The translations under genes and the position numbers were made by a program. Below the pieces are notes generated by a model. That model was given only the letters and a program-made list of their open reading frames with translations. It made no database searches and was not told the origin of the DNA. A stretch of 28,791 bases of DNA. Source: a virus. This document shows, piece by piece, positions 1 through 28,791 of this stretch (position 1 is the first letter of the stretch; each line of letters starts with the position of its first letter). The stretch is from the UHGV virus genome UHGV-1403449; one strand, written 5' to 3'.

Positions 1-339
1 CATCCCCGTTTTCTTACCGTCGGACGTGACGCCACCGATAATATTGGAGGTGGTTTCAGCTTCGGTTTCGCCCTGCGCCACGCGCACAACAACCGTCACG
101 GGCTTTGACTGATCGGCAATAGCATCCAGCGAACGGGCCAGCGTGCCGGACTCGCCTGCTTTACCGCTGGCCTCCAGCACATCCGTCAGCAGAACCGGCT
201 TGTTGAGGGGGAACACGGACGCATCAGCATCATCGCCGGTGCAGACCATACCTACGATAGCAGTGCTTACCGTGGTGAGGGAGCGGGTGCCGTCGTTGAC
301 TTCAACAACGCGCACCCCGTGGTGGTAATCCTGAGCCAT
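1..339 (-). CDS. P2 FI-like contractile tail sheath protein, N-terminal part only (gene runs off the left edge of the window)
   Basis: Reverse-strand ATG at 339..337 preceded by AGGAGG; translated N-terminus [51 protein letters not shown]... closely resembles the P2 FI sheath N-terminus as recalled from memory. The track's 143..328 plus-strand ORF is antisense to it. Confidence 0.7.
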
Positions 340-422
340 AGCGGCGAACCTCCTGATTGGAATAGGCTTCGCCCTATGTTGTATTGATTACGTCACGCAG
401 ACAGCTGCGCGGCGTTGTCCTG

Positions 423-980
423 TTAATCACACAATGTCGCAGGATATTTGCGGTATAACGTAGAGACACCCACATCAAAAATTAAAGCTACCCGCTGCCG
501 TGTTTCACCTGCAGCAATTAACCTGCCTGCCTGCGCCCATTGCTCTGGCGTCAGTTTTGGTCTTCGCCCTCCAACCCTGCCTTTAGCCCTTGCAGCTTCC
601 AGTCCCGCACGGGTTCGTTCCACTATCAGCTCACGCTCCATCTCCGCCAGCGCCCCCATAACGTGAAAGAAAAACCGCCCCATTGGCGTACTGGTGTCTA
701 TGCTGTCAGTCAGACTACGGAAATTAACTCCGCGCTGCCGGAGTTCTTCTATCAGGGTAACAAGGTGTCGCATGCTTCTTCCCAGCCTGTCGAGTTTCCA
801 TACGACCAGCGTGTCTCCCTCTGATAACGTCCTGAGCAATCTTTTTAGCCCTGGCCTGTCTGCTGTTTTTCCGCTCATTTTGTCTTCAAAAATTAGCTCA
901 CATCCTGAGCGTTCCAGAGCACCACGCTGCAGCGCTGTGTTTTGCTCACTTGTTGATACGCGCACATAGCCGACTAACAT
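423..980 (-). CDS. pin: Serine recombinase, DNA invertase of the Hin/Gin/Cin/Pin family (tail-fibre inversion)
   Basis: Translation MLVGYVRVSTSEQNTALQ...VVWKLDRLGRSMRHL...GRRPKLT... has the resolvase/invertase catalytic-serine N-terminus and a C-terminal HTH. ORF is open to 998 but the ATG at 980..978 (MLVGYVRV) matches the family's start. It lies next to the invertible fibre cassette. Confidence 0.9.
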   Translation of the reverse strand: MLVGYVRVSTSEQNTALQRGALERSGCELIFEDKMSGKTADRPGLKRLLRTLSEGDTLVVWKLDRLGRSMRHLVTLIEELRQRGVNFRSLTDSIDTSTPMGRFFFHVMGALAEMERELIVERTRAGLEAARAKGRVGGRRPKLTPEQWAQAGRLIAAGETRQRVALIFDVGVSTLYRKYPATLCD

Positions 981-1041
981 TTGTTTTCCCTTATGCAAAA
1001 GTCCAAATAATGCCAGCCAGGCGGGAAAACAGCATTTTCTT

Positions 1042-1059
1042 AAACGTTGGTTTAGGAGA
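1042..1059. repeat. Left inverted repeat / candidate crossover site (gix/hix/pix-like) of the invertible tail-fibre segment
   Basis: TTAAACGTTGGTTTAGGAGA at ~1040-1059 matches the reverse complement of 2922-2946 (GCAAACCTTGGTTTGGGAGA) at about 16 of 20 positions; AAAC..GTTT core as in hix/gix sites. Confidence 0.6.
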
Positions 1060-1426
1060 TATCAGTGCTACAGGTGTTGCGACAGGTAGTATGGGCGAAA
1101 CCGGATATGCCATATTTCCGATGATGATTGGCGGTGCACGTAAGACTTTTATTATGCAATGGGGATTGCTGACGCCTCTGAAATCAGGTGGCTATGTGAA
1201 TATTAACCTTCCTGTCGCTTTTCCTACTATGGTGATGCAGGCATATGCAACACATGATAATGCGACACTAAACACACGCCCGACAGTATATGCAATTACT
1301 ACAACAAGCCGAACCACTATCACTGCGACGGCGACGTGCTTAGATGCTGGCTCAGTGGGCGCTACAGTGACACGCAGTAGTGACGATACTGCGTGTTACG
1401 GTCGTTATTTTGCAATAGGGTGCTGA
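1060..1426 (+). other. Silent alternative tail-fibre C-terminal cassette (Sv-prime-like), promoterless in the current orientation
   Basis: Plus-strand ORF 950..1426 crosses the left repeat; the peptide from ...NVGLGD onward is Gly/Thr-rich and fibre-like, and NVGLGD mirrors NLGLGE at the constant/variable junction of the expressed fibre gene. It is followed immediately by a plus-strand tail-fibre assembly gene. Confidence 0.6.
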
Positions 1427-1427
1427 A

Positions 1428-1871
1428 ATGAATCTTAAATATTTTTCTCCATCTGAAAATGCGTTTTATGCCGGGGAGCTTAAAGAAAGCTATATCGCTG
1501 CTGGCTCATGGCCTTCTGATGCCTCGGAGGTTGATGAAAGTCTTTATCTTGAGTTTATCGATAAACCGCCAGCAGGTAAGTATCGAGGAGTGGATAATGC
1601 AGGAATGCCCTGCTGGCTTGAAATTCCTCCTCCCACAGTAGAGGAAATGGCATCGAATGCAGAGAATATAAGACAGCAGCTCATTGATAAGGCAAATGTT
1701 TATATAAACAATCGTCAGTGGCCGGGAAAAGCAGCGATAGGCCGTTTAAAGGCAGATGAACTGGAACGATATAACCTTTGGCTGGATTATCTGGACGCAC
1801 TGGAACTGGTCGATACTTCCGGTGCGCCAGATATTGAATGGCCTACGCCTCCGGCAGTTCAGGCCAGATGA
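1428..1871 (+). CDS. Tail-fibre assembly chaperone, alternative copy (U-prime / Tfa-like) inside the invertible segment
   Basis: 147 aa; the C-terminal ...RYNLWLDYLDALELVDTSGAPDIEWPTPP motif parallels the C-terminus of the minus-strand Tfa (NAVLDYIDAVTATDTSTAPDVIWPELP). The two genes are convergent. Confidence 0.8.
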   Translation: MNLKYFSPSENAFYAGELKESYIAAGSWPSDASEVDESLYLEFIDKPPAGKYRGVDNAGMPCWLEIPPPTVEEMASNAENIRQQLIDKANVYINNRQWPGKAAIGRLKADELERYNLWLDYLDALELVDTSGAPDIEWPTPPAVQAR

Positions 1872-2445
1872 CATCCGGCGCGGTGCTGGTATCTGTTGCC
1901 GTCACCGCGTCAATGTAATCCAGCACGGCGTTAAGTCGGGTTGTTTCTGCCTGCGTCAACTTCCGTCCGGCCTGTAATTTCAGCTGAATCAGACTAATGG
2001 AAACCATTGCTGCATCAATCAGTGACTGGCGCTGTGCTTCTGCCGCTTCTACTGCGGCGCTATGCTGTGCCTCAGTATCCGTCACCCATTTCTCACCATC
2101 CCATTTATCATATGGCGTTAACGGGGCGATAGTGGTTGTATTTTCAGGGTAATCACCCGGAGCTGTGATTTCTTTGGCGTCTCCCGTTTCGGTGTTATAG
2201 ACGATTTCACCGCGATGGTCTGACACATATTCCCATGATTTTAAATCCACAGAACGGCAAATTGTATAACCAGCTTTATGTGTAACTGGTGCATCTAAAC
2301 AAGAACATGCCGGGATACCGACGCCAACCGCAAGATATTCAGTTGATGTGGAAATATATTCCCGCGTTTCACCATCATAGTTATAAACGGTAATATCCCC
2401 TGCCTTTGTAGCAACAAGTCCACTATTTAATATTGCTTTATCCAT
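1843..2445 (-). CDS. Tail-fibre assembly chaperone (U / Tfa-like), copy expressed in the current orientation
   Basis: 200 aa with the conserved Tfa C-terminal motif; start overlaps the stop of the upstream fibre gene (translational coupling). Confidence 0.8.
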   Translation of the reverse strand: MDKAILNSGLVATKAGDITVYNYDGETREYISTSTEYLAVGVGIPACSCLDAPVTHKAGYTICRSVDLKSWEYVSDHRGEIVYNTETGDAKEITAPGDYPENTTTIAPLTPYDKWDGEKWVTDTEAQHSAAVEAAEAQRQSLIDAAMVSISLIQLKLQAGRKLTQAETTRLNAVLDYIDAVTATDTSTAPDVIWPELPEA

Positions 2446-3329
2446 TATGCTGCTCTCACGATATAGTTAAATGCAATGTTTCTTGGTCTGTTCTCTGAGG
2501 CAGTTGGCACTACTCTTGAAGCATCAAAATTGACTAAATGAGGATTGTTTGGGGTATTTGGAATGATTGTGGTGTTACCTATCGTATTACGAAGTGCTGA
2601 TTGACTTACAAAAACACCACTCGCTGTATTAAAGCTAATAGCCGCATTAGCTTCGGTTTGTCCATTACCAAATGTGCCGGTTATATTACGAATAGCATCC
2701 CCCTGAGCAGACAGAATTTCGCGCCCCGCGTCAATACCGCGCCCGTCATCCCAACCACGAATAAACTCACCACGTAAATCAGGCAATTTATTTGTCGGAT
2801 AAGCCTTTGCCAGTTCCGGGTATTCTTCAGCAGAAAAAGCGGCACCGTTGCATTTCAGCCAGCCTGTTGGCGGAGTGGCGGAAGGCCACGGAACAGGGAC
2901 ACCAACAGGTAATGCAGAGCCTTCTCCCAAACCAAGGTTTGCGAGACCGTTTTTTGACGTTAATACAGGAGTCCATTTTGCTGATGGCGGCTGGCTACCA
3001 ATATTTGCATTTTGTAAGGACTGATAAGATTCACCGTTATGTGTGCAGATCGAACCGATATGATATTCCTGTTCTGCATGCCACTCTGGAACCCCCATTT
3101 GGTGCTGATACGCAATGAACTGACTCATTGCATACATTGCCGCATTGAAGTCCTCAAGCGAGGGGTGTTCGGAAGCGCCAACAATGCCCCATCCGCGAAG
3201 GAAAGATGCCGTAATTTGCGAGGTCAGGTCATCCGCCTGATTTGTTCCACCAAACACGGTTCTTTCCATTCCCTGTGCATCAGAGGCAAAAGCCCGAACA
3301 TCTCCCTGATATCGTACAATCTTAGACAT
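2445..3329 (-). CDS. Tail fibre protein (constant N-terminus of about 130 aa fused to the currently selected variable C-terminus carrying a tail-collar-type domain)
   Basis: 294 aa; C-terminal WLKCNGAAFSAEEYPELAKAYP...LPDLRGEFIRGWDDGRGID matches the phage tail collar motif; GAGGA Shine-Dalgarno before the ATG at 3329; the right inverted repeat lies at codons ~131-136 (NLGLGE). Confidence 0.8.
   Translation of the reverse strand: MSKIVRYQGDVRAFASDAQGMERTVFGGTNQADDLTSQITASFLRGWGIVGASEHPSLEDFNAAMYAMSQFIAYQHQMGVPEWHAEQEYHIGSICTHNGESYQSLQNANIGSQPPSAKWTPVLTSKNGLANLGLGEGSALPVGVPVPWPSATPPTGWLKCNGAAFSAEEYPELAKAYPTNKLPDLRGEFIRGWDDGRGIDAGREILSAQGDAIRNITGTFGNGQTEANAAISFNTASGVFVSQSALRNTIGNTTIIPNTPNNPHLVNFDASRVVPTASENRPRNIAFNYIVRAA
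2925..2942. repeat. Right inverted repeat / candidate crossover site of the invertible segment, inside the tail-fibre gene
   Basis: Reverse complement of 2922-2946 aligns with 1040-1059 (see left repeat); position matches the constant/variable junction of the fibre protein. Confidence 0.6.
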
Positions 3330-4044
3330 GGATTTTCCTCGAAAAAAAACCGCCCTGGTAGGCGGTATTAAACTTGCTGGCGAATCCTCTGGCCGAAGGG
3401 TTTCGCGAGAAACCGAATGTCAGACCAGGAGTCACCTGATAAAAATAATCGTATCGAACGCCCGCAGGTTTCGGCAGCAGGCCAAGCTTCACAATCAGGC
3501 GTAACTCTTCAACTGATACCCGCGGCGAAACGTTCAAAGCAAGCGTCATGTCTTTTCTGTCGGTCACGTAAGCTTCGCCGTTGAAAGCCGTCTGTATAAC
3601 ATCCTGCAGGCTGACCCGATCGTCTGACGCTATCGTTGCACCTGCGGCGTTTCGCGCAATTTTGACCCGAAGGAACCTGCGATACTCATTGTCAGCCAGT
3701 TGATAGTCACCATATGCCGGCGAAAACTTGCTGTAGAAAGGTGCGCCGACATACGCCGCATTAGATTTACTGTCGAAGCCTGCGGTATTCAGATGTCCGT
3801 CAAACCCGAAAAATACACGGGCAATAACAGCAGGCACACTACGGTGAAGGCCGACTATCCGGCCAATGACATCAAGCCGGTATCCGGTAACCCGGTCGAG
3901 ATCAAAGTTATCTGGGTTACGAATAAAATCGGCGATGATTTGCCAGTGCCTGAGCATGGCCTGTATCTCTGATCTTGCTTTTTTCTTTTCCCAATATTGT
4001 TTGATGAGCATTAGCGTGTAGCGGTTAATGATGTCGTCATTCAC
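3322..4044 (-). CDS. Baseplate wedge / tail protein (Mu gp48-like, e14 YmfQ-like)
   Basis: 240 aa ORF directly upstream of the fibre gene and overlapping its start; the position corresponds to Mu gene R / e14 ymfQ. Assignment by synteny and general resemblance. Confidence 0.5.
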   Translation of the reverse strand: MNDDIINRYTLMLIKQYWEKKKARSEIQAMLRHWQIIADFIRNPDNFDLDRVTGYRLDVIGRIVGLHRSVPAVIARVFFGFDGHLNTAGFDSKSNAAYVGAPFYSKFSPAYGDYQLADNEYRRFLRVKIARNAAGATIASDDRVSLQDVIQTAFNGEAYVTDRKDMTLALNVSPRVSVEELRLIVKLGLLPKPAGVRYDYFYQVTPGLTFGFSRNPSARGFASKFNTAYQGGFFSRKIHV

Positions 4045-5222
4045 TGGACCACCTCGTTAACGTCTATATTTTCCACACTCAACGTGAACTTTCCCTGAAA
4101 GCCTGGCGATAACTCAGCATCGGTGTAATCTGCCCCATTACTGCTAATTTGCAGATTGGTCAGCACAAAATTTACCCGTCCTACCCCATACCCATTCTCA
4201 TAAAATTCATTGGCATCCACAGACTCACCAATATGCATGGTGCGTGATGCAAGAGATTTTTTGAGAGTATCGATATCTATCGGTTCGCTTTGAATCTTCC
4301 GGCGGGCATTAAGCCTGATATGAAGCGGCTTATAGATGGGCCGATCAAACTGAAGTTCATGGGCTATCAGAAATGAAGTGCCGTCAGGCCGAATCAGGGT
4401 CTCGGTAAAACGTCCGGTTATGCTGCCTTTCGTTCCCGTTCCACCGCCTTTCTGTTTAACCATCACCTCCACAATTTCTGAAATCGCTCCCCCCTCAACG
4501 ACCAGCCATATTGAATTGGCCGGGATACCCGTCGTCGGATTATCAATTTTTGTGTCGTTCTCTCCGATATTCAGATCAATTACACCTGTCAGTTGAGCAA
4601 CTTTAGCGAAAACCGCCCCAGTGCTACCTGTTGCCGGGTTCTCAAGCGACCGGTTCCGGCGTTGCCTGAATTCTTCAGGCGTTTCCTCATCCCGACCGAC
4701 CACAACCGCGGAATCAGAGATAATGCTCACAATCCCTGGTTCTGGTGTGAGTTGAGTGAAGGTGTCGTTCACAAGCCCAGTAACTTTCCCAAAGTTTTGA
4801 GCAAAAAAGGTGGCTGTTGTGACGCCCGCCGGAACGGTCACGTCCTGTCGGATAGCCCAGACCTGATTTGCCTGGTCCCGTATCTTGTACCCGCTATAGA
4901 GAAGCACCGGCCTGTCTGTTGTGACTTTAAGGTCACGCTGAGACCGGGAGCCGGGGCGAAGGAAAAGCCCGTGAAGTTTGGCGATAATCTGCTGCATATC
5001 ACCAGTATTAAAATCGGGGTCCATTTGGGAATAAAGCCATTGCAGCGCGGCTTCAATATCTGCCCGAGCCTGAGCTTCGATTGCCACGCGTTGACCGTCG
5101 GGAGATTCCTGGTCTAAATCGATATCCTGACCATAAATTCCCTTATATCCGTCGCTCAGTTCCTGAAATAACTCCCGGAGAGTGCTTGTCTCAAGGCCGT
5201 TGTCGCTAAACTGTAGTGCCAT
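4041..5222 (-). CDS. Baseplate J-like protein (Mu gp47 / P2 gpJ family)
   Basis: 393 aa; position and size match baseplate J/gp47 in a Mu-like tail module; overlaps neighbours by 4 nt. Confidence 0.6.
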   Translation of the reverse strand: MALQFSDNGLETSTLRELFQELSDGYKGIYGQDIDLDQESPDGQRVAIEAQARADIEAALQWLYSQMDPDFNTGDMQQIIAKLHGLFLRPGSRSQRDLKVTTDRPVLLYSGYKIRDQANQVWAIRQDVTVPAGVTTATFFAQNFGKVTGLVNDTFTQLTPEPGIVSIISDSAVVVGRDEETPEEFRQRRNRSLENPATGSTGAVFAKVAQLTGVIDLNIGENDTKIDNPTTGIPANSIWLVVEGGAISEIVEVMVKQKGGGTGTKGSITGRFTETLIRPDGTSFLIAHELQFDRPIYKPLHIRLNARRKIQSEPIDIDTLKKSLASRTMHIGESVDANEFYENGYGVGRVNFVLTNLQISSNGADYTDAELSPGFQGKFTLSVENIDVNEVVQ

Positions 5223-5586
5223 TCTTCAACGCTCCGTTGACCGGGAAGGTGATCGTCTGCTGGTCATAGACGGTCTCAATGCTGAGTTCGATTTTTTGTG
5301 ACCGGGTGGCCTTATTGACCTCCATCGCCAGAGCGGTAATGCGCATAACCCCATCCGTCGCCAGCGTCACGCGCTCTATCTCCCGCAGAATCTCCTGCTC
5401 GGTGTTTTTCTCTGATAACAGGTAAAGCCAGTCGATGTTGTCATCCATGTTGAGAGGATTATCGTTTTTGAACGAGCGGATCCGGCATTTGGCTTTCTGC
5501 GCGATAGCAGCACCGCCAGTTATATAGTTTGCCTTCCCGCGCCCAAATCCCCAGTCGTCATTTTTATCAAGTGCTGAAACAATCAT
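5206..5586 (-). CDS. Small baseplate protein (Mu gp46-like / GPW-like)
   Basis: 126 aa ORF between the gp45-like and gp47-like genes; synteny-based. Confidence 0.45.
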   Translation of the reverse strand: MIVSALDKNDDWGFGRGKANYITGGAAIAQKAKCRIRSFKNDNPLNMDDNIDWLYLLSEKNTEQEILREIERVTLATDGVMRITALAMEVNKATRSQKIELSIETVYDQQTITFPVNGALKNGTTV

Positions 5587-6200
5587 GAGATCTCCGTGAC
5601 AATACCGTTGGTAACTGTGATTGTTTTCCCGTCATCGCTTCGAAATGAACCAGACACCCCAGACTTACCGCCTGTCTTTACCTGGGAATATTGAAGTACA
5701 TTCAGAACATCGCATTCTTCCAGAGTCGTCTTACCATCTTTCTGGGTAATATTTCCTGTGAGGTTTAAATCACCCTCGTGGTCAGAATCCCCCTTCATCA
5801 TCCTGTTCTTCTTAGGGATATTGATCGCGGTAGCCTGTGGGTTAACCCCACACAGAGCGAAGCCATCTGAATAATCGTGCATACGCATTTCAAGTGGTGA
5901 AACAAAGTCGCTACCCGCATACCAAGCGTCATAACAACGCTCAGAGATAAGGACGAGGCAATAGTCACCAGCCGCAATTGGTTCGGCGATATAACTATCA
6001 CCGCCTTGCAAAATTACCGGGGGGACTTCAATGAACTCTGGGAGTTGCTTGCTGCTCCCTTTCACAACCCGATTGATAACGGGGACGCAACTGATTGTTT
6101 TGTCATTTACAGACGTTATTTTTGCGACAACAATGGTGTGAACATCGGCCAGAGCAAATTCAACACCCAGGCCGATAGTGTCGTGAAGTTCTTCGATCAT
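5583..6200 (-). CDS. Baseplate spike / assembly protein (Mu gp45-like, gpV-like)
   Basis: 205 aa; follows the hub-like gene in Mu order; synteny-based. Confidence 0.45.
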   Translation of the reverse strand: MIEELHDTIGLGVEFALADVHTIVVAKITSVNDKTISCVPVINRVVKGSSKQLPEFIEVPPVILQGGDSYIAEPIAAGDYCLVLISERCYDAWYAGSDFVSPLEMRMHDYSDGFALCGVNPQATAINIPKKNRMMKGDSDHEGDLNLTGNITQKDGKTTLEECDVLNVLQYSQVKTGGKSGVSGSFRSDDGKTITVTNGIVTEIS

Positions 6201-6315
6201 AAATTAAGCCCATAAAAAACCGCCAGAGTGGGTTCAATGGATGGCTAGATAAATACTCATACTAATCGCCGTAGAGCGAACCTGCGCCAGCGTTTAATAC
6301 TAAGGAGAGTCACTC

Positions 6316-6849
6316 ATGGGATTCAAATTCAGACAGCGCATCAAAATTGCACCAGGCATTCATATAAACATAGGTAAAACAGGCATTACTAGCGCATCAA
6401 TTGGTAAGGCTGGTGCTACCCTGAACGTTGGTAAAAAAGGGGTAAAGGCAACCGCAGGCATTCCCGGTACCGGTTTGTCTTACACGAGTGGAAACTTGCT
6501 CGCGGGTCAAAAGAGCTCCACCGGTAAACACGCTGAGAACGTAGAGGAACAAGCACCTGAGCGGCTTGGTTTCTTTTCGGACTCAACGTTGTTAGAGGAT
6601 GGTCAGGAAGATATTCAACCACCTCGCCCATTGGTCATGGTATTAACCCATAAGCAATTTAGAAAACTATCAACCGAGGAGAAAACGGCATTTAAAAATG
6701 CAGGTGGTAAGGTGAAGTTTTCAATAGGCGAGAAAATTTTTATTCTCACAGTCATTATTTTTGCTCTTGGCTGGCTTTCAGATCGTCACCCACCAGAAAA
6801 AACCAATTCCAGCGTAACGCAAGAAGTAAAATCTTCAGTTAACAACTGA
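6316..6849 (+). CDS. Moron gene: DUF4236-like protein with a C-terminal transmembrane anchor
   Basis: Opposite strand to the whole tail operon; AAGGAG Shine-Dalgarno 8 nt before the ATG; N-terminus MGFKFRQRIKIAPGIHINIGKTGITSASIGKAGATLNVGKKGVKATAGIPGTGLSY resembles the DUF4236 signature as recalled; C-terminal hydrophobic stretch IFILTVIIFALGWL; its 3' end overlaps the convergent baseplate hub gene by 15 nt. Confidence 0.7.
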   Translation: MGFKFRQRIKIAPGIHINIGKTGITSASIGKAGATLNVGKKGVKATAGIPGTGLSYTSGNLLAGQKSSTGKHAENVEEQAPERLGFFSDSTLLEDGQEDIQPPRPLVMVLTHKQFRKLSTEEKTAFKNAGGKVKFSIGEKIFILTVIIFALGWLSDRHPPEKTNSSVTQEVKSSVNN

Positions 6850-7782
6850 GTAATTTCCGGCAGGCTGGCATACCACCTTCTGATACCAGGCTGCCCCGTT
6901 GTTCTGCCCGCTGGTTTCAATCTGGTATATCTTATAAACCCCGTTTAACGCGGGGTTCGTCACGCTTTCAACAGCGCAAAGCCCACCGATCACCAGCATA
7001 GGATTCAGTTTCGTATCGAATACGATCTGCCCTTTCGAGGATTTGGCTAAGGTACTCGAGTCAGTATCTTTTTTGCCTGCCGGATCCGTATCAGGCTCAT
7101 TGGTTGGCATCTTGGCTTTCTTCCCCCCGTCATCCTGTGCGCTAATCTTCGTTGCCTGAGGCGTATTTAGCAGACCGCTACGCGCATTCACGACTGGAAT
7201 GTTACCCGATGTAACCTCATTAGCCTTGAGGATGTGGACGCGCTCATCTTTGATGAAAAATGACTCGTCGGACGCAAGGGTATCGGTAAGAATTTTACTG
7301 GAGCTACCTACCAGAACCTTCGGCCTGATGAGTGCTTGTTGCTTCGTCACAGAGCCTTTTTTCGTGTTTGGCATATCCTGCAAGACAGAATCGACGACCT
7401 GATCTTTCCCGCGTACCGTGCGCGATGTGAAAGCGTTGATATAGTCGTGGCCACCGTCTTCACATTCCAGGCTGACGATGTGGATCGCCCCCTCACGCTT
7501 TACTGCTCCGCTTTTAACCGAACCCTGAAATACCTGGCGCAGCTTGCCGTCGTAACCAACCTCGAGTCGAACGGGGATATACTTCTCTTCATCTTCGGAC
7601 TTGAGCAATTGCAGACGCGTGGAAGGCTTTAGCCCGTTGATGGACACACTCAGCTTGCCGAGTGACTTCTTGTCCACAGTTTCCAGCGCCTTGAATGACA
7701 CGGTGATCGGTGGCTCGATAATCACTGCTTGATTGCCGATCCCCACCGTCAGCCGATAATCACGGTAAAAAGTATCCATCAC
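6835..7782 (-). CDS. Baseplate hub-like protein (Mu gp44 position)
   Basis: 315 aa ORF in Mu gene-P position between the N-like gene and the gp45-like gene. Confidence 0.45.
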   Translation of the reverse strand: MMDTFYRDYRLTVGIGNQAVIIEPPITVSFKALETVDKKSLGKLSVSINGLKPSTRLQLLKSEDEEKYIPVRLEVGYDGKLRQVFQGSVKSGAVKREGAIHIVSLECEDGGHDYINAFTSRTVRGKDQVVDSVLQDMPNTKKGSVTKQQALIRPKVLVGSSSKILTDTLASDESFFIKDERVHILKANEVTSGNIPVVNARSGLLNTPQATKISAQDDGGKKAKMPTNEPDTDPAGKKDTDSSTLAKSSKGQIVFDTKLNPMLVIGGLCAVESVTNPALNGVYKIYQIETSGQNNGAAWYQKVVCQPAGNYSVVN

Positions 7783-8114
7783 GGCACGTCTCCCCCGCGA
7801 ATATCAATCATCTCTTCCGGCGTGACCAGATACATTTCGATGCGACCACTGGCGAAGTCGTCAGCCCGATATGGGTCAATGCCGGAATTGTCAGCGCAAA
7901 GTAACACAACGTCGAAAGGCCAGTTCTTGTGCCGAAAATGTAGCGTCCCGAGGGACAGCTTCACGCCGTCGATGTAATCACCGTTGTACTCCACGCGCAT
8001 TTTCCACATTTCAACCGTAGGCAGATAACGAATAGTGACCACAGCCTCACCACGGTCAAAAATCAGAACATGCCGCTGGATAGGTTCGTCAGTGATGTTG
8101 GTTATCGGATCCAT
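7779..8114 (-). CDS. Hypothetical tail/baseplate protein
   Basis: 111 aa ORF, 4-nt overlap with the downstream gene, embedded in the tail operon; no motif recognised. Confidence 0.35.
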   Translation of the reverse strand: MDPITNITDEPIQRHVLIFDRGEAVVTIRYLPTVEMWKMRVEYNGDYIDGVKLSLGTLHFRHKNWPFDVVLLCADNSGIDPYRADDFASGRIEMYLVTPEEMIDIRGGDVP

Positions 8115-8126
8115 ACGTTGCTCTCA

Positions 8127-8933
8127 TTAGAATAAAGATTTCGCCGCCCCTTTTAACGAGGTCATGACTGATTTTGACTGGCTGGTCCCGTTACTTTTTT
8201 TAGAATTATCAGCGGGCGTCTGCGCCCCCTTATTAGCAACGCCCGCCGTTTTTGATTTAGCAGCTGCCGAGGGGGATTTGAAGTGCTGCTCAATCGGTGC
8301 GGTAGTCAGTTGCGTGAAGGTGATTTTTGTAAAACTGGCTTCAAACTTAGTTTCCATCGTTTGATTGTCGGTACTGATGGTCAGGCCGCTTAACGCCATA
8401 TTTTCATGGGTGCGATAATCCACCTCCACGGAAATAAGCTGCTTGCCGTAGTACACCCCCTCAATGAAGTCGAGAAATTGCTCGCGTATACCTTTAGCGC
8501 CACCAGTAGACGGGTTGCCCACCAGCCCAAACAGGTCGGCTCCTTTATCAGCCAGGCGTTTTGCCTTTAAGATGGCCTGCTCTGCGCGGTCGGCAATCTC
8601 ATTCATTTTTTGCAACTGCTGCTGCGTCTTTGCGGGGATGTACTCCAGCACCTCACCATACTTCGAATAATCTGGCATCAGGCTAAAAGAAGAGTTTGGT
8701 TTCGCATCGACAAAAATATCGGCAACAACACCGCTGATTTTTATCGTCAGCGGGCCATTGATAATGTCGTCTGACGCGTTACTGCCATCCTCCAGCACGT
8801 CTACAGGAACCTGAGACGGGTATTCAGTAGCATCGCTCACTCGGGCAAACATTGAGAACCCGCCGATCCCTACCTTTTTAACAGTATCTTTGCCAGAAGA
8901 TTGCGCCTGCATGAGGCCGTCTAGAATCCCCAT
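8127..8933 (-). CDS. Putative tail protein (position of Mu gpN DNA-circularisation protein)
   Basis: 268 aa ORF immediately after the tape measure gene; start/stop overlap with the tape measure gene; synteny only. Confidence 0.4.
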   Translation of the reverse strand: MGILDGLMQAQSSGKDTVKKVGIGGFSMFARVSDATEYPSQVPVDVLEDGSNASDDIINGPLTIKISGVVADIFVDAKPNSSFSLMPDYSKYGEVLEYIPAKTQQQLQKMNEIADRAEQAILKAKRLADKGADLFGLVGNPSTGGAKGIREQFLDFIEGVYYGKQLISVEVDYRTHENMALSGLTISTDNQTMETKFEASFTKITFTQLTTAPIEQHFKSPSAAAKSKTAGVANKGAQTPADNSKKSNGTSQSKSVMTSLKGAAKSLF

Positions 8934-10729
8934 TACCGACCTCCTCTGCCACTCAACCGGTTGGCATCCTTCATGTTTTGTTGCAGGCTATCTGCCGCAG
9001 TATTCCCGGCGACAACCGGATCGGATGTGTTGATGTGAATCGTGTTCTGCTGGCTGACGCTTGAATTGCTTGTCACGCCACCACCACCGAGTCCCACCGC
9101 AGCATTCATGCCGTAAGGAATACCACCAGGACTCATGCCGCCGTTACCGCCGCCGGTTACTCCCTGCTGCTGTTCATCCTCACCGACCCCGAAGAATGAC
9201 TTTGTCGCATTCCAGGCATTTGAAGCAGCGTTGCTGATAATATTGCTGATGTATTCCCCCAGCCCAGCAAAGATGTTTTTCGCCCAGTCAATAAAAGCCG
9301 TGAATGGTTTTTTCATCAGTTCGACGCCGTTATCGAAGATTTTTACCACATCCCCCCATGCACCTTCAAAATCGCCAGCGACTAACTTCCATAGTGCTGA
9401 GAACATCAGCTTCGTGTTTTCGATGGCAGTAGTGAATACATCAACGACAAACGCGCCGGCATCGCCAAACACGTATTTAATCGCATCACCAACGACACCA
9501 AATGCACCAGTGATAAACGCTATAAGAGAATCAAAGATATTCTGCGCATCCTTCATCGCACCCTGAAAATCACCCGTAAACGCACCTGTGATGAGATGCC
9601 ACACCATCCTGAACATGGAGGCAATCGCATCAGCAAGCGGTTTAAACACGCCAATAGCGTAGTTTATGAAAGCCATGAGCGACGCTTTCGCCTCTTTCAG
9701 TGCGGGAACAATATCTATTCCCCAGTTATCTTTGAAGAAATCAGCAATAACGCTTTGGCCACCTTCCATAGCCGTCAGCAAATCATCGATAACAAGAACG
9801 ACAGCGATAATGGCGGCAGTGATCAGTACGACAGGAGAGAATATGGTTGCCAGCACCGCTCTAAGTCCTATAGCAGCAATTTTCCAGGCTACAAATCCGG
9901 TGGTAATAAGACCAATAATCGGCAGGAAGCGACGGATCATACCCATAACGGAGAAGATAATTTCCCCAAGATGGGCCAGCCCGTTTTTGATGAGATCCTT
10001 ATTAGCAATGAGAATGTCCGTAAACCCATCCACCAGGTCTTTCAGTACCGGCACAAATCCGACGGCAACCTGAAATTTGATACCATCAAAGCCTTTCCCC
10101 AGCGTTGTCAGAGAATCGTTGTAGGCTGCAAACTGATCGGCCTGGTCTTGCGTGACAACACCAAGCGCCTCGGCCTTGTTCTGCAACGAAGATATTTCTT
10201 CGCCCGTCATGGATAGCAACTGCACCATGGAACGGTCGATACCCATCTTATCCAGAACAGAAAACTTCTCTGCCTGGCTCATGCCGTGCAGTTTGTCGGC
10301 CAGTTCACGAAATATCACATCGGAGTTTTTTACCTGCCCGTTCATATCCTTGAACTGAAGGCCCAGCCTTTCCGCAACGTCTTTCGCCTCCCCCTCACCG
10401 GTGGAAACGAACTCCCCCACTCTTTTTGTCATCTCACCTAGCGAAGCCTGCAACGCATCAACACTTGAGCCATTTACAGACGCCGCGTAACCCAGTGACT
10501 GAACGGTCTCGATCGCCACCCCCGTTTCCCGGGAGAACTGGACCAGCGGATCAATAGACTGACTGACAGACGTCACCCAGCCAGCAACCCCCGCAGCCGA
10601 ACCGGCGATAGCGGCTCCAAGCCCGGCAAGCAAACCAATAGATGCTTTCAGATTTGCATTGAAGGTTTCCTGCGGCGCCAGATTACCGATAAAACCGAAT
10701 TTGGTAATAAGCTCGTTAACTATCGCCAT
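8933..10729 (-). CDS. Tail tape measure protein
   Basis: About 600 aa, largest tail ORF, directly downstream of tube and chaperone genes; long Ala/Gly-rich hydrophobic central segments typical of tape measure proteins. ORF is open to 10795 but the ATG at 10729 (MAIVNELITKFGF) is the probable start. Confidence 0.8.
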   Translation of the reverse strand: MAIVNELITKFGFIGNLAPQETFNANLKASIGLLAGLGAAIAGSAAGVAGWVTSVSQSIDPLVQFSRETGVAIETVQSLGYAASVNGSSVDALQASLGEMTKRVGEFVSTGEGEAKDVAERLGLQFKDMNGQVKNSDVIFRELADKLHGMSQAEKFSVLDKMGIDRSMVQLLSMTGEEISSLQNKAEALGVVTQDQADQFAAYNDSLTTLGKGFDGIKFQVAVGFVPVLKDLVDGFTDILIANKDLIKNGLAHLGEIIFSVMGMIRRFLPIIGLITTGFVAWKIAAIGLRAVLATIFSPVVLITAAIIAVVLVIDDLLTAMEGGQSVIADFFKDNWGIDIVPALKEAKASLMAFINYAIGVFKPLADAIASMFRMVWHLITGAFTGDFQGAMKDAQNIFDSLIAFITGAFGVVGDAIKYVFGDAGAFVVDVFTTAIENTKLMFSALWKLVAGDFEGAWGDVVKIFDNGVELMKKPFTAFIDWAKNIFAGLGEYISNIISNAASNAWNATKSFFGVGEDEQQQGVTGGGNGGMSPGGIPYGMNAAVGLGGGGVTSNSSVSQQNTIHINTSDPVVAGNTAADSLQQNMKDANRLSGRGGR

Positions 10730-10882
10730 TCCGCGCCTTCTCCATCTCGTAGTGTTGAATGTCTGCGCTGATATTCTCGAACTCAAGCATGTCAAACAGC
10801 TCTGGTGTGTCTAATTTAACAAGTTCGTGATAGGGGCCGTATCCGGCCTTTGATAGCGCCAGATACATGCTCATGTCGTCGC

Positions 10883-11296
10883 TTATGTTCGAGGATTTAA
10901 CGTAAATTTCTGAACGTCTGGAGCTTCTGAACGTGAGTTCATATTGCTCCCGCCCATAAAAGGCAGGCTGATAACCTGAAGCGCTGTTGTGATTAGCATG
11001 ACGTAATCACCAGGGTAGGATTCGAAGTGTTCCGGCTGCTTAGACAGTTGCACACCGTCAAACAGAACGTAATCGAACATCAGGCGTTCAATTTCCTCAA
11101 ATCGCTCTGAGTCCAGAAACTCAAGAGACTGCCGCGATAACTCAGAGGCAATGCCTGTGAAGAAGGCAAAAACCTTGCGGCGTTTTTTGTGTGTCATCGC
11201 AGCAAAGTCGTAGCGGTTGCCGTTGATTTCAGCAAAACCGTCATCGTAGACCGCCTTGATCATCTCGAGTGCTTTTTTCTGCTGTTCTTTAGACAT
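10883..11296 (-). CDS. Tail assembly chaperone (between tube and tape measure)
   Basis: 137 aa acidic protein in the canonical chaperone position of contractile-tail clusters. Confidence 0.5.
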   Translation of the reverse strand: MSKEQQKKALEMIKAVYDDGFAEINGNRYDFAAMTHKKRRKVFAFFTGIASELSRQSLEFLDSERFEEIERLMFDYVLFDGVQLSKQPEHFESYPGDYVMLITTALQVISLPFMGGSNMNSRSEAPDVQKFTLNPRT

Positions 11297-11304
11297 ATCT
11301 GACC

Positions 11305-11736
11305 TTATACATTACGCACGACATTGCGGTACTCAATGGTGTATTCCATCAGTGCGTTAACGTCCTGGTTGTTTTTGGTTTGCGTCGGTTGTGTGGTGAT
11401 AGAACCGGCCTGAAGATCGTAGGTTTCCTTCAGTGCCGCGCCGTCGCGCACGAACGACTCTTTAACTGAGCCGTTAAAGACAACGGGGATCGCGGCGGTA
11501 CGCTGCTGGTTAAGCCAGATATCATCGTTAGAAAATTTCTGGACACGTATCACCATCACATGCACCCCGGCATCAACACGCCCCGAGATTGTGACGCCGT
11601 TATTCGCACTATTGGCGCGGCTTGTAAGCGGATTGGATGGCGTCAGCGTGACGTAGTCCCCCGCAGCGATATCCGTGATGATTCGCCCATTCAGAACGAT
11701 GGTCGCGGTATCTGCACTGATAACAATCTGAGACAT
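11305..11736 (-). CDS. Tail tube protein
   Basis: 143 aa ORF immediately downstream of the sheath gene (Mu L-M order). Confidence 0.6.
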   Translation of the reverse strand: MSQIVISADTATIVLNGRIITDIAAGDYVTLTPSNPLTSRANSANNGVTISGRVDAGVHVMVIRVQKFSNDDIWLNQQRTAAIPVVFNGSVKESFVRDGAALKETYDLQAGSITTQPTQTKNNQDVNALMEYTIEYRNVVRNV

Positions 11737-11746
11737 TTACCGCTCC

Positions 11747-13249
11747 TTATTTATTGAAATTGATGATGATATCGGCACTGTGAACAGCACCAGCATTCTT
11801 CACTGCTACCTGAACAACCGGGGATTTGCGTTCCTGCCTGTCTGCGGTTGACTGGTCTTTCAGGTCACCGGCCAGCACGTAATACCCGTTTTGCTCGATA
11901 TTTCGCAGAAACATATCCCGATCCCCGAAGAAGTCAGGCAGCGTCCAGGTACCCGGATTGAACACCCCAGCCTTCACAAACCCATGCGTGGTTTTCTCTA
12001 CACAGTCCTCTAACTGATCAACGCCATAATAGGTTTGTGGGACTTTAGTCGGCGTGGTTTTAAGGAGGTTGAAGGAATCCGTCTGCACTGCGTCAACGTA
12101 GGCCATCAGGTTATAGACGTTGTCGACAAAATCATTAGCACCGCTCGACAGCACGCAGGGAACGTCTTTAATCGTGGTGTAGATGTCGAGACCTACACGC
12201 TTCGCTTTGTCGATCTCCGTCTGCTCATAACTTTCGGCCGGCACGTTCATCGTTTTGAGGTGCAAAGTGATTGCAGTGCGTTCTCCGTTGAAATTAACGG
12301 TATGCGTGCGCGCCATATAGCTAACACCAAATTTCCGGTTGCCTGTTTTGCTGTAGAGCATGCGGAAATTACTCTGGCTGGCGAGTGTTACCGCCCATGC
12401 CGGGTTAGTCGGATCAACTTCCAGAGCTGCCGAACCGGTAAATGTCTCATACACGATTACCGCGTTCGCTTTAGCCCATGAAGCGATCAACGGCACCTGC
12501 GCATCGAGAATTTTGTCGATGAAGGCCGCGCCTTTTACGTTGACCTGCGCTTTGAGTTTGCTGAGAGATTCCAGTTGTGTTTCCGGTGAAATCTCAGTTG
12601 ATGCGCTACCGTTTACCAGCGAAGCGCCGGAACCCTCCGCAACCGCCAGCAGATCGCCAATAAAAGAGCCACCATCCAGCACTGTCGGATAACCAACAAC
12701 AGAGTTAGTCCCTGTCGATTTGTTGGTAATCGCTATACGGCTGCCATCAAAAACAACCGATGCAACATCTGGCGTAATTTTCGCCTGGATTTGGGCGATG
12801 ACATCTGCCAGTGTCGTCGCCGTCATGCCATTAATTTCAGTCACATCGTGCTTAGTGCCGTCAATCTCAATACTGAATGACCAGTCAGACTTCTCGCGTA
12901 ACGCTGGCAGTACGACTGCCTGAGAAATCTCACCGCCACGCAGTACACCGCTGGTCGCAGGCAGCGTTTCCCCGGCAGCGTTCCAGTAACCGACGATCAG
13001 CGTGCCGCCCGCGGATACCGGGTTAGGACTGGTCCCGAAAAACACATTCGCAAAAGCTGCGGTGACTGAAGAAGCCCCCCAGTCCTGTTCGACAGCAGAT
13101 GCGCTTTTGTATGAACGCCAGCGTTCAGCAGTGCTCAATACCCCCGTCTGGCTGGTCAGAATTGCGCAAACGTTGATGTTATCTCGCGCCGCCGCCCGTC
13201 CCTCTTCGAGAAGCGTCACATTAATGACGTTATTAATTGATGCCGACAT
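11747..13249 (-). CDS. Contractile tail sheath protein (Mu gpL-like)
   Basis: 500 aa ORF, first large gene after the head-tail joining genes and followed by tube, chaperone and tape measure; size and position typical of Mu-like sheath. Confidence 0.7.
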   Translation of the reverse strand: MSASINNVINVTLLEEGRAAARDNINVCAILTSQTGVLSTAERWRSYKSASAVEQDWGASSVTAAFANVFFGTSPNPVSAGGTLIVGYWNAAGETLPATSGVLRGGEISQAVVLPALREKSDWSFSIEIDGTKHDVTEINGMTATTLADVIAQIQAKITPDVASVVFDGSRIAITNKSTGTNSVVGYPTVLDGGSFIGDLLAVAEGSGASLVNGSASTEISPETQLESLSKLKAQVNVKGAAFIDKILDAQVPLIASWAKANAVIVYETFTGSAALEVDPTNPAWAVTLASQSNFRMLYSKTGNRKFGVSYMARTHTVNFNGERTAITLHLKTMNVPAESYEQTEIDKAKRVGLDIYTTIKDVPCVLSSGANDFVDNVYNLMAYVDAVQTDSFNLLKTTPTKVPQTYYGVDQLEDCVEKTTHGFVKAGVFNPGTWTLPDFFGDRDMFLRNIEQNGYYVLAGDLKDQSTADRQERKSPVVQVAVKNAGAVHSADIIINFNK

Positions 13250-13738
13250 TTACTTGTCCTCTAAAAATTGAAACTGCGGCGTATCGATGCGCAGTGTCTG
13301 CACGTCCCGCGCAGGGGCATACTGAACATTGAAACTCAGGTGAACACGATTACCGTGGGACTGCCCCAGGAGTTGCCCCACATCGATGATGTTTGAGACG
13401 GCCATGATGGTGAGTGAATGCGTGCGGCGCAGTTCGTTCGCGTGCTGGCTTTCACTCAGCATCATGAAGCTTTCAGCGTTGACGTAAGCCTTATCCCCGT
13501 AAAACTCCAGGACAATCGCGTGGCTCACTGAGGCGCTATAAGTCATCACTTCCGCGTCACCATTAAAGCGCTGGCCACGGGCCAGCACTGATTGCGGTAG
13601 TGAGCCGTTTACCACGATATAACTGGTGGAAAAGTCGGACGCCTGCACGTTCCGACGGTCGAACTTGATCAGCTGTTCGTCGTAGTCCAGAAGGTCACGT
13701 ACGAAACGCGCGACAGCTTTCAGATGGGGTTGTGTCAT
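13250..13738 (-). CDS. Hypothetical structural protein (tail completion / terminator-like position)
   Basis: 162 aa ORF abutting the sheath gene start; synteny only. Confidence 0.35.
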   Translation of the reverse strand: MTQPHLKAVARFVRDLLDYDEQLIKFDRRNVQASDFSTSYIVVNGSLPQSVLARGQRFNGDAEVMTYSASVSHAIVLEFYGDKAYVNAESFMMLSESQHANELRRTHSLTIMAVSNIIDVGQLLGQSHGNRVHLSFNVQYAPARDVQTLRIDTPQFQFLEDK

Positions 13739-14091
13739 GGCGTTGGCACCAGTAGCGGGAGCCGGGTTTCCTCGGCGATGACAGCGCAGAATCCGTAATC
13801 CATAAAATCGGCCGGGGACACGACTTTGTAGTCCTTGCCTCCCTTCTCAATAAACTGACCGGTTTCAATTTTCAGCCGTGCATGAATCAGCAGATATTCT
13901 TTCGACCAGTCCAGGCTATCCAGCGTCAGATTCTCTTTGTTCGCACTTTGCACCACCGCCAGAATGTCCTGGCTGTTAACAGTCACGACCGGTTCAAAAT
14001 CGATGGTGGTTTCAGTGCGGGTTTTGAGTTTTACAGGCTGTTCCCAGCCGATTAACGCGTCGCTCATATCAAGGTCTGATAAGTCGCTCAC
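13735..14091 (-). CDS. Hypothetical head-tail joining protein
   Basis: 118 aa ORF with 4-nt overlaps to both neighbours in the structural operon. Confidence 0.35.
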   Translation of the reverse strand: MSDLSDLDMSDALIGWEQPVKLKTRTETTIDFEPVVTVNSQDILAVVQSANKENLTLDSLDWSKEYLLIHARLKIETGQFIEKGGKDYKVVSPADFMDYGFCAVIAEETRLPLLVPTP

Positions 14092-14669
14092 TTACGAACC
14101 TCCCACGTTATGGCACCACGCAGGGCGCCTGTATCAATTAACGGCGCAGACGATCCTTTAGCCTTTTTAGTTGCAGCAGTGATATCTGACCACGTGCCAT
14201 ACCCGGCAATCTCAAAGGCCTTCACGCTGATATTTCGCGCCGTCGCGCCTATCAAATTTAATGCGGTGTCAGCATCCATACGCCCGGAGCCTACGGCTTC
14301 ACAGGCCTTTTCGATTGCCCGGTTAATTTCCGACTTTTTGAGGGTGAAAGGAGCGCGAAGAAAGGATCGTTCAGGAATCGTTATCTTGTGAGCCGCTGTA
14401 AATCCGCTAACCGGACCCATGAAGGTCTTGCGGGTAAACGTAGCTTTTCCACCGGTTGCCATATACCCCGTCCCGCCAGGGTGATCGATTTCAGCACCGA
14501 ACTCGTGAACCGCCCCGATCTCAATTATCGATGTTCCGTCATCGTGGGTTTTATTTCCCACCTTGCCCGCTGGCAAACCTACGGCGACGTAATGGGTTTT
14601 CATCGCCTGAAGGTTCTTCAGATATTCCGTGGTTAGTCTTAAGGTTTCTTCTGGCGTCATGAGAAACAC
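14088..14669 (-). CDS. Hypothetical head-tail joining / neck protein
   Basis: 193 aa ORF in the structural operon between capsid and tail genes. Confidence 0.35.
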   Translation of the reverse strand: MFLMTPEETLRLTTEYLKNLQAMKTHYVAVGLPAGKVGNKTHDDGTSIIEIGAVHEFGAEIDHPGGTGYMATGGKATFTRKTFMGPVSGFTAAHKITIPERSFLRAPFTLKKSEINRAIEKACEAVGSGRMDADTALNLIGATARNISVKAFEIAGYGTWSDITAATKKAKGSSAPLIDTGALRGAITWEVRK

Positions 14670-14675
14670 TCCGCC

Positions 14676-15040
14676 CTAACGAATCGCCAGCACGTGGACG
14701 CCCACCAGCTTACGTAACCTGATGTATTCCTGGCCGTAAGAACTGGAGGCATAACCATCGTGATTTGCACCAAACCCGGCATCCGGGGCGGAATACCCTA
14801 AAGACAATCCAGCCACTGAACGACTGGTTATTGACTGGGCAGTTTTGCCGCTGGAATTTCCGGAAGGGGTTAACGCACCTGAGGCATAAAGAAGATGTGC
14901 CGCTAAAGCATGAAGCCCTTGCTCATAGAGCTTGTTCCATACTTTGCGGCTCATCTGGTTTGCTGCATCCTGTAGCGCCCCTTCTATTCGAGCAGGGGCA
15001 ACACTGGCGAACTCGGGGTAACGAACGGTGAATTCCATGC
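14676..15040 (-). CDS. Hypothetical head-tail connector/adaptor-like protein
   Basis: ORF is open to 15143 but that would overlap the capsid gene by about 90 nt; the internal ATG at 15040 (MEFTVRYPEF...) just downstream of the capsid stop is the likely start. Confidence 0.35.
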
Positions 15041-15052
15041 TACCCCCTGTGA

Positions 15053-16021
15053 TTACTCTGCCGGAGAGGATTTGTAATCCACATACACCCCGGACTGCGG
15101 CTGTTTCCACATCGCGCCACCGAAGGCAGAGCGATAACCACACTCATAGGTCAGCAGATCACGCTGTCGTGCTGCCAGCAGTTCTGGCATATGCACTTCC
15201 ATTTCGATGTAATCGGCTTCGTAGGTGTAGATTGCCAGGCGGGTTTTACCCGATTTGATACCTACCGCGTAATTGCTCGGGACTTTCACGAAAGTAATGT
15301 TGAAAGACTCATTACCAGAAGCCTTACGCAGCGCCGCCATAATGCGATCCATCGCCGCAATCGGGAGCAGGTCAGTACCCACAACAATCGGATTCGGGTC
15401 GAATTTCTGCATGGCGAGCATAAAGTCGCTGGCGTCCATGGCGATATGCGTTGGCTGGATACGATAGCCGGATTTGCGCCATGCCGCGTTATAAGCATCC
15501 AGCACCAGTTTCACGAACCCATCAGAGGTCATTTCGGCAATGGTTTTGCCTGACGTGTCGGTGATAAGCTGTACTTTCGTCCCTGTCAGCAACCCTTCCT
15601 GACCTTTAACGCCGCGATGGCCGACGTAACCGGCATACTGAATGGTAGCGAGGGCGTTGGCATACAGATCATCCTGCTTTTTGGTCTGCAGGTTGATGTT
15701 CAGACGTGCGATCTTCTCCAGTTCCTGCTGAGTCCAGGTTGCAGCTTTAGCCCACTGGCCAACAGGCGCTTTCAGCCATTCGATTTCACTATCAATGGTT
15801 TTCAGGCTGTTGGTTTTGTTACCAATGATGCCGTCTTTAACCGACCCGACCACTTCTGACACGCCGAAATCCACATATTCCAGAGAAAAATCCAGGCCGT
15901 CTTTAACCGGGAGGGCTTCACCGATGTTGATCTCTGGAAGTTCTTTTTCTTGCAACTGCATATCACGCTCAGTTAGCGCTTCCTGCAGCACTTCTTCGAA
16001 ATCTGCTGATTCCATAGGCAT
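15053..16021 (-). CDS. Major capsid protein
   Basis: 322 aa ORF downstream of scaffold and decoration-like genes; size and position typical of the major head subunit. Confidence 0.6.
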   Translation of the reverse strand: MPMESADFEEVLQEALTERDMQLQEKELPEINIGEALPVKDGLDFSLEYVDFGVSEVVGSVKDGIIGNKTNSLKTIDSEIEWLKAPVGQWAKAATWTQQELEKIARLNINLQTKKQDDLYANALATIQYAGYVGHRGVKGQEGLLTGTKVQLITDTSGKTIAEMTSDGFVKLVLDAYNAAWRKSGYRIQPTHIAMDASDFMLAMQKFDPNPIVVGTDLLPIAAMDRIMAALRKASGNESFNITFVKVPSNYAVGIKSGKTRLAIYTYEADYIEMEVHMPELLAARQRDLLTYECGYRSAFGGAMWKQPQSGVYVDYKSSPAE

Positions 16022-16024
16022 TGG

Positions 16025-16516
16025 TTATGCTCCTTCCGTCTGCTGAACTGCCTGTTGTACGTAGCCCAGGGTGATAGCCACGCAGTTATTACCCGCGCTC
16101 ACATCTTCCACCCAGAAACCCAAATCAATATTTCCGGCTGCTTCTGTCGTCACCTTTCCGGCATCGGCACCCGTCGCCACGATGTAAGCCGCCGCGCCAC
16201 GAGTAAAATCAGCGTCATCGACTGTCAGCGCGCCGACGCAGTCGCCGTGAGAGAAATGCCCTACGTTGACCTGCTTGGTGTGCGGTGCACCTTCGCCGTA
16301 AATGTCGCGCACCACAATCCCGTGAATGCGTTTGCCAGCTGCGAGAGGCATCACGCCGCCGTCCGGGTTGACAGCTACGAACGTGCCGTAGGGCAATTTC
16401 GTTTCGGTCAGGTTCTCTTCCCCCCAGACTTTATCGTTAGAGCTGGAGGCGCGTTTGATTGAACCTGGTTTAATAGTGCCGTCGGCACCATCCCAGTCAG
16501 TAAATCCGAAAGCCAT
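16025..16516 (-). CDS. Putative head decoration / minor head structural protein
   Basis: 163 aa Gly/Ala-rich protein between the scaffold and capsid genes. Confidence 0.4.
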   Translation of the reverse strand: MAFGFTDWDGADGTIKPGSIKRASSSNDKVWGEENLTETKLPYGTFVAVNPDGGVMPLAAGKRIHGIVVRDIYGEGAPHTKQVNVGHFSHGDCVGALTVDDADFTRGAAAYIVATGADAGKVTTEAAGNIDLGFWVEDVSAGNNCVAITLGYVQQAVQQTEGA

Positions 16517-16518
16517 AG

Positions 16519-17664
16519 TTATTTACCCCCAAGGCGTTGAGTTGCGGTTTTAGTGCTTTTGTTCGCGGAGTCGTTAAACAGATGAGCACCGATTTCACTG
16601 CGTGGCTTCGAGGTGGCTTGAATAGCCGCATATGCCGCGCGGACTTCGCTGTCAGTCATTGCTTTGACCTCAGCATCGTTAAATGCTTTAGTGCTCACCA
16701 GTACGGCGGCACGCACGTCACGCGCTGATTTGGCATCATTGAAGCTGACTTTAGGGAAGCGGGCTTTCGCGTCTGCCAGTGTGGTGCTGGTTTCGTTGCC
16801 GGATTTCAGCTGCTCCAGTTCTTCTTCCAGCGCTTTAACCTTCGCTTTCAGATCGGCGTTTTCGGTTTCCAGCGCAGTGATTTTCGCGTCCTTGTCGTCA
16901 CCACCAGCGGCAGGATCTTCATCGTTCGGCGATGGTGCCCCCGTCATGCCTTCCAGTTGAGTTTTAAGGTCAGCGAGTTGCGCCAGCACTTCCTGAGCCT
17001 TTGCCGTCGCCTCGTCAGTCCCTTGCCCCTGGAGTTCTGCCAGTGCTTTTTCCAGCGCGGCGATCATGCCGACCAGTTCGTCAGGAGTTAGCGCTGCACC
17101 GTCCGCATCCTTCAGTTTTTTGCCCTTCAGGAAACTCAGGGCGTCAGTTAATGTTTTGAACATCGGCTTACCTTTTTTGTCGTTTAACTTACACTGAGGC
17201 CCGTAGCGCCCCTCTGCCACGCCCGCGACATGATTGCCGCGAATGTTGATGTGGTAATACTTACCGCCCCTTTCCTCGAGTTCAGCAGGCTCATATCCAA
17301 CGGATACTTCACGAATCCCCGTTTCTTCCAGCGTCTTAATTGCAACGGCATCCGTCAGAAAAACGTCGCAGACCACCTCACCACCCTCGATACGGGTATT
17401 GGCGATATGACCGGATGCTTTGTCTTTGTGGTCTGCTGCGGTGACTTCCCCGTCGTCGGGGTGCGTTATGGTGAACGGGAGGCCATTGAATGAAGCGAGT
17501 GTTTCAGGTTTTGATAATTCGTCGAGGGTGCGGACAACGGTGATTTTTTTGTTGGCATCGCTGCCAGTTAATCCCAGTTCGTGACCGTAATATTCAATCG
17601 GCCCTGCGCGGGTGATCGTCGCAGTGGTAATCACATACCCCTGCGGTGTTCGTTTCCACTTCAT
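16519..17664 (-). CDS. Head scaffold / prohead-protease-like protein (DUF2213-like)
   Basis: 381 aa; C-terminal half is a low-complexity coiled-coil (...LEKALAELQGQG...ALETENADLKAKVKALEEELEQLKS...) typical of scaffolding proteins; located between the Mu-F-like gene and the capsid gene. Confidence 0.5.
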   Translation of the reverse strand: MKWKRTPQGYVITTATITRAGPIEYYGHELGLTGSDANKKITVVRTLDELSKPETLASFNGLPFTITHPDDGEVTAADHKDKASGHIANTRIEGGEVVCDVFLTDAVAIKTLEETGIREVSVGYEPAELEERGGKYYHINIRGNHVAGVAEGRYGPQCKLNDKKGKPMFKTLTDALSFLKGKKLKDADGAALTPDELVGMIAALEKALAELQGQGTDEATAKAQEVLAQLADLKTQLEGMTGAPSPNDEDPAAGGDDKDAKITALETENADLKAKVKALEEELEQLKSGNETSTTLADAKARFPKVSFNDAKSARDVRAAVLVSTKAFNDAEVKAMTDSEVRAAYAAIQATSKPRSEIGAHLFNDSANKSTKTATQRLGGK

Positions 17665-17667
17665 TGA

Positions 17668-18519
17668 TTAATCCCATGAGACGTAAGGGAGGGCCAGGCA
17701 TCGGCATTGGTAATCCTCGCCGGGTTTACCGATGAATGCCCCGATGGTTGAGCGTTTCTTCCACGTTTTGCCGCCGTCGTCTGAGTAGACCGTCGGATCG
17801 GAGTATTTACAGAGCATGCCGTTTAACGCGGAATGACTGTCACGCTCCCGTTCGTCGCCAGTACCTCCCCACTCATACAGGTCAAGACCAAGAGCAACAT
17901 TTCGCGCTTCAGTCAGGTCTGCGTTCAGTTTTGAGGTCTGGTCACGTGCGATTAGCCTGGCGCGGTTGCGGGTGACATTCCCGCGCTCCTTGATTATGTC
18001 GATCAGGTTTTCATGTCGGCCGCCGTCTTTCATGTTCTCGAAAACCTCCGCGCCGATATCGTGGATAAAGTCGGTATGGATGGAGGTGATCAGGTCGACA
18101 TTGTCATTAACCGCCTTTTCCATTTCTGGCTTTATCGCGCCATCGCCGAGCATCCCGGTCAGATCAATCCCAAAAGCCTGAGAGAAAGTGCGCTGAGTCT
18201 GCTCTTTGTTCTGCAGGTTTGCCCGCGTAACGAATCCGGCAGAGAGTCGGGCGGCGACCTCCTGAATTGAAATGCTCGCTAATCGCTGCATGACTGCCGC
18301 AAGGCGCGCTGTAATCGACAAAGGAGTGGTATCGGGCGCATCGGTGAGTGTGGGCTTGTCCAGCTCGTCCAGGAGTGTCTGAAGCATGCTATCGACAAAC
18401 TCAATCAGCCTGTCTCGATACCAGACCTCTGCACGCTTGCTGGCGGTTGGTGGCCGCATCCGTCGGCGTCGTGGTTTAAGGCGCCCCTGTTTGCGCTCCA
18501 GCAGCTGTTTCAGGTCCAT
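17668..18519 (-). CDS. Head morphogenesis protein (Mu gpF-like minor head protein)
   Basis: 283 aa ORF directly after the portal gene, overlapping its end; position and size match the Mu F / SPP1 gp7 family. Confidence 0.6.
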   Translation of the reverse strand: MDLKQLLERKQGRLKPRRRRMRPPTASKRAEVWYRDRLIEFVDSMLQTLLDELDKPTLTDAPDTTPLSITARLAAVMQRLASISIQEVAARLSAGFVTRANLQNKEQTQRTFSQAFGIDLTGMLGDGAIKPEMEKAVNDNVDLITSIHTDFIHDIGAEVFENMKDGGRHENLIDIIKERGNVTRNRARLIARDQTSKLNADLTEARNVALGLDLYEWGGTGDERERDSHSALNGMLCKYSDPTVYSDDGGKTWKKRSTIGAFIGKPGEDYQCRCLALPYVSWD

Positions 18520-19799
18520 GTGCCACCCCCTGCGACAATCGCCTTAATTTCTGCTTCGGTGACCGTCTTCAGTACGCCCCGGTTTATCATTTCCCTGATA
18601 GCAACTTCTTCCGTCAGGATTGAACCCGTTACCAGCGTATTAAATCCGGTGGCGTACTGGCTAAACCGGTTAGCTTCGTCAGCCTCATTAATACTGTCGA
18701 TTGTCGGGTATTCGTAGGTAAGGCTTTCCGTTATGGCGAGTTTATCCAGCGTGAACTGGTCGGCGAAATCCTGCATTGGACGAAGCCGGGACTCCTGAAG
18801 TCCGTTAATCGTCTCGTAATAGGATTTATTGTCTTCCTCTCCGCTGCTGAACCCGCTGGCAGACTCACCAAACAGAACCGTTATGGGCCTGTCCAGAGCA
18901 CCGGCCAGTACAATCGCCATTTTGCTGATCACATCCGACAGTCCGGTAAATTGCGCGTTTTTCTGCTCATAGCGCCCTTGAGATGTTGTATCACCAGCGT
19001 CAATTAGCAGCAGCCCGGTTGAGGATTTAGTTTCCTTCATCACCCTGGCGTATTCGCGCACCTGCCCTTCCTGACCCGCTGCGATCTGGTTATTCATGCC
19101 GGGGATAAACAGCACATCGACGTTTGCCTCCTGTATGGTGTCTCCGGTGCTGAGGATTGCTGTGTCGAAGGTTTTGATATGCTCATAGGGCGCCTGAAGG
19201 TCTGACGTGCCAAACTTTGCGCGATCCTTAATGCTGTGATTGCCCAGCTTTGTCCGGCAGCAGCGGGAATGATGAAACCTGAGGTGCTTCGTCCCGACAT
19301 CAAGTTGATACGTCAGCGGCTCACCAAAACAGTCCGAACGTATGTCGGTGATGACATTACTGTCCGGCGTGTACTCCCCTTTACGGAACACCAGGAATTT
19401 AACGATATCTTCGCTCTGCAAATTGAGCGGCAAGGCTATCTGGTCATCAGCACAATCCGTGATAGCCACGATTAGCGAGTCACCCAACAGAGAGGCCCAT
19501 CCCAGCGCGCTGTGAAAGACTGCGTTTAATTTCAGTTCTTTTTCAGCGTCAGCGATGCGTTTGGTTATGGAGCTATCGACGTCGCCCGAAAATTTACGGG
19601 GCAACTTCAGCATGTCGTCGGCGGTTTTGTTGATGTACTTTTTCACCACCCACGATTTTTTATACATCGCGAGCAGCTCTTTATCAGGTACGTCAGGCTT
19701 ACTGCTGCTATACCGCACTGCGCCAATCTTCTCGCCGAGCGAAGTCATTAAGCTAACCAGGCCATCATTCAGACGACCAACGATATTTTTTCTCGTCAT
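18510..19799 (-). CDS. Portal protein
   Basis: 429 aa ORF whose start abuts the stop of the large terminase gene; canonical terminase-portal order. Confidence 0.7.
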   Translation of the reverse strand: MTRKNIVGRLNDGLVSLMTSLGEKIGAVRYSSSKPDVPDKELLAMYKKSWVVKKYINKTADDMLKLPRKFSGDVDSSITKRIADAEKELKLNAVFHSALGWASLLGDSLIVAITDCADDQIALPLNLQSEDIVKFLVFRKGEYTPDSNVITDIRSDCFGEPLTYQLDVGTKHLRFHHSRCCRTKLGNHSIKDRAKFGTSDLQAPYEHIKTFDTAILSTGDTIQEANVDVLFIPGMNNQIAAGQEGQVREYARVMKETKSSTGLLLIDAGDTTSQGRYEQKNAQFTGLSDVISKMAIVLAGALDRPITVLFGESASGFSSGEEDNKSYYETINGLQESRLRPMQDFADQFTLDKLAITESLTYEYPTIDSINEADEANRFSQYATGFNTLVTGSILTEEVAIREMINRGVLKTVTEAEIKAIVAGGGTWT

Positions 19800-21217
19800 T
19801 ACATGATGTCCAGTGGGCTGAGTGTTTTTCTCTGATACAAATCGCGTAGTCCCTGTGTCATTGCATCGACAACGTCATCGTTCGCGCCGACAGGGAACGT
19901 GGTAATTTCCTCGACCGTCTCAGTGATCCACGGTGCGATGTCTTTATGGGGAAGGAAAACGTTACCTGCTTCCCATACAGCGGTGATCGCATGCGCCCGG
20001 GCGACTTTGCTGCCGTCCGGTTCAACGGGAACGAGTCCTGCTACGGTGCTTTTCAGTGAATCAATAACCGCCGGGCCGTTGGCTTTATCCTCCACCAGCT
20101 TGCGCAGGCCTTTGGGGTATTCGTCGGCCATGCGTTTAACGGCTTTGAGTGTTGCGGTAAAGCTCATGCGCGCGCGCACCTGGTGAAGCAGATAAGCATT
20201 GGCGCCTTTTTTCCCCCATACCTGCCCGACAACGTAGTCGGTGCCCTCGCTGTCTTTGAAGGTCATATCCCAGCTATGGACGACAATATCGAAGTTGGTC
20301 GGCAAGTCTTTCGGGAGGTAATACTTGATCCACTCGTCTTTGAAGATTGAGCCGCCGGCCTGTTTTGGTGACTGCTGATACATCGCAGACCAGAAGTAAT
20401 CCCCGAGAATGGTTTTGGTTTCGAGCAGCTTTTCTTTCGGGTGCAGTTCAGGCACCAGCGCTTCACCCTGCTCGTTGATTGCAGGGAACGCCAGCACCTT
20501 AGCGCGCGGCGTGATTTCCACCACACGCCCGGATAAATCATCTGTCGCCCAGCGGGTCGCCATGATGATTTCGCCGCTGTTTTTCGACAGACGCGTTTTA
20601 AACGTGGAAACGTACCAGTTCCAGATAGATTTTTTGGTCGTCGGGCTGAGTGCTTCTTTGGCGTTTTTTATCGGGTCATCGATGATACCGAGATCGATTT
20701 TCTTACCTGTTAACGGGCCGCCTACGCCCGCACAGACATACGTTCCCTTATGGTTGGCTATACCGAATTCGTCAGTGTTACGCTTTACGGCCACACCATC
20801 AGCCGGCTTATTTCCCAACCAGGCACCCGGAAATATGTTGCGGTATTCCGGCGTGGACATAATGCGCTGAACATCGGCGTTCATGTCCCCGGCAAGGTCA
20901 GCGGAGTACGACAAAGCGCCCACGCGCATTTCAGGATATTTTCCGAAGAAATACGCTGGCAGGTAACGCGAAACGATATCCGATTTACCATGCTGCGGCG
21001 GCGCACCGAGAATCAGTATCGGGCGCAGCCCGTTCATCATATCCAGCAGGAACTGATCCAGAGCGTCGCAGACCGTCTGAGAGAACTTGCTGGTGATGTA
21101 TTCGGGATTAATGTACTGAATGAAGTCGTGGAGGCTTGCCCGCGCATTGCGTCGTTTGAGTAACTCGGCCGCTGCTTCCTGCTTACTTACCAGCGATAAT
21201 TGCGGCGAGCTGCTCAT
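19799..21217 (-). CDS. Terminase large subunit
   Basis: 472 aa; Walker A-like LILGAPPQHGKS near the N-terminus and acidic nuclease-type motifs in the C-terminal half; follows the small subunit gene. Confidence 0.85.
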   Translation of the reverse strand: MSSSPQLSLVSKQEAAAELLKRRNARASLHDFIQYINPEYITSKFSQTVCDALDQFLLDMMNGLRPILILGAPPQHGKSDIVSRYLPAYFFGKYPEMRVGALSYSADLAGDMNADVQRIMSTPEYRNIFPGAWLGNKPADGVAVKRNTDEFGIANHKGTYVCAGVGGPLTGKKIDLGIIDDPIKNAKEALSPTTKKSIWNWYVSTFKTRLSKNSGEIIMATRWATDDLSGRVVEITPRAKVLAFPAINEQGEALVPELHPKEKLLETKTILGDYFWSAMYQQSPKQAGGSIFKDEWIKYYLPKDLPTNFDIVVHSWDMTFKDSEGTDYVVGQVWGKKGANAYLLHQVRARMSFTATLKAVKRMADEYPKGLRKLVEDKANGPAVIDSLKSTVAGLVPVEPDGSKVARAHAITAVWEAGNVFLPHKDIAPWITETVEEITTFPVGANDDVVDAMTQGLRDLYQRKTLSPLDIM

Positions 21218-22181
21218 CAGTCAGATCCTCCGCGCTTACTGTGTGATTATGCTGTATGGGCTCACCATTCGGGCCGCTTAACTCAGTTTTGGTTTTCAGC
21301 ATGCCGAGGTGTTGTGCGACCATCTTCATAGCCTCATCCTGATTGCGGGTGATCATTTCAAGGCCAAATTTGCCCTCTTTAATCCCGGCAAAAAGGCGGC
21401 GTTCTGCGCCCTTCAAATCTCGTGTATCGTGGAAAACAGGACGGCTCAGACCAACGCCATTGCAGCGGGGGCAATCCGGGTTCGGGTCCAGTGTGCCGTC
21501 GTAGCCGTAGCCGCCCGTATCCTTAGGCTGCATGGCACCTTCCTTCCCCTTAACCTTTTCTTCTGCTTCCTCAAACTCAACTGCATCGCGCCACTGGTAG
21601 TTAAAACCGAGTCCCCAGCAGTAACGGCAACAGCCGCGGTGATGTTCAGTAAGTTGCGTAGCGTCTGCCGTCGCAATGTCCCACCACCATTTCAACACTT
21701 CGTCCTGCGTTATCTTCACTCTTCGCGAGCGTTCGTCCAGCGCGTCGCGGATTGCCTGGCTGACCTTAGCATTTCTTAGCAGGCGCGAGGCGTTAACGTA
21801 AGCCGTATTTCCTTCACCTTTATAGCCAGCTCGCTTGTATGCAGCGGTCCTGTTCAGATCGAGAAGATACTCTTCGACAAACCTGATCTGCATATCGTTA
21901 AGGCCGTAATTGCGCAGGTTGAAGGGTTGCGCACTTTCCTGTATATCGGTCTGCGCATCAGTTGAGGATTGCTCATACTGCGCAGTGGTAGGGGCTTGTT
22001 CAGTCTGCGCATTGCGCACTTTCTTCTGCGCATTTTTTTGCGCAGTTGGCTTTTTGATATAGCGCCGCGCAGATGTGTAATTCAGCCCCCGCGCTTCACA
22101 CCAGTCTTTGGGGGAAATACCGGATTTAGCATGCTCGGCGAGGAACTGGTGTTGCAGTGATCCCCAGTCCGGTTTTGCCAT
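21183..22181 (-). CDS. Terminase small subunit
   Basis: 332 aa ORF immediately upstream of and overlapping the large terminase gene; contains a terminase-small-subunit-like segment (FVEEYLLDLNRTAAYKRAGYKGEG...). Confidence 0.6.
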   Translation of the reverse strand: MAKPDWGSLQHQFLAEHAKSGISPKDWCEARGLNYTSARRYIKKPTAQKNAQKKVRNAQTEQAPTTAQYEQSSTDAQTDIQESAQPFNLRNYGLNDMQIRFVEEYLLDLNRTAAYKRAGYKGEGNTAYVNASRLLRNAKVSQAIRDALDERSRRVKITQDEVLKWWWDIATADATQLTEHHRGCCRYCWGLGFNYQWRDAVEFEEAEEKVKGKEGAMQPKDTGGYGYDGTLDPNPDCPRCNGVGLSRPVFHDTRDLKGAERRLFAGIKEGKFGLEMITRNQDEAMKMVAQHLGMLKTKTELSGPNGEPIQHNHTVSAEDLTDEQLAAIIAGK

Positions 22182-22224
22182 TTTAACCCTCAGTTTCTTG
22201 AAAACTATTTAATCAGATGTATCT

Positions 22225-22253
22225 TTGATAACGCAGTATCAACGCTCTATTAA
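22225..22253 (+). promoter_or_regulatory. Candidate sigma70 promoter for the plus-strand moron
   Basis: TTGATA (22225-22230), 17-bp spacer, TATTAA (22248-22253); AAGGA Shine-Dalgarno before the ATG at 22269. Confidence 0.4.
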
Positions 22254-22268
22254 TTCAAGGAATTTAGA

Positions 22269-22829
22269 ATGAAATACTCACAGCAAGAAAAACTACAGAT
22301 CATGATGCTCAGTGATATTCACCGAGCATTAGAAATTGAAAACTCATTTGATCCTGACCTCATTGACGAAGCAGTGAGCACGGATAACTACTGGGCTTTA
22401 TCCTGGGAATACCCAGGCCTTCAAGATGAAGAAGAGGAGACCCCCTGGGAAGTCCAGCTTTTCGTTGATACCTATGATATGTATGACATTCTCCAATACA
22501 CATACGAACGATTCAGTGCGGAAGACAAAGCAGAGGTTGCCAAATCTATTCGTAATTTCGATGAGAAATTATCACTCACATTCCCCGGATTTGACGGTAA
22601 CAACGAATCAAAGTTTCTTTTGATTGGTAGTTTATTGAAACGAATGGGACGGTTTAGCGGCAAAGACGATCTCACCCGGAACTCTCACATGCCCTCTGTT
22701 GCAATTTACCAACGTATGCTTGAAGTTTTCCTTCCTGCCAGAGCTAAGAATTGGGTTCACAATGTGGGCATTACTAAACATGATTTTATCGATACACTCA
22801 ACGCGAGAGTGCATCCAGAAAATCGTTAA
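22269..22829 (+). CDS. Moron gene: putative YfbU-like (UPF0304) protein
   Basis: 186 aa ORF on the opposite strand between the spanin and terS genes, with its own promoter-like and terminator-like elements; C-terminal ...YQRMLEVFLP... and overall pattern resemble E. coli YfbU as recalled from memory (unverified). Confidence 0.5.
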   Translation: MKYSQQEKLQIMMLSDIHRALEIENSFDPDLIDEAVSTDNYWALSWEYPGLQDEEEETPWEVQLFVDTYDMYDILQYTYERFSAEDKAEVAKSIRNFDEKLSLTFPGFDGNNESKFLLIGSLLKRMGRFSGKDDLTRNSHMPSVAIYQRMLEVFLPARAKNWVHNVGITKHDFIDTLNARVHPENR

Positions 22830-22834
22830 ACGTT

Positions 22835-22856
22835 AATGCCCGCAAATGCGGGCATT
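22835..22856. terminator. Hairpin at the convergent junction of the plus-strand moron and the Rz gene (possible bidirectional terminator)
   Basis: AATGCCCGC-AAAT-GCGGGCATT perfect 9-bp stem with a 4-nt loop; the flanking T-run is weak. Confidence 0.45.
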
Positions 22857-23382
22857 ATTCATCATGGCGCCTTATTACTTTGTCGTAGGTGCGCTCACAG
22901 GTATTTCCGGCGACATAACGCTCATCAGCCTCTTTTGCGAATTTTCCCGCCAGATCGTCAGCTTCGCTGAGCAACTGGGCGAGCAATATTCCGGCCTCGG
23001 CTTTTGCCTGGCTTGTTGCTGCAATTGCGGAAATTCTGCCTGTTTCACTTGTTGCGAGCTGCCGTTGTATTTCGGCGAGCTGCTGTTGCAACCCACTGCG
23101 AGCACGCTTAGCAGCGTTAGCATCAGCCTGTACTTTTGCCAGTTCTTCATCGGCTTTCTCTCGTTCTTCATCTACGGCCCGCTGGCGGCGCTGCTCTTCT
23201 GCTCTTTCGGTTACTTCACGCTGCAATGTAGTGGTCGCATCAGTAAGGTCACGTTGTGCCCACTGCAATTTCCAGGATGAGTCCGCCTCCTGATACCCGC
23301 GTGAATAACACCAGTACGCGACCGCGCATAACAAAAAAGCCACCAGCAGTATTTCTGCCAGCGGCTTCCAGTAAGCCCTCAC
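22855..23382 (-). CDS. Rz: i-spanin (Rz-like)
   Basis: N-terminal transmembrane segment (LAEILLVAFLLCAVAYW) followed by a long charged coiled-coil (EEQRRQRAVDEEREKADEELAKVQ...); probable GTG start at 23382 overlapping the endolysin stop (GTGA); ORF is open upstream to 23445. Confidence 0.75.
   Translation of the reverse strand: MRAYWKPLAEILLVAFLLCAVAYWCYSRGYQEADSSWKLQWAQRDLTDATTTLQREVTERAEEQRRQRAVDEEREKADEELAKVQADANAAKRARSGLQQQLAEIQRQLATSETGRISAIAATSQAKAEAGILLAQLLSEADDLAGKFAKEADERYVAGNTCERTYDKVIRRHDE
22875..23150 (-). CDS. Rz1: o-spanin (Rz1-like lipoprotein) embedded in another frame within Rz
   Basis: ORF entirely inside the Rz coding region in a different frame; signal peptide with lipobox (LLSVLAVGC), Pro-rich mature part; probable start at the second Met (MKNWQKY...). 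Confidence 0.7.
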   Translation of the reverse strand: MKNWQKYRLMLTLLSVLAVGCNSSSPKYNGSSQQVKQAEFPQLQQQARQKPRPEYCSPSCSAKLTIWRENSQKRLMSVMSPEIPVSAPTTK

Positions 23383-23921
23383 TGGTCTATCCCCCAGCAC
23401 GTTAACGCGCTTTCCTGGTCTCGTCGCTCTACCTGACCATAGCACCCATTTTTCTGGCCTTTGGTCAGACGACAGTCGCGGCCACCATCTTTAATCCACC
23501 AGCGAATAGCTTCACATGCGCCTTTACGGTCGCCAGCATTAATTCGCTTATAGAACGTAGACGGGAAACATTTCCCGGGGCCGATGTTATAGGGGCAGAA
23601 AGATGCGATCCCGGCTTTCTGTGGTTCGGTCAGTGGTACTTTGATATTTCGGTCAACCCACGCCAGCGCCTTGTCGCGTTCAATGGCATTCACCTGGGCA
23701 CATTTCTCAGCTGACAACTTCATACCCTGAACTACCGGCTTGCCATCAACCATCGTGGCGCCACGGCAAATCGTCCAGAGCCCACCGCCGTCTCGATACG
23801 CCTGCTCGCTATTACCCTCCTTCTCATCCAGAAACTGATCGAGAATAACTGGCGCGGATGCCCCGGCAAGAATCAAACCAACGACCGCTGCGCTCAGCTT
23901 ATTCCTCAGCTTTGGTGGCAT
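23379..23921 (-). CDS. SAR endolysin (phage lysozyme, R21-like)
   Basis: N-terminus MPPKLRNKLSAAVVGLILAGASAPVIL is a Gly/Ala-rich signal-anchor-release segment; followed by a lysozyme catalytic region (DEKEGNS...GGLWTICRG). Confidence 0.85.
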   Translation of the reverse strand: MPPKLRNKLSAAVVGLILAGASAPVILDQFLDEKEGNSEQAYRDGGGLWTICRGATMVDGKPVVQGMKLSAEKCAQVNAIERDKALAWVDRNIKVPLTEPQKAGIASFCPYNIGPGKCFPSTFYKRINAGDRKGACEAIRWWIKDGGRDCRLTKGQKNGCYGQVERRDQESALTCWGIDQ

Positions 23922-24177
23922 ACCCATTGCGCCGATCCTCCCGTTCTTTCCAGCGGAAATACCAGTTCACTGCACAGGTGATTACCGTACATGCGATACC
24001 GACAATAATTGCCCAGTCGCTCAGGCTTAACCCTGCAATTCTGTCGGCCAACATCCAGGACACCTCTTTTGCTGTTTTAGCTGTTTCGGCATATGCCTTC
24101 GCTGATACACCGCAGCCGGTCAGCGTGGTTCCTGTTCCATATGAAAGTCTGCTGTAAATGGTGCTCATTCTGGTCAT
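23899..24177 (-). CDS. Class II holin (pinholin, S21-like) with dual-start motif
   Basis: Probable start MTRMSTIY (Met-Thr-Arg-Met dual start giving antiholin/holin); two hydrophobic segments and a charged C-terminus (YFRWKEREDRRN) resembling phage 21 S; ORF is open to 24234. Confidence 0.7.
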   Translation of the reverse strand: MTRMSTIYSRLSYGTGTTLTGCGVSAKAYAETAKTAKEVSWMLADRIAGLSLSDWAIIVGIACTVITCAVNWYFRWKEREDRRNGYATKAEE

Positions 24178-24456
24178 AGCCTCACCTCCGATTTTTCGGA
24201 TGGCGCTGTGTGTGATGATAAGGTCAGGCTTCACGGGCTGGATTTATCAACAAAGCACGTAGTAATTGATTCCCGTGAGCCTGAAATGAAAAAGGCCACC
24301 AGTTGGCAGCCTCGAAGTGAGTTAACTTGTTTATATAGGTGGAGCGAGAGGTCCTTCTAAAACTTCCGCTTCACCGTTATGGCAAATGTCATCACCTATG
24401 GTCAGACGCCTGTGGTTGTGATGGCCGTTTAAGATTGAGCCAGCACTGTAGTTGCA

Positions 24457-25248
24457 TCAATTACCCAATGGCTTATGTAGTTTAAATGGGTTAAGTGATT
24501 CTTCATTTTTCAGGCTTATCTTTAAATTCACAGCAATCAGTGAATGATCGTCAGTTGGTCCAGCGCGCTGTATCCGCTTAAAAAGATTGGTTGAAAAGTT
24601 AGTAGCATTCTTCAATGTATTGGGAGAAAAACGCGGGCGGCGTTCCCAGAAGTGATGGGCTCCATCGGACATCAGAAAAAGAGAAACAACACCGTCATGG
24701 TCCATCAAATCTGACAGGGGTAACGAAATATGCTGAAATTTTATTGGCAGGACTTTAGAAATAGCTGCAGTAAGCATGTTCTTTCCTGGTAAGTCTTCCA
24801 ATTCCCTTTTCGTATATAACCCATCGTCGAGCAACTCTTGATGCTGTGAGTGATCTTTCGTTAGTAGTTTTAATTTGTTATCAATTTTTACATACACCCG
24901 AGTATCGCCTACATGGATTACATTAAGTAACTCACCATGTACAACACAGTAGGATAATGTTGTTGCGGCCTTGCGCTTCTCTGAATCGAACTGAGATAGT
25001 TCAGATATTTTGTCTTTTGCACCACTAAGTATCGCATCAGGATCAGAACTGGCTTTCAGTTTATGAGTTGCGACATAGTCTACTGCAGCTTGCGCTGCTT
25101 CTTTAGCACCAGCATAAGACCCGACACCATCAGCAATAGCAAAAATGAAGCCATCATCACATTGTTGCGGGAGTAGTAACGCATCTTGGTTTTCACGACC
25201 ATGATCTTTGGGGCATGAAAATGCACCACAGCTCAACAACTCAATCAT
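24457..25248 (-). CDS. PP2C-family Ser/Thr protein phosphatase
   Basis: 263 aa; metal-binding motifs of PP2C phosphatases (IADGVGS, GDTRVY, MSDGAHHF); start overlaps the kinase stop by 4 nt (ATGA). Confidence 0.75.
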   Translation of the reverse strand: MIELLSCGAFSCPKDHGRENQDALLLPQQCDDGFIFAIADGVGSYAGAKEAAQAAVDYVATHKLKASSDPDAILSGAKDKISELSQFDSEKRKAATTLSYCVVHGELLNVIHVGDTRVYVKIDNKLKLLTKDHSQHQELLDDGLYTKRELEDLPGKNMLTAAISKVLPIKFQHISLPLSDLMDHDGVVSLFLMSDGAHHFWERRPRFSPNTLKNATNFSTNLFKRIQRAGPTDDHSLIAVNLKISLKNEESLNPFKLHKPLGN

Positions 25249-26027
25249 TTGCCTCTCCTTGCTGCAACAATATCATCAAGAATGTCTATCATCTCAGTGA
25301 CAGAATCGTACCTTGAACGAGGCGTAAATGCCGCTGATTTATCGATTAATGTCGTTATACCGTCAATATGAGATAGATTCATTTCACTAGTAATAACACC
25401 TAGCGCGTAAATATCTGATTTCTGTGTATATACTCCGCGTTTAGCCTCGTCAGACATGTACTTAGCAGTGCCAATACCCATTTTTTTGTTTTGAAGTACA
25501 CCTGACAAAAAATCAGATTGGGCTTTCGAATCCATACTTTTGATTAGGCCGAAATCGGAAATTTTGTAACAGCCTCCTTCAAACTTGAGGATATTCTCAG
25601 GTTTCAGATCCCTGTGAAGCAACCCAGCGTCATGGATATACTTAACGCCTTCAAACACCATCTTCAGGGCTAACAGCTTTTCATCATCAGAAAGAACGCC
25701 CGCTTTTAGTTCGCTTCTTAGGTCTGTTTCTGCCAACTCCATCACAAACCAAGGGTTTTCTATGCTTAAATGATGTATGCAAATTCTTACAACATGATCA
25801 TGATTGCACTTGGCTTGGTAGTCGACTTCACGCTTAAACCGACGCTTCCAGTCATCTACACTAAAATATTCATTTAATAACGCAGGATTAACTGAAAGAA
25901 CTTTCCTTGCATACTCACCACAAAGATGGCTATCGGTGTTATATACCTCAACCTTTTCCACACGACCAAAAGCACCAAAACCTAGATCTCTCAATGGTTT
26001 TATAAGGTAATTACCCCTGGGTTCCAT
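25245..26027 (-). CDS. Hanks-type (eukaryotic-like) Ser/Thr protein kinase, catalytic domain only
   Basis: 260 aa; Gly-rich loop LGFGAFGRV, catalytic loop HRDLKPENIL, DFG motif (ISDFGL), activation-segment TAKYMSDE and subdomain IX DIYALGV. Confidence 0.85.
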   Translation of the reverse strand: MEPRGNYLIKPLRDLGFGAFGRVEKVEVYNTDSHLCGEYARKVLSVNPALLNEYFSVDDWKRRFKREVDYQAKCNHDHVVRICIHHLSIENPWFVMELAETDLRSELKAGVLSDDEKLLALKMVFEGVKYIHDAGLLHRDLKPENILKFEGGCYKISDFGLIKSMDSKAQSDFLSGVLQNKKMGIGTAKYMSDEAKRGVYTQKSDIYALGVITSEMNLSHIDGITTLIDKSAAFTPRSRYDSVTEMIDILDDIVAARRGK

Positions 26028-26146
26028 AGCTTACTCACATAAAATTCTCATGAGCAAAATCTACACCCAAAAGAAAAACCACACCATATCAATAGGTTTA
26101 ATTTTCCAAAGAAATCTATCTACACCCTGCAGCAGCTTAAATACAC

Positions 26147-26188
26147 CTCAAAAAAGAAAACCCGCTCATCGGCGGGTTATTAATTTTT
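26147..26188. terminator. Intrinsic terminator-like hairpin with A/T runs on both sides (strong in the minus-strand direction)
   Basis: AACCCGC-TCATCG-GCGGGTT 7-bp stem (26158-26177); read on the minus strand it is followed by TTCTTTTTTG; about 120 bp upstream of the kinase start. Confidence 0.5.
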
Positions 26189-26412
26189 ATCTATCGCTGC
26201 GGGTGTAACTTCGCGAGCATAGCTGAATTCAAGCAATCCCCGCGCAACTTTGCAACCGGAATCGATCAGCTTTTTTATCAAATACATCACACATTGGTAA
26301 GTACAGCATGGCTTCTGCCATCTGCAACCAGACATCAATTCGACTTTCGCAGGTACGTAGGCACCATTCCGGGTGACGAGTATTCAGTTCTCTTGCCGCC
26401 CATCTTCACGAA

Positions 26413-26440
26413 GCCCAGCCATGTGCTGGGTTTTCTTTTT
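26413..26440 (+). terminator. Plus-strand intrinsic terminator-like element
   Basis: CCCAGC-CATGT-GCTGGG hairpin followed by TTTTCTTTTTT on the plus strand. Confidence 0.45.
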
Positions 26441-26514
26441 TGAAGCGCACTAATCACCGTAGCCACAGATATTCAGCAATGAGTTGGTTGGGTCTGGTTC
26501 TTGGTGGTAATGCG

Positions 26515-26541
26515 CTTTAAAAAAGCCAGCGGCGATGCTGG
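26515..26541 (-). terminator. Minus-strand intrinsic terminator-like element (candidate tR-prime-type terminator)
   Basis: GCCAGC-GGCGAT-GCTGGC hairpin; on the minus strand it is followed by TTTTTTAAAG. Confidence 0.45.
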
Positions 26542-26996
26542 CAAGATGAGGGTAGTGCGTTGAGCTTTCGCTCTTATGGTCCTGGTAGGTATTTGAGATA
26601 GTGGTGTCTGGTGGCTAATTCCAGATTACGCCTAACATCACGTCCTCTGACTTTACAATTCACCACAACGGAAAGAGCACTCACGTCTCGCGTGTCGGCA
26701 CGAATACCCACCCAGAGAGTCGAACTCTGAAAATGCCCTTACCTGTTGTGCAGATATAAAAAAGCCCGGAGCCATTATGCAGATACTAACTATTGTCTGC
26801 GAACGGGGCCGGGCTATTGAATGACAACGCCATCATCCAGATGGCGGCCTGATTACTCAGGTCTTGGAGAACCTCTCAGCTCTCTACGGTTGGAGTACCA
26901 GACGATGCGCCGAAGATACCAACTAGGCGGTTCAGTGGTGAGAGCCGCCTCTTTTGCCTCACCGCCAACGAAGTCAGTAACCCATCGTTAGAATCG

Positions 26997-27025
26997 AGAT
27001 TAAACAAAAATCGCCACTTTGTAAA
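26997..27025 (-). promoter_or_regulatory. Candidate late promoter (PR-prime-like) just downstream of the Q gene
   Basis: Minus-strand TTTACA, 17-bp spacer, TAATCT, about 45-70 bp downstream of the Q stop codon; weak -10 match. Confidence 0.3.
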
Positions 27026-27067
27026 GTGTAGTTTTCTAGATAAATCCTATTTCATAGAAAACATTCA

Positions 27068-27832
27068 CTATCGCGTGACTTTGTTCAACATCTGGTTTGC
27101 GTACTCTTCCTGCTTGATGCACTCACCTACCAGACTTTCGAAAAAATCCTTGTAAGACCTGCGCCACGTGGTTTCAGGTATATCCATCACCGTTACGCAG
27201 ATGTATTTACGGACGCTATCAGGTAGCAATCTGGCATAACCACGCCCATTGCAGCGCGTACAGGTTTTATATGCAGGAACGCCGCGCTGTAGAATAGTTT
27301 TCTCTTTGTCTAATACTGTTCCTTTGCCATTGCACTGGCATGCGTTGGTCAGAGCACCCTTCCCTTTGCATTTGTGGCAAAGCACCTTAACCATCTCTCT
27401 TTTTTCGCTAAGGTGTGGCTGTCCGATATGCTTCATCGTCATTACTTCAGCTTCGACAAACTTATTTCCATGGCAGCAGTCGCACGTTCTGGTGCTGGCC
27501 GCACTCCGGGAGTAATCAGCAAAGGCGAAAGTTGCGAGAACTTGCATTACCTTTGGCTTAACATCACTCTCAAGCTTGCGTAAGGCAGCAACCTTATCGC
27601 AGTGCTCAATTGCATATTTTGTCAGCAAATCAATCGCTCGCTCGCGATCGTAATCACTGATATCCATCTTTCCTAGGAATGCACTGAACCCGAGAGCAGC
27701 ACGGCTCTGTGTCATTCCGATCGCCGCCATAATGTCAGTGCCGGTTAATGAGTCAGATGCTGTCGCGCGTGGAGCGTCGCTAATCATCGTTGACTTCGCG
27801 AAGTGGTATTTCACTGTGTTTTCAAGGTTCAT
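27068..27832 (-). CDS. Late-gene antitermination protein Q (lambdoid Q family with Cys-rich zinc-binding region)
   Basis: Cys-rich motifs CDCCHGNKF, CHKCKGKG, CQCNGKG, CTRCNGRG; located between NinG and the late leader/lysis region. ORF is open to 27928; the start at MNLENTVKY (27832) is tentative. Confidence 0.65.
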   Translation of the reverse strand: MNLENTVKYHFAKSTMISDAPRATASDSLTGTDIMAAIGMTQSRAALGFSAFLGKMDISDYDRERAIDLLTKYAIEHCDKVAALRKLESDVKPKVMQVLATFAFADYSRSAASTRTCDCCHGNKFVEAEVMTMKHIGQPHLSEKREMVKVLCHKCKGKGALTNACQCNGKGTVLDKEKTILQRGVPAYKTCTRCNGRGYARLLPDSVRKYICVTVMDIPETTWRRSYKDFFESLVGECIKQEEYANQMLNKVTR

Positions 27833-27965
27833 AGCGCTTCTCCAGCATAAGTTTTCACGTAATTCTTCAGTATCCGGTAGTCCGTTAGCACAGAGCCGGG
27901 AAAGTGGTATAAGCGCAATCGTTGCCAACGAACGCGGAGGTGATCGGCAAAATAGGATTCAAATG

Positions 27966-28574
27966 TCATGCGGCCTCCCTGCTCTTAATTAATCCACGAC
28001 GAAGTGCGCTGTAGCGCTTCCTGATAGCTTCGAGTTCTTCTATTGTGTATCGGTGCGGAACGTTATTGTTTTCGAGCGCCTCGACGCGCTCAGCCCCTAT
28101 TTTCTCTATAAGGCCAAGGCGGTACTGCTGCTGATTGCCCGACAACTGAACGTTACAGTGGTGGCACTGTTTACTGATATTGTCCTCGTGATAGCGAAGA
28201 TGTGATGCCTTACCGCGTGAGCGGTAGTGACCTGCTTCCCACTGGACGGTTTCGAACGTCCCGCAACTGATGCATGGCAAATAATGGTCACGCTCGCGAA
28301 TATAGTCATTGACTACACGCTGCGTTAAATCTTCCCAGTGCTTCAGCGGCTTAAACGCAGCTTTACGCTGGCGCCAAGCGGCTCGCTCTTTTTTCTCAGT
28401 GGCGCGCTTTTTGGCAGACTCCTTGCGTTGTGCCGCCTCCCTGACCTTTCTGGTCTGCTCTTTTCCAACCGCGCTGGCGCACTCATAACCGCAGACAGTC
28501 TGCGTATCGCGAACAGGGTGGAACCACTGGCGGCATTCTTTGTTGGCGCACTTACGGCGCGGTAGCTTAGCCAT
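27966..28574 (-). CDS. ninG: NinG (Rap) recombination-promoting nuclease-like protein
   Basis: Translation from MAKLPRRKCANKECRQWFHP... through ...DLPCISCG...QWEAGHYRSRG... matches lambda NinG along the full length as recalled; ORF is open to 28586. Confidence 0.85.
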   Translation of the reverse strand: MAKLPRRKCANKECRQWFHPVRDTQTVCGYECASAVGKEQTRKVREAAQRKESAKKRATEKKERAAWRQRKAAFKPLKHWEDLTQRVVNDYIRERDHYLPCISCGTFETVQWEAGHYRSRGKASHLRYHEDNISKQCHHCNVQLSGNQQQYRLGLIEKIGAERVEALENNNVPHRYTIEELEAIRKRYSALRRGLIKSREAA

Positions 28575-28576
28575 GC

Positions 28577-28791
28577 TCAACCCCACGCCCTGTTTTGCCA
28601 GACCTTACTCGGGCGCGGCGCTTTCTCGCTTTCCGGCAGCTGAACGCTGACGGTCCAGGTGATGTTGTCGCGGTTCAGGCTGCGTTCTACTGTGGCGCCA
28701 CGACGGCGATAACTCGCCACCAGCTCGTTTGCCTGTTCGGTTGTGCATTCGTGATGGTGGAACCAGGAATATTTCATCGCCATCACCCCGC
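28577..28791 (-). CDS. Hypothetical Nin-region protein, possibly truncated at the right edge of the window
   Basis: ORF MMAMKYSWFHHHECTTEQANELVASYRRRGATVERS...; the first codon in the track is GTG and the frame remains open to the window end; stop abuts the ninG start. Confidence 0.4.
   Translation of the reverse strand, partial: GVMAMKYSWFHHHECTTEQANELVASYRRRGATVERSLNRDNITWTVSVQLPESEKAPRPSKVWQNRAWG

Follow-up and report, generated by a model that had tools for sequence, protein, structure and literature searches.

How the start of a P2-type tail sheath gene comes to stand next to a long phage element that already has a sheath gene of its own, and where the two meet, is the question raised by this locus. 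The DNA analysed is a stretch of 28,791 nucleotides from a virus genome (UHGV-1403449), here called the window, read on one strand from 5′ to 3′. Near its left edge lie the sheath start, a short spacer, a gene for a DNA invertase and a tail fibre region. In the earlier note on this DNA, the invertase was taken as the end of a Mu-like prophage and the boundary with a second contractile-tail element was thought to lie probably in the spacer. The coordinates of all features are collected in Table 1.

Table 1. Features assigned in the window, in order of position, with the basis of each assignment.
Feature	Position	Strand	Basis or remark
FI, P2-family tail sheath, first 113 codons; continues past the edge	1-339	-	Translation, Pfam, identity with Fels-2 and P2, prophage DNA
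Probable P2-type late promoter pF and FI leader	340-433	-	TGT-N12-ACA at 433-416, overlapping the invertase stop codon
Ribosome-binding site AGGAGG, 9 nt 5′ of the FI ATG	349-354	-	Read from the sequence; kept in E. coli P2-like prophages
Din-family serine DNA invertase, 185 aa, of the P2-like element	423-980	-	Resolvase and HTH_7; exact protein in P2-like prophages
Crossover site R, TTTCTTAAACG TT GGTTTAGGAGATA, core 1047-1048; left homology breakpoint	1036-1061		Din-type core pattern
Silent alternative fibre C-terminus, gp53-like_C (Pfam Gp53-like_C)	1049-1426	+	Own start codon absent
Alternative tail-fibre assembly protein Tfa′	1428-1871	+	Caudo_TAP 1e-31
Tail-fibre assembly protein Tfa, currently expressed orientation	1843-2445	-	Caudo_TAP 5e-32
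Tail fibre gene, with site L inside	2445-3329	-	PHROG tail fibre, Pfam Collar; homology switch at 2921-2946
Crossover site L, CTTCTCCCAAACC AA GGTTTGCGAGA, core 2934-2935; right homology breakpoint	2921-2946		Inverted relative to site R
Lambdoid prophage with E217/DUF3383-type contractile tail	2947-28791	-	Identity with VE-F5; PHROG and Pfam matches
Tape measure	8933-10795		In the lambdoid prophage
Second tail sheath	11747-13249		E217_gp31_N/DUF3383 2e-68; PHROG tail sheath 8e-84
TerL	19799-21217		In the lambdoid prophage
Lysis genes	22855-24234		In the lambdoid prophage
Antiterminator Q	27068-27928		In the lambdoid prophage
NinG	27966-28586		In the lambdoid prophage

The sheath open reading frame starts on the minus strand with an ATG at 339-337 and runs for 113 sense codons before it leaves the window at the left edge. 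The translated fragment matched Pfam Gp18_domIII_N (E 1.2e-11), and its identity was 107 of 113 residues with FI of Fels-2 (95%, E 9e-76) and 75 of 116 with FI of phage P2 (65%, E 2e-47). At the DNA level, the first 339 bases were 100% identical to two P2-like prophages (L013 and L018). As judged by homology over the 113-residue fragment, this is the start of a P2-type sheath gene, in agreement with the earlier note, which had reported an FI-type frame starting at 339 behind a strong AGGAGG. The second sheath gene reported there was also found again; no similarity was detected when the FI fragment was compared with it, and the two are unrelated. In every contig that holds the identical 1,059-bp block together with enough flank (L009 to L014), FI was followed by FII-E-T-U-D-ogr.

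The invertase gene upstream of FI gave matches with Pfam Resolvase (5e-52) and HTH_7 (1e-13). Its exact protein was recovered from 20 contigs, in which, where the flank suffices, it is followed by FI-FII-E-T-U-D-ogr and then by the host genes ybjL/ybjM/grxA. The DNA of positions 1-1059, which spans the invertase, the spacer and the FI start, showed 99.9-100% identity with P2-like prophages at ybjL. Out of 5,426 complete E. coli genomes, 11 matched all of 1-1000 at 94-97% identity and about 850 more matched 1-434 at approximately 83%; all of these matches are annotated as recombinase and/or phage tail sheath. Strain E7476 contains a complete P2-like prophage beside ssrA, including capsid, scaffold and terminase genes, in which the order is baseplate V-W-J-I, H, Tfa, inverted Tfa′, alternative C-terminus, recombinase, sheath, tube, E, T, U, D and ogr. 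An invertase immediately 5′ of FI was likewise found in Fels-2, in phage 500465-1 and in a Klebsiella Fels-2-like prophage (listed in PMC7826664).

Based on these comparisons, bases 1-1059 are assigned as an ordinary contiguous piece of a P2-like prophage of the Fels-2/Wadgaonvirus type, and an invertase directly upstream of FI is, by the same alignments, a known layout of the P2 family with nothing unusual about it. The invertase is thereby placed on the P2 side, and not, as had been proposed, at the end of the other prophage, whose own native invertase of 182 aa is only 53% identical to it. A tailocin or P2 remnant had also been suggested. The relatives do not point in that direction: those that share the identical block and have enough flank are full P2-like prophages with head genes, and the two in which the upstream flank is visible (L009 and L010) keep the head-completion gene gpL as well as lysis and baseplate genes.

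The spacer measures 83 nt from the invertase stop codon (425-423) to the FI ATG, where 82 had been counted before. The ogr-dependent motif TGT-N12-ACA, named in the earlier note as a feature to look for, was found at 416-433; in late promoters that depend on Ogr/Delta it lies about 55 nt before the transcription start. Its dyad centre lies 85.5 nt 5′ of the FI ATG, a distance like that in P2, in which 83 nt separate the centre of the annotated activator-binding site of pF from the FI ATG. E7476, EC11 and phage 500465-1 all conserve the dyad, and E. coli P2-like prophages also keep the stretch between it and the FI ATG; a TGT-N12-ACA dyad is likewise present upstream of FI in Fels-2. Among the hundreds of P2-like prophages with about 83% identity, similarity ends at base 434, just outside the dyad. 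The motif occurs seven times in the whole window against 6.3 expected, which is chance level, so that the argument for pF is carried by position and conservation. No sigma-70-like promoter was predicted on the minus strand of the spacer, as would be expected if the promoter is activator-dependent. The 83-nt spacer is thus most likely to function as the Ogr-dependent late promoter pF.

According to the model of the earlier note, the invertase belongs to a Mu-like prophage that ends with it, and the 82-bp spacer forms the border with a separately inserted P2-like cluster or tailocin. Its attraction lies in the order of fibre, inverted cassette and terminal invertase, which resembles the right end of Mu, and in the string TGTATTGATT at 380-389 (+), which resembles the first ten bases of the Mu left end. 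This string is conserved among P2-like prophages together with the rest of the spacer, and its likeness to the Mu left end is therefore treated as a coincidence; a Mu-type transposon end in the spacer was rejected on the same ground. Moreover, invertase, spacer and FI belong to one block that is found with near-complete identity in intact P2-like prophages, so the spacer does not hold the boundary, and both the different native invertase of the large element and the tail families described below stand against the model, which is considered highly improbable.

The large element was identified by its relatives and its gene content. Over 2921-23846 the window shared 99.8% identity with prophages found in E. 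coli VE-F5 and NADC1036. The genes on this side of the window comprise NinG, antiterminator Q, holin, endolysin, spanin, TerS, TerL and portal, and the tail families found were E217_gp31_N/DUF3383, Dit_like, Sheath_initiator, baseplate J, DUF2612/Wedge1 and tail_terminator_9 (neck terminator). None of the Mu-type tail families (Mu Gp45, GP46, Gp48, DNA_circ_N and a Phage_sheath_1-type sheath) was found in the large element; genuine Mu-type tails, which look different, were seen only in other loci with the same fibre cassette (L020, L022 and L025). The near-identical prophages additionally carry replication O/P and CI/Cro-like genes and occupy a fixed site beside yciI/tonB, where their native end reads fibre, Tfa, Tfa′, alternative C-terminus, 182-aa invertase and yciI. 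On this gene content, the large element is classified as a lambdoid prophage with an E217/DUF3383-type contractile tail. Its description as Mu-like could not be upheld, as NinG, Q, a lambdoid lysis cassette, TerS/TerL and an E217/DUF3383 tail were found and a transposition-based lifestyle was not indicated.

Prophages of this type, which correspond to window positions 2947-23846, are very common and usually lie next to yciI/tonB (seven further loci, L003, L004 and L029 to L033), and for the exact wedge protein 1250 blocks are listed in the collection. The sheath has less than 60% identity to the sheaths of all cultured phages in the collection, among which Vibrio phage 1.052.A and Yersinia phage fEV-1 come closest. 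The slot between antiterminator Q and holin is the classic moron slot of lambdoid phages; here it holds a minus-strand pair of a Ser/Thr protein kinase (25245-26027, Pkinase 3e-32) and a PP2C phosphatase (24457-25248), a pair also met in lambdoid prophages whose structural modules are very different. Within the late region, two single genes lie on the opposite strand and are kept in the near-identical prophages, a YfbU-family gene (22269-22829, +) between the lysis genes and the terminase, and a DUF4236 gene (6316-6849, +) within the baseplate cluster.

Between the P2-like block and the lambdoid prophage lies a cassette of 1.9 kb (1048-2934), enclosed by two inverted 26-bp Din-type sites with the same 2-bp core (TT in site R, AA in site L). 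These sites were found by a search for the Din-type core pattern and were missed in a generic inverted-repeat search of the window. The fibre gene runs across site L, where its constant N-part (2947-3329), belonging to the lambdoid prophage, is fused in frame to a variable C-part (2445-2934) belonging to the cassette. The constant stem reads in frame into either alternative C-terminus, into that at 1049-1426 after inversion (the frame was checked by hand), and the cassette was encountered in the flipped orientation elsewhere (L007, L015 and L043). The characteristics of the Din family found here are a serine recombinase with resolvase and HTH domains, two inverted sites, both orientations and C-termini in frame. 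With its inverted sites, shared core and C-termini in frame, the fibre switch is still intact in the window.

The cassette and its parts are distributed over several kinds of phage. The exact Tfa′ protein was shared by L043, a prophage of the E217 type, and L044, a P2-like one, and the exact Tfa protein was present in P2-type, Mu-tail-type and E217-type prophages. As a whole, the cassette was 99.7% identical to that of L043, which lies at yciI. On the P2 side, the same P2 invertase was linked to 1060-1155 with 100% identity in two short contigs (L016 and L018) and to a flipped 2252-2940 with 99.4% identity in contig L015. On the lambdoid side, a scaffold from a separate metagenome (scaffold_550, L005) had the lambdoid stem joined to the cassette, with one mismatch in 11.4 kb, and ended at window position 1920.

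The convergent Tfa (-) and Tfa′ (+) genes overlap by 29 nt at their 3′ ends (1843-1871). Many cassette variants start to diverge at about 1670-1720, which suggests that the cassette itself is built of two separately exchanged half-cassettes. Short-read contigs with the same P2-like invertase (L011 to L013 and L016 to L018) very often begin 50-175 nt upstream of the invertase, with starts that fall at or just past site R (window positions of about 1030-1155). Assemblies break systematically at this invertible cassette.

The position of the join follows from where the homologies end. Identity with the P2-like block stops at 1054-1059, the first mismatch at 1054 being inside site R, and native lambdoid prophages match from 2921-2934 rightwards, i.e. 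from site L. The cassettes of other phages match from 1042 or 1047 to 2935 or 2953, and identity with the L043 cassette starts at 1047. In these alignments every homology break falls on site R or site L, and the join is placed by them in the cassette: at site R, at site L, or between. For a crossover inside the cassette, the mismatch pattern gives stretches of 100% identity with L043 (1047-1968), with L005 (1920-2946) and with a contig containing the P2 invertase (1060-1155). Confidence in the block structure, the breakpoints, the identities and the canonical P2 layout is high. Two different elements with contractile tails thus do meet in the window, as the earlier note had it, but not in the spacer. 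The alternative offered there, an invertase and fibre cassette common to two tail systems, comes close to these data, except that the invertase belongs to the P2 side.

Other sequences were searched for a contig that has both junctions. No second case was present in the 5,426 complete E. coli genomes, nor in the contigs returned for five window proteins (fibre, invertase, Tfa, Tfa′ and wedge), all of which were native prophages or short contigs that stop at the cassette. In the viral, genome and metagenome collections, exact patterns spanning site L and site R had no match. A P2-like piece joined to a lambdoid prophage via a common fibre cassette could be a phage mosaic of a known type, and could also be an error of assembly.

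The preferred reading, with a probability of roughly 0.5, is that the join arose in vivo by recombination of two resident prophages. A P2-like and a lambdoid prophage would have been present in one cell, each with a near-identical fibre cassette. Exchange across the cassette may then have taken place, either catalysed by the invertase at the crossover-site core or by homologous recombination inside the cassette, and would give a product with the order lambdoid fibre stem, cassette, P2 invertase, pF and FI. This reading is preferred because the P2 side (99.9-100%) and the lambdoid side (99.8%) are each nearly identical to separate native prophages, because a near-identical cassette is present in both kinds of phage, with parts of it at 99.4-100% identity beside the same P2 invertase (L015, L016 and L018), and because the site-L junction recurs independently in metagenome scaffold L005. 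It also has a precedent in the exchange of fibre segments within one strain: a comparison of ST131 isolates showed inversion or translocation of fibre segments common to a P2-type, a lambdoid and a Mu-type prophage, and an invertase was encoded by two of these three prophages (bioRxiv 10.1101/2022.05.07.487787).

The same near-identical cassettes could have misled an assembler, which would have entered the cassette of one prophage and left into that of another, both the P2-like and the lambdoid prophage being intact in the sample. Misjoins by assemblers arise at precisely such shared repeats, here of 1.9 kb, and each of the two kinds of phage natively carries the same cassette, at 99.4-100% identity. 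Public contigs often stop at site R, and scaffold_550 has its end within the cassette. Each junction was seen separately in other samples, never together, and the hybrid is absent from the complete E. coli genomes searched. However, assemblers usually break at such repeats and seldom cross them, the window has no internal sign of a mixture, with no mismatch to L043 over 1047-1968 or to L005 over 1920-2946, and both crossover sites look like clean recombinant sites. An assembly chimera is accordingly regarded as a possible though somewhat doubtful explanation; on present data it is not separable from recombination in vivo.

The geometry of the insertion sites bears on both of these explanations. 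According to gene orientations read against the K-12 map, the prophages at ybjL and yciI lie in the same chromosome direction, so that, if both prophages sit at these usual sites, the junction would need a 420-kb tandem duplication or a cointegrate. A simple deletion or inversion between these two prophages was rejected, since with the same direction neither yields the junction. This arrangement speaks against a simple viable rearrangement, and to that extent for a chimera. In relatives at the rsmF/yebV site, the lambdoid prophage is in the opposite orientation, and an inversion gives the junction only if the lambdoid prophage lies opposite in this way.

Within recombination in vivo, a more specific proposal is that the Din-family invertase acted between crossover sites of two different resident prophages and so fused them. 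Din invertases strongly prefer inversion within one segment, which counts against a join made by the invertase, and this proposal is judged unlikely. If it were true, fibre invertases would, besides flipping host-range cassettes, join contractile-tail prophages that are unrelated to each other. The outcome would then be a large inversion or duplication in the chromosome, according to how the prophages are oriented, and the P2 late tail operon would come to lie behind lambdoid fibre genes.

The join could also belong to a genuine hybrid phage or its remnant, i.e. a lambdoid phage that captured the P2 invertase with part or all of the FI operon as one element. A possible route would be a P2 genome cointegrating at a crossover site, and the geometry permits a cointegrate with a circular P2 genome through site L by site L or site R by site R recombination; such an event would have to be very recent, in view of the near-100% identity with living P2-like prophages. 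On the other hand, a lambdoid genome together with a P2 genome would exceed the capacity of the head, Din invertases in general disfavour intermolecular fusion, and no second example was found in the 5,426 complete E. coli genomes or in the look-ups of the invertase and wedge proteins. A hybrid phage is therefore rated as quite improbable.

Among named phages, the P2-side part of the window is most similar to Fels-2/SopE-phi and phage 500465-1 (Peduoviridae, genera Felsduovirus and Wadgaonvirus), which are P2-like phages with an invertible H/G fibre segment. Their order is that of the window: H, Tfa, inverted Tfa′, alternative C-terminus, invertase, pF, FI, FII and the genes beyond. Likeness extends to the FI N-terminus (in Fels-2), the type of crossover site and the TGT-N12-ACA upstream of FI. 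The window differs from them in that a lambdoid prophage, whose tail is unrelated, takes the place of the P2 H stem, the baseplate genes and all that lies upstream. P2 itself has a homologous FI and nearly the same distance from activator site to ATG, but lacks an invertase and has the non-essential fun(Z) upstream of pF.

With the G/Gin system of Mu, C/Cin of P1, P/Pin of e14 and Hin/Fin of Salmonella, the locus has in common a serine invertase that is about 185 aa long and contains Resolvase and HTH_7 domains, a pair of 26-bp sites in inverted orientation whose core is AA/TT and, as the invertible segment, two alternative fibre C-termini with two assembly genes. It differs from these in that its sites also mark the join of two phage genomes, and its invertase is known from sequence. 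For P2-like and Mu prophages of E. coli, the inversion of loci of this type has been measured (PMC4272514). The ST131 report (bioRxiv 10.1101/2022.05.07.487787) describes the exchange of fibre segments, while in the window, if it is real, two prophage backbones would be fused outright. This fusion across the fibre cassette is the only unusual aspect of the locus; it is a known kind of event, unconfirmed in this case.

The annotation of the locus is corrected by these results: invertase, spacer and FI start are assigned as standard parts of a P2-family phage, and the large element as lambdoid with an E217-type tail, not Mu-like. If the join is an assembly error, it illustrates that cassettes of this kind are repeat traps for assemblers and for programs that call prophage boundaries. 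If the join is real, the promiscuous invertible fibre cassette would be a clean example of a recombination bridge between unrelated prophages, and such a bridge could drive both phage mosaicism and rearrangement of the chromosome.

Follow-up and report, generated by a model that had tools for sequence, protein, structure and literature searches.

A probable Pin/Gin-type tail-fibre inversion switch between flanks of two prophage types in virus genome UHGV-1403449

The stretch of DNA analysed here (28,791 nucleotides of UHGV virus genome UHGV-1403449, hereafter the window) very probably carries a two-state tail-fibre inversion switch of the Pin/Gin type (Din family), allelic to the P segment of e14. 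The type of switch is itself ordinary and well known. Its oddity lies in the flanks, which come from two unrelated prophage types and may possibly have been joined by an assembly error. The original prediction, made from the letters alone, had described the architecture of Mu G, P1 C and e14 P, and every element of it (invertase, inverted sites, in-frame crossover, two C-termini with their chaperones) was recovered at the positions it had given. The features on which the argument relies are the following.

1..339, minus strand: start of a P2-like tail sheath gene, its N-terminal 113 codons, truncated at the edge of the window (Pfam Gp18_domIII_N, E 1.2e-11)
423..980, minus strand: predicted serine DNA invertase of the Pin/Gin (Din) family, 185 aa, apparently intact, with catalytic Ser9 in the YVRVST motif
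897..959, minus strand: candidate recombinational enhancer region, with 15-mers at 945-959 and 897-911 in the 5' end of the invertase gene
1035..1060, minus strand: left (invertase-proximal) crossover site, ATCTCCTAAACC-AA-CGTTTAAGAAAA read on the minus strand, core at 1047-1048
1049..1426, plus strand: silent alternative fibre C-terminus of about 125 aa (Gp53-like_C, PF21882, E 1e-11), in frame with the site (NVGLGD...)
1428..1871, plus strand: tail-fibre assembly chaperone of the silent cassette, 147 aa (Caudo_TAP, E 1.1e-31), with a TfaP-like C-terminus
1843..2445, minus strand: TfaE-like chaperone of the expressed cassette, 200 aa (Caudo_TAP, E 4.6e-32), its start overlapping the fibre stop codon
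2445..2933, minus strand: 3' part of the expressed fibre gene that varies and inverts, residues about 133-294, with a Collar domain
2922..2947, plus strand: right (fibre-proximal) crossover site, TTCTCCCAAACC-AA-GGTTTGCGAGAC read on the plus strand, core at 2934-2935
2936..3329, minus strand: constant 5' region encoding fibre residues 1 to about 131, within a DUF2612/DUF3383 myovirus late operon
3322..4044, minus strand: DUF2612/baseplate wedge-1 gene, lying immediately upstream of the fibre gene (Pfam DUF2612, E 4e-29)

The invertase and its crossover sites

The open reading frame at 423-998/980 matches the Pfam families Resolvase (E 5.7e-52) and HTH_7 (E 1.2e-13) and adjoins the left site, in agreement with the Hin/Gin/Pin-family invertase proposed at 423-980. 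Its product is predicted to be a small serine recombinase with an N-terminal catalytic domain and a C-terminal HTH, as in the Din family; it is 82.5% identical to e14 PinE, 72.4% identical to Mu Gin and 52.7% identical to the 182-aa enzyme native to prophages of the backbone type described below. The best solved structure for it is that of Gin (3uj3, E 7e-87, residues 1-182 aligned).

In Hin, Gin and Cin, recombination relies on a Fis-bound enhancer acting in cis and located inside the 5' end of the invertase gene. That end of the gene aligns with pinE at 75% nucleotide identity over nt 1-120, and the centres of the two candidate enhancer 15-mers lie 48 bp apart, at positions homologous to those in gin and pinE; the 15-mer GTATCAACAAGTGAG is found here versus GTATCAACAAATGAC in pinE and gin. 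The strict Fis consensus had no match in the invertase 5' end. Inversion of the segment would presumably need Fis together with the enhancer within the invertase gene.

The longest inverted repeat within 300-3600 has arms of 33 nt, at 1027-1059 and 2923-2955, that are 73% complementary, and the conserved cores of these arms are two 26-bp sites in opposite orientation, imperfectly palindromic and with the same asymmetric 2-bp core in both, as is usual for the Din family; here the core is the dinucleotide AA. They correspond to the near-identical inverted repeats previously noticed at about 1040-1059 and 2922-2946, and they are unique in the window, where the site motif TCTCCYAAACCAASGTTT occurs just twice, once on each strand, with an expectation of 0.00 from 100 shuffles; with 3 mismatches allowed, the sole extra match is the palindromic other half of the right site. 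With no motif matches expected by chance, a fortuitous inverted repeat is ruled out. A multi-site system, shufflon-like or of the kind of Min of p15B, is ruled out as well by the presence of two sites only (at up to 3 mismatches) and of a serine recombinase, not the tyrosine recombinase Rci.

An alignment of the repeats with known sites, which had been suggested as a check, gave 23 of 26 identical bases both for the left site with the e14 pin-proximal site and for the right site with the e14 fibre-proximal one, whereas the Mu gix site (TTCCTGTAAACC-GA-GGTTTTGGATAA) differs in core and half-sites. When sites are tabulated across contigs, inner halves track the cassette and outer halves track the flank, the AA core being invariant. 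The outer half of the left site is identical to that of P2-like prophages (L004, L014, L028, L033, L036), and at the right site the backbone homology begins at 2921 while the homology of the inverted cassette stops at 2935.

Fibre cassettes and the two states of the segment

The fibre gene runs from 3329 to 2445 on the minus strand and encodes 294 aa. The sequence NLGLGE begins at residue 131, consistent with the placement of the right repeat at codons ~131-136, and NVGLGD stands, in frame, at the matching place of the plus-strand cassette, as had also been described. The variable part of the expressed fibre contains a Pfam Collar domain (PF07484, E 1.5e-15, residues 143-190) and its end is 62% identical to e14 StfE, while Pfam assigns the silent end to Gp53-like_C; the claim that the expressed variant carries a tail-collar-type domain and the silent one lacks it is thus upheld. 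The same is true of the two convergent chaperone genes with related C-termini, both being Caudo_TAP members whose C-terminal 65 residues are 46% identical to each other. The 200-aa chaperone shares 90% identity with e14 TfaE over 200 aa and recurs unchanged in 357 blocks of the collection, on at least three backbone types. The 147-aa chaperone is 60% identical to e14 TfaP over 91 aa, and the exact protein is common to P2-like and DUF2612-type prophages. A promoter and terminator scan of 300-3500 gave 5 promoter-like sites versus 4.6 in shuffles, with no excess, and has no bearing on the silencing of the plus-strand cassette.

In the proposed mechanism, the fibre gene would enter the invertible DNA at the 2922-2947 site, after a constant part of about 131 codons, and in the orientation seen it would end in the Collar-type domain, followed by the TfaE-like chaperone. 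The invertase (423-980) would bring this site together with its inverted counterpart at 1035-1060, and strand exchange at their common AA core would turn about 1,885 bp around. In the flipped state the Gp53-like C-terminus would continue the reading frame of the constant part, the fibre being then 257 aa long and followed by the 147-aa chaperone, and the Collar cassette would fall silent. Inversion carried out in silico keeps the frame, fibre residues 1-132 continuing into the Gp53-like end. The crossover point falls within the fibre ORF, and each state has an in-frame fibre and, downstream, a chaperone of its own (294 aa with the 200-aa Caudo_TAP protein as observed, 257 aa with the 147-aa one after the flip). 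The predicted 257-aa fibre had no exact match in a collection of 15 billion proteins. The two states plausibly target different receptors, since Pfam places their ends in separate families, Collar and Gp53-like_C.

Both orientations exist among near-identical public copies, with breakpoints at the core, this being a comparison across assemblies and not within one culture. In contig L033 the Collar end (window 2252-2940, 99.4%) adjoins the same invertase arm (99.9%) that in L034, L036 and the window adjoins the Gp53-like end (100%). The full segment (1042-2935, 99.74%) is present in contig L007, where a fibre constant part adjoins the end opposite to the one it adjoins in the window. In L024-L026 the backbone matches at 100% identity from 2921 onward and the homologous Collar cassette is inverted, its alignment stopping at 2935, at the core. 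The e14 P segment and segments of P2-like prophages flip in culture (PMC4272514), and prophages of EC958 have 26-bp sites and Collar-type invertible ends (PMC4134206). The copy in the window probably flips at present. The mega-inversion described in PMC4272514, considered as a related case, is IS-mediated and not relevant here.

Relation to known inversion systems

Judged by likeness of sequence, the closest relative is the P/pin system of e14 rather than Mu G, with invertase, sites and cassettes highly similar and only the second cassette divergent. In the e14 P segment with PinE, from a cryptic prophage of E. coli K-12, the order is the same (invertase, site, two convergent fibre-end/chaperone cassettes, site, fibre constant part), the site core is likewise AA, the identities of invertase, TfaE and StfE-type Collar end are those given above, and the segment measures 1,797 bp versus about 1,885 bp here (PMC12529663). 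On the contrary, the Gp53-like end of the window is only 36% identical to StfP, and its 147-aa chaperone matches TfaP over the C-terminus only. The fibre constant part and backbone here are those of a DUF2612/DUF3383 myovirus, and the invertase arm, continued by mcrA in e14, is continued here by a P2-like sheath gene.

The order fibre, chaperone, alternative chaperone, alternative fibre end, invertase and sheath is shared by the window and P2-like E. coli prophages (Peduoviridae; for example phage 500465-1 and prophages of EPEC and EC958), which also have 26-bp sites of the same type and an invertible end that contains a Collar domain (PMC4272514, PMC4134206). In place of P2 gpH/I/J, the window has a fibre constant part and upstream genes from an unrelated myovirus whose early genes are lambdoid. 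Mu G with Gin and P1 C with Cin share the mechanism class and the gene logic (S/U versus S'/U'), and their sites are likewise 26-bp imperfect palindromes; the Mu G segment is larger, at about 3 kb, and the fibre and chaperone proteins of the window had no BLASTP match to Mu G or P1 C at E <= 1e-3.

The native switch of the backbone, found next to yciI in E. coli VE-F5, TUM9803, NADC1036, EC17CM13 and EcE.CRE.COL, has an identical fibre constant part and fibre-proximal site, and homologous Collar and Gp53-like cassettes in either orientation. It differs at the other end, where the 182-aa invertase, only 53% identical to that of the window, is the last prophage gene before yciI, and the outer half of the invertase-side site reads CCTTTTTTATAA.

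Two flanks of different prophage origin

Positions 1-1059 of the window (sheath, invertase and outer half-site) are 99.9% identical to P2-like prophages, in which the gene order is invertase-sheath-tube-...-gpD-ogr; the exact invertase protein was read in 20 contigs, and 10 of the 10 places listed for it are P2-like. The sheath fragment at 1..339 likewise belongs with this arm and not with the right-hand myovirus backbone. From 2921 onward, homology identifies the window as a DUF2612/DUF3383 myovirus prophage unrelated to the P2-like arm, positions 2921-4200 being 100% identical to prophages of E. coli EcE.CRE.COL, EC17CM13 and NADC1036 and 99.9% identical to that of VE-F5. All five complete E. 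coli genomes inspected among close relatives of this backbone carry a different invertase of their own, next to yciI. As assembled, the window is by these homologies a hybrid, its invertase and fibre arms tracing to two prophage types, an aspect that the original prediction had overlooked. With the invertase arm and the fibre constant part of different origin, the adjacent invertase may not be the native partner of the fibre, and the adjacency of invertase and segment may be an artefact. Given the cross-reactivity within this enzyme family, a foreign invertase would be a minor concern for function, and Pin-type enzymes are described to act in trans on another prophage (PMC12529663).

The hybrid junction was first placed at the right site, from the backbone homology starting at 2921 and the P2-like homology of GB089 ending at 2946. 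This placement was dropped because L007 and L008 show near-identical segments in both prophage types, and alignment locates the switch point no more finely than somewhere in 1047-2935. Exact patterns across both junctions had no match in the viral, metagenome or genome contig collections.

It comes close to an even chance that the join is an assembly chimera of two co-resident prophages sharing about 1 kb or more of near-identical segment DNA; the real myovirus prophage would then end with its own 182-aa invertase by yciI, and the switch itself would still be real. A repeat able to cause such a misassembly does exist in nature, as only 2 positions in 1047-2175 separate the P2-like L008 from the window, and 5 in 1042-2935 separate the myovirus-type L007 from it. 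The uniform distribution of the two invertases described above points the same way, as does the fact that the two arms are linked in no complete E. coli genome (no place covering at least 80% of window 1-6000). In addition, the exact 294-aa fibre was found only in one metagenome scaffold (ERZ28579748 scaffold_550); this scaffold matches window positions 1920-4200 at 100% identity and breaks off at 1920, within the segment, which is what a repeat would produce. Nonetheless, assemblers usually break at such repeats instead of crossing them, and in the complete genome L045 (OZ038585.1) a 3.5-kb block with a second invertase lies between the two sites of the backbone, its foreign-block junctions falling exactly at the crossover sites.

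Somewhat short of even is the chance of a real join, in which the invertible segments of two prophages on the same chromosome would have recombined and so fused the P2-like invertase/sheath arm to the fibre gene of the other prophage. Either the invertase, acting at the 26-bp sites, or homologous exchange within the cassettes common to both could have mediated the event, and the outcome would be a large chromosomal inversion and two hybrid prophages. It is consistent with the intact fibre frame and with homologies that meet at the sites, the P2-like one (99.9%) ending at 1059 and the backbone one (100%) starting at 2921. Precedents are the site exchange in the complete genome just mentioned and Pin-type enzymes acting on another prophage (PMC12529663, PMC4134206). 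The left site, moreover, exactly combines an outer half of P2 type with the inner half of the cassette, but it is uninformative in this respect, the same site arising in P2-like prophages with the same cassette (L034, L036). Against a real join, the same link was seen in no independent assembly and the reciprocal junction is not visible.

That the segment is a frozen relic which has lost inversion is very improbable: the single orientation in the molecule and the unmatched strict Fis consensus would suit it, but the intact invertase ORF matches copies in many genomes at 100% identity, the invariant core and the conserved half-sites are retained at both sites, and near-identical copies occur in both orientations.

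Returning to the two-state switch, the understanding of Pin/Gin-type fibre inversion dates from the 1980s, and segments homologous to this one match in 2,837 of 5,426 complete E. coli genomes (about half), so that the window adds little to what is known of it as a switch. The same cassettes, including identical chaperone proteins, are found behind P2-like, Mu-like-tail and DUF2612-type tails, and the 26-bp sites therefore mark the boundaries of host-range-exchange modules across unrelated myoviruses. Shared segments of this kind are also a pitfall in assembly and in the calling of prophage boundaries, as a contig that crosses them can join two phages, of which the window is a possible case.

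If the join is real, it represents prophage-to-prophage recombination reshaping a chromosome. We would suggest only tentatively, with more doubt than confidence, that the window records a real recombination, within one E. coli chromosome, between the invertible segments of a P2-like and an unrelated DUF2612/DUF3383 myovirus prophage, and that switches and shared cassettes act as portable recombination hot spots. Prophages would then be scrambled, large chromosome segments inverted and receptor-binding modules moved between unrelated tail types. As for the backbone itself, the DUF2612 gene provides context that marks its type, the exact protein occurring in 1,250 blocks of the collection.

Gene layout and crossover sites

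The layout, derived from ORFs and Pfam matches together with site searches, bears out the original prediction in all its details: an invertase of the Hin/Gin/Pin family at 423-980, inverted repeats at about 1040-1059 and 2922-2946, two convergent tail-fibre assembly genes between them, NLGLGE within the fibre gene, and a tail-collar-type domain in the expressed variant. The prediction is right, and the system belongs to a known kind.

Features of the left part of the window (coordinates, strand, description)
1-339, minus: tail sheath gene, start portion
423-980, minus: recombinase, 185 aa, with Resolvase and HTH_7
1035-1060: left crossover site, 26 bp, minus-strand reading ATCTCCTAAACC-AA-CGTTTAAGAAAA
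1049-1426, plus: fibre C-terminus with Gp53-like_C (silent end)
1428-1871, plus: Caudo_TAP chaperone, 147 aa
1843-2445, minus: Caudo_TAP chaperone, 200 aa
2445-3329, minus: fibre, 294 aa, with NLGLGE at residue 131 and a Collar domain at residues 143-190
2922-2947: right crossover site, 26 bp, opposite strand to the left one, plus-strand reading TTCTCCCAAACC-AA-GGTTTGCGAGAC
3322-4044, minus: DUF2612
4041-5222, minus: Baseplate_J

The longest inverted repeat found on searching 300-3600 has its arms at 1027-1059 and 2923-2955, and their conserved cores are the two 26-bp sites. Across the 28,791 bases the motif TCTCCYAAACCAASGTTT has just two occurrences, one on each strand, with none expected from 100 shuffles. 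Allowing three mismatches adds only the palindromic half of the right site. The crossover system is a simple one of two sites. Across the sites compared the AA core is constant, the inner half-site going with the cassette and the outer half with the flank.

On the minus strand at 3349-3366, in the 3'-terminal part of the gene for DUF2612, there is a strong terminator-like hairpin with a run of seven T's after it (ACCGCCTACCAGGGCGGT TTTTTTT). The start codon of the fibre gene follows about 20 nt downstream; the hairpin may act to attenuate expression of the fibre or may have arisen by chance.

Kinship with the e14 P segment and predicted inversion

With e14 PinE the window invertase shares 82.5% identity, and with Mu Gin 72.4%; Gin is also its best match among solved structures (3uj3, E 7e-87, residues 1-182). 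The e14 sites, TTCTCCCAAACCAAGGTTTTCGAGAG and TTCTCCCAAACCAACGTTTATGAAAA, each agree with their window counterpart at 23 of 26 bases and have the AA core in common with it, Mu gix being more distant. Regarding the cassettes, identity reaches 90% between e14 TfaE and the 200-aa chaperone, 62% between StfE and the Collar end, 60% over 91 residues between TfaP and the 147-aa chaperone, and 36% between StfP and the Gp53-like end. Core to core, the window segment measures about 1,885 bp, compared with 1,797 bp for the e14 segment (PMC12529663). By these identities in invertase, sites and cassettes, the window segment and e14 P are allelic relatives.

In the fibre the core covers the second and third bases of a CTT (Leu) codon, and in the silent cassette those of a GTT (Val) codon. 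When 1047-2935 is inverted in silico, the reading frame is preserved and a 257-aa fibre results, in which the constant part is followed by LGLGDISATG... and the C-terminal end is AIGC. In this flipped state the 147-aa chaperone would lie downstream of the fibre, and the Collar end would be silent and adjoin the invertase. The Fis-bound enhancer of Hin, Gin and Cin lies within the 5' end of the invertase gene. The same end of the window gene is 75% identical to pinE and contains a candidate enhancer, two 15-mers 48 bp apart at conserved positions, with no match there to the strict Fis consensus.

Both arrangements are found among relatives. Metagenome contig L033 links the invertase arm (window 1-1059, 99.9%) with the Collar end (2252-2940 of the window, 99.4%); in L034, L036 and the window the same arm is joined to the Gp53-like end (100% up to 1155). 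The myovirus-type locus L007 carries window 1042-2935 at 99.74% (5 mismatches), its Gp53-like end joined to a fibre constant part. Prophages of EcE.CRE.COL, EC17CM13 and NADC1036 are 100% identical to the backbone from 2921 and carry a homologous Collar cassette in inverted orientation, the alignment ending at 2935, the core; compared with TUM9803, homologous cassettes in these three are inverted between flanks that are 97.6-99.9% identical. Inversion in culture is reported for the e14 P segment and segments of P2-like prophages (PMC4272514). The same 26-bp sites recur in EC958 prophages, along with invertible ends of Collar type, one segment apparently having been flipped in trans (PMC4134206), and PinQ, the enzyme of Qin, acts in trans to invert the e14 segment (PMC12529663).

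Hybrid flanks and their origin

The sole unusual aspect of the switch is its flanks. By sequence comparison the window is a hybrid: 1-1059 is a P2-like sheath/invertase arm, and 2921-28791 belongs to a myovirus of the DUF2612/DUF3383 type whose early genes are lambdoid. The first arm is 99.9% identical to P2-like prophages, and the exact invertase is found in the P2 order invertase-sheath-tube-...-gpD-ogr in all 10 places shown (20 contigs read). To the right from 2921, the window shares 99.6-99.8% identity across about 21 kb with prophages of E. coli VE-F5 and NADC1036. They represent a myovirus type with a DUF3383 sheath and a DUF2612 wedge, in which Q and NinG are lambdoid. The native invertase of this backbone (182 aa) ends the prophage beside yciI-tonB in 5/5 complete genomes inspected; it is only 53% identical to the window invertase, and the outer half of its site differs as well (CCTTTTTTATAA).

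Near-identical segments occur in both phage types, the P2-like locus L008 having only 2 differences from the window across 1047-2175, so that the switch point between prophage types can be placed no more finely than within 1047-2935. Invertible cassettes are common to several phage types and move between unrelated tail modules, the exact 200-aa chaperone being present in 357 blocks of the collection searched, behind P2-like, Mu-like (icd/e14 site) and DUF2612-type tails. At four compared loci (L015, L017, L020 and L019) the identical 200-aa TfaE-like chaperone lies with its Collar cassette behind Mu-like (icd/e14 site), DUF2612-type and P2-like baseplates.

Two explanations of the hybrid are about equally probable. 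One is a real rearrangement by recombination between prophages, supported by a complete genome (OZ038585.1) in which a 3.5-kb foreign block sits precisely between the two crossover sites of the backbone, and by Pin-type enzymes acting across prophages (PMC12529663). The other is an assembly chimera formed through cassettes common to two prophages: the exact 294-aa fibre occurs in a single metagenome scaffold, ending at window 1920 inside the segment; the two arms are linked in no complete E. coli genome searched; and the P2 arm is absent from 10/10 places shown for the exact wedge protein.

The block in OZ038585.1, an E. coli genome with the same backbone as the window, spans 7114-10648 between the fibre-proximal and invertase-proximal sites, and holds a further fibre end and a chaperone, along with a second invertase, two DinI genes and a gene with a hemerythrin domain. 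In a P2-like locus of GCA_022951035.1 (10104-15689), the whole sheath-tube-E-tape measure-gpU block beside the invertase is reversed relative to other P2-like loci, which may reflect an inversion of greater extent or a difference in gene order.

Further genes in the backbone

The minus strand at 24457-26027 encodes two neighbours, a phosphatase of PP2C type (263 aa) and a Ser/Thr protein kinase (260 aa). They are flanked by the gene for antiterminator Q and the lysis genes, in a location typical of morons; VE-F5 has different genes there. Between the small terminase and lysis genes, 22269-23280 carries on the plus strand a gene with a YfbU domain (186 aa) and an ORF of 144 aa, both opposite in orientation to the surrounding late genes.

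Follow-up and report, generated by a model that had tools for sequence, protein, structure and literature searches.

A DUF4236 gene in an accessory cassette between the baseplate hub and spike genes of an Escherichia coli prophage: a candidate exclusion gene

Described systems and the layout of the locus

Hotspots of accessory and defence genes have reportedly been described in phages P2 and P4 by Rousset et al. in 2022. Among single prophage genes that act at the envelope, SieA of phage P22 is an inner-membrane protein that is made by the prophage and blocks DNA injection, and both its FxRYPxEAxxFNK motif and its topology of three or four transmembrane (TM) helices have been described (PMC10883804); gp15 of HK97, the product of a moron in the tail operon, is reported to block genome entry (PMC3594210). 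The features by which we recognise a moron follow Juhala et al. 2000 and Cumby et al. 2012 (PMC3594210). Most small prophage morons are without known function, and the DUF4236 family, which spans bacteria and phages, has no functional literature: our literature search for DUF4236 function returned the term in one paper only, in passing, and every match to "PF14020" was a Plasmodium gene identifier.

The window analysed here, the whole stretch of 28,791 nucleotides taken from UHGV virus genome UHGV-1403449, carries a DUF4236 gene that is the sole plus-strand gene (ORF 6316-6849) between the spike and hub genes of the baseplate. The gene and its borders are as follows.

5583..6200, minus strand: central spike gene (Gp138_N, Pfam E 1e-17), the left border of the cargo slot
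6106..6134, plus strand: promoter-like site TTTACA-17-AACAAT inside the spike gene, towards the 5' end of its coding sequence, a scan match at chance level
6201..6315, plus strand: intergenic leader, from sequence comparison, without a consensus promoter
6302..6307, plus strand: Shine-Dalgarno sequence AAGGAG, 8 nt before the ATG, read from the sequence
6316..6849, plus strand: coding sequence of the DUF4236 protein, 177 aa, ATG start, stop included (ORF list, sequence, Pfam, RefSeq, dN/dS)
6835..7782, minus strand: baseplate hub gene (E217_gp41-like, Pfam), the right border of the cargo slot

The hub gene also matches PHROG 196, "baseplate hub", with an E-value of 3e-51, and the translation of the plus-strand gene is identical to RefSeq WP_000505900.1, annotated as "DUF4236 domain-containing protein". 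A first-pass annotation of this DNA had described a plus-strand gene interrupting the minus-strand baseplate genes, with an AAGGAG ribosome-binding site, an AT-rich region upstream and a convergent overlap with the 3' end of the hub gene. This arrangement is present, with a span of 634 bp (6201-6834), the ribosome-binding site at 6302-6307 and an overlap of 15 nt (6835-6849); the upstream region is AT-rich, but modestly so, at 44.3% GC versus 50.2% for the window. The gene itself has 43.8% GC, the hub gene 51.2% and the spike gene 46.8%, a difference in base composition from its surroundings of the kind by which morons are recognised, although a modest one. The AAGGA(G/A) sequence is conserved across relatives of the window type, relatives of the immI type and those that combine DUF4236 with a periplasmic protein of 120 aa (hereafter peri120). 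No competing ORF on the opposite strand exceeds 71 aa, and an Rfam scan of the whole window matched no RNA family.

Set beside HK97 gp15, the gene likewise encodes a small single-pass inner-membrane protein (here predicted) and is likewise inserted in a lambdoid tail gene cluster. The two differ in that gp15, at 62 aa, has its TM helix at the N-terminus, and its gene runs in the direction of the tail genes and comes with an annotated terminator, whereas the window gene is antisense, encodes 177 aa and has no detectable terminator; a search for homology to gp15 (YebO-like) gave no local alignment at E <= 100. The likeness to P22 sieA extends to orientation: both genes encode inner-membrane proteins (here predicted), both are antisense to the late operon and both converge on a virion gene. 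SieA, however, spans the membrane with three TM helices and lacks a soluble domain, whereas the window protein has a single TM helix, at the C-terminus, with a predicted cytoplasmic part of about 135 aa, and BLASTP against SieA yielded only E 0.034 over 21 aa, which places the protein outside the SieA family by sequence. The window also differs from P22 in having no mnt, arc or ant, and the phage is contractile-tailed, not a P22-like podovirus.

Protein architecture and coding status

The protein divides into five regions.

6322..6486, plus strand: DUF4236 domain, aa 3-57, Gly/Lys-rich, a predicted six-strand antiparallel beta-meander (Pfam, AF2)
6499..6636, plus strand: acidic, disordered, indel-tolerant linker, aa 62-107 (alignment, AF2 pLDDT, charge, dN/dS)
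6637..6723, plus strand: conserved basic juxtamembrane module, aa 108-136, LTxKQFRKLSxEEKxxFKxAGGKVKFS (invariant columns in alignment A1)
6724..6786, plus strand: single C-terminal TM helix, aa 137-157, core IFILTVIIFALGWL (AF2, Kyte-Doolittle, charges)
6787..6849, plus strand: short periplasmic tail (predicted) and stop codon, the final 15 nt overlapping the hub 3' end

The first-pass annotation had also proposed a DUF4236 signature in the Gly/Lys-rich N-terminus and noted an acidic linker and one C-terminal hydrophobic helix, and all three are borne out. In the Pfam search, residues 3-57 cover positions 1-55 of the 55 in model PF14020 with a score of 69.0 bits, the curated gathering cut-off being 27 (E 4.9e-19); AF2 places the strands within residues 7-58 at a pLDDT of about 90, and the net charge across aa 1-61 is +9. 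The linker carries a net charge of -5 and has a pLDDT below 50, homologues P0015, P0016 and P0018 have 28-aa deletions in it (alignment A1), and it contains a semi-conserved RLGFF motif. The core at residues 141-154 is the single hydrophobic segment, with a Kyte-Doolittle maximum of 1.87 in the 19-aa window 133-151, and the charge is +5 preceding the helix versus 0 following it. At the position of the tail, some homologues have an additional domain on the periplasmic side, about 75 aa long and containing two Cys. Judged from this charge distribution and from the family architecture, the protein is likely to be tail-anchored in the inner membrane, N-in/C-out, and the DUF4236 domain is probably cytoplasmic.

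Full-length homologues at 53-91% identity occur in Enterobacterales. Against 19 distinct homologous genes, dN/dS of the whole gene is 0.04-0.28; by region it is 0-0.16 in the DUF4236 domain, 0.3-0.6 in the linker and 0.6-1.5 in the tail, such that the lowest values fall in the DUF4236 domain and the juxtamembrane/TM module while the tail after the TM helix is poorly constrained. By this comparison of sequences, purifying selection maintains the gene at 6316-6849, and the reading of the ORF as antisense noise is therefore ruled out, the domain-wise conservation pointing the same way. It is almost certainly a real accessory gene.

A TM-like segment follows the domain in 72 of 89 DUF4236 homologues, and the window protein, whose domain begins at residue 3, has the layout typical of the family: N-terminal domain, low-complexity linker and TM segment. 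Elsewhere DUF4236 is fused to SH3_3, TM2, zinc ribbons, cytoplasmic HTH or TPR. The juxtamembrane module has four credible relatives only among 1.84 billion representatives; as far as sequence searches tell, it is specific to this prophage group, that is, to a handful of Enterobacterales prophage proteins, and it persists without DUF4236 in the proteins of three related loci (L054, L072 and L080). Searches with the window protein matched no NCBIfam entry and none of the defence families of PADLOC-DB 2.0 at E <= 1; a sequence profile search of solved structures in the PDB gave only a chance match (E 0.18), and Foldseek against BFVD retrieved DUF4236 proteins and nothing else. The element is of an ordinary kind, from an uncharacterised family in an informative context.

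Variable cargo between the hub and spike genes

We compared the hub-spike gap across 76 related loci, a census that was drawn mainly from IMG/VR contigs because a search of genome contigs with the hub protein gave two loci only; many of the 76 are near-identical and not independent. The gap holds DUF4236 alone in 16 loci, DUF4236 with peri120 in 14, peri120 alone in 23 and immI (ant/arc/mnt) with DUF4236 in 5, and it is empty in one. The remaining 17 carry other envelope proteins: the C-module without DUF4236 (3), bPH_2 (7), a DUF7424 lipoprotein (5) or a secreted OB-fold protein (2). DUF4236 is accordingly absent from 41 of the 76 loci, with hub and spike intact there. All the alternative cargo proteins bear a signal peptide, lipobox or TM helices; for one of them the PHROG match is 8545, "superinfection exclusion Sie-like" (E 8e-14), and for another it is a PHROG of the moron category, while a search of five alternative cargo proteins with the PADLOC models gave no match. 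At this site, collinear prophages variously carry just the domain, just the membrane module, other cargo or no insert, and so provide natural controls.

Homology breaks at the gene borders, namely the spike ATG and the hub stop, ending at 6200-6219 and resuming at 6829-6851. A close relative (L074) has no cassette and a hub-spike gap of 32 bp, and in the outgroups Yersinia phage fEV-1 and Vibrio phage VBM1 the two genes overlap with no insert; the window gene is, in this sense, extra DNA between genes that are adjacent in related phages. Identity of the cargo (61-66%) is uncoupled from that of the hub flank (91-93%), which indicates horizontal exchange. Three E. coli genomes with a spike-side match only (H6-H8) were considered as no-insert controls and set aside: H6, from strain 1506, is an IS1-truncated prophage remnant, and as it was the one inspected, all three were treated as uninformative.

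The initial suggestion that the gene is a moron stands up well to this comparison: it occupies a replaceable 634-bp cassette, with unrelated envelope proteins in place of the DUF4236 gene at other loci. Sequence comparison thus identifies 6201-6834 as an accessory cassette (moron) that occupies a recombination hotspot in an E. coli prophage, a Q-dependent lambdoid myovirus. As at the P2 and P4 hotspots, the insertions sit at a fixed junction of two conserved genes in collinear prophages and the alternative cargo is unrelated. The two differ in that the slot here lies within the baseplate operon and takes small envelope proteins singly, or else an immI module, without a PADLOC match, not multi-gene defence systems.

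The immI-type relatives, from Salmonella and Yersinia (L003/L004 and L005-L007), supply a further comparison with P22. In these loci ant and arc lie on the late strand, and a Mnt-like gene followed by DUF4236 lies opposite, the Mnt-like protein being 42% identical to P22 Mnt; the corresponding gene order in P22 is 16 / sieA-orf59a-mnt / arc-ant-9. DUF4236 downstream of a Mnt-like gene, with arc-ant divergent, thus takes the place that the lysogen-expressed exclusion gene sieA has in P22, to which it is not homologous; this position agrees with the proposal in the first-pass annotation that the gene is expressed in the lysogen and could act at the envelope, for example in superinfection exclusion. 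The leader block 6259-6315 of the window shares homology with the spacer between mnt and DUF4236 in L003, the Salmonella relative, and blastn of 6259-6740 against that locus gives 76.8%.

Possible functions and transcription signals

The orientation of the gene and the P22-like mnt-DUF4236 arrangement suggest that it would have a weak promoter of its own, be read in the direction opposite to the late operon and be made in the lysogen, an expression pattern towards which we lean slightly. This would not be a rule for the family: DUF4236 proteins occur in virulent Klebsiella and Brevundimonas phages, and in Pasteurella Pmp2 and Clostridium phiCD146 the DUF4236 gene shares the strand of the tail genes, so lysogen-specific expression cannot be general. 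Position and neighbourhood further suggest that the protein may protect the lysogen from superinfecting phages. The likeliest route would be from the cytoplasmic face of the inner membrane, by interference with the channel or the ejection proteins through which the DNA of an incoming phage is delivered, in which case the likeness of the protein to P22 SieA and HK97 gp15 would be one of function, not of descent. Entry-blocking exclusion argued from position and neighbourhood only is a tentative proposal; the positional argument is one of guilt by association, and the gene is a candidate exclusion gene, not a proven one. For the overall explanation, a lysogen-made inner-membrane exclusion protein from an accessory cassette, we would put the probability at roughly 0.4. 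It offers a concrete, testable hypothesis for DUF4236, exclusion by a tail-anchored protein that faces the cytoplasm. Confirmation would bring both a new exclusion family and a new cargo hotspot for mining prophage envelope defences in Enterobacterales; failing that, the gene is an ordinary conserved hypothetical moron.

One may postulate instead that the lysogen benefits by another route, the protein acting as an effector of abortive infection or membrane depolarisation, as a modulator of some inner-membrane protein of the host, or as a fitness factor in stress or colonisation. The moron and hotspot evidence fits this equally well, and a large conserved domain in the cytoplasm, as predicted here, suits the sensing or binding of a partner, whether cytoplasmic or membrane-peripheral, as well as the blocking of a channel. 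RLGFF in a disordered acidic linker resembles a short docking peptide, and the diversity of DUF4236 fusions suggests a general adaptor or oligomerisation module over a dedicated injection blocker. We nevertheless consider another route somewhat less likely, given that the protein has no PADLOC match and no toxin-like or enzymatic domain, and that the positional parallels (sieA in P22; a match to a Sie-like PHROG in another cargo protein) speak for exclusion.

A role in the lytic cycle, in which the location itself would be functional, is less probable still. The protein could be an inner-membrane tether or chaperone for baseplate or spike assembly, a helper in delivery of the phage's own genome, or a factor in lysis timing, and its family offers some encouragement: DUF4236 adjoins hub and spike in Klebsiella GZ7 and Pasteurella Pmp2, although their hubs are only distantly related, and DUF4236 proteins with a TM segment are present in virulent phages too. 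In phiCD146, the DUF4236 gene lies on the late strand between the tail chaperone and tape-measure genes, a slot equivalent to that of gp15 in HK97. Against this, the 41 close loci without DUF4236, the empty one included, keep hub and spike, and fEV-1 and VBM1 have no such gene; in this lineage the gene is moreover antisense to the Q-dependent late operon, and the uncoupled identities of cargo and hub flank also speak against such a role.

That the gene is a decaying remnant, silent or spuriously expressed since its promoter was lost with a deletion of immI (mnt-arc-ant), is very improbable: the leader's homology to the spacer of an immI-bearing Salmonella relative and its want of a consensus promoter would fit, but all 16 DUF4236-only loci retain an intact ORF, variants of the window type at dS 0.14-0.18 keep a dN/dS of 0.22-0.28 (0-0.16 in the DUF4236 domain), the strong ribosome-binding site is kept, and in P22 sieA is served by a promoter of its own that lies downstream of mnt, so that dependence on Pmnt need not be assumed.

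Returning to the exclusion reading, a broader version of it would make tail-anchored DUF4236 proteins a widespread, unrecognised family of phage inner-membrane exclusion or anti-phage proteins, and the hub-spike junction of this lambdoid myovirus lineage an undescribed hotspot at which such envelope defences are swapped and which, in some members, harbours a complete P22-type immI within a baseplate operon. We regard this combination as speculative and rather doubtful.

Scans for transcription signals found no sigma-70 consensus promoter at 6201-6315, where a manual scan for weaker -10/-35 pairs gave nothing beyond 4/6 plus 2-3/6, and no intrinsic terminator at 5900-7200, so the terminator by which some morons are recognised was not found here. 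The hub gene contains a weak hairpin (about 6936-6962), which was rejected as a moron terminator because it has no T-run and is conserved coding sequence. If the window type originated by deletion of mnt-arc-ant, the deletion may have removed the driving promoter. The sole promoter-like match on the plus strand in the scan of 5900-7200 is 6106..6134, within the spike gene. In relatives with peri120 alone, about 21 nt separate the ATG of the cargo gene from that of the spike gene, which places any promoter there within the spike gene; 3 of the 10 invariant wobble sites of the spike gene at which synonymous change could occur fall inside the 29-nt element, which we regard as a weakly supported candidate cargo promoter. 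Clearer signals are seen in the temperate Klebsiella phage GZ7, where a DUF4236 gene with a TM segment is in the same hub-spike slot, antisense too, and has a 10/12 sigma-70 site and a terminator with an 8-bp stem 7 nt past the stop.

A gene under selection in the baseplate operon

The window is a minus-strand-transcribed late region of a contractile-tailed lambdoid prophage, in which the Q antiterminator and NinG genes are followed by genes for lysis, terminase, head, sheath (DUF3383), tape-measure, Dit-like, plug, hub, spike and baseplate proteins and by an invertible tail-fibre segment (426-3329). Positions 5500-7900 match, at 100% identity, prophages in the chromosomes of E. coli VE-F5, NADC1036 and TUM9803, where RefSeq annotates a 'DUF4236 domain-containing protein'; the invertible tail-fibre end differs from that of VE-F5.

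426-998, minus: Hin/Gin-type serine invertase gene, invertible segment
950-1423, plus: alternative fibre C-terminus, adjoining the invertase gene
1428-1868, plus: tail-fibre assembly gene, invertible segment
1846-2445, minus: second assembly gene, facing the genes at 950-1423 and 1428-1868
2448-3329, minus: fibre gene, facing the same two genes
5583-6200, minus: spike gene (Gp138_N)
6316-6849, plus: DUF4236 gene, 177 aa, the sole plus-strand ORF between the spike and hub genes
6835-7782, minus: hub gene (E217_gp41 / PHROG 196)
22269-22829, plus: YfbU-domain gene flanked by the small terminase gene and the lysis cassette; a second opposite-strand late-region gene and probably another moron
24460-25248, minus: PP2C-type protein phosphatase gene flanked by the Q/Nin region and the lysis genes
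27-28.6 kb: Q antiterminator and NinG genes

The first-pass annotation had described an opposite-strand gene here, and the ORF list and sequence bear it out, with AAGGAG 8 nt 5' of the ATG and a 3' end that overlaps the hub gene by 15 nt. Its assignment to DUF4236 was correct: Pfam matches residues 3-57 at 69 bits (cut-off 27), and the gene is a bona fide member of the family, already so annotated. The upstream region that it called AT-rich does have a lower GC content than the window, but only modestly so (44% versus 50%).

Full-length homologues (53-91% identity) were found in E. coli, Salmonella, Kluyvera, Pantoea, Yersinia and metagenomes. Their alignment comprises a nearly invariant DUF4236 domain (aa 1-61); a variable, indel-tolerant acidic linker (aa 62-107) containing RLGFF, a semi-conserved motif; a conserved block (aa 108-158) in which LTxKQFRKLSxEEKxxFKxAGGKVKFSxGEK leads into a hydrophobic helix and GWLSDRH; and a variable tail. 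When the window gene was compared with 19 distinct gene sequences using the Nei-Gojobori method, dN/dS was 0.04-0.28 for the whole gene, 0-0.16 for the domain, 0.04-0.18 for the juxtamembrane/TM block, 0.3-0.6 for the linker and ~0.6-1.5 for the tail. Given these values, the possibility that the ORF is antisense noise, raised in the first-pass annotation, is ruled out; the gene is real and under selection.

The hub-spike gap as a site of variable cargo

Using the hub protein as an anchor, we collected 76 loci, each with both hub and spike genes; L-numbers below denote individual loci of the comparison. Whether the insertion varies among related prophages had been posed at the outset, and the content of the gap does vary across these loci.

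Content of the hub-spike gap in the 76 loci (content; orientation to the late operon; loci). Many loci are near-identical, so counts describe diversity, not independent events.
DUF4236 alone; antisense; 16
DUF4236, then a signal-peptide 120-aa protein (peri120); antisense; 14
peri120 alone; antisense; 23
ant/arc/mnt module with DUF4236; mixed strands; 5
Membrane module without DUF4236; antisense; 3
bPH_2 membrane protein; sense; 7
DUF7424 lipoprotein; sense; 5
Secreted tRNA_anti-like/OB protein; sense; 2
Nothing (32 bp); none; 1

The window segment is an accessory cassette: DNA homology to relatives with other cargo ends at 6201-6219 and restarts at 6829-6851, breakpoints that correspond to the spike ATG and the stop of the hub gene. 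The gap is a derived feature, since two more distant phages, Yersinia fEV-1 and Vibrio VBM1, have directly overlapping hub and spike genes. This cargo hotspot is a contribution of the present analysis. Envelope targeting is common to every cargo protein of the site; comparison with PHROG linked the secreted OB-fold protein to PHROG 8545 'superinfection exclusion Sie-like' (E 8e-14) and the bPH_2 protein to a moron-category PHROG, while PADLOC returned no match to the DUF4236 protein or the tested alternative cargo.

The commonest cargo, peri120, is a secreted, all-helical protein of 120-128 aa with two Cys (L011 6950-7312, L024 5952-6311, L010 6955-7341 and ~35 more), found alone or directly downstream of the DUF4236 gene and always antisense to the late operon; it had no credible match in Pfam (sub-threshold only, E > 0.05), PHROG or PADLOC. 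In L011, a Citrobacter murliniae prophage, the hub gene lies in two ORFs (6004-6480 and 6593-6949), probably split by frameshift or pseudogenisation. In E. coli 1506 (L002 8702-9640), prophage homology ends just beyond the spike start codon, IS1 follows ~170-220 bp further on, and past IS1 come recT, xis and int from a different element; this locus is therefore a decayed chimeric prophage, and HCP8S3_I1 and MSB1_1D, in which homology ends at the same point, are probably the same. The Yersinia prophage loci L005-L007 carry an opposite-strand NUMOD3-domain (homing-endonuclease-like) gene between the sheath and tube-region genes (11295-12095, plus).

A modular, predicted tail-anchored protein

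The window protein combines a DUF4236 domain with one C-terminal hydrophobic helix. An AlphaFold2 model built with a 61-sequence alignment places a six-strand antiparallel beta-meander at residues 7-58 (pLDDT ~90), disorder at 62-107, two short helices at 112-128 and a long helix at 137-157, in keeping with the acidic linker and C-terminal helix of the first-pass annotation. Net charge is +9 in the domain, -5 in the linker, +5 in the 31-residue stretch preceding the helix and 0 beyond it, and a signal peptide is absent from the 177-aa protein. From this absence and the positive-inside rule, the protein is predicted to be tail-anchored in the inner membrane, N-in, with ~135 residues cytoplasmic and ~20 periplasmic.

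This layout is typical of the family, a TM-like segment following the domain in 72 of 89 DUF4236 homologues; some carry extracytoplasmic SH3_3 or TM2 domains after this segment, and one has a fused cytoplasmic HTH. Homologues with a ~75-aa C-terminal extension have two Cys within it, which fits a periplasmic placement. The C-terminal module itself is narrowly distributed, with 4 credible relatives among 1.84 billion cluster representatives, and at the same site it also occurs without DUF4236 (L054, L072, L080). The gap proteins of L054 and L072 (147 aa) and L080 (157 aa), together with the protein P0091, lack DUF4236, keep the KEFRKLSKAEKKEFKKAGGKV juxtamembrane motif and TM helix, and add an ~85-aa periplasmic domain with two Cys (KIPDSFD...NAFGVSIP...C.TD); the same domain is appended to the DUF4236 proteins P0009-P0011, P0019 and L068. 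Since motif and helix are retained in these proteins, the constant part at the site is the membrane module and not DUF4236. This modular anatomy, a further contribution of the analysis, offers natural domain-deletion variants for experiments. Within the disordered, variable linker, the conserved hydrophobic RLGFF (window 6565-6579, aa 84-88) is missing from natural short forms with a 28-aa deletion (P0015, P0016, P0018) and looks like a candidate short docking peptide.

Transcription, the immI parallel and possible function

As the gene is antisense to the Q-dependent late operon, it is presumably transcribed apart from it, and expression in the lysogen would be expected. Consensus scanning found no sigma-70-like site in 6201-6315; the sole plus-strand promoter-like site is TTTACA-17-AACAAT (6106-6134), within the spike coding sequence, from a scan whose overall hit frequency was at chance level. 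In peri120-only relatives the cargo ATG lies ~21 nt from the divergent spike ATG, and any promoter must therefore be inside the spike gene. Three of the 10 synonymous-capable wobble positions invariant among 48 distinct spike genes fall inside this 29-nt element and a fourth is conserved in 46 of 48, in a post hoc test confounded by general synonymous-site constraint at gene 5' ends. Its one variable hexamer base is non-consensus, and in the empty-site locus (L074) the key -10 T is replaced by C. We regard 6106-6134 as a weak candidate for the cargo promoter.

On the late strand just upstream of the spike RBS (6214-6234, minus), AACC..GGTT is followed by TTTTTTAT. This hairpin is weak in the window, a clear 6-bp hairpin with T-run in L061, and CGC-UUCG-GCG + T7 in the DUF4236-peri120 class; by analogy, it may be the counterpart of the P22 ant/gene 9 terminator, insulating the spike gene from non-antiterminated transcripts.

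The temperate Klebsiella phage GZ7 (integrase, CI and Q genes; OP114732) carries a textbook moron: an antisense gene for a 105-aa DUF4236-acidic linker-TM protein between the Gp138_N spike and E217_gp41 hub genes (L083 2901-3345), with a 10/12 promoter-like site ~70 nt upstream and a strong terminator (8-bp stem and T-run) 7 nt past the stop. The other two annotated opposite-strand ORFs of its late region overlap forward-strand structural genes, and the DUF4236 gene appears to be the sole credible one. In the window, the comparative and compositional hallmarks of a moron are present, and consensus scanning found no terminator for the gene; the protein belongs to neither the SieA family, the gp15/YebO family nor any PADLOC family. 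Given this and its DUF4236 membership, the gene is a prophage moron encoding a small inner-membrane protein.

In Salmonella (L003 4361-5931; L004 3478-5048) and Yersinia (L005-L007 4481-5937) prophages with contractile tails, the baseplate operon contains an entire P22-type immI module between the spike and hub genes. The late strand carries an Arc-like gene and a P22_AR_N antirepressor gene; on the divergent side, a Mnt-like gene (42% identical to P22 Mnt) comes ~70 nt before the DUF4236 gene. The intergenic region holds a site facing arc-ant, TTGACA-16-TAAATT (10/12, upstream TG). P22 has the same layout (gene 16, then sieA-orf59a-mnt on the opposite strand, then arc-ant-9), with the DUF4236 gene holding the place of sieA; this arrangement in a myovirus baseplate operon is another contribution of the analysis. 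The window leader (6259-6315) shares homology with the spacer that separates mnt from the DUF4236 gene in the Salmonella relative, and the window type and the immI type are therefore separated by a clean gain or loss of mnt-arc-ant. DUF4236 genes also adjoin antirepressor genes in Acinetobacter phage Ab11510-phi (DUF4236+TM) and Pasteurella Pmp2.

By analogy, we infer that the protein would protect the lysogen. P22 SieA, although not homologous to it, is an inner-membrane protein that the prophage expresses from a dedicated promoter <=85 bp from the sieA start and that suffices to block DNA injection (PMC10883804), and HK97 gp15, likewise not homologous, is a tail-operon moron and a precedent for blocking genome entry (PMC3594210). 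Because of the sieA-equivalent position, the gp15 precedent and the envelope-directed, Sie-like alternative cargo, the most likely function, at a probability of roughly one in three, would be interference at the inner membrane with the genome entry of superinfecting phages. One may postulate instead that the lysogen benefits in some other way at the membrane, for example through abortive infection or because a host membrane protein is modulated. Alternatively, the protein could serve the lytic cycle of the phage itself; this would accord with the repeated presence of DUF4236 genes next to those for hub, spike or tape-measure proteins in distant phages, with the same-strand cases of Pmp2 and phiCD146 and with the presence of DUF4236 in virulent phages; however, DUF4236 is missing from 41 of 76 close relatives. 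That the gene is a promoter-less remnant is opposed by the purifying selection that persists among window-type variants.

The gene is unsurprising in kind, yet a tractable way into an uncharacterised, widespread phage protein family. In Salmonella 4,[5],12:i:-, a DUF4236 gene lies with tail proteins in a 5-kb prophage remnant adjoining hin (PMC8049487). Clostridium phage phiCD146 (L091 3501-4142) encodes a 213-aa DUF4236 protein whose C-terminal part is helical and which lacks a TM helix, its gene occupying the same site as the HK97 gp15 moron, the junction of the tail chaperone-like and tape-measure genes.

Follow-up and report, generated by a model that had tools for sequence, protein, structure and literature searches.

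Kamadhenu (pUCCL624_130; BioProject PRJNA1086404), a 180-aa PF03887 protein encoded by a single gene on a Lactococcus plasmid, has been shown experimentally to confer abortive infection (PMC11381338), and phages that escape it carry mutations at G22 of a Sak-like SSAP (PMC12184496). The chromosomal member of the same family, E. coli YfbU (UPF0304; PDB-codes: 1wpb and 4lr3), has been linked to cell death: cells from which yfbU has been deleted escape the mazEF-dependent death that follows DNA damage, and the gene has been termed a “death gene” in a single study that gives no biochemical mechanism (PMC2646832). Here we describe a YfbU-like gene in the virus genome UHGV-1403449 and compare it with these systems; the window, i.e. 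the whole stretch of DNA that was analysed, comprises 28,791 nucleotides. A preliminary description of this DNA had put the gene forward as a defence candidate, a proposal that has since gained support from published work, in that Kamadhenu is a single-gene abortive-infection system built on a YfbU domain (PMC11381338).

Gene position and putative control elements

The 186-aa open reading frame that had been placed on the plus strand between the lysis cassette and terS was found there (Table 1). Both neighbours are assigned by Pfam, and the orientation proposed earlier is the one observed: the cassette is convergent with Rz, the last gene of the lysis cassette, and divergent from terS, with which the packaging genes of the late operon begin, while its strand is opposite to that of every late gene. 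The flanks measure 87 nt on the terS side and 25 nt on the Rz side. Over 51 pairs of homologues the median dN/dS is 0.088; the ORF is a real gene on which purifying selection acts.

A toxin-antitoxin pair was rejected because a partner ORF has no room in flanks of this size, and the subfamily has no conserved co-oriented neighbour. An ORF of 178 aa upstream on the plus strand in loci L089-L093 is probably spurious, since a terS-like gene on the minus strand has its conserved start in the same DNA. Neither tRNAs nor Rfam families were detected by scans covering the entire window. As a separate observation, a kinase moron in the window matches PD-T4-6 and may represent a second defence candidate carried by the same prophage.

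Table 1. Positions of the YfbU-like gene, its neighbours and candidate control elements in the window.
Feature	Coordinates	Strand	Details
terS, left flank	21183..22181	-	Pfam Terminase_2, E 7.4e-28; RefSeq annotation in locus L001
Preferred promoter-like element, TTGAAA-N16-TATCTT	22198..22225	+	Called by consensus promoter scan
Promoter-like element of the preliminary description, TTGATA-N17-TATTAA	22225..22253	+	Pattern search
Shine-Dalgarno motif, AAGGA	22257..22261	+	Read from the sequence; 7 nt before ATG
YfbU-like ORF	22269..22829	+	186 aa, ATG start, TAA stop
GC-rich hairpin, 10 bp, loop AAAU	22834..22857	.	Occupies the 25 nt that separate the YfbU-like gene from Rz, convergent with it
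Rz-type spanin gene, right flank	22855..23382	-	Pfam DUF2514, E 1.2e-28; RefSeq annotation in locus L001
Lysozyme gene	23379-23927	-	Upstream of Rz on the minus strand
Holin gene	23899-24234	-	Upstream of Rz on the minus strand

Two promoter-like elements precede the gene. The combination noted in the preliminary description, namely TTGATA (22225-22230), a 17-nt spacer, TATTAA (22248-22253), AAGGA and ATG, is present exactly as described, and a pattern search matched it once in the window and not at all in shuffled sequences. Its role as the primary promoter, on the other hand, we rejected. The -10 hexamer TATTAA is without the conserved final T, and the promoter scan does not call the element. 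A transcript initiated from this -10 would begin at about 22259-22262, in or after AAGGA, which makes the proposed promoter and ribosome-binding site mutually awkward. Finally, the two hexamers are changed to TTTCTA and TATCAA in the L094/L096 lineage (77% identity). Judged by these features, it is the more doubtful of the two candidates.

The alternative element, TTGAAA-N16-TATCTT, lies at the same offset, 71 nt 5' of the ATG, in every one of the 19 loci compared whose proteins are at least 76% identical. In the L094/L096 lineage all 12 hexamer bases are kept, with 7 of the 16 spacer bases changed. The start predicted for this element, near 22232, would place the Shine-Dalgarno motif within a leader of about 37 nt. 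The consensus scan returned two promoter-like sites in the region compared with 1.9 in shuffled sequences, and therefore no promoter can be claimed from this sequence alone. Most of the diverged relatives have an AAGGA or AAGGAG-like motif at the equivalent position.

A perfect 9-bp hairpin had been described 6 bp beyond the gene. The stem is real, with nine perfect pairs and a closing U-A pair (-17.4 kcal/mol, z -3.2), but it begins 4-5 nt past the TAA stop, and the 3' arm extends into the stop codon of Rz, whose ORF ends at 22855. The structure folds equally well on the minus strand. It is terminator-like but has no U-tract, and the promoter/terminator scan calls no intrinsic terminator at this position. 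Among the regions downstream of the gene in relatives, 34 are distinct, and 22 of these have a hairpin with z below -2 no more than 50 nt past the stop; the stem sequences are many and different.

Family membership and predicted fold

A profile search substantiated the resemblance to the YfbU/UPF0304 family that had been proposed. The protein matches Pfam PF03887 with 46.5 bits (cut-off 25, E 5.5e-12), residues 1-158 aligning with positions 1-150 of the 166 in the profile, and this is the sole domain recognised along its 186 residues. According to the AF2 model (pLDDT 89), the protein has the two-domain, all-helical YfbU fold, and it is predicted to be helical, soluble and cytoplasmic, with no signal peptide or lipobox. 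A Foldseek search against the viral structures of BFVD returned one match of 171 aa (E 5e-3) and nothing else.

The further suggestion that the gene is a copy of the host gene has to be abandoned, as the protein is instead a distant member of a mobile-element clade. Its identity to E. coli YfbU is about 21%, pairwise phmmer comparisons with 1wpb and 4lr3 give E values of about 0.5, and in the equivalog test (NCBIfam NF003936 / PRK05445) it falls short, with 35 bits against a cut-off of 90. By comparison, the match to PHROG 6084 is full-length (E 6.9e-75, residues 1-182 of 182); phage-borne copies are already grouped in this family, annotated “unknown function”. RefSeq already labels exactly this protein “YfbU family protein”.

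The protein carries the motif FPGFDGNNE (residues 105-113), followed by NSH (138-140) and YxRM (147-150). In an alignment of 101 sequences, which takes in E. coli YfbU and plasmid members, Phe-105 and Gly-107 are invariant, Phe-108, Asp-109 and Asn-138 are conserved at 99%, and Tyr-147 and Met-150 at 85-95%. The residues Asn-111, Asn-112, Ser-139 and His-140 are specific to the clade and, in this alignment, absent from E. coli YfbU.

Distribution and the spanin/terminase slot

Full-length homologues across Enterobacterales number 47, and precomputed tables assign PF03887 to each of them. The allele itself is present in 2 of 5426 complete E. coli genomes, DNA identical to the locus is found in E. 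coli VE-F5 and NADC1036, and of the 530 genomes with similarity in the lysozyme region only 2 have the YfbU-like gene. A megablast search of the phage collection found no phage with the locus at the DNA level; at the protein level only 4 records of the collection match.

The preliminary description had regarded the gene as an autonomous unit inserted at a module boundary, a view that composition and context strengthen. GC content is 0.40-0.43 across 22200-22799, whereas terS has 0.50-0.57 and the Rz/lysozyme region 0.53-0.55. In 27 of 45 non-redundant contexts, the two adjoining genes both lie on the strand opposite to that of the gene. On the left, relatives are flanked by terS, terL or HNH genes of several families, and on the right by spanins of at least three PHROG families, endolysins or a holin. 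Relatives down to 28% identity are found in the spanin/terminase slot, where the adjoining spanins and terminases belong to several unrelated families; the induced phage vB_EcoS-689R5 has a 28%-identity relative in the same slot. A survey of the slot in related prophages, suggested earlier as a check, found different cargo there in Nissle 1917 and in strain 2020S05-013-5. Other relatives are located after a tail tube gene, beside a gtr glycosyltransferase gene, on plasmids, or after an ORF of about 205 aa which we take, as a guess, to be a Q-type antiterminator. The break in composition and the mosaic, variable slot support the interpretation of the cassette 22198-22857 as a moron, and the features of composition, orientation and slot observed here fit the definition of such elements (PMC3594210).

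Possible functions of the YfbU-like protein

Links to defence are seen among the neighbours of relatives. At 37-40% identity, relatives from three genera have ApeA 0-63 nt downstream on the same strand (E 1e-89 to 3.5e-97), AbiD adjoins a relative on an A. lwoffii plasmid, and matches to AbiEi/Eii, mad2, bSEFIR and PDC occur among 150 neighbours. One 3.4-kb plasmid has three genes in all, one of which is the family gene. Because the neighbours of distant relatives are mostly ordinary housekeeping genes, the association with defence is modest. Candidate partners are a membrane protein of about 166 aa in nine gamma- and beta-proteobacterial loci, a protein of about 170 aa on more than 250 Enterococcus plasmids, and the HEPN RNase ApeA in three beta-proteobacterial loci. 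PADLOC gave no match to the YfbU-like protein with its 2023 library, a result that is uninformative because this library predates Kamadhenu (2024). PLSDB plasmids were searched by tblastn with three queries, namely the protein described here, E. coli YfbU and a YfbU from an E. faecium plasmid, and no Lactococcus was among the matches listed; a protein search that started from the Enterococcus homologue gave enterococcal and metagenomic matches only.

We favour, with a probability of roughly 45%, the interpretation that the gene is a horizontally acquired antisense moron of a lambdoid prophage, expressed in the lysogen and encoding an abortive-infection or superinfection-exclusion protein. In the uninduced lysogen, transcription would proceed from the gene's own sigma-70 promoter, most likely TTGAAA-N16-TATCTT, and the 3' hairpin would stop transcription or stabilise the RNA. 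During lytic growth, Q-antiterminated late transcription would cross the gene in antisense and dampen its expression. We infer that the protein works alone, like Kamadhenu, as an abortive-infection or superinfection-exclusion factor, that it may be triggered by the recombination or replication machinery of the incoming phage (SSAP-type proteins), and that the activated protein would arrest or kill the cell. A broader and more tentative hypothesis is that the GFDGNNE/NSH clade of YfbU-fold proteins constitutes a widespread, uncatalogued phage-sensing immunity family on Gram-negative prophages and plasmids, which would act alone or with varied effectors and sense SSAP machinery, with the spanin/terS junction of lambdoid prophages as a dedicated defence slot.

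Could the gene serve the physiology of the host instead? As has been reported for chromosomal YfbU downstream of MazF, the protein might act on the cell-death pathway that responds to stress or DNA damage; lysogens could then differ in their survival of SOS-type stress, or damaged cells could be driven to death or induction. The fold and the GFD / N / YxRM core are common to both proteins, the moron architecture implies expression in the lysogen, and lambda bor, in the same slot, is a host-physiology gene. Deletion of chromosomal yfbU relieves mazEF-dependent death upon DNA damage (PMC2646832). We nevertheless consider this role unlikely, given the low identity to YfbU and the score below the equivalog cut-off, the absence from E. 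coli YfbU of the four clade-specific residues, the anti-phage activity of the sole mobile-element member that has been tested (PMC11381338), and defence-gene neighbours that point elsewhere.

It is improbable that the protein acts in counter-defence or host takeover, where the phage homologue, through mimicry or poisoning of the host's oligomeric YfbU or of a defence protein of the YfbU type, would block host death or the abortive-infection response during the phage's own growth. All enterobacterial hosts have a chromosomal yfbU, of which annotated copies were found, YfbU crystallises as a large assembly (16 chains in 1wpb; “large complex”, PMC11381338), and a divergent homologue could co-assemble with it. 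However, a gene that is antisense to the late operon and outside the early region is poorly placed for lytic expression, the plasmid-borne members of the clade have no lytic cycle to protect, and strong purifying selection acts on a polar motif that is absent from the host protein. Very improbable is a role intrinsic to the phage, as an accessory in lysis or packaging such as a regulator at the spanin/terminase junction. Such a role would suit a position that is notably constant across lineages down to 28% identity, but it is at odds with the strand, opposite to all late genes, with the lack of the gene in most prophages that have closely related lysis genes, and with the other sites at which its relatives reside.

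If the defence interpretation holds, UPF0304, listed for twenty years as “function unknown” in databases, would gain a role in Enterobacterales, and a Kamadhenu-type exclusion gene would be recognised in prophages of Salmonella, Citrobacter and E. coli by the hundred, with a bearing on host range in phage therapy and on competition between prophages. The polar motif formed by Asp-109, Asn-111, Asn-112, Glu-113, Asn-138, Ser-139 and His-140 is a target for mutagenesis in the biochemistry of the YfbU fold, and the variable partners (ApeA, the membrane protein) provide a route to ask whether the protein is sensor or executor. Should the defence interpretation be wrong, the locus would still exemplify a moron, clean and well delimited, at the position classically held by bor.

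Like Kamadhenu, the YfbU-like protein is the product of one gene, is about 180 aa long, has no recognisable domain other than YfbU, and has no obligatory partner. Kamadhenu resides on a mobile element together with defence genes; the prophage in the window has the PD-T4-6-like kinase, and relatives have ApeA and AbiD. The two differ in origin, a Gram-positive plasmid in one case and a Gram-negative prophage in the other, and their relationship is that of a common Pfam family. Chromosomal E. coli YfbU, with 164 aa, is without the C-terminal stretch of about 25 residues found in the YfbU-like protein, and it is a housekeeping gene, whereas the YfbU-like gene is prophage cargo of foreign GC content. 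In lambda, the corresponding slot is occupied by bor, which, like the YfbU-like gene, runs against the direction of the late operon. The Bor protein, an outer-membrane lipoprotein, has no homology to the YfbU-like protein; the likeness to bor and other morons lies in the organisation, each being an independent unit of deviating GC content with promoter-like and terminator-like elements, located just downstream of the spanin gene.

The YfbU-like gene and its slot in the prophage

The preliminary description had proposed a 186-aa plus-strand ORF flanked by terS and Rz and convergent with Rz, and we recovered this ORF and identified both neighbours, each on the minus strand. Upstream of the spanin gene, this strand also carries genes for lysozyme, holin, a PP2C phosphatase, a Ser/Thr kinase, antiterminator Q and NinG. 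Because the terS, spanin, lysis and Q/NinG genes are all on the minus strand, the cassette is antisense within the lambdoid late operon. The ORF is a real gene: we found 47 full-length homologues (about 185 aa) in Enterobacterales and 80 prophage loci in IMG/VR, and the median dN/dS, restricted to pairs with dS between 0.05 and 1.5, is 0.088 (Nei-Gojobori; 42 distinct coding sequences, 51 pairs). Its exact product, the window protein, is found in NCBI on 417 contigs as 'MULTISPECIES: YfbU family protein [Enterobacteriaceae]', with a 90% cluster covering Salmonella, Citrobacter and E. coli. Among 5426 complete E. coli genomes, 2 contain DNA identical to the locus, and RefSeq labels the three genes there terS / YfbU family protein / DUF2514.

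Features of the cassette, of the surrounding prophage and of related loci (L-numbers denote fetched loci of relatives)
Feature	Position	Strand	Description
YfbU-like ORF	22269..22829	+	186 aa, ATG start
terS	21183..22181	-	Pfam Terminase_2
Spanin gene (Rz)	22855..23382	-	DUF2514
PP2C phosphatase	24457..25248	-	PP2C_2 match
Ser/Thr kinase	25245..26027	-	Pfam Pkinase, E 2.8e-32
Second candidate promoter, TTGAAA-N16-TATCTT	22198-22225	+	consensus scan
Candidate -35 of the preliminary description, TTGATA	22225-22230	+	pattern search
Candidate -10 of the preliminary description, TATTAA	22248-22253	+	17 nt from -35
AAGGA Shine-Dalgarno	22257-22261	+	pattern search; ATG at 22269
Hairpin	22834-22857	both	10-bp stem, loop AAAU, -17.4 kcal/mol
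ApeA	L017 6625-8445; L020 6553-8370; L035 6574-8397	+	directly downstream of YfbU-like gene
gtr-type glycosyltransferase	left flank of L002, L115, L117, L128, L132, L134, about 4440-5920	-	PHROG 1579
~166-aa ORF	L004, L006, L007, L008, L014, L015, L022, L023, L027, about 5480-5990	+ in most	
YfbU-family gene and ~170-aa ORF	L165 4001-5044; L166 4001-5038		Enterococcus plasmids

The further proposal of an autonomous unit at a module boundary held up. GC content is 0.40-0.43 along the cassette; in terS it is 0.50-0.57, and the lysis genes have 0.53-0.55. The YfbU-like gene is antisense to both neighbours in 27 of 45 non-redundant contexts from relatives at least 45% identical. The slot is shared by unrelated flanks: to the left lie genes for terminase small or large subunits or for HNH endonucleases, drawn from several PHROG and Pfam families, or, in 7 loci, for a gtr-type glycosyltransferase; to the right lie Rz-like spanins of at least 3 PHROG families (312, 13 and 214), holins, and endolysins of several families. 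Few loci with a >94% identical YfbU-like gene carry the window's terS, terL and portal. In the induced E. coli phage vB_EcoS-689R5 a 28%-identical protein is encoded at the equivalent site between Rz and HNH/terS, in the same orientation, and more distant relatives are found at accessory sites elsewhere, following the tail tube gene or an ORF of about 205 aa that might perhaps encode a Q-type antiterminator. Lambda bor has an equivalent position and orientation downstream of Rz. By its GC dip, its putative own signals and its patchy, mosaic occurrence, the cassette fits the published description of morons, independent accessory units with foreign GC, own signals and patchy distribution (PMC3594210).

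Different cargo is found in the same gap of prophages whose lysis genes are closely related to those of the window: several hypothetical genes, one of them antisense, in E. coli Nissle 1917, and an SDH Clp-fold protease with a Fur-regulated protein in strain 2020S05-013-5. The antisense Nissle gene (L160 2907-3521, plus strand) encodes 204 aa with no match in Pfam or PADLOC. In a Pantoea/Kosakonia-type lineage terS is replaced by the glycosyltransferase (484 aa; PHROG 1579, E down to 4e-235), and two accessory genes therefore adjoin each other next to the lysis genes.

A second low-GC cargo block (0.39-0.43) occupies 24457-26027 on the minus strand, between Q/pR' and the holin gene. Its kinase matches the PADLOC models mad6 (E 1.8e-36), PD-T4-6 (E 3.8e-31) and Stk2, and in the otherwise 99.8% identical prophage of E. 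coli VE-F5 a DNA methyltransferase replaces the kinase/phosphatase pair. Lying in the same orientation as the late operon, the block is a candidate for a defence moron based on a kinase. In terS, 8 of the window's 14 TGCGCA hexamers are packed into 134 bp (21911-22044) inside the 5' third of the gene, where the coding strand reads repeated Ala-Gln; the whole-window count is not above that of shuffles, and it is the clustering that is striking. It may represent a pac site or an array of repeats bound by TerS.

Promoter candidates and the 3' hairpin

A TTGATA-N17-TATTAA promoter and an AAGGA ribosome-binding site had been described ahead of the ORF. Both strings are present, and in a single pattern search they occur, together with the ATG, once in the window and never in shuffles. 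The assignment of TTGATA-N17-TATTAA as promoter fared less well: it was not called in the consensus scan because its -10 lacks the final T, and its hexamers are altered to TTTCTA and TATCAA in the 77%-identity lineage (L094/L096). In this lineage the hexamers of TTGAAA-N16-TATCTT are unchanged, with 7 of 16 spacer bases altered, and the element lies at constant offset in 19 of 19 fetched loci at least 76% identical. Transcription starts 6-8 nt past a -10, and a start so placed after TATTAA would land within or beyond AAGGA; the start predicted near 22232 for the second candidate gives a leader of about 37 nt that includes the Shine-Dalgarno sequence. Promoter-like sites are not enriched in the region (2 vs. 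1.9 in shuffles), and both elements are candidates, of which the sequence comparisons favour TTGAAA-N16-TATCTT. In more diverged relatives the upstream sequence is AT-rich and unrelated, and includes plausible hexamers and Shine-Dalgarno sequences of the AAGGAG type.

The reported 9-bp hairpin 6 bp past the ORF was also found, with a longer stem and a start 4-5 nt after the stop codon; it also overlaps the stop codon of Rz, the convergent gene. Its z-score is -3.2 against dinucleotide shuffles, and the minus strand folds equally well. Hairpins with z < -2 follow in 22 of 34 distinct 50-nt downstream regions of relatives, many with different stem sequences, which implies selection on structure and not on sequence. 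Because most of these hairpins, the window's included, lack a clear U-tract, we regard the window's hairpin as a putative terminator, and it might just as well stabilise the two convergent messages at their 3' ends. Under lambdoid antitermination, Q-modified late transcription is expected to read through such a hairpin.

Family membership and partner genes

PF03887 (YfbU) matches residues 1-158 of the window protein with 46.5 bits (E 5.5e-12; gathering cut-off 25 bits), and PHROG 6084 ('unknown function') matches it end to end (E 6.9e-75). An AlphaFold2 model built on a 42-sequence alignment is all-helical (mean pLDDT 89, pTM 0.83). In an alignment of 101 sequences, F105 and G107 never vary; conservation is 99% at F108, D109 and N138 and 85-95% at Y147 and M150. 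Profile, fold and core motif therefore place the protein in the YfbU family, and this assignment and the architecture of the cassette are near certain. The family resemblance seen in the preliminary description is thereby borne out, but not the notion of a prophage copy of host YfbU: the NCBIfam equivalog model gives 35 bits against a cut-off of 90, and phmmer against PDB sequences an E of only about 0.5.

The same alignment, made up mostly of fetched relatives of the window protein, shows at least 92% conservation of N111, N112, S139 and H140. Among the aligned plasmid genes they are kept in Acinetobacter and Psychrobacter and partly in Pseudomonas and Enterococcus; E. coli YfbU, whose reference sequence was checked by a 100% tblastn match to annotated yfbU, has A, T, A and Q. 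This residue pattern places the window protein in a mobile-element-associated clade that has an additional conserved group of polar residues. When 1.84 billion representatives were searched with a profile, 2959 relatives scored E ≤ 1e-3 and 323 scored E ≤ 1e-30; almost all have a single domain and a length of 175-190 aa.

An ORF of about 166 aa with an N-terminal hydrophobic helix is conserved 1-18 nt ahead of 33-40% identical relatives in Alteromonas, Marinomonas, Microbulbifer, Psychrobacter and an Alcaligenaceae bacterium, and the pair resembles an operon of two genes. In PLSDB, a YfbU-family gene is carried by about 257-270 plasmids of Enterococcus; in both that were examined, an ORF of about 170 aa, annotated in one record as '(4Fe-4S)-binding protein', follows 0-6 nt on. 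Neither ORF has a match in Pfam or PADLOC.

Defence neighbours and likely function

Nothing in the sequence of the window protein points to a biochemical activity. ApeA, usually listed as a system of one gene, follows a 37-40% identical YfbU-like gene on the same strand after 0-63 nt in Paraburkholderia, Methylophilus and Hylemonella (PADLOC E 1e-89 to 3.5e-97 in these three beta-proteobacterial genomes); it is a HEPN-domain antiviral protein (bioRxiv 10.64898/2026.01.26.701840). AbiD adjoins the YfbU gene on an 8-kb A. lwoffii plasmid, and the 150 neighbours of distant relatives, in their majority housekeeping genes, also include matches to AbiEi/AbiEii, mad2, bSEFIR and PDC. Two small plasmids also carry the family gene: a 3.4-kb Pseudomonas plasmid with three genes in all, and a 5.4-kb Psychrobacter plasmid with six.

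The YfbU family annotation, the PHROG membership and the moron slot, a classic position at the spanin/terS junction, are already known. In the searchable literature we found no function for phage-borne YfbU-like proteins of Gram-negative bacteria, and none of its 29 papers mentioning YfbU deals with prophages. Cells deleted for chromosomal yfbU no longer undergo mazEF-dependent death after DNA damage (PMC2646832), and a host-physiology conversion gene might act on this DNA-damage death pathway, which we consider unlikely. A counter-defence mimic of host YfbU is more doubtful still, as the gene is antisense in the late operon and relatives are carried on plasmids; a phage-intrinsic lysis or packaging accessory, which would be on the wrong strand, patchily distributed and found also at alternative locations, is very improbable.

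The gene neighbourhoods seem to agree with the literature leads, and an exclusion or abortive-infection factor is therefore taken as the most likely function. We tentatively give a probability of about 0.45 to a single-protein factor of this kind expressed by the lysogen, and infer for the window protein an anti-phage phenotype with its trigger and effector step. The known system Kamadhenu, a single gene of 180 aa with PF03887 only on a Lactococcus plasmid, makes cells resistant to every Skunavirus and Ceduovirus phage that was tested, and the phenotype is one of abortive infection (PMC11381338). All phages that escaped it had a change in a Sak-like single-strand annealing protein, at residue G22 (PMC12184496). 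Kamadhenu and the window protein are alike in Pfam family, size, single-gene organisation and carriage on a mobile element, and the analogy rests on those four features.

Follow-up and report, generated by a model that had tools for sequence, protein, structure and literature searches.

A Hanks-type kinase gene and a PP2C phosphatase gene between Q and the holin gene

In the viral genome UHGV-1403449, whose 28,791 nucleotides constitute the window analysed here, the segment between the late antiterminator gene Q and the holin gene carries two reading frames, one for a Hanks-type Ser/Thr protein kinase and one for a PP2C phosphatase, accompanied by a leader and several hairpins (Table 1). A first-pass annotation of the sequence had described the full set of Hanks motifs in the former, metal-binding motifs in the latter and an overlap of stop and start codons; all of these were recovered, with both genes on the minus strand. 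The profile searches that it had suggested (Pkinase, PP2C) gave matches above the cut-offs for both proteins, confirming a kinase and a phosphatase fold.

Table 1. Features of the Q-to-lysis segment, in order of transcription (positions refer to the window)
Feature	Position	Strand	Basis or remark
Late antiterminator Q, upstream edge of the Q-to-lysis slot	27928..27068	minus	Pfam Antiterm PF03589, 8e-44
Intrinsic-terminator-like hairpin, candidate tR'	26542..26525	minus	GCCAGCATCGCCGCTGGC then TTTTTT; backbone region downstream of Q
Low-GC insert (moron), ~2.07 kb	24312..26385	no strand	ends of flank homology, GC content
Strong GC-rich hairpin with T-run	26178..26159	minus	AACCCGCCGATGAGCGGGTT TTCTTTTTTG; 130 nt upstream of the kinase ATG
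5' leader moving with the cassette	26106..26028	minus	TTGAyATGG box and GGTGTAnAT box
Hanks-type Ser/Thr protein kinase, catalytic domain only	26027..25245	minus	260 aa; Pfam Pkinase (PF00069) 2.9e-32
ATGA overlap of kinase stop and PP2C start	25248..25245	minus	ORF coordinates; implies translational coupling
PP2C (PPM) Ser/Thr phosphatase	25248..24457	minus	263 aa; PP2C_2 5.7e-15, PP2C 9.7e-5
Terminator-like hairpin between PP2C and holin	24313..24292	minus	junction with backbone sequence
Holin (P21 / HP1 pinholin families), first backbone gene past the insert	24234..23899	minus	Phage_holin_2_3 2.9e-11, Phage_holin_2_1 3.6e-7

Assignment to the Hanks-type kinases was based on a profile score above the gathering cut-off together with the G-loop, the VAIK lysine, the alpha-C glutamate, the HRD and DFG motifs, the subdomain IX aspartate and the subdomain XI arginine. 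The kinase possesses all of these; it scores 112.6 bits against PF00069 (gathering cut-off 31.7), and residues G18/G21 of the G-loop, K42, E67, H138-R139-D140, K142, N145, D158-F159-G160, D205 and R239 show no variation among 25 relatives with identities of 35-90%. A Pfam search returned no domain besides kinase domains, i.e., neither a sensor nor a C-terminal domain, in agreement with the earlier reading that the protein lacks a regulatory part. The AlphaFold (AF2) model (pLDDT 88.6) adopts a kinase fold that matches solved kinase domains (TM ~0.7), the best matches in both sequence and fold being StkP, Stk1 and PknB. Within the activation loop, residues 174-184 are modelled with low confidence; a Ser/Thr is kept at position 175 in 25/25 and at position 171 in 22/25 relatives. 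The protein is thus predicted to be a catalytically intact Hanks Ser/Thr kinase without a sensor domain.

For the phosphatase, a score above the gathering cut-off and the metal-binding aspartates of motifs 1, 2, 8 and 11 were taken as diagnostic of the PP2C/PPM family. Both Pfam matches exceed their cut-offs (PF13672 / PF00481; 55.9 bits against a cut-off of 24), and the aspartates D22, D40, D195, D233 and D234, as well as D115, are invariant in 32 relatives. Its AF2 model (pLDDT 89.3) finds its best fold matches in PstP, Stp1 and tPphA (E ~1e-14), which are also its best sequence matches, so that a catalytically intact phosphatase is predicted here, too. The protein belongs to a small, discrete clade with only 22 clusters at E<=1e-30 among 1.84 billion representatives; a WExRPRFS motif is family-specific, while a C-terminal tail of 18 residues is peculiar to the E. 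coli / Citrobacter variant.

The pair resides in an insert of deviant composition, with a GC content of 0.39-0.43 over positions 24200-26400 versus 0.52-0.55 in the flanking phage genes, and the homology to related lambdoid phages ends on either side of it. Upstream, the Q gene shares 78-83% DNA identity with Q of Salmonella phages SI5 and ES18; SI5 remains homologous from Q to position 26389, including a block of 96% identity (26595-26389) that contains the candidate tR' hairpin, and then continues with its own holin. Downstream, homology to mEp237 and HK225 (91-93% DNA identity in the holin gene) runs in from the holin side and stops at about 24297-24311, with HK225 reaching 24311. Besides the cassette, the insert comprises about 280 bp without assignment at its Q-proximal end. 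The holin gene is followed by those for an endolysin and Rz, constituting a lysis cassette of the pinholin/SAR-endolysin type. Scans of the whole window for tRNAs and Rfam families returned nothing; hence, the 1-kb spacer between Q and the kinase holds no known RNA gene.

In related phages, the Q-holin slot is empty or filled differently, as in mEp237 with an unrelated 213-aa gene (gp56), and the slot behind Rz harbours a YfbU-like ORF in the window; both sites are hot spots for morons in general. Insertion into the phage backbone, absence from related phages and deviant composition are the hallmarks of a lambdoid moron, and all are seen here, in support of the placement in the Q-to-lysis moron slot put forward at first pass. 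Concerning the promoter and terminator that a moron may bring along, hairpins flank the cassette and a conserved leader precedes the kinase, while no sigma-70-like promoter was matched.

Pairing, inheritance and genomic distribution

The four-base ATGA overlap, from which translational coupling of kinase and phosphatase would follow, recurs in 14 of 16 loci compared and, among another 38 distinct loci, in 27. Alignment-based scans of IMG/VR were by far the richest source of loci; a scan of genome contigs with the single protein gave only one. The kinase gene is followed by the PP2C gene on the same strand at every one of the 155 loci, comprising 16/16 annotated, 61/61 kinase-seeded IMG/VR and 78/78 PP2C-seeded loci; no orphan PP2C was seen. 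Pairwise identities of the two proteins co-vary closely (Mantel r = 0.90, reached by 0/999 permutations). A dN/dS of ~0.04, obtained at saturated dS, indicates strong purifying selection and, together with the invariant catalytic residues and frameshifts in only 2/61 kinase-seeded loci, rules out a decaying hitch-hiker. The two genes are, thus, an obligate, co-inherited unit, with the arrangement of a toxin-antitoxin (TA) locus: two small, adjacent, co-transcribed genes passed on together.

The family is found in E. coli, Citrobacter, Pectobacterium, Cronobacter, Klebsiella, Serratia, Yersinia, Vibrio, Aeromonas, Pasteurellaceae and Xanthomonas, and the exact proteins of the window occur on 155-175 contigs, many of them named E. 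coli, Citrobacter or Pectobacterium. The only carriers in a set of 50,697 phage records are two cultured phages, phiES15 and Flotzy, both lambdoid, and no virulent phage there has the pair. At the DNA level, megablast of positions 24300-26200 gave no match in these phage records; against 5,426 complete E. coli genomes, its sole match was a hairpin of 44 nt.

The cassette occupies a variety of slots. Prophage copies of the window's own subfamily (at least 50% identity) are all located in the late operon, co-oriented with it, either in the Q-holin slot directly before the holin or in the Rz-terminase slot directly after Rz / Rz1. Elsewhere in the family, the pair lies 95-125 nt behind a cI-type S24 repressor gene on the same strand (five loci, with no hairpin in between), which is the position of rexAB and of stk in 933W (order pM-cI-..-stk-tM); antisense between the nin and replication genes (six loci); beside a PD-Lambda-1-like gene (4.7e-85) in a DUF927-primase element; and, in V. 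vulnificus, adjacent to an inovirus prophage. Some of the strains that carry it have several prophages, and further copies lie in chromosomal islets of non-phage nature, near SymE / NACHT, near MazE / PIN or alone; islets in Pectobacterium, V. splendidus and Aeromonas have no known defence neighbours. When ten neighbour proteins (nine from other loci and the YfbU-like ORF of the window) were submitted to PADLOC, a single one, the PD-Lambda-1-like protein, was matched, so that the association of the pair with defence islands is anecdotal. Taken together, the cassette is a self-contained two-gene moron that moves horizontally among Gammaproteobacteria on temperate phages and on mobile elements of other kinds. 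Its nature as an obligate two-gene unit, the co-inheritance and purifying selection, the discrete PP2C clade and the hopping between accessory slots are new here.

Expression and possible roles of the pair

The terminator-like hairpins which had been noted around the pair are borne out on the minus strand by three structures (Table 1), in a region (23800-27200) with 10 terminator-like sites versus 2.3 ± 1.7 in shuffled sequences. Judged from its sequence, the GC-rich hairpin upstream of the kinase would stop read-through into the cassette except under antitermination, and a similar hairpin with a T-run precedes the kinase in L001/L030, L008, L051, L052 and L053. Between this hairpin and the kinase gene lies a leader conserved over ~80-95 nt; DNA homology to cassettes on other backbones (L006-L009, 73-79%) starts at 26106-26105. 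This leader may be a promoter or an operator. Its two conserved boxes are 23 nt apart, a spacing too wide for a -35/-10 pair, and RNAalifold gave no convincing covariation (-2.55 kcal/mol), so a conserved RNA structure was rejected as well. A consensus scan of the minus strand from the terminator to the kinase ATG found no sigma-70 promoter, and 53 distinct regions upstream of the kinase contained 13 promoter-like sites versus 10.7 ± 2.9 in dinucleotide shuffles, i.e., no excess. In this window, Q-dependent late transcription therefore appears to be the sole demonstrable route of expression. As the pair would come first among the reading frames of the late transcript antiterminated by Q, it is expected to be produced upon induction even if it lacks a promoter of its own.

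Most likely, although at slightly less than even confidence, the pair is a phosphorylation-based toxin-antidote module for exclusion or abortive infection, type VII-like and a two-gene analogue of KKP, whose toxicity, phosphorylation and protection we infer. A fuller version, possible rather than probable in our estimation, sees in it an uncatalogued minimal two-gene anti-phage system, in which a bare Hanks kinase as effector is restrained by a co-translated PP2C, triggered by an invading phage, and spread as a moron among the slots of temperate phages. The kinase would autophosphorylate on its flexible activation loop (conserved Ser171, Ser/Thr175) and, if left unrestrained, phosphorylate host and/or phage proteins, whereby phage growth or cell growth would be blocked; the PP2C would continuously dephosphorylate both the kinase and the proteins that it phosphorylates. 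This balance might be tipped by an infecting phage through a protein that inhibits the PP2C, as T4 Gp59 does with PfpC, or, alternatively, through one that activates the kinase, as HK97 does with 933W Stk.

Counting for the exclusion module are the predicted activity of both enzymes, their obligate pairing and their autonomy from phage late functions, along with the precedents of KKP (PMC11341870), 933W Stk (PMC3681748) and the TerY-P-like modules as presented in PMC10542128. Between the two options that the first-pass annotation had left side by side, genomic context favours the anti-phage or toxin-antidote one over late host-takeover, because the pair is autonomous and is found behind cI, antisense in early operons, beside the PD-Lambda-1-like gene and in non-phage islets. 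The PADLOC match for only one of ten neighbours counts against the exclusion module, and so does the lack of orphan PP2C genes, unlike in classical TA systems, for which orphan antitoxins are common.

Two further points against the exclusion module, namely the location of all own-subfamily prophage copies in the late operon, co-oriented, and the strong terminator before the cassette with no sigma-70-like promoter in the window, are at the same time the strengths of a different explanation, according to which the pair is a late-expressed module of the lytic cycle, transcribed only from pR' under Q antitermination and acting in the phage's own growth. It could re-program host transcription, translation or nucleases in the manner of T7 gp0.7, tune the timing of lysis, or protect the lysing cell from superinfection, with the PP2C limiting the extent or duration of phosphorylation. 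The upstream terminator and the failure to find a canonical promoter keep late expression alive, and the family-wide lack of enrichment in promoter-like sites points the same way. However, the conserved pair also exists behind cI, in antisense orientation in early regions, in the primase element, beside the inovirus and in phage-free islets; the pre-holin and post-Rz slots accept diverse morons (mEp237 gp56, the YfbU-like ORF); the cassette has a conserved leader of its own; and virulent phages lack it, its only carriers among the phage records being lambdoid. We regard this late function as unlikely; if real, it would be of a new kind for lambdoid phages.

[quoted passage not shown] KKP has exactly such a second function, the control of MvaU and thereby of Pf induction (PMC11341870), and the copies beside the inovirus prophage, in strains with several prophages and in islets free of known defence neighbours would fit. 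Against it stand the lack of any nameable target and the absence from the kinase of sensor and targeting domains, such as the CSD of PfkA and the FHA domain of PfkB; moreover, kinase and phosphatase, being strictly co-translated, can hardly be expressed to different extents, which is what drives the KKP switch. A counter-defence module, with the PP2C erasing the marks of Stk2-, KKP- or PD-T4-6-like defence kinases or the kinase inactivating a host defence protein, is highly improbable: expression at the start of the late transcript and the existence of kinase-based defences in enterobacteria (PMC11341870, PMC9519451) would suit it, but obligate pairing, non-phage islets and cI-adjacent copies fit an infection-only function poorly, and no similarity to known anti-defence proteins was found.

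Phosphorylation-based bacterial immunity is represented by very few characterised cases (Stk2, 933W Stk, KKP, TerY-P-like modules). [quoted passage not shown] Few members, sharp boundaries and strict pairing characterise the family, and its two cultured carriers make the cassette directly testable. Furthermore, its presence in both late-operon and cI-operon slots provides a natural experiment on whether the position of a moron in a prophage dictates its timing.

Comparison with known systems

Automated annotation would probably label the kinase as PD-T4-6, as it meets that profile in PADLOC (PDLC04042, 3.6e-31; residues 15-213 on profile positions 17-202 of 292), although PD-T4-6 is a single-gene system and this kinase is obligately coupled to a PP2C. 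PD-T4-6 models also match housekeeping PASTA kinases and are, hence, unspecific (PMC11514479). The matches to Stk2 (3.6e-22, profile positions 153-357 of 500 only) and mad6 (positions 53-249 of 659 only) are likewise partial. The pair does not belong to the staphylococcal Stk2 systems, given that the ~500-aa architecture is not matched over its full length and that Stk2, as PD-T4-6, acts without a phosphatase; nor is the kinase a MADS kinase MAD6 (59 bits in NCBIfam versus a cut-off of 460, no MADS neighbours). All three PADLOC matches reflect the generic kinase domain and are not evidence for a defence role, since they cover only this domain and such models match housekeeping kinases as well.

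The housekeeping pairs PknB-PstP, Stk1-Stp1 and PrkC-PrpC resemble the cassette in that a cognate phosphatase adjoins the kinase. Another housekeeping Hanks kinase / PP2C pair is E. coli YegI-PphC. In contrast to the cassette, housekeeping kinases of this type possess transmembrane domains and sensor domains (PASTA or others), their genes are part of the core chromosome, and the phosphatase gene usually comes first; the NCBIfam equivalog scores remain far below the cut-offs (PknB_PASTA_kin 100 versus 450; Stp1 87 versus 230). A described system with exactly the minimal kinase plus PP2C architecture, of which the first-pass annotation knew none, was absent from PADLOC 2.0, NCBIfam and PHROGs; full-text literature searches yielded no paper on this two-gene family, and the DefensePredictor and Vassallo papers do not mention any kinase + PP2C pair.

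The Stk kinase of phage 933W, which is activated by HK97 infection and excludes HK97 (PMC3681748), is likewise a eukaryote-like kinase encoded by a lambdoid prophage, and one clade of the cassette family occupies the same cI-operon position. Stk, however, is 348 aa long, has no partner phosphatase and is encoded in the immunity region, whereas the window pair lies in the late region. With 20% identity over 220 aa and 43 bits, i.e., generic fold similarity, and no recovery of 933W from the phage records by tblastn at 1e-5, the window kinase falls outside the Stk family.

The two closest described systems, neither of them named at first pass, are TerY-P and KKP, both of which combine a PP2C with Hanks kinases. 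The TerY-P triad consists of a TerY-like vWA protein, a PP2C and a Ser/Thr kinase (Anantharaman 2012 and Gao 2020, as cited in PMC10542128); according to the same source, TerY-P-like PP2C + STK + vWA modules defend against phage, and OB-fold variants have been validated as stand-alone anti-phage systems. As in the cassette, the PP2C adjoins the Hanks kinase, but the TerY-P kinase described there bears a C-terminal zinc ribbon or OB fold, neither of which the cassette kinase has, and no vWA / TerY gene is present near the pair in the window or in 16 Pfam-annotated loci. The pair is therefore distinct from TerY-P.

KKP (PfpC-PfkB-PfkA) comprises a PP2C and two Hanks kinases and is a prophage-borne, TA-like defence system with the phosphatase as antidote (Guo et al. 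2024, PMC11341870), catalogued in Pf6 and in P2, P4 and Mu-like prophages (PMC11341870). The differences are as follows: KKP has three genes in the order PP2C, kinase, kinase, whereas the cassette has two, kinase then PP2C (155/155 loci); the KKP kinases need C-terminal FHA (PfkB) and CSD (PfkA) domains and act jointly, whereas the cassette kinase is single and bare; and KKP resides in P2, P4, Mu and Pf prophages, the cassette mainly in lambdoid slots. No KKP-type prophage kinase was matched by the window kinase in the phage collection at E<=1e-5, and with a single kinase followed by a PP2C, no FHA or CSD, and Q and the holin gene as flanks, the pair is not a member of KKP. The likenesses, on the other hand, concern the prophage-borne state, the union of a PF13672 PP2C and PF00069 Hanks kinases in one operon, Gram-negative hosts, horizontal movement between prophage types and a plausible common logic with the kinase as toxin and the PP2C as antidote. 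If this logic is indeed shared, the KKP principle would require neither two kinases nor FHA / CSD targeting domains.

The kinase–phosphatase pair as an insert between Q and holin

The minus strand of this region leads from NinG and Q over a non-coding spacer to the kinase and PP2C phosphatase genes, which are followed by the lysis genes and, beyond Rz, by terminase and morphogenesis genes. The first-pass annotation had described a Hanks-type kinase devoid of a regulatory domain, coupled through an ATGA overlap to a PP2C phosphatase with metal-binding motifs, and had placed both between terminator-like hairpins, downstream of Q and ahead of the holin gene. This description is upheld throughout: in the Pfam searches that had been suggested, both proteins match above the cut-offs and the kinase has no second domain besides Pkinase; the kinase stop overlaps the phosphatase start as ATGA; and hairpins flank the pair on its own strand. 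In the region of the pair, 10 terminator-like sites were observed vs. 2.3 ± 1.7 in shuffles, and tRNA and Rfam scans returned no tRNA genes or Rfam families.

Features of the window around the kinase–phosphatase pair
Feature	Position	Strand	Remarks
NinG	28586..27966	-	
Q	27928..27068	-	PF03589, 8e-44
Spacer between Q and kinase		-	~1 kb, non-coding
Terminator-like hairpin	26542..26525	-	
Insert	~24312-26385		
Q-proximal end of insert	26107-26388		~280 bp; only short ORFs (52 and 43 aa)
Terminator-like hairpin	26178..26159	-	flanks the pair; within the Q-proximal end; reads as terminator on both strands
Leader	26028-26160	-	upstream terminator to kinase ATG, 130 nt; four copies of GGTGTA/G
Kinase	26027..25245	-	260 aa; Pkinase 2.9e-32, 112.6 bits, cut-off 31.7
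PP2C phosphatase	25248..24457	-	263 aa; PP2C_2 5.7e-15, PP2C 9.7e-5
Terminator-like hairpin	24313..24292	-	flanks the pair
Lysis cassette	22855-24234	-	
Holin	24234..23899	-	
Endolysin	23927..23379	-	
Rz	23445..22855	-	
Rz1-like lipoprotein ORF	22875..23171		LAVGC lipobox; embedded in Rz
YfbU-domain ORF	22269-22829	+	186 aa; Pfam 5.5e-12; phrog_6084 (function unknown); GC ~0.40-0.43
Terminase-side gene	21183-22181		

That the pair is a moron is corroborated by its GC content (0.39-0.43 over 24200-26400 vs. 0.52-0.55 in the flanking phage genes) and by the points at which flanking homology ends. The Salmonella phages SI5, SI8 and SF6 are homologous over Q and the region downstream of it, down to 26389, with the homology of SI5 stopping ~140 bp short of its holin, and mEp237 and HK225 are homologous on the holin side up to 24297-24311, which together delimit the insert; in mEp237, an unrelated 213-aa gene occupies the Q-holin interval. 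Cassettes in other phage backbones (L006-L009) share 73-79% DNA identity and 84-90% protein identity with the window, and this homology is limited to 26106 to ~24514, that is, the two genes and ~80 nt of leader. The Q-proximal end of the insert is common neither to the Salmonella-phage backbone nor to these cassettes, and may be the remnant of an earlier moron.

The YfbU-domain ORF, which opposes the late-gene strand between Rz and the terminase-side gene and has no match in PADLOC, looks like a second moron; it fills the Rz-terminase slot that is taken by kinase-PP2C relatives in other phages. The lysis cassette looks like the pinholin/SAR-endolysin type: the holin has matches in the P21 and HP1 holin families, and its translation probably begins at an internal MTRM dual-start motif and not at the GTG given for the ORF; the endolysin N-terminus is hydrophobic and Gly/Ala-rich.

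An obligate unit of two conserved enzymes

Kinase and PP2C genes form an obligate, co-inherited unit. A PF13672 gene follows the kinase gene, adjacent and on the same strand, at 16 of 16 loci, comprising the phage records phiES15 and Flotzy and, at 37-77% identity, more distant homologues on Pfam-annotated contigs from Kosakonia, Citrobacter, Pantoea, Enterobacter, Serratia, Xanthomonas, Aeromonas, Pectobacterium, Vibrio and Actinobacillus; adjacency also holds at all IMG/VR loci, whether seeded with the kinase (61/61) or with the PP2C (78/78). Of 16 rows compared at the junction, two pairs of near-identical loci among them, 14 have the 4-base ATGA overlap, as do 27 of another 38 distinct loci. 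Across 53 distinct loci, kinase and PP2C identities between pairs of loci are correlated (Mantel r = 0.90, reached by 0 of 999 permutations), and mean divergence is equal for the two proteins (44.5% and 44.3%). The PP2C partner belongs to a small discrete clade: in a set of 1.84 billion representatives, 22 clusters reach E<=1e-30, vs. 14,829 proteins that are PP2C-like at E<=1e-3. Proteins identical to the window kinase and PP2C are recorded on 155-175 contigs with the source names E. coli, Citrobacter farmeri, C. freundii and Pectobacterium, yet by megablast none of 5,426 complete E. coli genomes in RefSeq contains the cassette DNA (24300-26200); the element is either rare or limited to lineages with draft assemblies only.

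Among 25 aligned kinases of 35-90% identity, every Hanks catalytic position is invariant (G18/G21, K42, E67, H138-R139-D140, K142, N145, D158-F159-G160, D205 and R239). The same is true, across 32 phosphatases, of the metal-binding residues D22, D40, D115, D195, D233 and D234, all aspartates, and of the family-specific motif WExRPRFS. AlphaFold models are confident (pLDDT 88.6 for the kinase, 89.3 for the PP2C); the former resembles solved kinase domains (TM ~0.7), and the top fold matches of the latter are PstP, Stp1 and tPphA (E ~1e-14). The sole poorly predicted stretch of the kinase is its activation loop (residues 174-184); Ser/Thr is kept at position 175 in 25/25 and at position 171 in 22/25 kinases, and these residues are likely autophosphorylation sites. 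Relative to the closest relatives, dN is 0.06-0.12 with synonymous sites saturated, and dN/dS is ~0.04 for both genes. The only decayed copies seen are L070 (1-2528), with both genes broken into fragments, and L079 (4481-5169), with the PP2C in two pieces and the kinase apparently intact. Conservation and models point to two active, coupled enzymes; each further step of the mechanism proposed below we infer.

Genomic contexts and expression

The unit recurs in several genomic contexts, classified from Pfam-annotated neighbours and a tblastn panel.

Contexts of the kinase-PP2C unit (L-numbers denote phage, prophage or bacterial loci with the pair)
Context	Arrangement	Members
A	Q, pair, (methyltransferase) holin	include the window, phiES15, L012, L053-L063, L067, L068
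B	Rz/Rz1, pair, small terminase	include Flotzy, L014-L019, L027, L032-L043, L074, L075, L085, L088
C	S24-type cI repressor, co-oriented pair after 95-125 nt, RecT further on	include L044, L046, L047, L050, L081 (~7150-9470)
D	antisense, between nin genes (DUF968, BOF) and replication genes (DUF977, DUF1627, DnaT)	include L065, L076-L079, L083
E	DUF927-primase element, adjoining T5orf172/MUG113 protein	L064, L066 (8001-13586)
F	beside inovirus prophage (Rep_trans, Zot)	V. vulnificus
G	chromosomal islet without phage genes	Xanthomonas (between SymE and NACHT NTPase), Aeromonas (then DUF4760), Pectobacterium (after dusB-fis), V. splendidus, Actinobacillus (between rpoC and MazE/PIN pair)

Context C has the layout of 933W stk, pM-cI-..-stk-tM (L187, 2105-4783), which is also that of rexAB in lambda; the spacer between repressor and pair in L044 holds no hairpin, and kinases of this clade share ~43% identity with the window kinase. 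The T5orf172/MUG113 protein of context E matches the validated defence model PD-Lambda-1 in PADLOC (4.7e-85), and since a DUF927 primase-helicase is also adjacent, L064 and L066 may represent a satellite-like element that carries a hot spot for defence. In Vibrio vulnificus (L026, 327-8537), the pair lies at the end of a filamentous prophage (Rep_trans, DUF1293, Zot), echoing KKP on Pf filamentous prophages. In Aeromonas (L021/L022, 8590-9237), a DUF4760 gene (215 aa) starts 7 nt after the PP2C on the same strand, possibly as a three-gene variant of the module; its product has no PADLOC match.

Judged from the sequence, Q-antiterminated late transcription is the one certain expression route in the window, with the pair as first coding sequence, because a strong hairpin with a T-run lies 130 nt before the kinase ATG and a promoter scan detected no sigma-70-like promoter between the two. 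In a set of 53 distinct upstream regions, there is no excess of promoter-like sites (13 vs. 10.7 ± 2.9 in shuffles). Close cassettes are accompanied by a leader of ~80-95 nt with the conserved boxes TTGAyATGG and GGTGTAnAT, of which the former and a copy of the latter ~45 nt before the kinase ATG are kept in other phage backbones. Separated by 23 nt, a distance unfit for a sigma-70 promoter, the boxes may constitute a regulator binding site; folding of aligned leaders supported no conserved RNA structure. Expression of the window pair in a lysogen is possible.

A strictly late-expressed function in the lytic cycle is favoured by the anatomy of the window and by the location of the whole close subfamily in the late operon; contexts C, D, E and G mean that the unit works without late transcription and that, in those lineages, lysogens or cells free of infection must express it. 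We regard a strictly late role as improbable.

Proposed function and relation to known systems

Tentatively, the pair is best read as a phosphorylation-based toxin-antidote module for exclusion or abortive infection. The kinase would be the effector, the co-translated PP2C would keep it and its substrates dephosphorylated, and an invading phage would upset this balance. This reading is suggested by a unit that is strictly paired, autonomous and mobile, by its slots, in which prophages keep exclusion genes, by one defence-gene neighbour, and by three precedents. KKP is a prophage-borne set of a PP2C and two Hanks kinases, in which the kinases are jointly toxic and the antidote is the phosphatase, inhibited by T4 Gp59 (PMC11341870). 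The other two are 933W Stk, which infection by HK97 activates (PMC3681748), and TerY-P-like modules (PMC10542128). A KKP-like regulatory or lysogenic-conversion role, in which the pair would act on host proteins, is unlikely, and counter-defence is very improbable.

In PADLOC, the kinase matches mad6 (1.7e-36), PD-T4-6 (3.6e-31) and Stk2 (3.6e-22) over the kinase domain only, and the PP2C has a single marginal match (PDC-M21C, 1e-4); NCBIfam equivalog scores are far under the cut-offs. In PHROGs, the kinase is entered as 'serine-threonine kinase' and the PP2C is of unknown function; the latter aligns to positions 273-526 of the 565-position profile phrog_5650, which probably includes kinase-PP2C proteins that are fused or mis-joined. 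GenBank records go no further than naming the genes, and full-text literature searches yielded no description of this two-gene kinase-PP2C family, so that the earlier statement that no described system has exactly this minimal architecture holds across these sources. Membership in KKP and in TerY-P was rejected: the pair lacks the gene triplet and the FHA and CSD kinases that define the former, and the vWA gene and fused kinase that define the latter. 933W Stk shares 20% identity with the window kinase. By its anatomy, which is well supported, and by its proposed function, the pair would belong with the prophage-borne kinase/PP2C modules.

Follow-up and report, generated by a model that had tools for sequence, protein, structure and literature searches.

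The gap of about 1 kb between the Q gene and a kinase gene very probably serves a lambdoid prophage as its Q-dependent late leader; it reads along the minus strand and is put together from modules of differing origin. In the window, meaning the whole stretch of 28,791 nucleotides, the genes around this leader all lie on the minus strand. A first-pass annotation had proposed a Q-dependent leader with a promoter just 3' of Q and tandem terminators for read-through, and homology to the leaders of lambda, P22 and HK620 supports that proposal. It stated that the interval from the Q stop (27068) to the kinase start (26027) contains no open reading frame of 60 aa or more, and this holds, the longest being 56 aa; its label of non-coding stands in that respect and fails in another, as a truncated gene has its 3' end at 26397-26229. 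What was computed here is the anatomy of the region, its homologies, the covariation and the recombination joint; homology is the ground for attributing to it promoter activity, pausing, termination, dependence on Q and cleavage by RNase III. The features are collected in Table 1.

Table 1. Features of the late leader and its flanks, in the order in which the minus strand is read.
Feature	Position	Strand	Remarks
Q antiterminator gene, lambda-Q family	27068..27832	-	254 aa from ATG at 27832
Palindrome TTTTCTA-N16-TAGAAAA	27032..27061		between Q stop and -35; kept in 53 distinct Q-relative leaders
Late promoter pR'	26997..27025	-	-35 TTTACA 27025-27020, 17-nt spacer, -10 TAATCT 27002-26997
Predicted start (+1, 26989) with sigma-dependent pause element AACGAT over +1 to +6	26984..26989	-	identical in lambda and P22
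Predicted 232-nt pR'-tR' transcript, lambda 6S RNA homologue	26758..26989	-	homology and colinear alignment with lambda
tR' terminator	26758..26815	-	53-nt compound hairpin 26815-26763, U6 26763-26758
Conserved RNA helix of ~19 bp, variable interior	26664..26750	-	begins 6-7 nt past the tR' U-run
Second sense terminator, HK620 tQ homologue	26519..26542	-	stem 26542-26525 and U6
Antisense-facing intrinsic terminator	26410..26444	+	hairpin, then TTTTCTTTTTT; z -3.45
Recombination joint, 9-bp microhomology GGCAAGAGA	26389..26397		common to the P22-type leader and the DUF1133 gene
3' relic of DUF1133, Q21-like antiterminator gene	26229..26397	-	last 56 codons and stop
Probable orphan DUF1133 late-control unit	26149..26255	-	promoter-like element, leader, terminator
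Orphan-unit promoter-like element	TTGCAA 26255-26250, 18 nt, TGAATT 26231-26226	-	-10 overlaps the stop codon
Orphan-unit conserved 39-nt leader	26228-26190	-	
Orphan-unit terminator	stem 26178-26159, U-run 26158-26149	-	terminator-like on both strands
Conserved 5' region of the mobile kinase/PP2C cassette	26028..26106	-	shared with other cassette copies
Ser/Thr kinase (26027-25245) and PP2C phosphatase (25248-24457)	24457..26027	-	first genes past the leader
Fourth sense terminator, phosphatase-holin interval	24283..24313	-	9-bp stem, then TTTCATTTCA

The promoter-proximal part of the leader is of the lambda type. The Q protein matches PF03589 (E=8e-44), phrog_127 (E=1e-102) and the lambda Q structure 7UBM (E=1.9e-48); an automatic ORF listing extends its start to a TTG at 27928, and its homologues have the length given in Table 1. 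The late promoter pR' lies 43-71 bp beyond the Q stop, which bears out the earlier suggestion of a possible promoter 45-70 bp past Q. TTTACA-17-TAATCT aligns with the lambda pR' sequence TTGACT-17-TAAATT and with the annotated P late of P22; it agrees with the consensus at only 8 of 12 positions and falls below listing by a consensus promoter scan. Its spacer contains AAGTGGCGAT, the presumed Q-binding element. Promoter, spacer element and pause element are near-invariant in 53 distinct leaders behind related Q genes, the pause element reading AACGAT or AATGAT in the relatives without exception. They align with the P22 features annotated P late, qut and +1; the P22 record places the 5' nucleotide at the first A of AACGA. 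The palindrome ahead of the -35 shows compensating variants among relatives, for example TTTCCTACAG/CTGTAGGAAA, and lambda and P22 carry TTGCCA-CGGA-TGGCAA at the matching place. An adjacent upstream Q gene, a promoter within ~100 bp of it, a pause element and an intrinsic terminator are all found, as in lambda-Q-type cassettes; the published scheme runs from the Q gene through pR', the pause element and the terminator to the late genes (bioRxiv 10.1101/651190).

Homology with lambda continues past the start point, with 26989-26732 matching lambda 44587-44805 at 67-80% identity. The predicted pR'-tR' transcript folds at -85.1 kcal/mol (z -2.5) and is ~40 nt longer than its lambda counterpart, the extra part including a hairpin at 26846-26828. 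The hairpin that closes it had been listed as one of several imperfect palindromes (about 26757-26815); it is indeed present, and it was undercalled, being the tR' homologue and the strongest terminator of the set. It folds at -24.2 kcal/mol with a z of -4.33, a stability equalled by 0 of 200 shuffles, and three of its pairs are altered on both sides relative to lambda tR' with pairing retained. The pR'-tR' transcript is the sole small RNA predicted in the gap. Short pR' RNAs are made in lysogens (PMC7547250); the RNA predicted here would resemble StxS and other short RNAs of antiterminated late promoters described there in being constitutive, prematurely terminated and a product of the lysogen, a likeness that lies in the predicted pR' origin.

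Just past tR', a long helix occurs behind five different tR' types. Across 29 distinct versions, 90.4% of the cells of its 19 pairs are paired and six pairs have changed on both sides, a level reached by 0 of 500 shuffles and compared with 32-62% in slid controls. One series of replacements passes from G-C through G-U to A-U and is compatible with a sense RNA only. Double-stranded RNA of ~20 bp preserved by compensatory change is what marks an RNase III helix, and this one is probably a processing site for that enzyme. In 1988 Daniels and colleagues reportedly described where RNase III processes the lambda late transcript (Virology 167:568, cited in PMC7547250); in the window a long imperfect double-stranded helix sits in the late leader just past tR', and it is conserved and covaries, as a processing signal would. 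The likeness is one of helix type, and the assignment is our inference.

Beyond the helix the leader takes on the character of HK620 and P22. A minus-strand hairpin with a U-run had been seen at about 26515-26541 and is confirmed as the second sense terminator; its position and downstream sequence match the HK620 terminator annotated tQ, and it is also kept in SI8 and in an E. coli prophage. The 140-nt block on its 3' side, including the antisense-facing hairpin, is common to P22, HK620, ES18 and SI8.

This homology ends abruptly. In a three-way alignment the leader homology stops at 26389 and homology with a DUF1133 gene begins at 26397, so that the two overlap by the 9-bp microhomology. This leader reaches 1 kb in place of 0.3-0.7 kb because an illegitimate crossover at the microhomology replaced its holin-proximal end. 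The relic behind the joint has 97% nucleotide identity with an intact E. coli prophage gene, and its translation matches PF06576 (E=4.5e-15); the family also matches PF06530, phrog_753 and, weakly, Q21 structures, and WP_487320628 is one of its proteins. A full-length gene would encode ~190 aa, whereas only profile positions 135-175 of 176 remain, without a start codon and with in-frame stops upstream. The further imperfect palindrome that had been pointed out at 26225-26275 falls inside this coding relic; its z is -2.05 for the minus and -0.7 for the plus strand, and it finds no independent support. Among E. coli complete genomes the arrangement of the window was not found; its Q end and the DUF1133 relic occur separately. 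No donor phage with DUF1133 and the kinase cassette together appears among the best 80 DUF1133 loci, and a genome-wide scan for a donor of the kinase cassette gave one distant kinase relative only.

What follows the relic, 26255-26149, is probably an orphan second late-control unit, left without its cognate Q. Its promoter-like element, leader and terminator are together 97% identical to intact copies. Column identity across 71 distinct DUF1133 loci stands at 0.86 both for the coding 3' end and for the 39-nt leader, is 0.77 for the hairpin and 0.70 for the U-run, and then drops to 0.33. A hairpin with a U-run had been reported on the minus strand at about 26147-26188, and it is confirmed; as an original part of this Q's leader it does not stand, for it arrived with the DUF1133 3' relic and is probably that module's own terminator. 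The plan resembles the Q21-type cassette (bioRxiv 10.1101/651190), in that the DUF1133 family takes the Q position in prophages and a promoter-like element, a leader and a terminator come next; it differs in that the window keeps only the last 56 codons of the DUF1133 gene and no cognate Q. The segment could instead be a passive passenger, nothing more than the 3' UTR and terminator with which the DUF1133 gene closes an early operon, and the late promoter of the family would then lie further downstream. We consider this rather unlikely, though it deserves weight. The -10 candidate TGAATT is poor, having a G at the critical second position, as do the intact E. coli copies, and the promoter scan does not flag it; ~115 nt further on, one E. 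coli prophage (L002) has TTGGCA...TAATCT, which looks better, together with two additional terminators. Set against this, conservation in the 71 loci spans the gene 3' end, the leader and the terminator before it collapses, which is the pattern of the window's lambda-Q-type unit. In another locus (L289) the element reads TTGAAA-18-TAAATT, which reaches the scan threshold, and is accompanied by a terminator that the scan flags. A Q protein, moreover, depends on a cognate binding site, and this site has to move along with the gene.

The antisense-facing terminator raises a different question. A plus-strand hairpin with a T-run had been noted at 26413-26440, and it proves to be real (stem 26410-26434, followed by the T-run) and is kept by 48 distinct leaders, among them those of P22 (at about 38053-38078), HK620 and ES18; the records consulted for P22, HK620, ES18 and SI8 leave it without annotation. 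In P22-type leaders it may mark an undescribed antisense RNA. The broader idea, that it ends a conserved antisense RNA or insulates against antisense transcription in such leaders, is tentative and in our judgement unlikely. In its favour are the retention of hairpin and antisense U-tract in all 48 leaders, the stability of the fold (Table 1), and the four compensating stem versions, in which the A-tract is always on the sense side; together with length changes that are not multiples of three, these versions exclude coding, and no reading frame across the hairpin is preserved among the phages compared. However, no consensus antisense promoter was found downstream of the hairpin in P22, and in the window the sequence where such a promoter would lie has been replaced by the DUF1133 relic. 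In two hairpin variants the stem survives only through G-U pairs on the sense strand, which hints at a role in the sense RNA, and the literature search returned no report of an antisense RNA of this kind.

That the conservation of the gap is due to a hidden tRNA, a known small RNA family or a small protein gene is very improbable. The first-pass annotation had remarked that tRNAs or small RNAs are often present here and had proposed a tRNA search; ARAGORN found no tRNA or tmRNA gene in the window or in 40 related loci, so that the tRNA part of the remark does not hold for this gap and the small RNA part is answered by the one predicted RNA from pR'. Some related leaders do carry tRNAs after the helix, and a T-arm-like hairpin with an acceptor-like 3' strand is present at 26729-26705, but the remainder of a tRNA is missing there. 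Rfam gave no family at the gathering score, a result of little weight since the leaders of lambda, P22 and HK620 match none either; the best score, for a Trp-leader-like family on the third terminator, reached 23 bits where 41 are required. In the corresponding region several phage records show annotated "hypothetical proteins". A small conserved protein in the P22-type block was nevertheless rejected as a candidate, as the frame, start and stop of the ORFs across the conserved block vary between phages and hairpin length varies by non-multiples of three. The only coding signal in the gap is the truncated DUF1133 relic.

That AT-rich non-coding DNA produced the hairpins by chance is scarcely credible: the fold z-scores of the two short minus-strand hairpins are modest (-1.7 and -2.1), but the hairpin scan of 25800-27300 counts seven terminator-like sites where shuffles give 1.6 +/- 1.3, and in independent phages each of the seven is conserved or covaries. 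The scan also upholds the earlier count of at least three terminator-like hairpins on both strands. Apart from the 26225-26275 palindrome, every terminator-like hairpin that the first-pass annotation named is conserved in related phages, which is better evidence than the z-scores.

On these homologies, the leader would work as follows. In a lysogen, RNA polymerase would start constitutively at pR' (~26989) and pause at the -10-like element AACGAT. With Q absent it would stop at tR' and release the RNA of ~232 nt homologous to lambda 6S RNA, and any polymerase that escaped would face three more intrinsic terminators before the holin, namely the HK620 tQ homologue, the terminator of the orphan unit and the one between phosphatase and holin. 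Upon induction, Q would load onto the paused complex at the promoter and make the polymerase resistant to terminators. The Q-modified polymerase would then read past the four terminators and produce a single transcript that extends into the kinase and phosphatase genes and on into those for lysis and structure, and the helix just past tR' would probably be cut by RNase III. The crossover would have brought in the 3' end of the DUF1133 gene with its own block of promoter, leader and terminator, now an orphan, and the mobile kinase/PP2C cassette follows next.

This cassette has a history of its own. Homology with four other copies, found in different contexts, begins at 26106/26105, and an intrinsic terminator precedes each of the five closest copies, the window's included. 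The kinase matches Pkinase (E=2.9e-32) and the phosphatase PP2C_2 (E=5.7e-15); PADLOC matches are mad6, PD-T4-6 and Stk2-like, and phrog_2361 is matched as well. With terminators at both flanks and an occurrence in unrelated contexts, the cassette has the marks of a moron. Tandem terminators had been supposed to insulate the kinase and phosphatase in the lysogen; the terminators are there, and such a purpose is doubtful, for the kinase resembles defence kinases and the cassette is moron-like, and therefore expression in the lysogen would be needed. A consensus promoter for the cassette was not found by the promoter scan; the conserved 80-nt block before the kinase holds TTGATA and TA(G/A)ATT 23 nt apart, neither of them flagged. 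The orphan unit lies directly upstream of this defence-like cassette and the lysis genes. It could conceivably act as a tripwire, where a DUF1133-type Q from a superinfecting or co-resident phage antiterminates and switches on the resident kinase and lysis genes, an idea that we regard as quite improbable.

Comparison with well-known phages places each part. The window shares with the lambda late region the Q family, the distance from promoter to Q stop, AACGAT with the next bases identical, the 6S RNA body with the compound tR' hairpin, and the helix after tR'. It differs from lambda in its -35, -10 and spacer, which are those of the P22 gp23/ES18 gp73-like Q subgroup, in the longer transcript with one extra hairpin, and in a downstream leader of the HK620/P22 type, here truncated. 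The leaders of P22 (P late/qut/t late) and HK620 (pR'/qut/tQ) have in common with it the second terminator, equivalent to HK620 tQ, and the 140-nt block that follows. In contrast to the window, in these leaders a short t late follows the start by ~30-60 nt and there is no 6S-like RNA, and they run on to the holin, whereas the window's leader is cut at 26389.

Some of these parts may be of interest to specialists in phage transcription: the covarying helix after tR', which is common to many lambdoid phages and absent from Rfam, the conserved antisense-facing terminator of P22 and its relatives, and what is likely the late promoter, leader and terminator of the uncharacterised DUF1133 (Q21-like) family. 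At the joint, a 9-bp microhomology records how one antiterminator module was exchanged for another, an event that left behind a complete but orphan control unit. The leader is of the textbook Q-dependent kind, its extra length explained by module shuffling, and it offers a worked example of how the "long non-coding leaders" of prophages can be resolved into known parts placed one after another.

The gap between the Q stop and the kinase start (26028-27067) is surrounded by genes that all lie on the minus strand, in the order NinG, Q, gap, kinase and PP2C, followed by the holin, lysozyme, spanin, terminase and virion genes. It contains no ORF reaching 60 aa, as the first-pass annotation had stated, and the hairpins reported there were found where they had been placed, which confirms that observation. 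The RNA folding check proposed at that stage gave hairpin z-scores of -1.7 to -4.3, and a consensus scan of 25800-27300 found seven terminator-like hairpins, versus 1.6 +/- 1.3 in shuffles. The gap is accounted for by neither a tRNA nor an Rfam family nor a small gene. It is a mosaic, and BLAST searches of phage and E. coli collections break it up into segments with distinct relatives, which are listed in the table with the other features.

Genes, elements and homology segments in and around the gap
Feature	Coordinates	Strand	Remarks
NinG	28586-27966	minus	
Q antiterminator	27832-27068	minus	
Homology segment	27065-26982		travels with the Q gene; 98% identity to E. coli prophage; present in ES18 and SI8 too (BLAST)
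Homology segment	26989-26732		67-80% identity to lambda 44587-44805 (BLAST)
Helix, ~19 bp	26750-26664	minus	GCACAACAGGTAAGGGCA paired with AGTGCTCTTTCCGTTGTG ~60 nt downstream
Homology segment	26595-26389		96% identity to Salmonella phage SI8, 87% to HK620 (BLAST)
Antisense-facing intrinsic terminator	26410-26444	plus	z -3.45; ~80 nt beyond second terminator
Homology segment	26397-26157		97% identity to 'DUF1133 family protein' gene end and next 72 bp, E. coli prophages
Homology segment	26106 onward		start of homology to other kinase cassette copies
Ser/Thr kinase	26027-25245	minus	
PP2C phosphatase	25248-24457	minus	
Terminator after cassette	24313-24283	minus	

The Q protein belongs to the lambda-Q family (PF03589, E=8e-44; lambda Q structure 7UBM, E=1.9e-48). 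As mechanically called, its ORF has a TTG start and 286 aa (extra 27833-27928, minus); in all homologues and in a near-identical IMG/VR contig the start is the ATG at 27832, giving 254 aa. Alignment with lambda, P22-like phages and HK620 matches TTTACA (27025-27020), a 17-nt spacer and TAATCT (27002-26997) to the TTGACT-17-TAAATT of lambda pR', the late promoter after the Q gene. This assignment is based on homology, because the promoter scores 8/12, below detection by the consensus scan, which missed it. The AACGATGGGTTA after the -10 is identical in lambda, and at the promoter position the P22 record carries P late, a site like the Q-utilisation site (qut) and the 5' nucleotide, the first A of AACGA. 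The block CTTTACA-AAGTGGCGAT-TTTGTT-TAATCT-(7 nt)-AA(C/T)GAT hardly varies among 53 distinct leaders located behind related Q genes, and divergence sets in about 25 nt past the start. A promoter accompanied by its cognate Q-binding element and a sigma-dependent pause element would be expected to show this pattern (bioRxiv 10.1101/651190). After the Q stop and ahead of the -35 comes a palindrome, TTTTCTA-N16-TAGAAAA (27032-27061), whose pairing is kept in relatives by compensating changes; the corresponding site in lambda and P22 is occupied by another palindrome, TTGCCA-CGGA-TGGCAA.

From about 26989 the window is colinear with the lambda 6S RNA, the transcript running from pR' to its terminator tR'. 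At 26757-26815, where an imperfect palindrome had been noted, a hairpin is indeed present; however, the label falls short, since the element is the leader's primary terminator and the homologue of lambda tR' (compound hairpin 26815-26763 with U6 at 26763-26758, -24.2 kcal/mol, z -4.33). Compared with lambda tR', three pairs are altered on both sides yet kept, and one has gone from G-C to G-U. The predicted pR'-tR' transcript of 232 nt (fold z -2.5) is about 40 nt longer than that of lambda, with an extra hairpin at 26846-26828. Short pR' transcripts are known in lambda, 21, 82, P22 and Stx phages (PMC7547250). In Rfam 15, no family matches the late leaders of lambda (locus L006), P22 (L214) or HK620 (L004), and the lambda 6S RNA template is unrepresented.

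The helix that follows tR' begins 6-7 nt past the U-run, and the same arms are present in lambda (L006 943-1020), HK620 (L004), Klebsiella phage vB_KpnS_MK54 (L216 1450-1525) and many IMG/VR contigs (~25 loci). It stands behind at least five tR' types and encloses more than a dozen unrelated interiors. Among 29 distinct versions, 90.4% of cells are paired, the invariance of the outer pairs being partly selection because those pairs were used in finding the sequences, and the inner pairs being unselected. Double-sided changes occur in 6 of the 19 pairs; 0 of 500 shuffles reached the observed values, and slid controls pair at 32-62%. A series from G-C through G-U to A-U is compatible with sense RNA only. 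We read the helix as a putative signal for RNase III processing of the late transcript, such as Daniels et al. reportedly described for lambda in 1988 (cited in PMC7547250); Rfam has no model for it. Additionally, part of its interior (26705-26729, minus), CAGAG-TTCGACT-CTCTG-GGTGGGT-A, resembles a tRNA T-arm and 3' acceptor strand; the remaining tRNA parts are absent around it, and ARAGORN found no tRNA. In the Klebsiella phage (L216 1450-1830), two sequences that by eye look like tRNAs, with TCT and CAT in their anticodon loops, come after the helix, and the record there annotates tail and capsid genes alone, on the opposite strand.

The second terminator, a stem at 26542-26525 with U6, lies at the exact position of the HK620 'tQ, late transcription terminator', and the same sequence follows both. 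The antisense-facing terminator is found in 48 distinct P22/HK620/ES18-type leaders, including P22 itself (L214 991-1016, minus), and is without annotation in the P22, HK620, ES18 and SI8 records. Its stem exists in four versions (CCCAGC/GCTGGG, CCCGC/GCGGG, CCAGC/GCTGG and CCCCGC/GCGGGG) with a variable loop, and every version places an A-tract on the sense side, therefore providing a U-run for the antisense strand only. It may end an antisense RNA, act as an insulator or work as a structure of the sense RNA; no consensus antisense promoter was found downstream of it in P22. Its length varies by steps other than multiples of three and the ORFs across it shift, which excludes a coding role. 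In the late leaders of two related phages (L057, L062), a 163-aa ORF with HNH-like motifs, seen by eye, has been inserted ~390 nt ahead of the conserved block.

Homology to the P22-type leader stops at 26389 and homology to the DUF1133 gene starts at 26397. The GGCAAGAGA at 26397-26389 is common to the window, the P22-type leader and the DUF1133 gene, and this indicates that the joint arose by illegitimate crossover at a 9-bp microhomology. Frame -2 holds the relic of a Q21-like antiterminator gene, ARELNTRHPEWCL...SCAGIA*, the last 56 residues of an E. coli DUF1133 protein (PF06576 positions 135-175, E=4.5e-15). The intact family sits at the Q position in prophages, and has further matches to PF06530 and to PHROGs labelled 'anti-termination protein Q-like', with weak ones to Q21 structures. 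Across 71 distinct DUF1133 loci, whose proteins share as little as 60% identity, the last 118 coding bases and the 39 non-coding bases past the stop are equally conserved, each at a mean column identity of 0.86 (0.79 for the third codon positions of the coding part); the mean drops to 0.77 for the hairpin and 0.70 for the U-run, and to 0.33 directly beyond it. The third terminator is part of this module. A promoter-like TTG(A/C)A(A/T)-18-T(A/G)AATT overlaps the stop codon, reaching the scan threshold in one member, with a terminator after it, and scoring below that threshold in another. By analogy with the lambda-type unit, the conserved block probably supplies the DUF1133 family with its pR', Q-binding site, pause and terminator, and the window probably carries the whole of this unit (26255-26149) as an orphan; that the block is just a 3' UTR plus terminator is the less likely reading.

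The kinase is similar to kinases of defence systems (PADLOC mad6, E=1.7e-36, also PD-T4-6 and Stk2). Together with PP2C it forms a mobile cassette (24457-26106, minus), and the pair recurs after lambda-Q-type or Q21-like antiterminators, or beyond the lysis genes (loci L007 and L009-L013). An intrinsic terminator lies upstream of the cassette in the window and in the four most similar copies. All cassette copies compared have a conserved ~80-nt block directly before the kinase start, in which no workable sigma-70 promoter was found. A YfbU-domain gene (PF03887, E=5.5e-12; 22269-22829, plus), reversed between the spanin (DUF2514) and small terminase genes, is probably another moron.

The standard Q-antitermination account is the best supported for this gap, of which the anatomy, homology and covariation were observed and the activities would be as follows. 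Transcription from pR' would be constitutive in the lysogen, pausing at AACGAT and, without induction, ending at tR'. After induction, the Q-modified polymerase would pass four terminators and reach the kinase, phosphatase and lysis genes. To this account the window adds a probable orphan second control unit and two conserved elements that are unannotated in the phage records examined.
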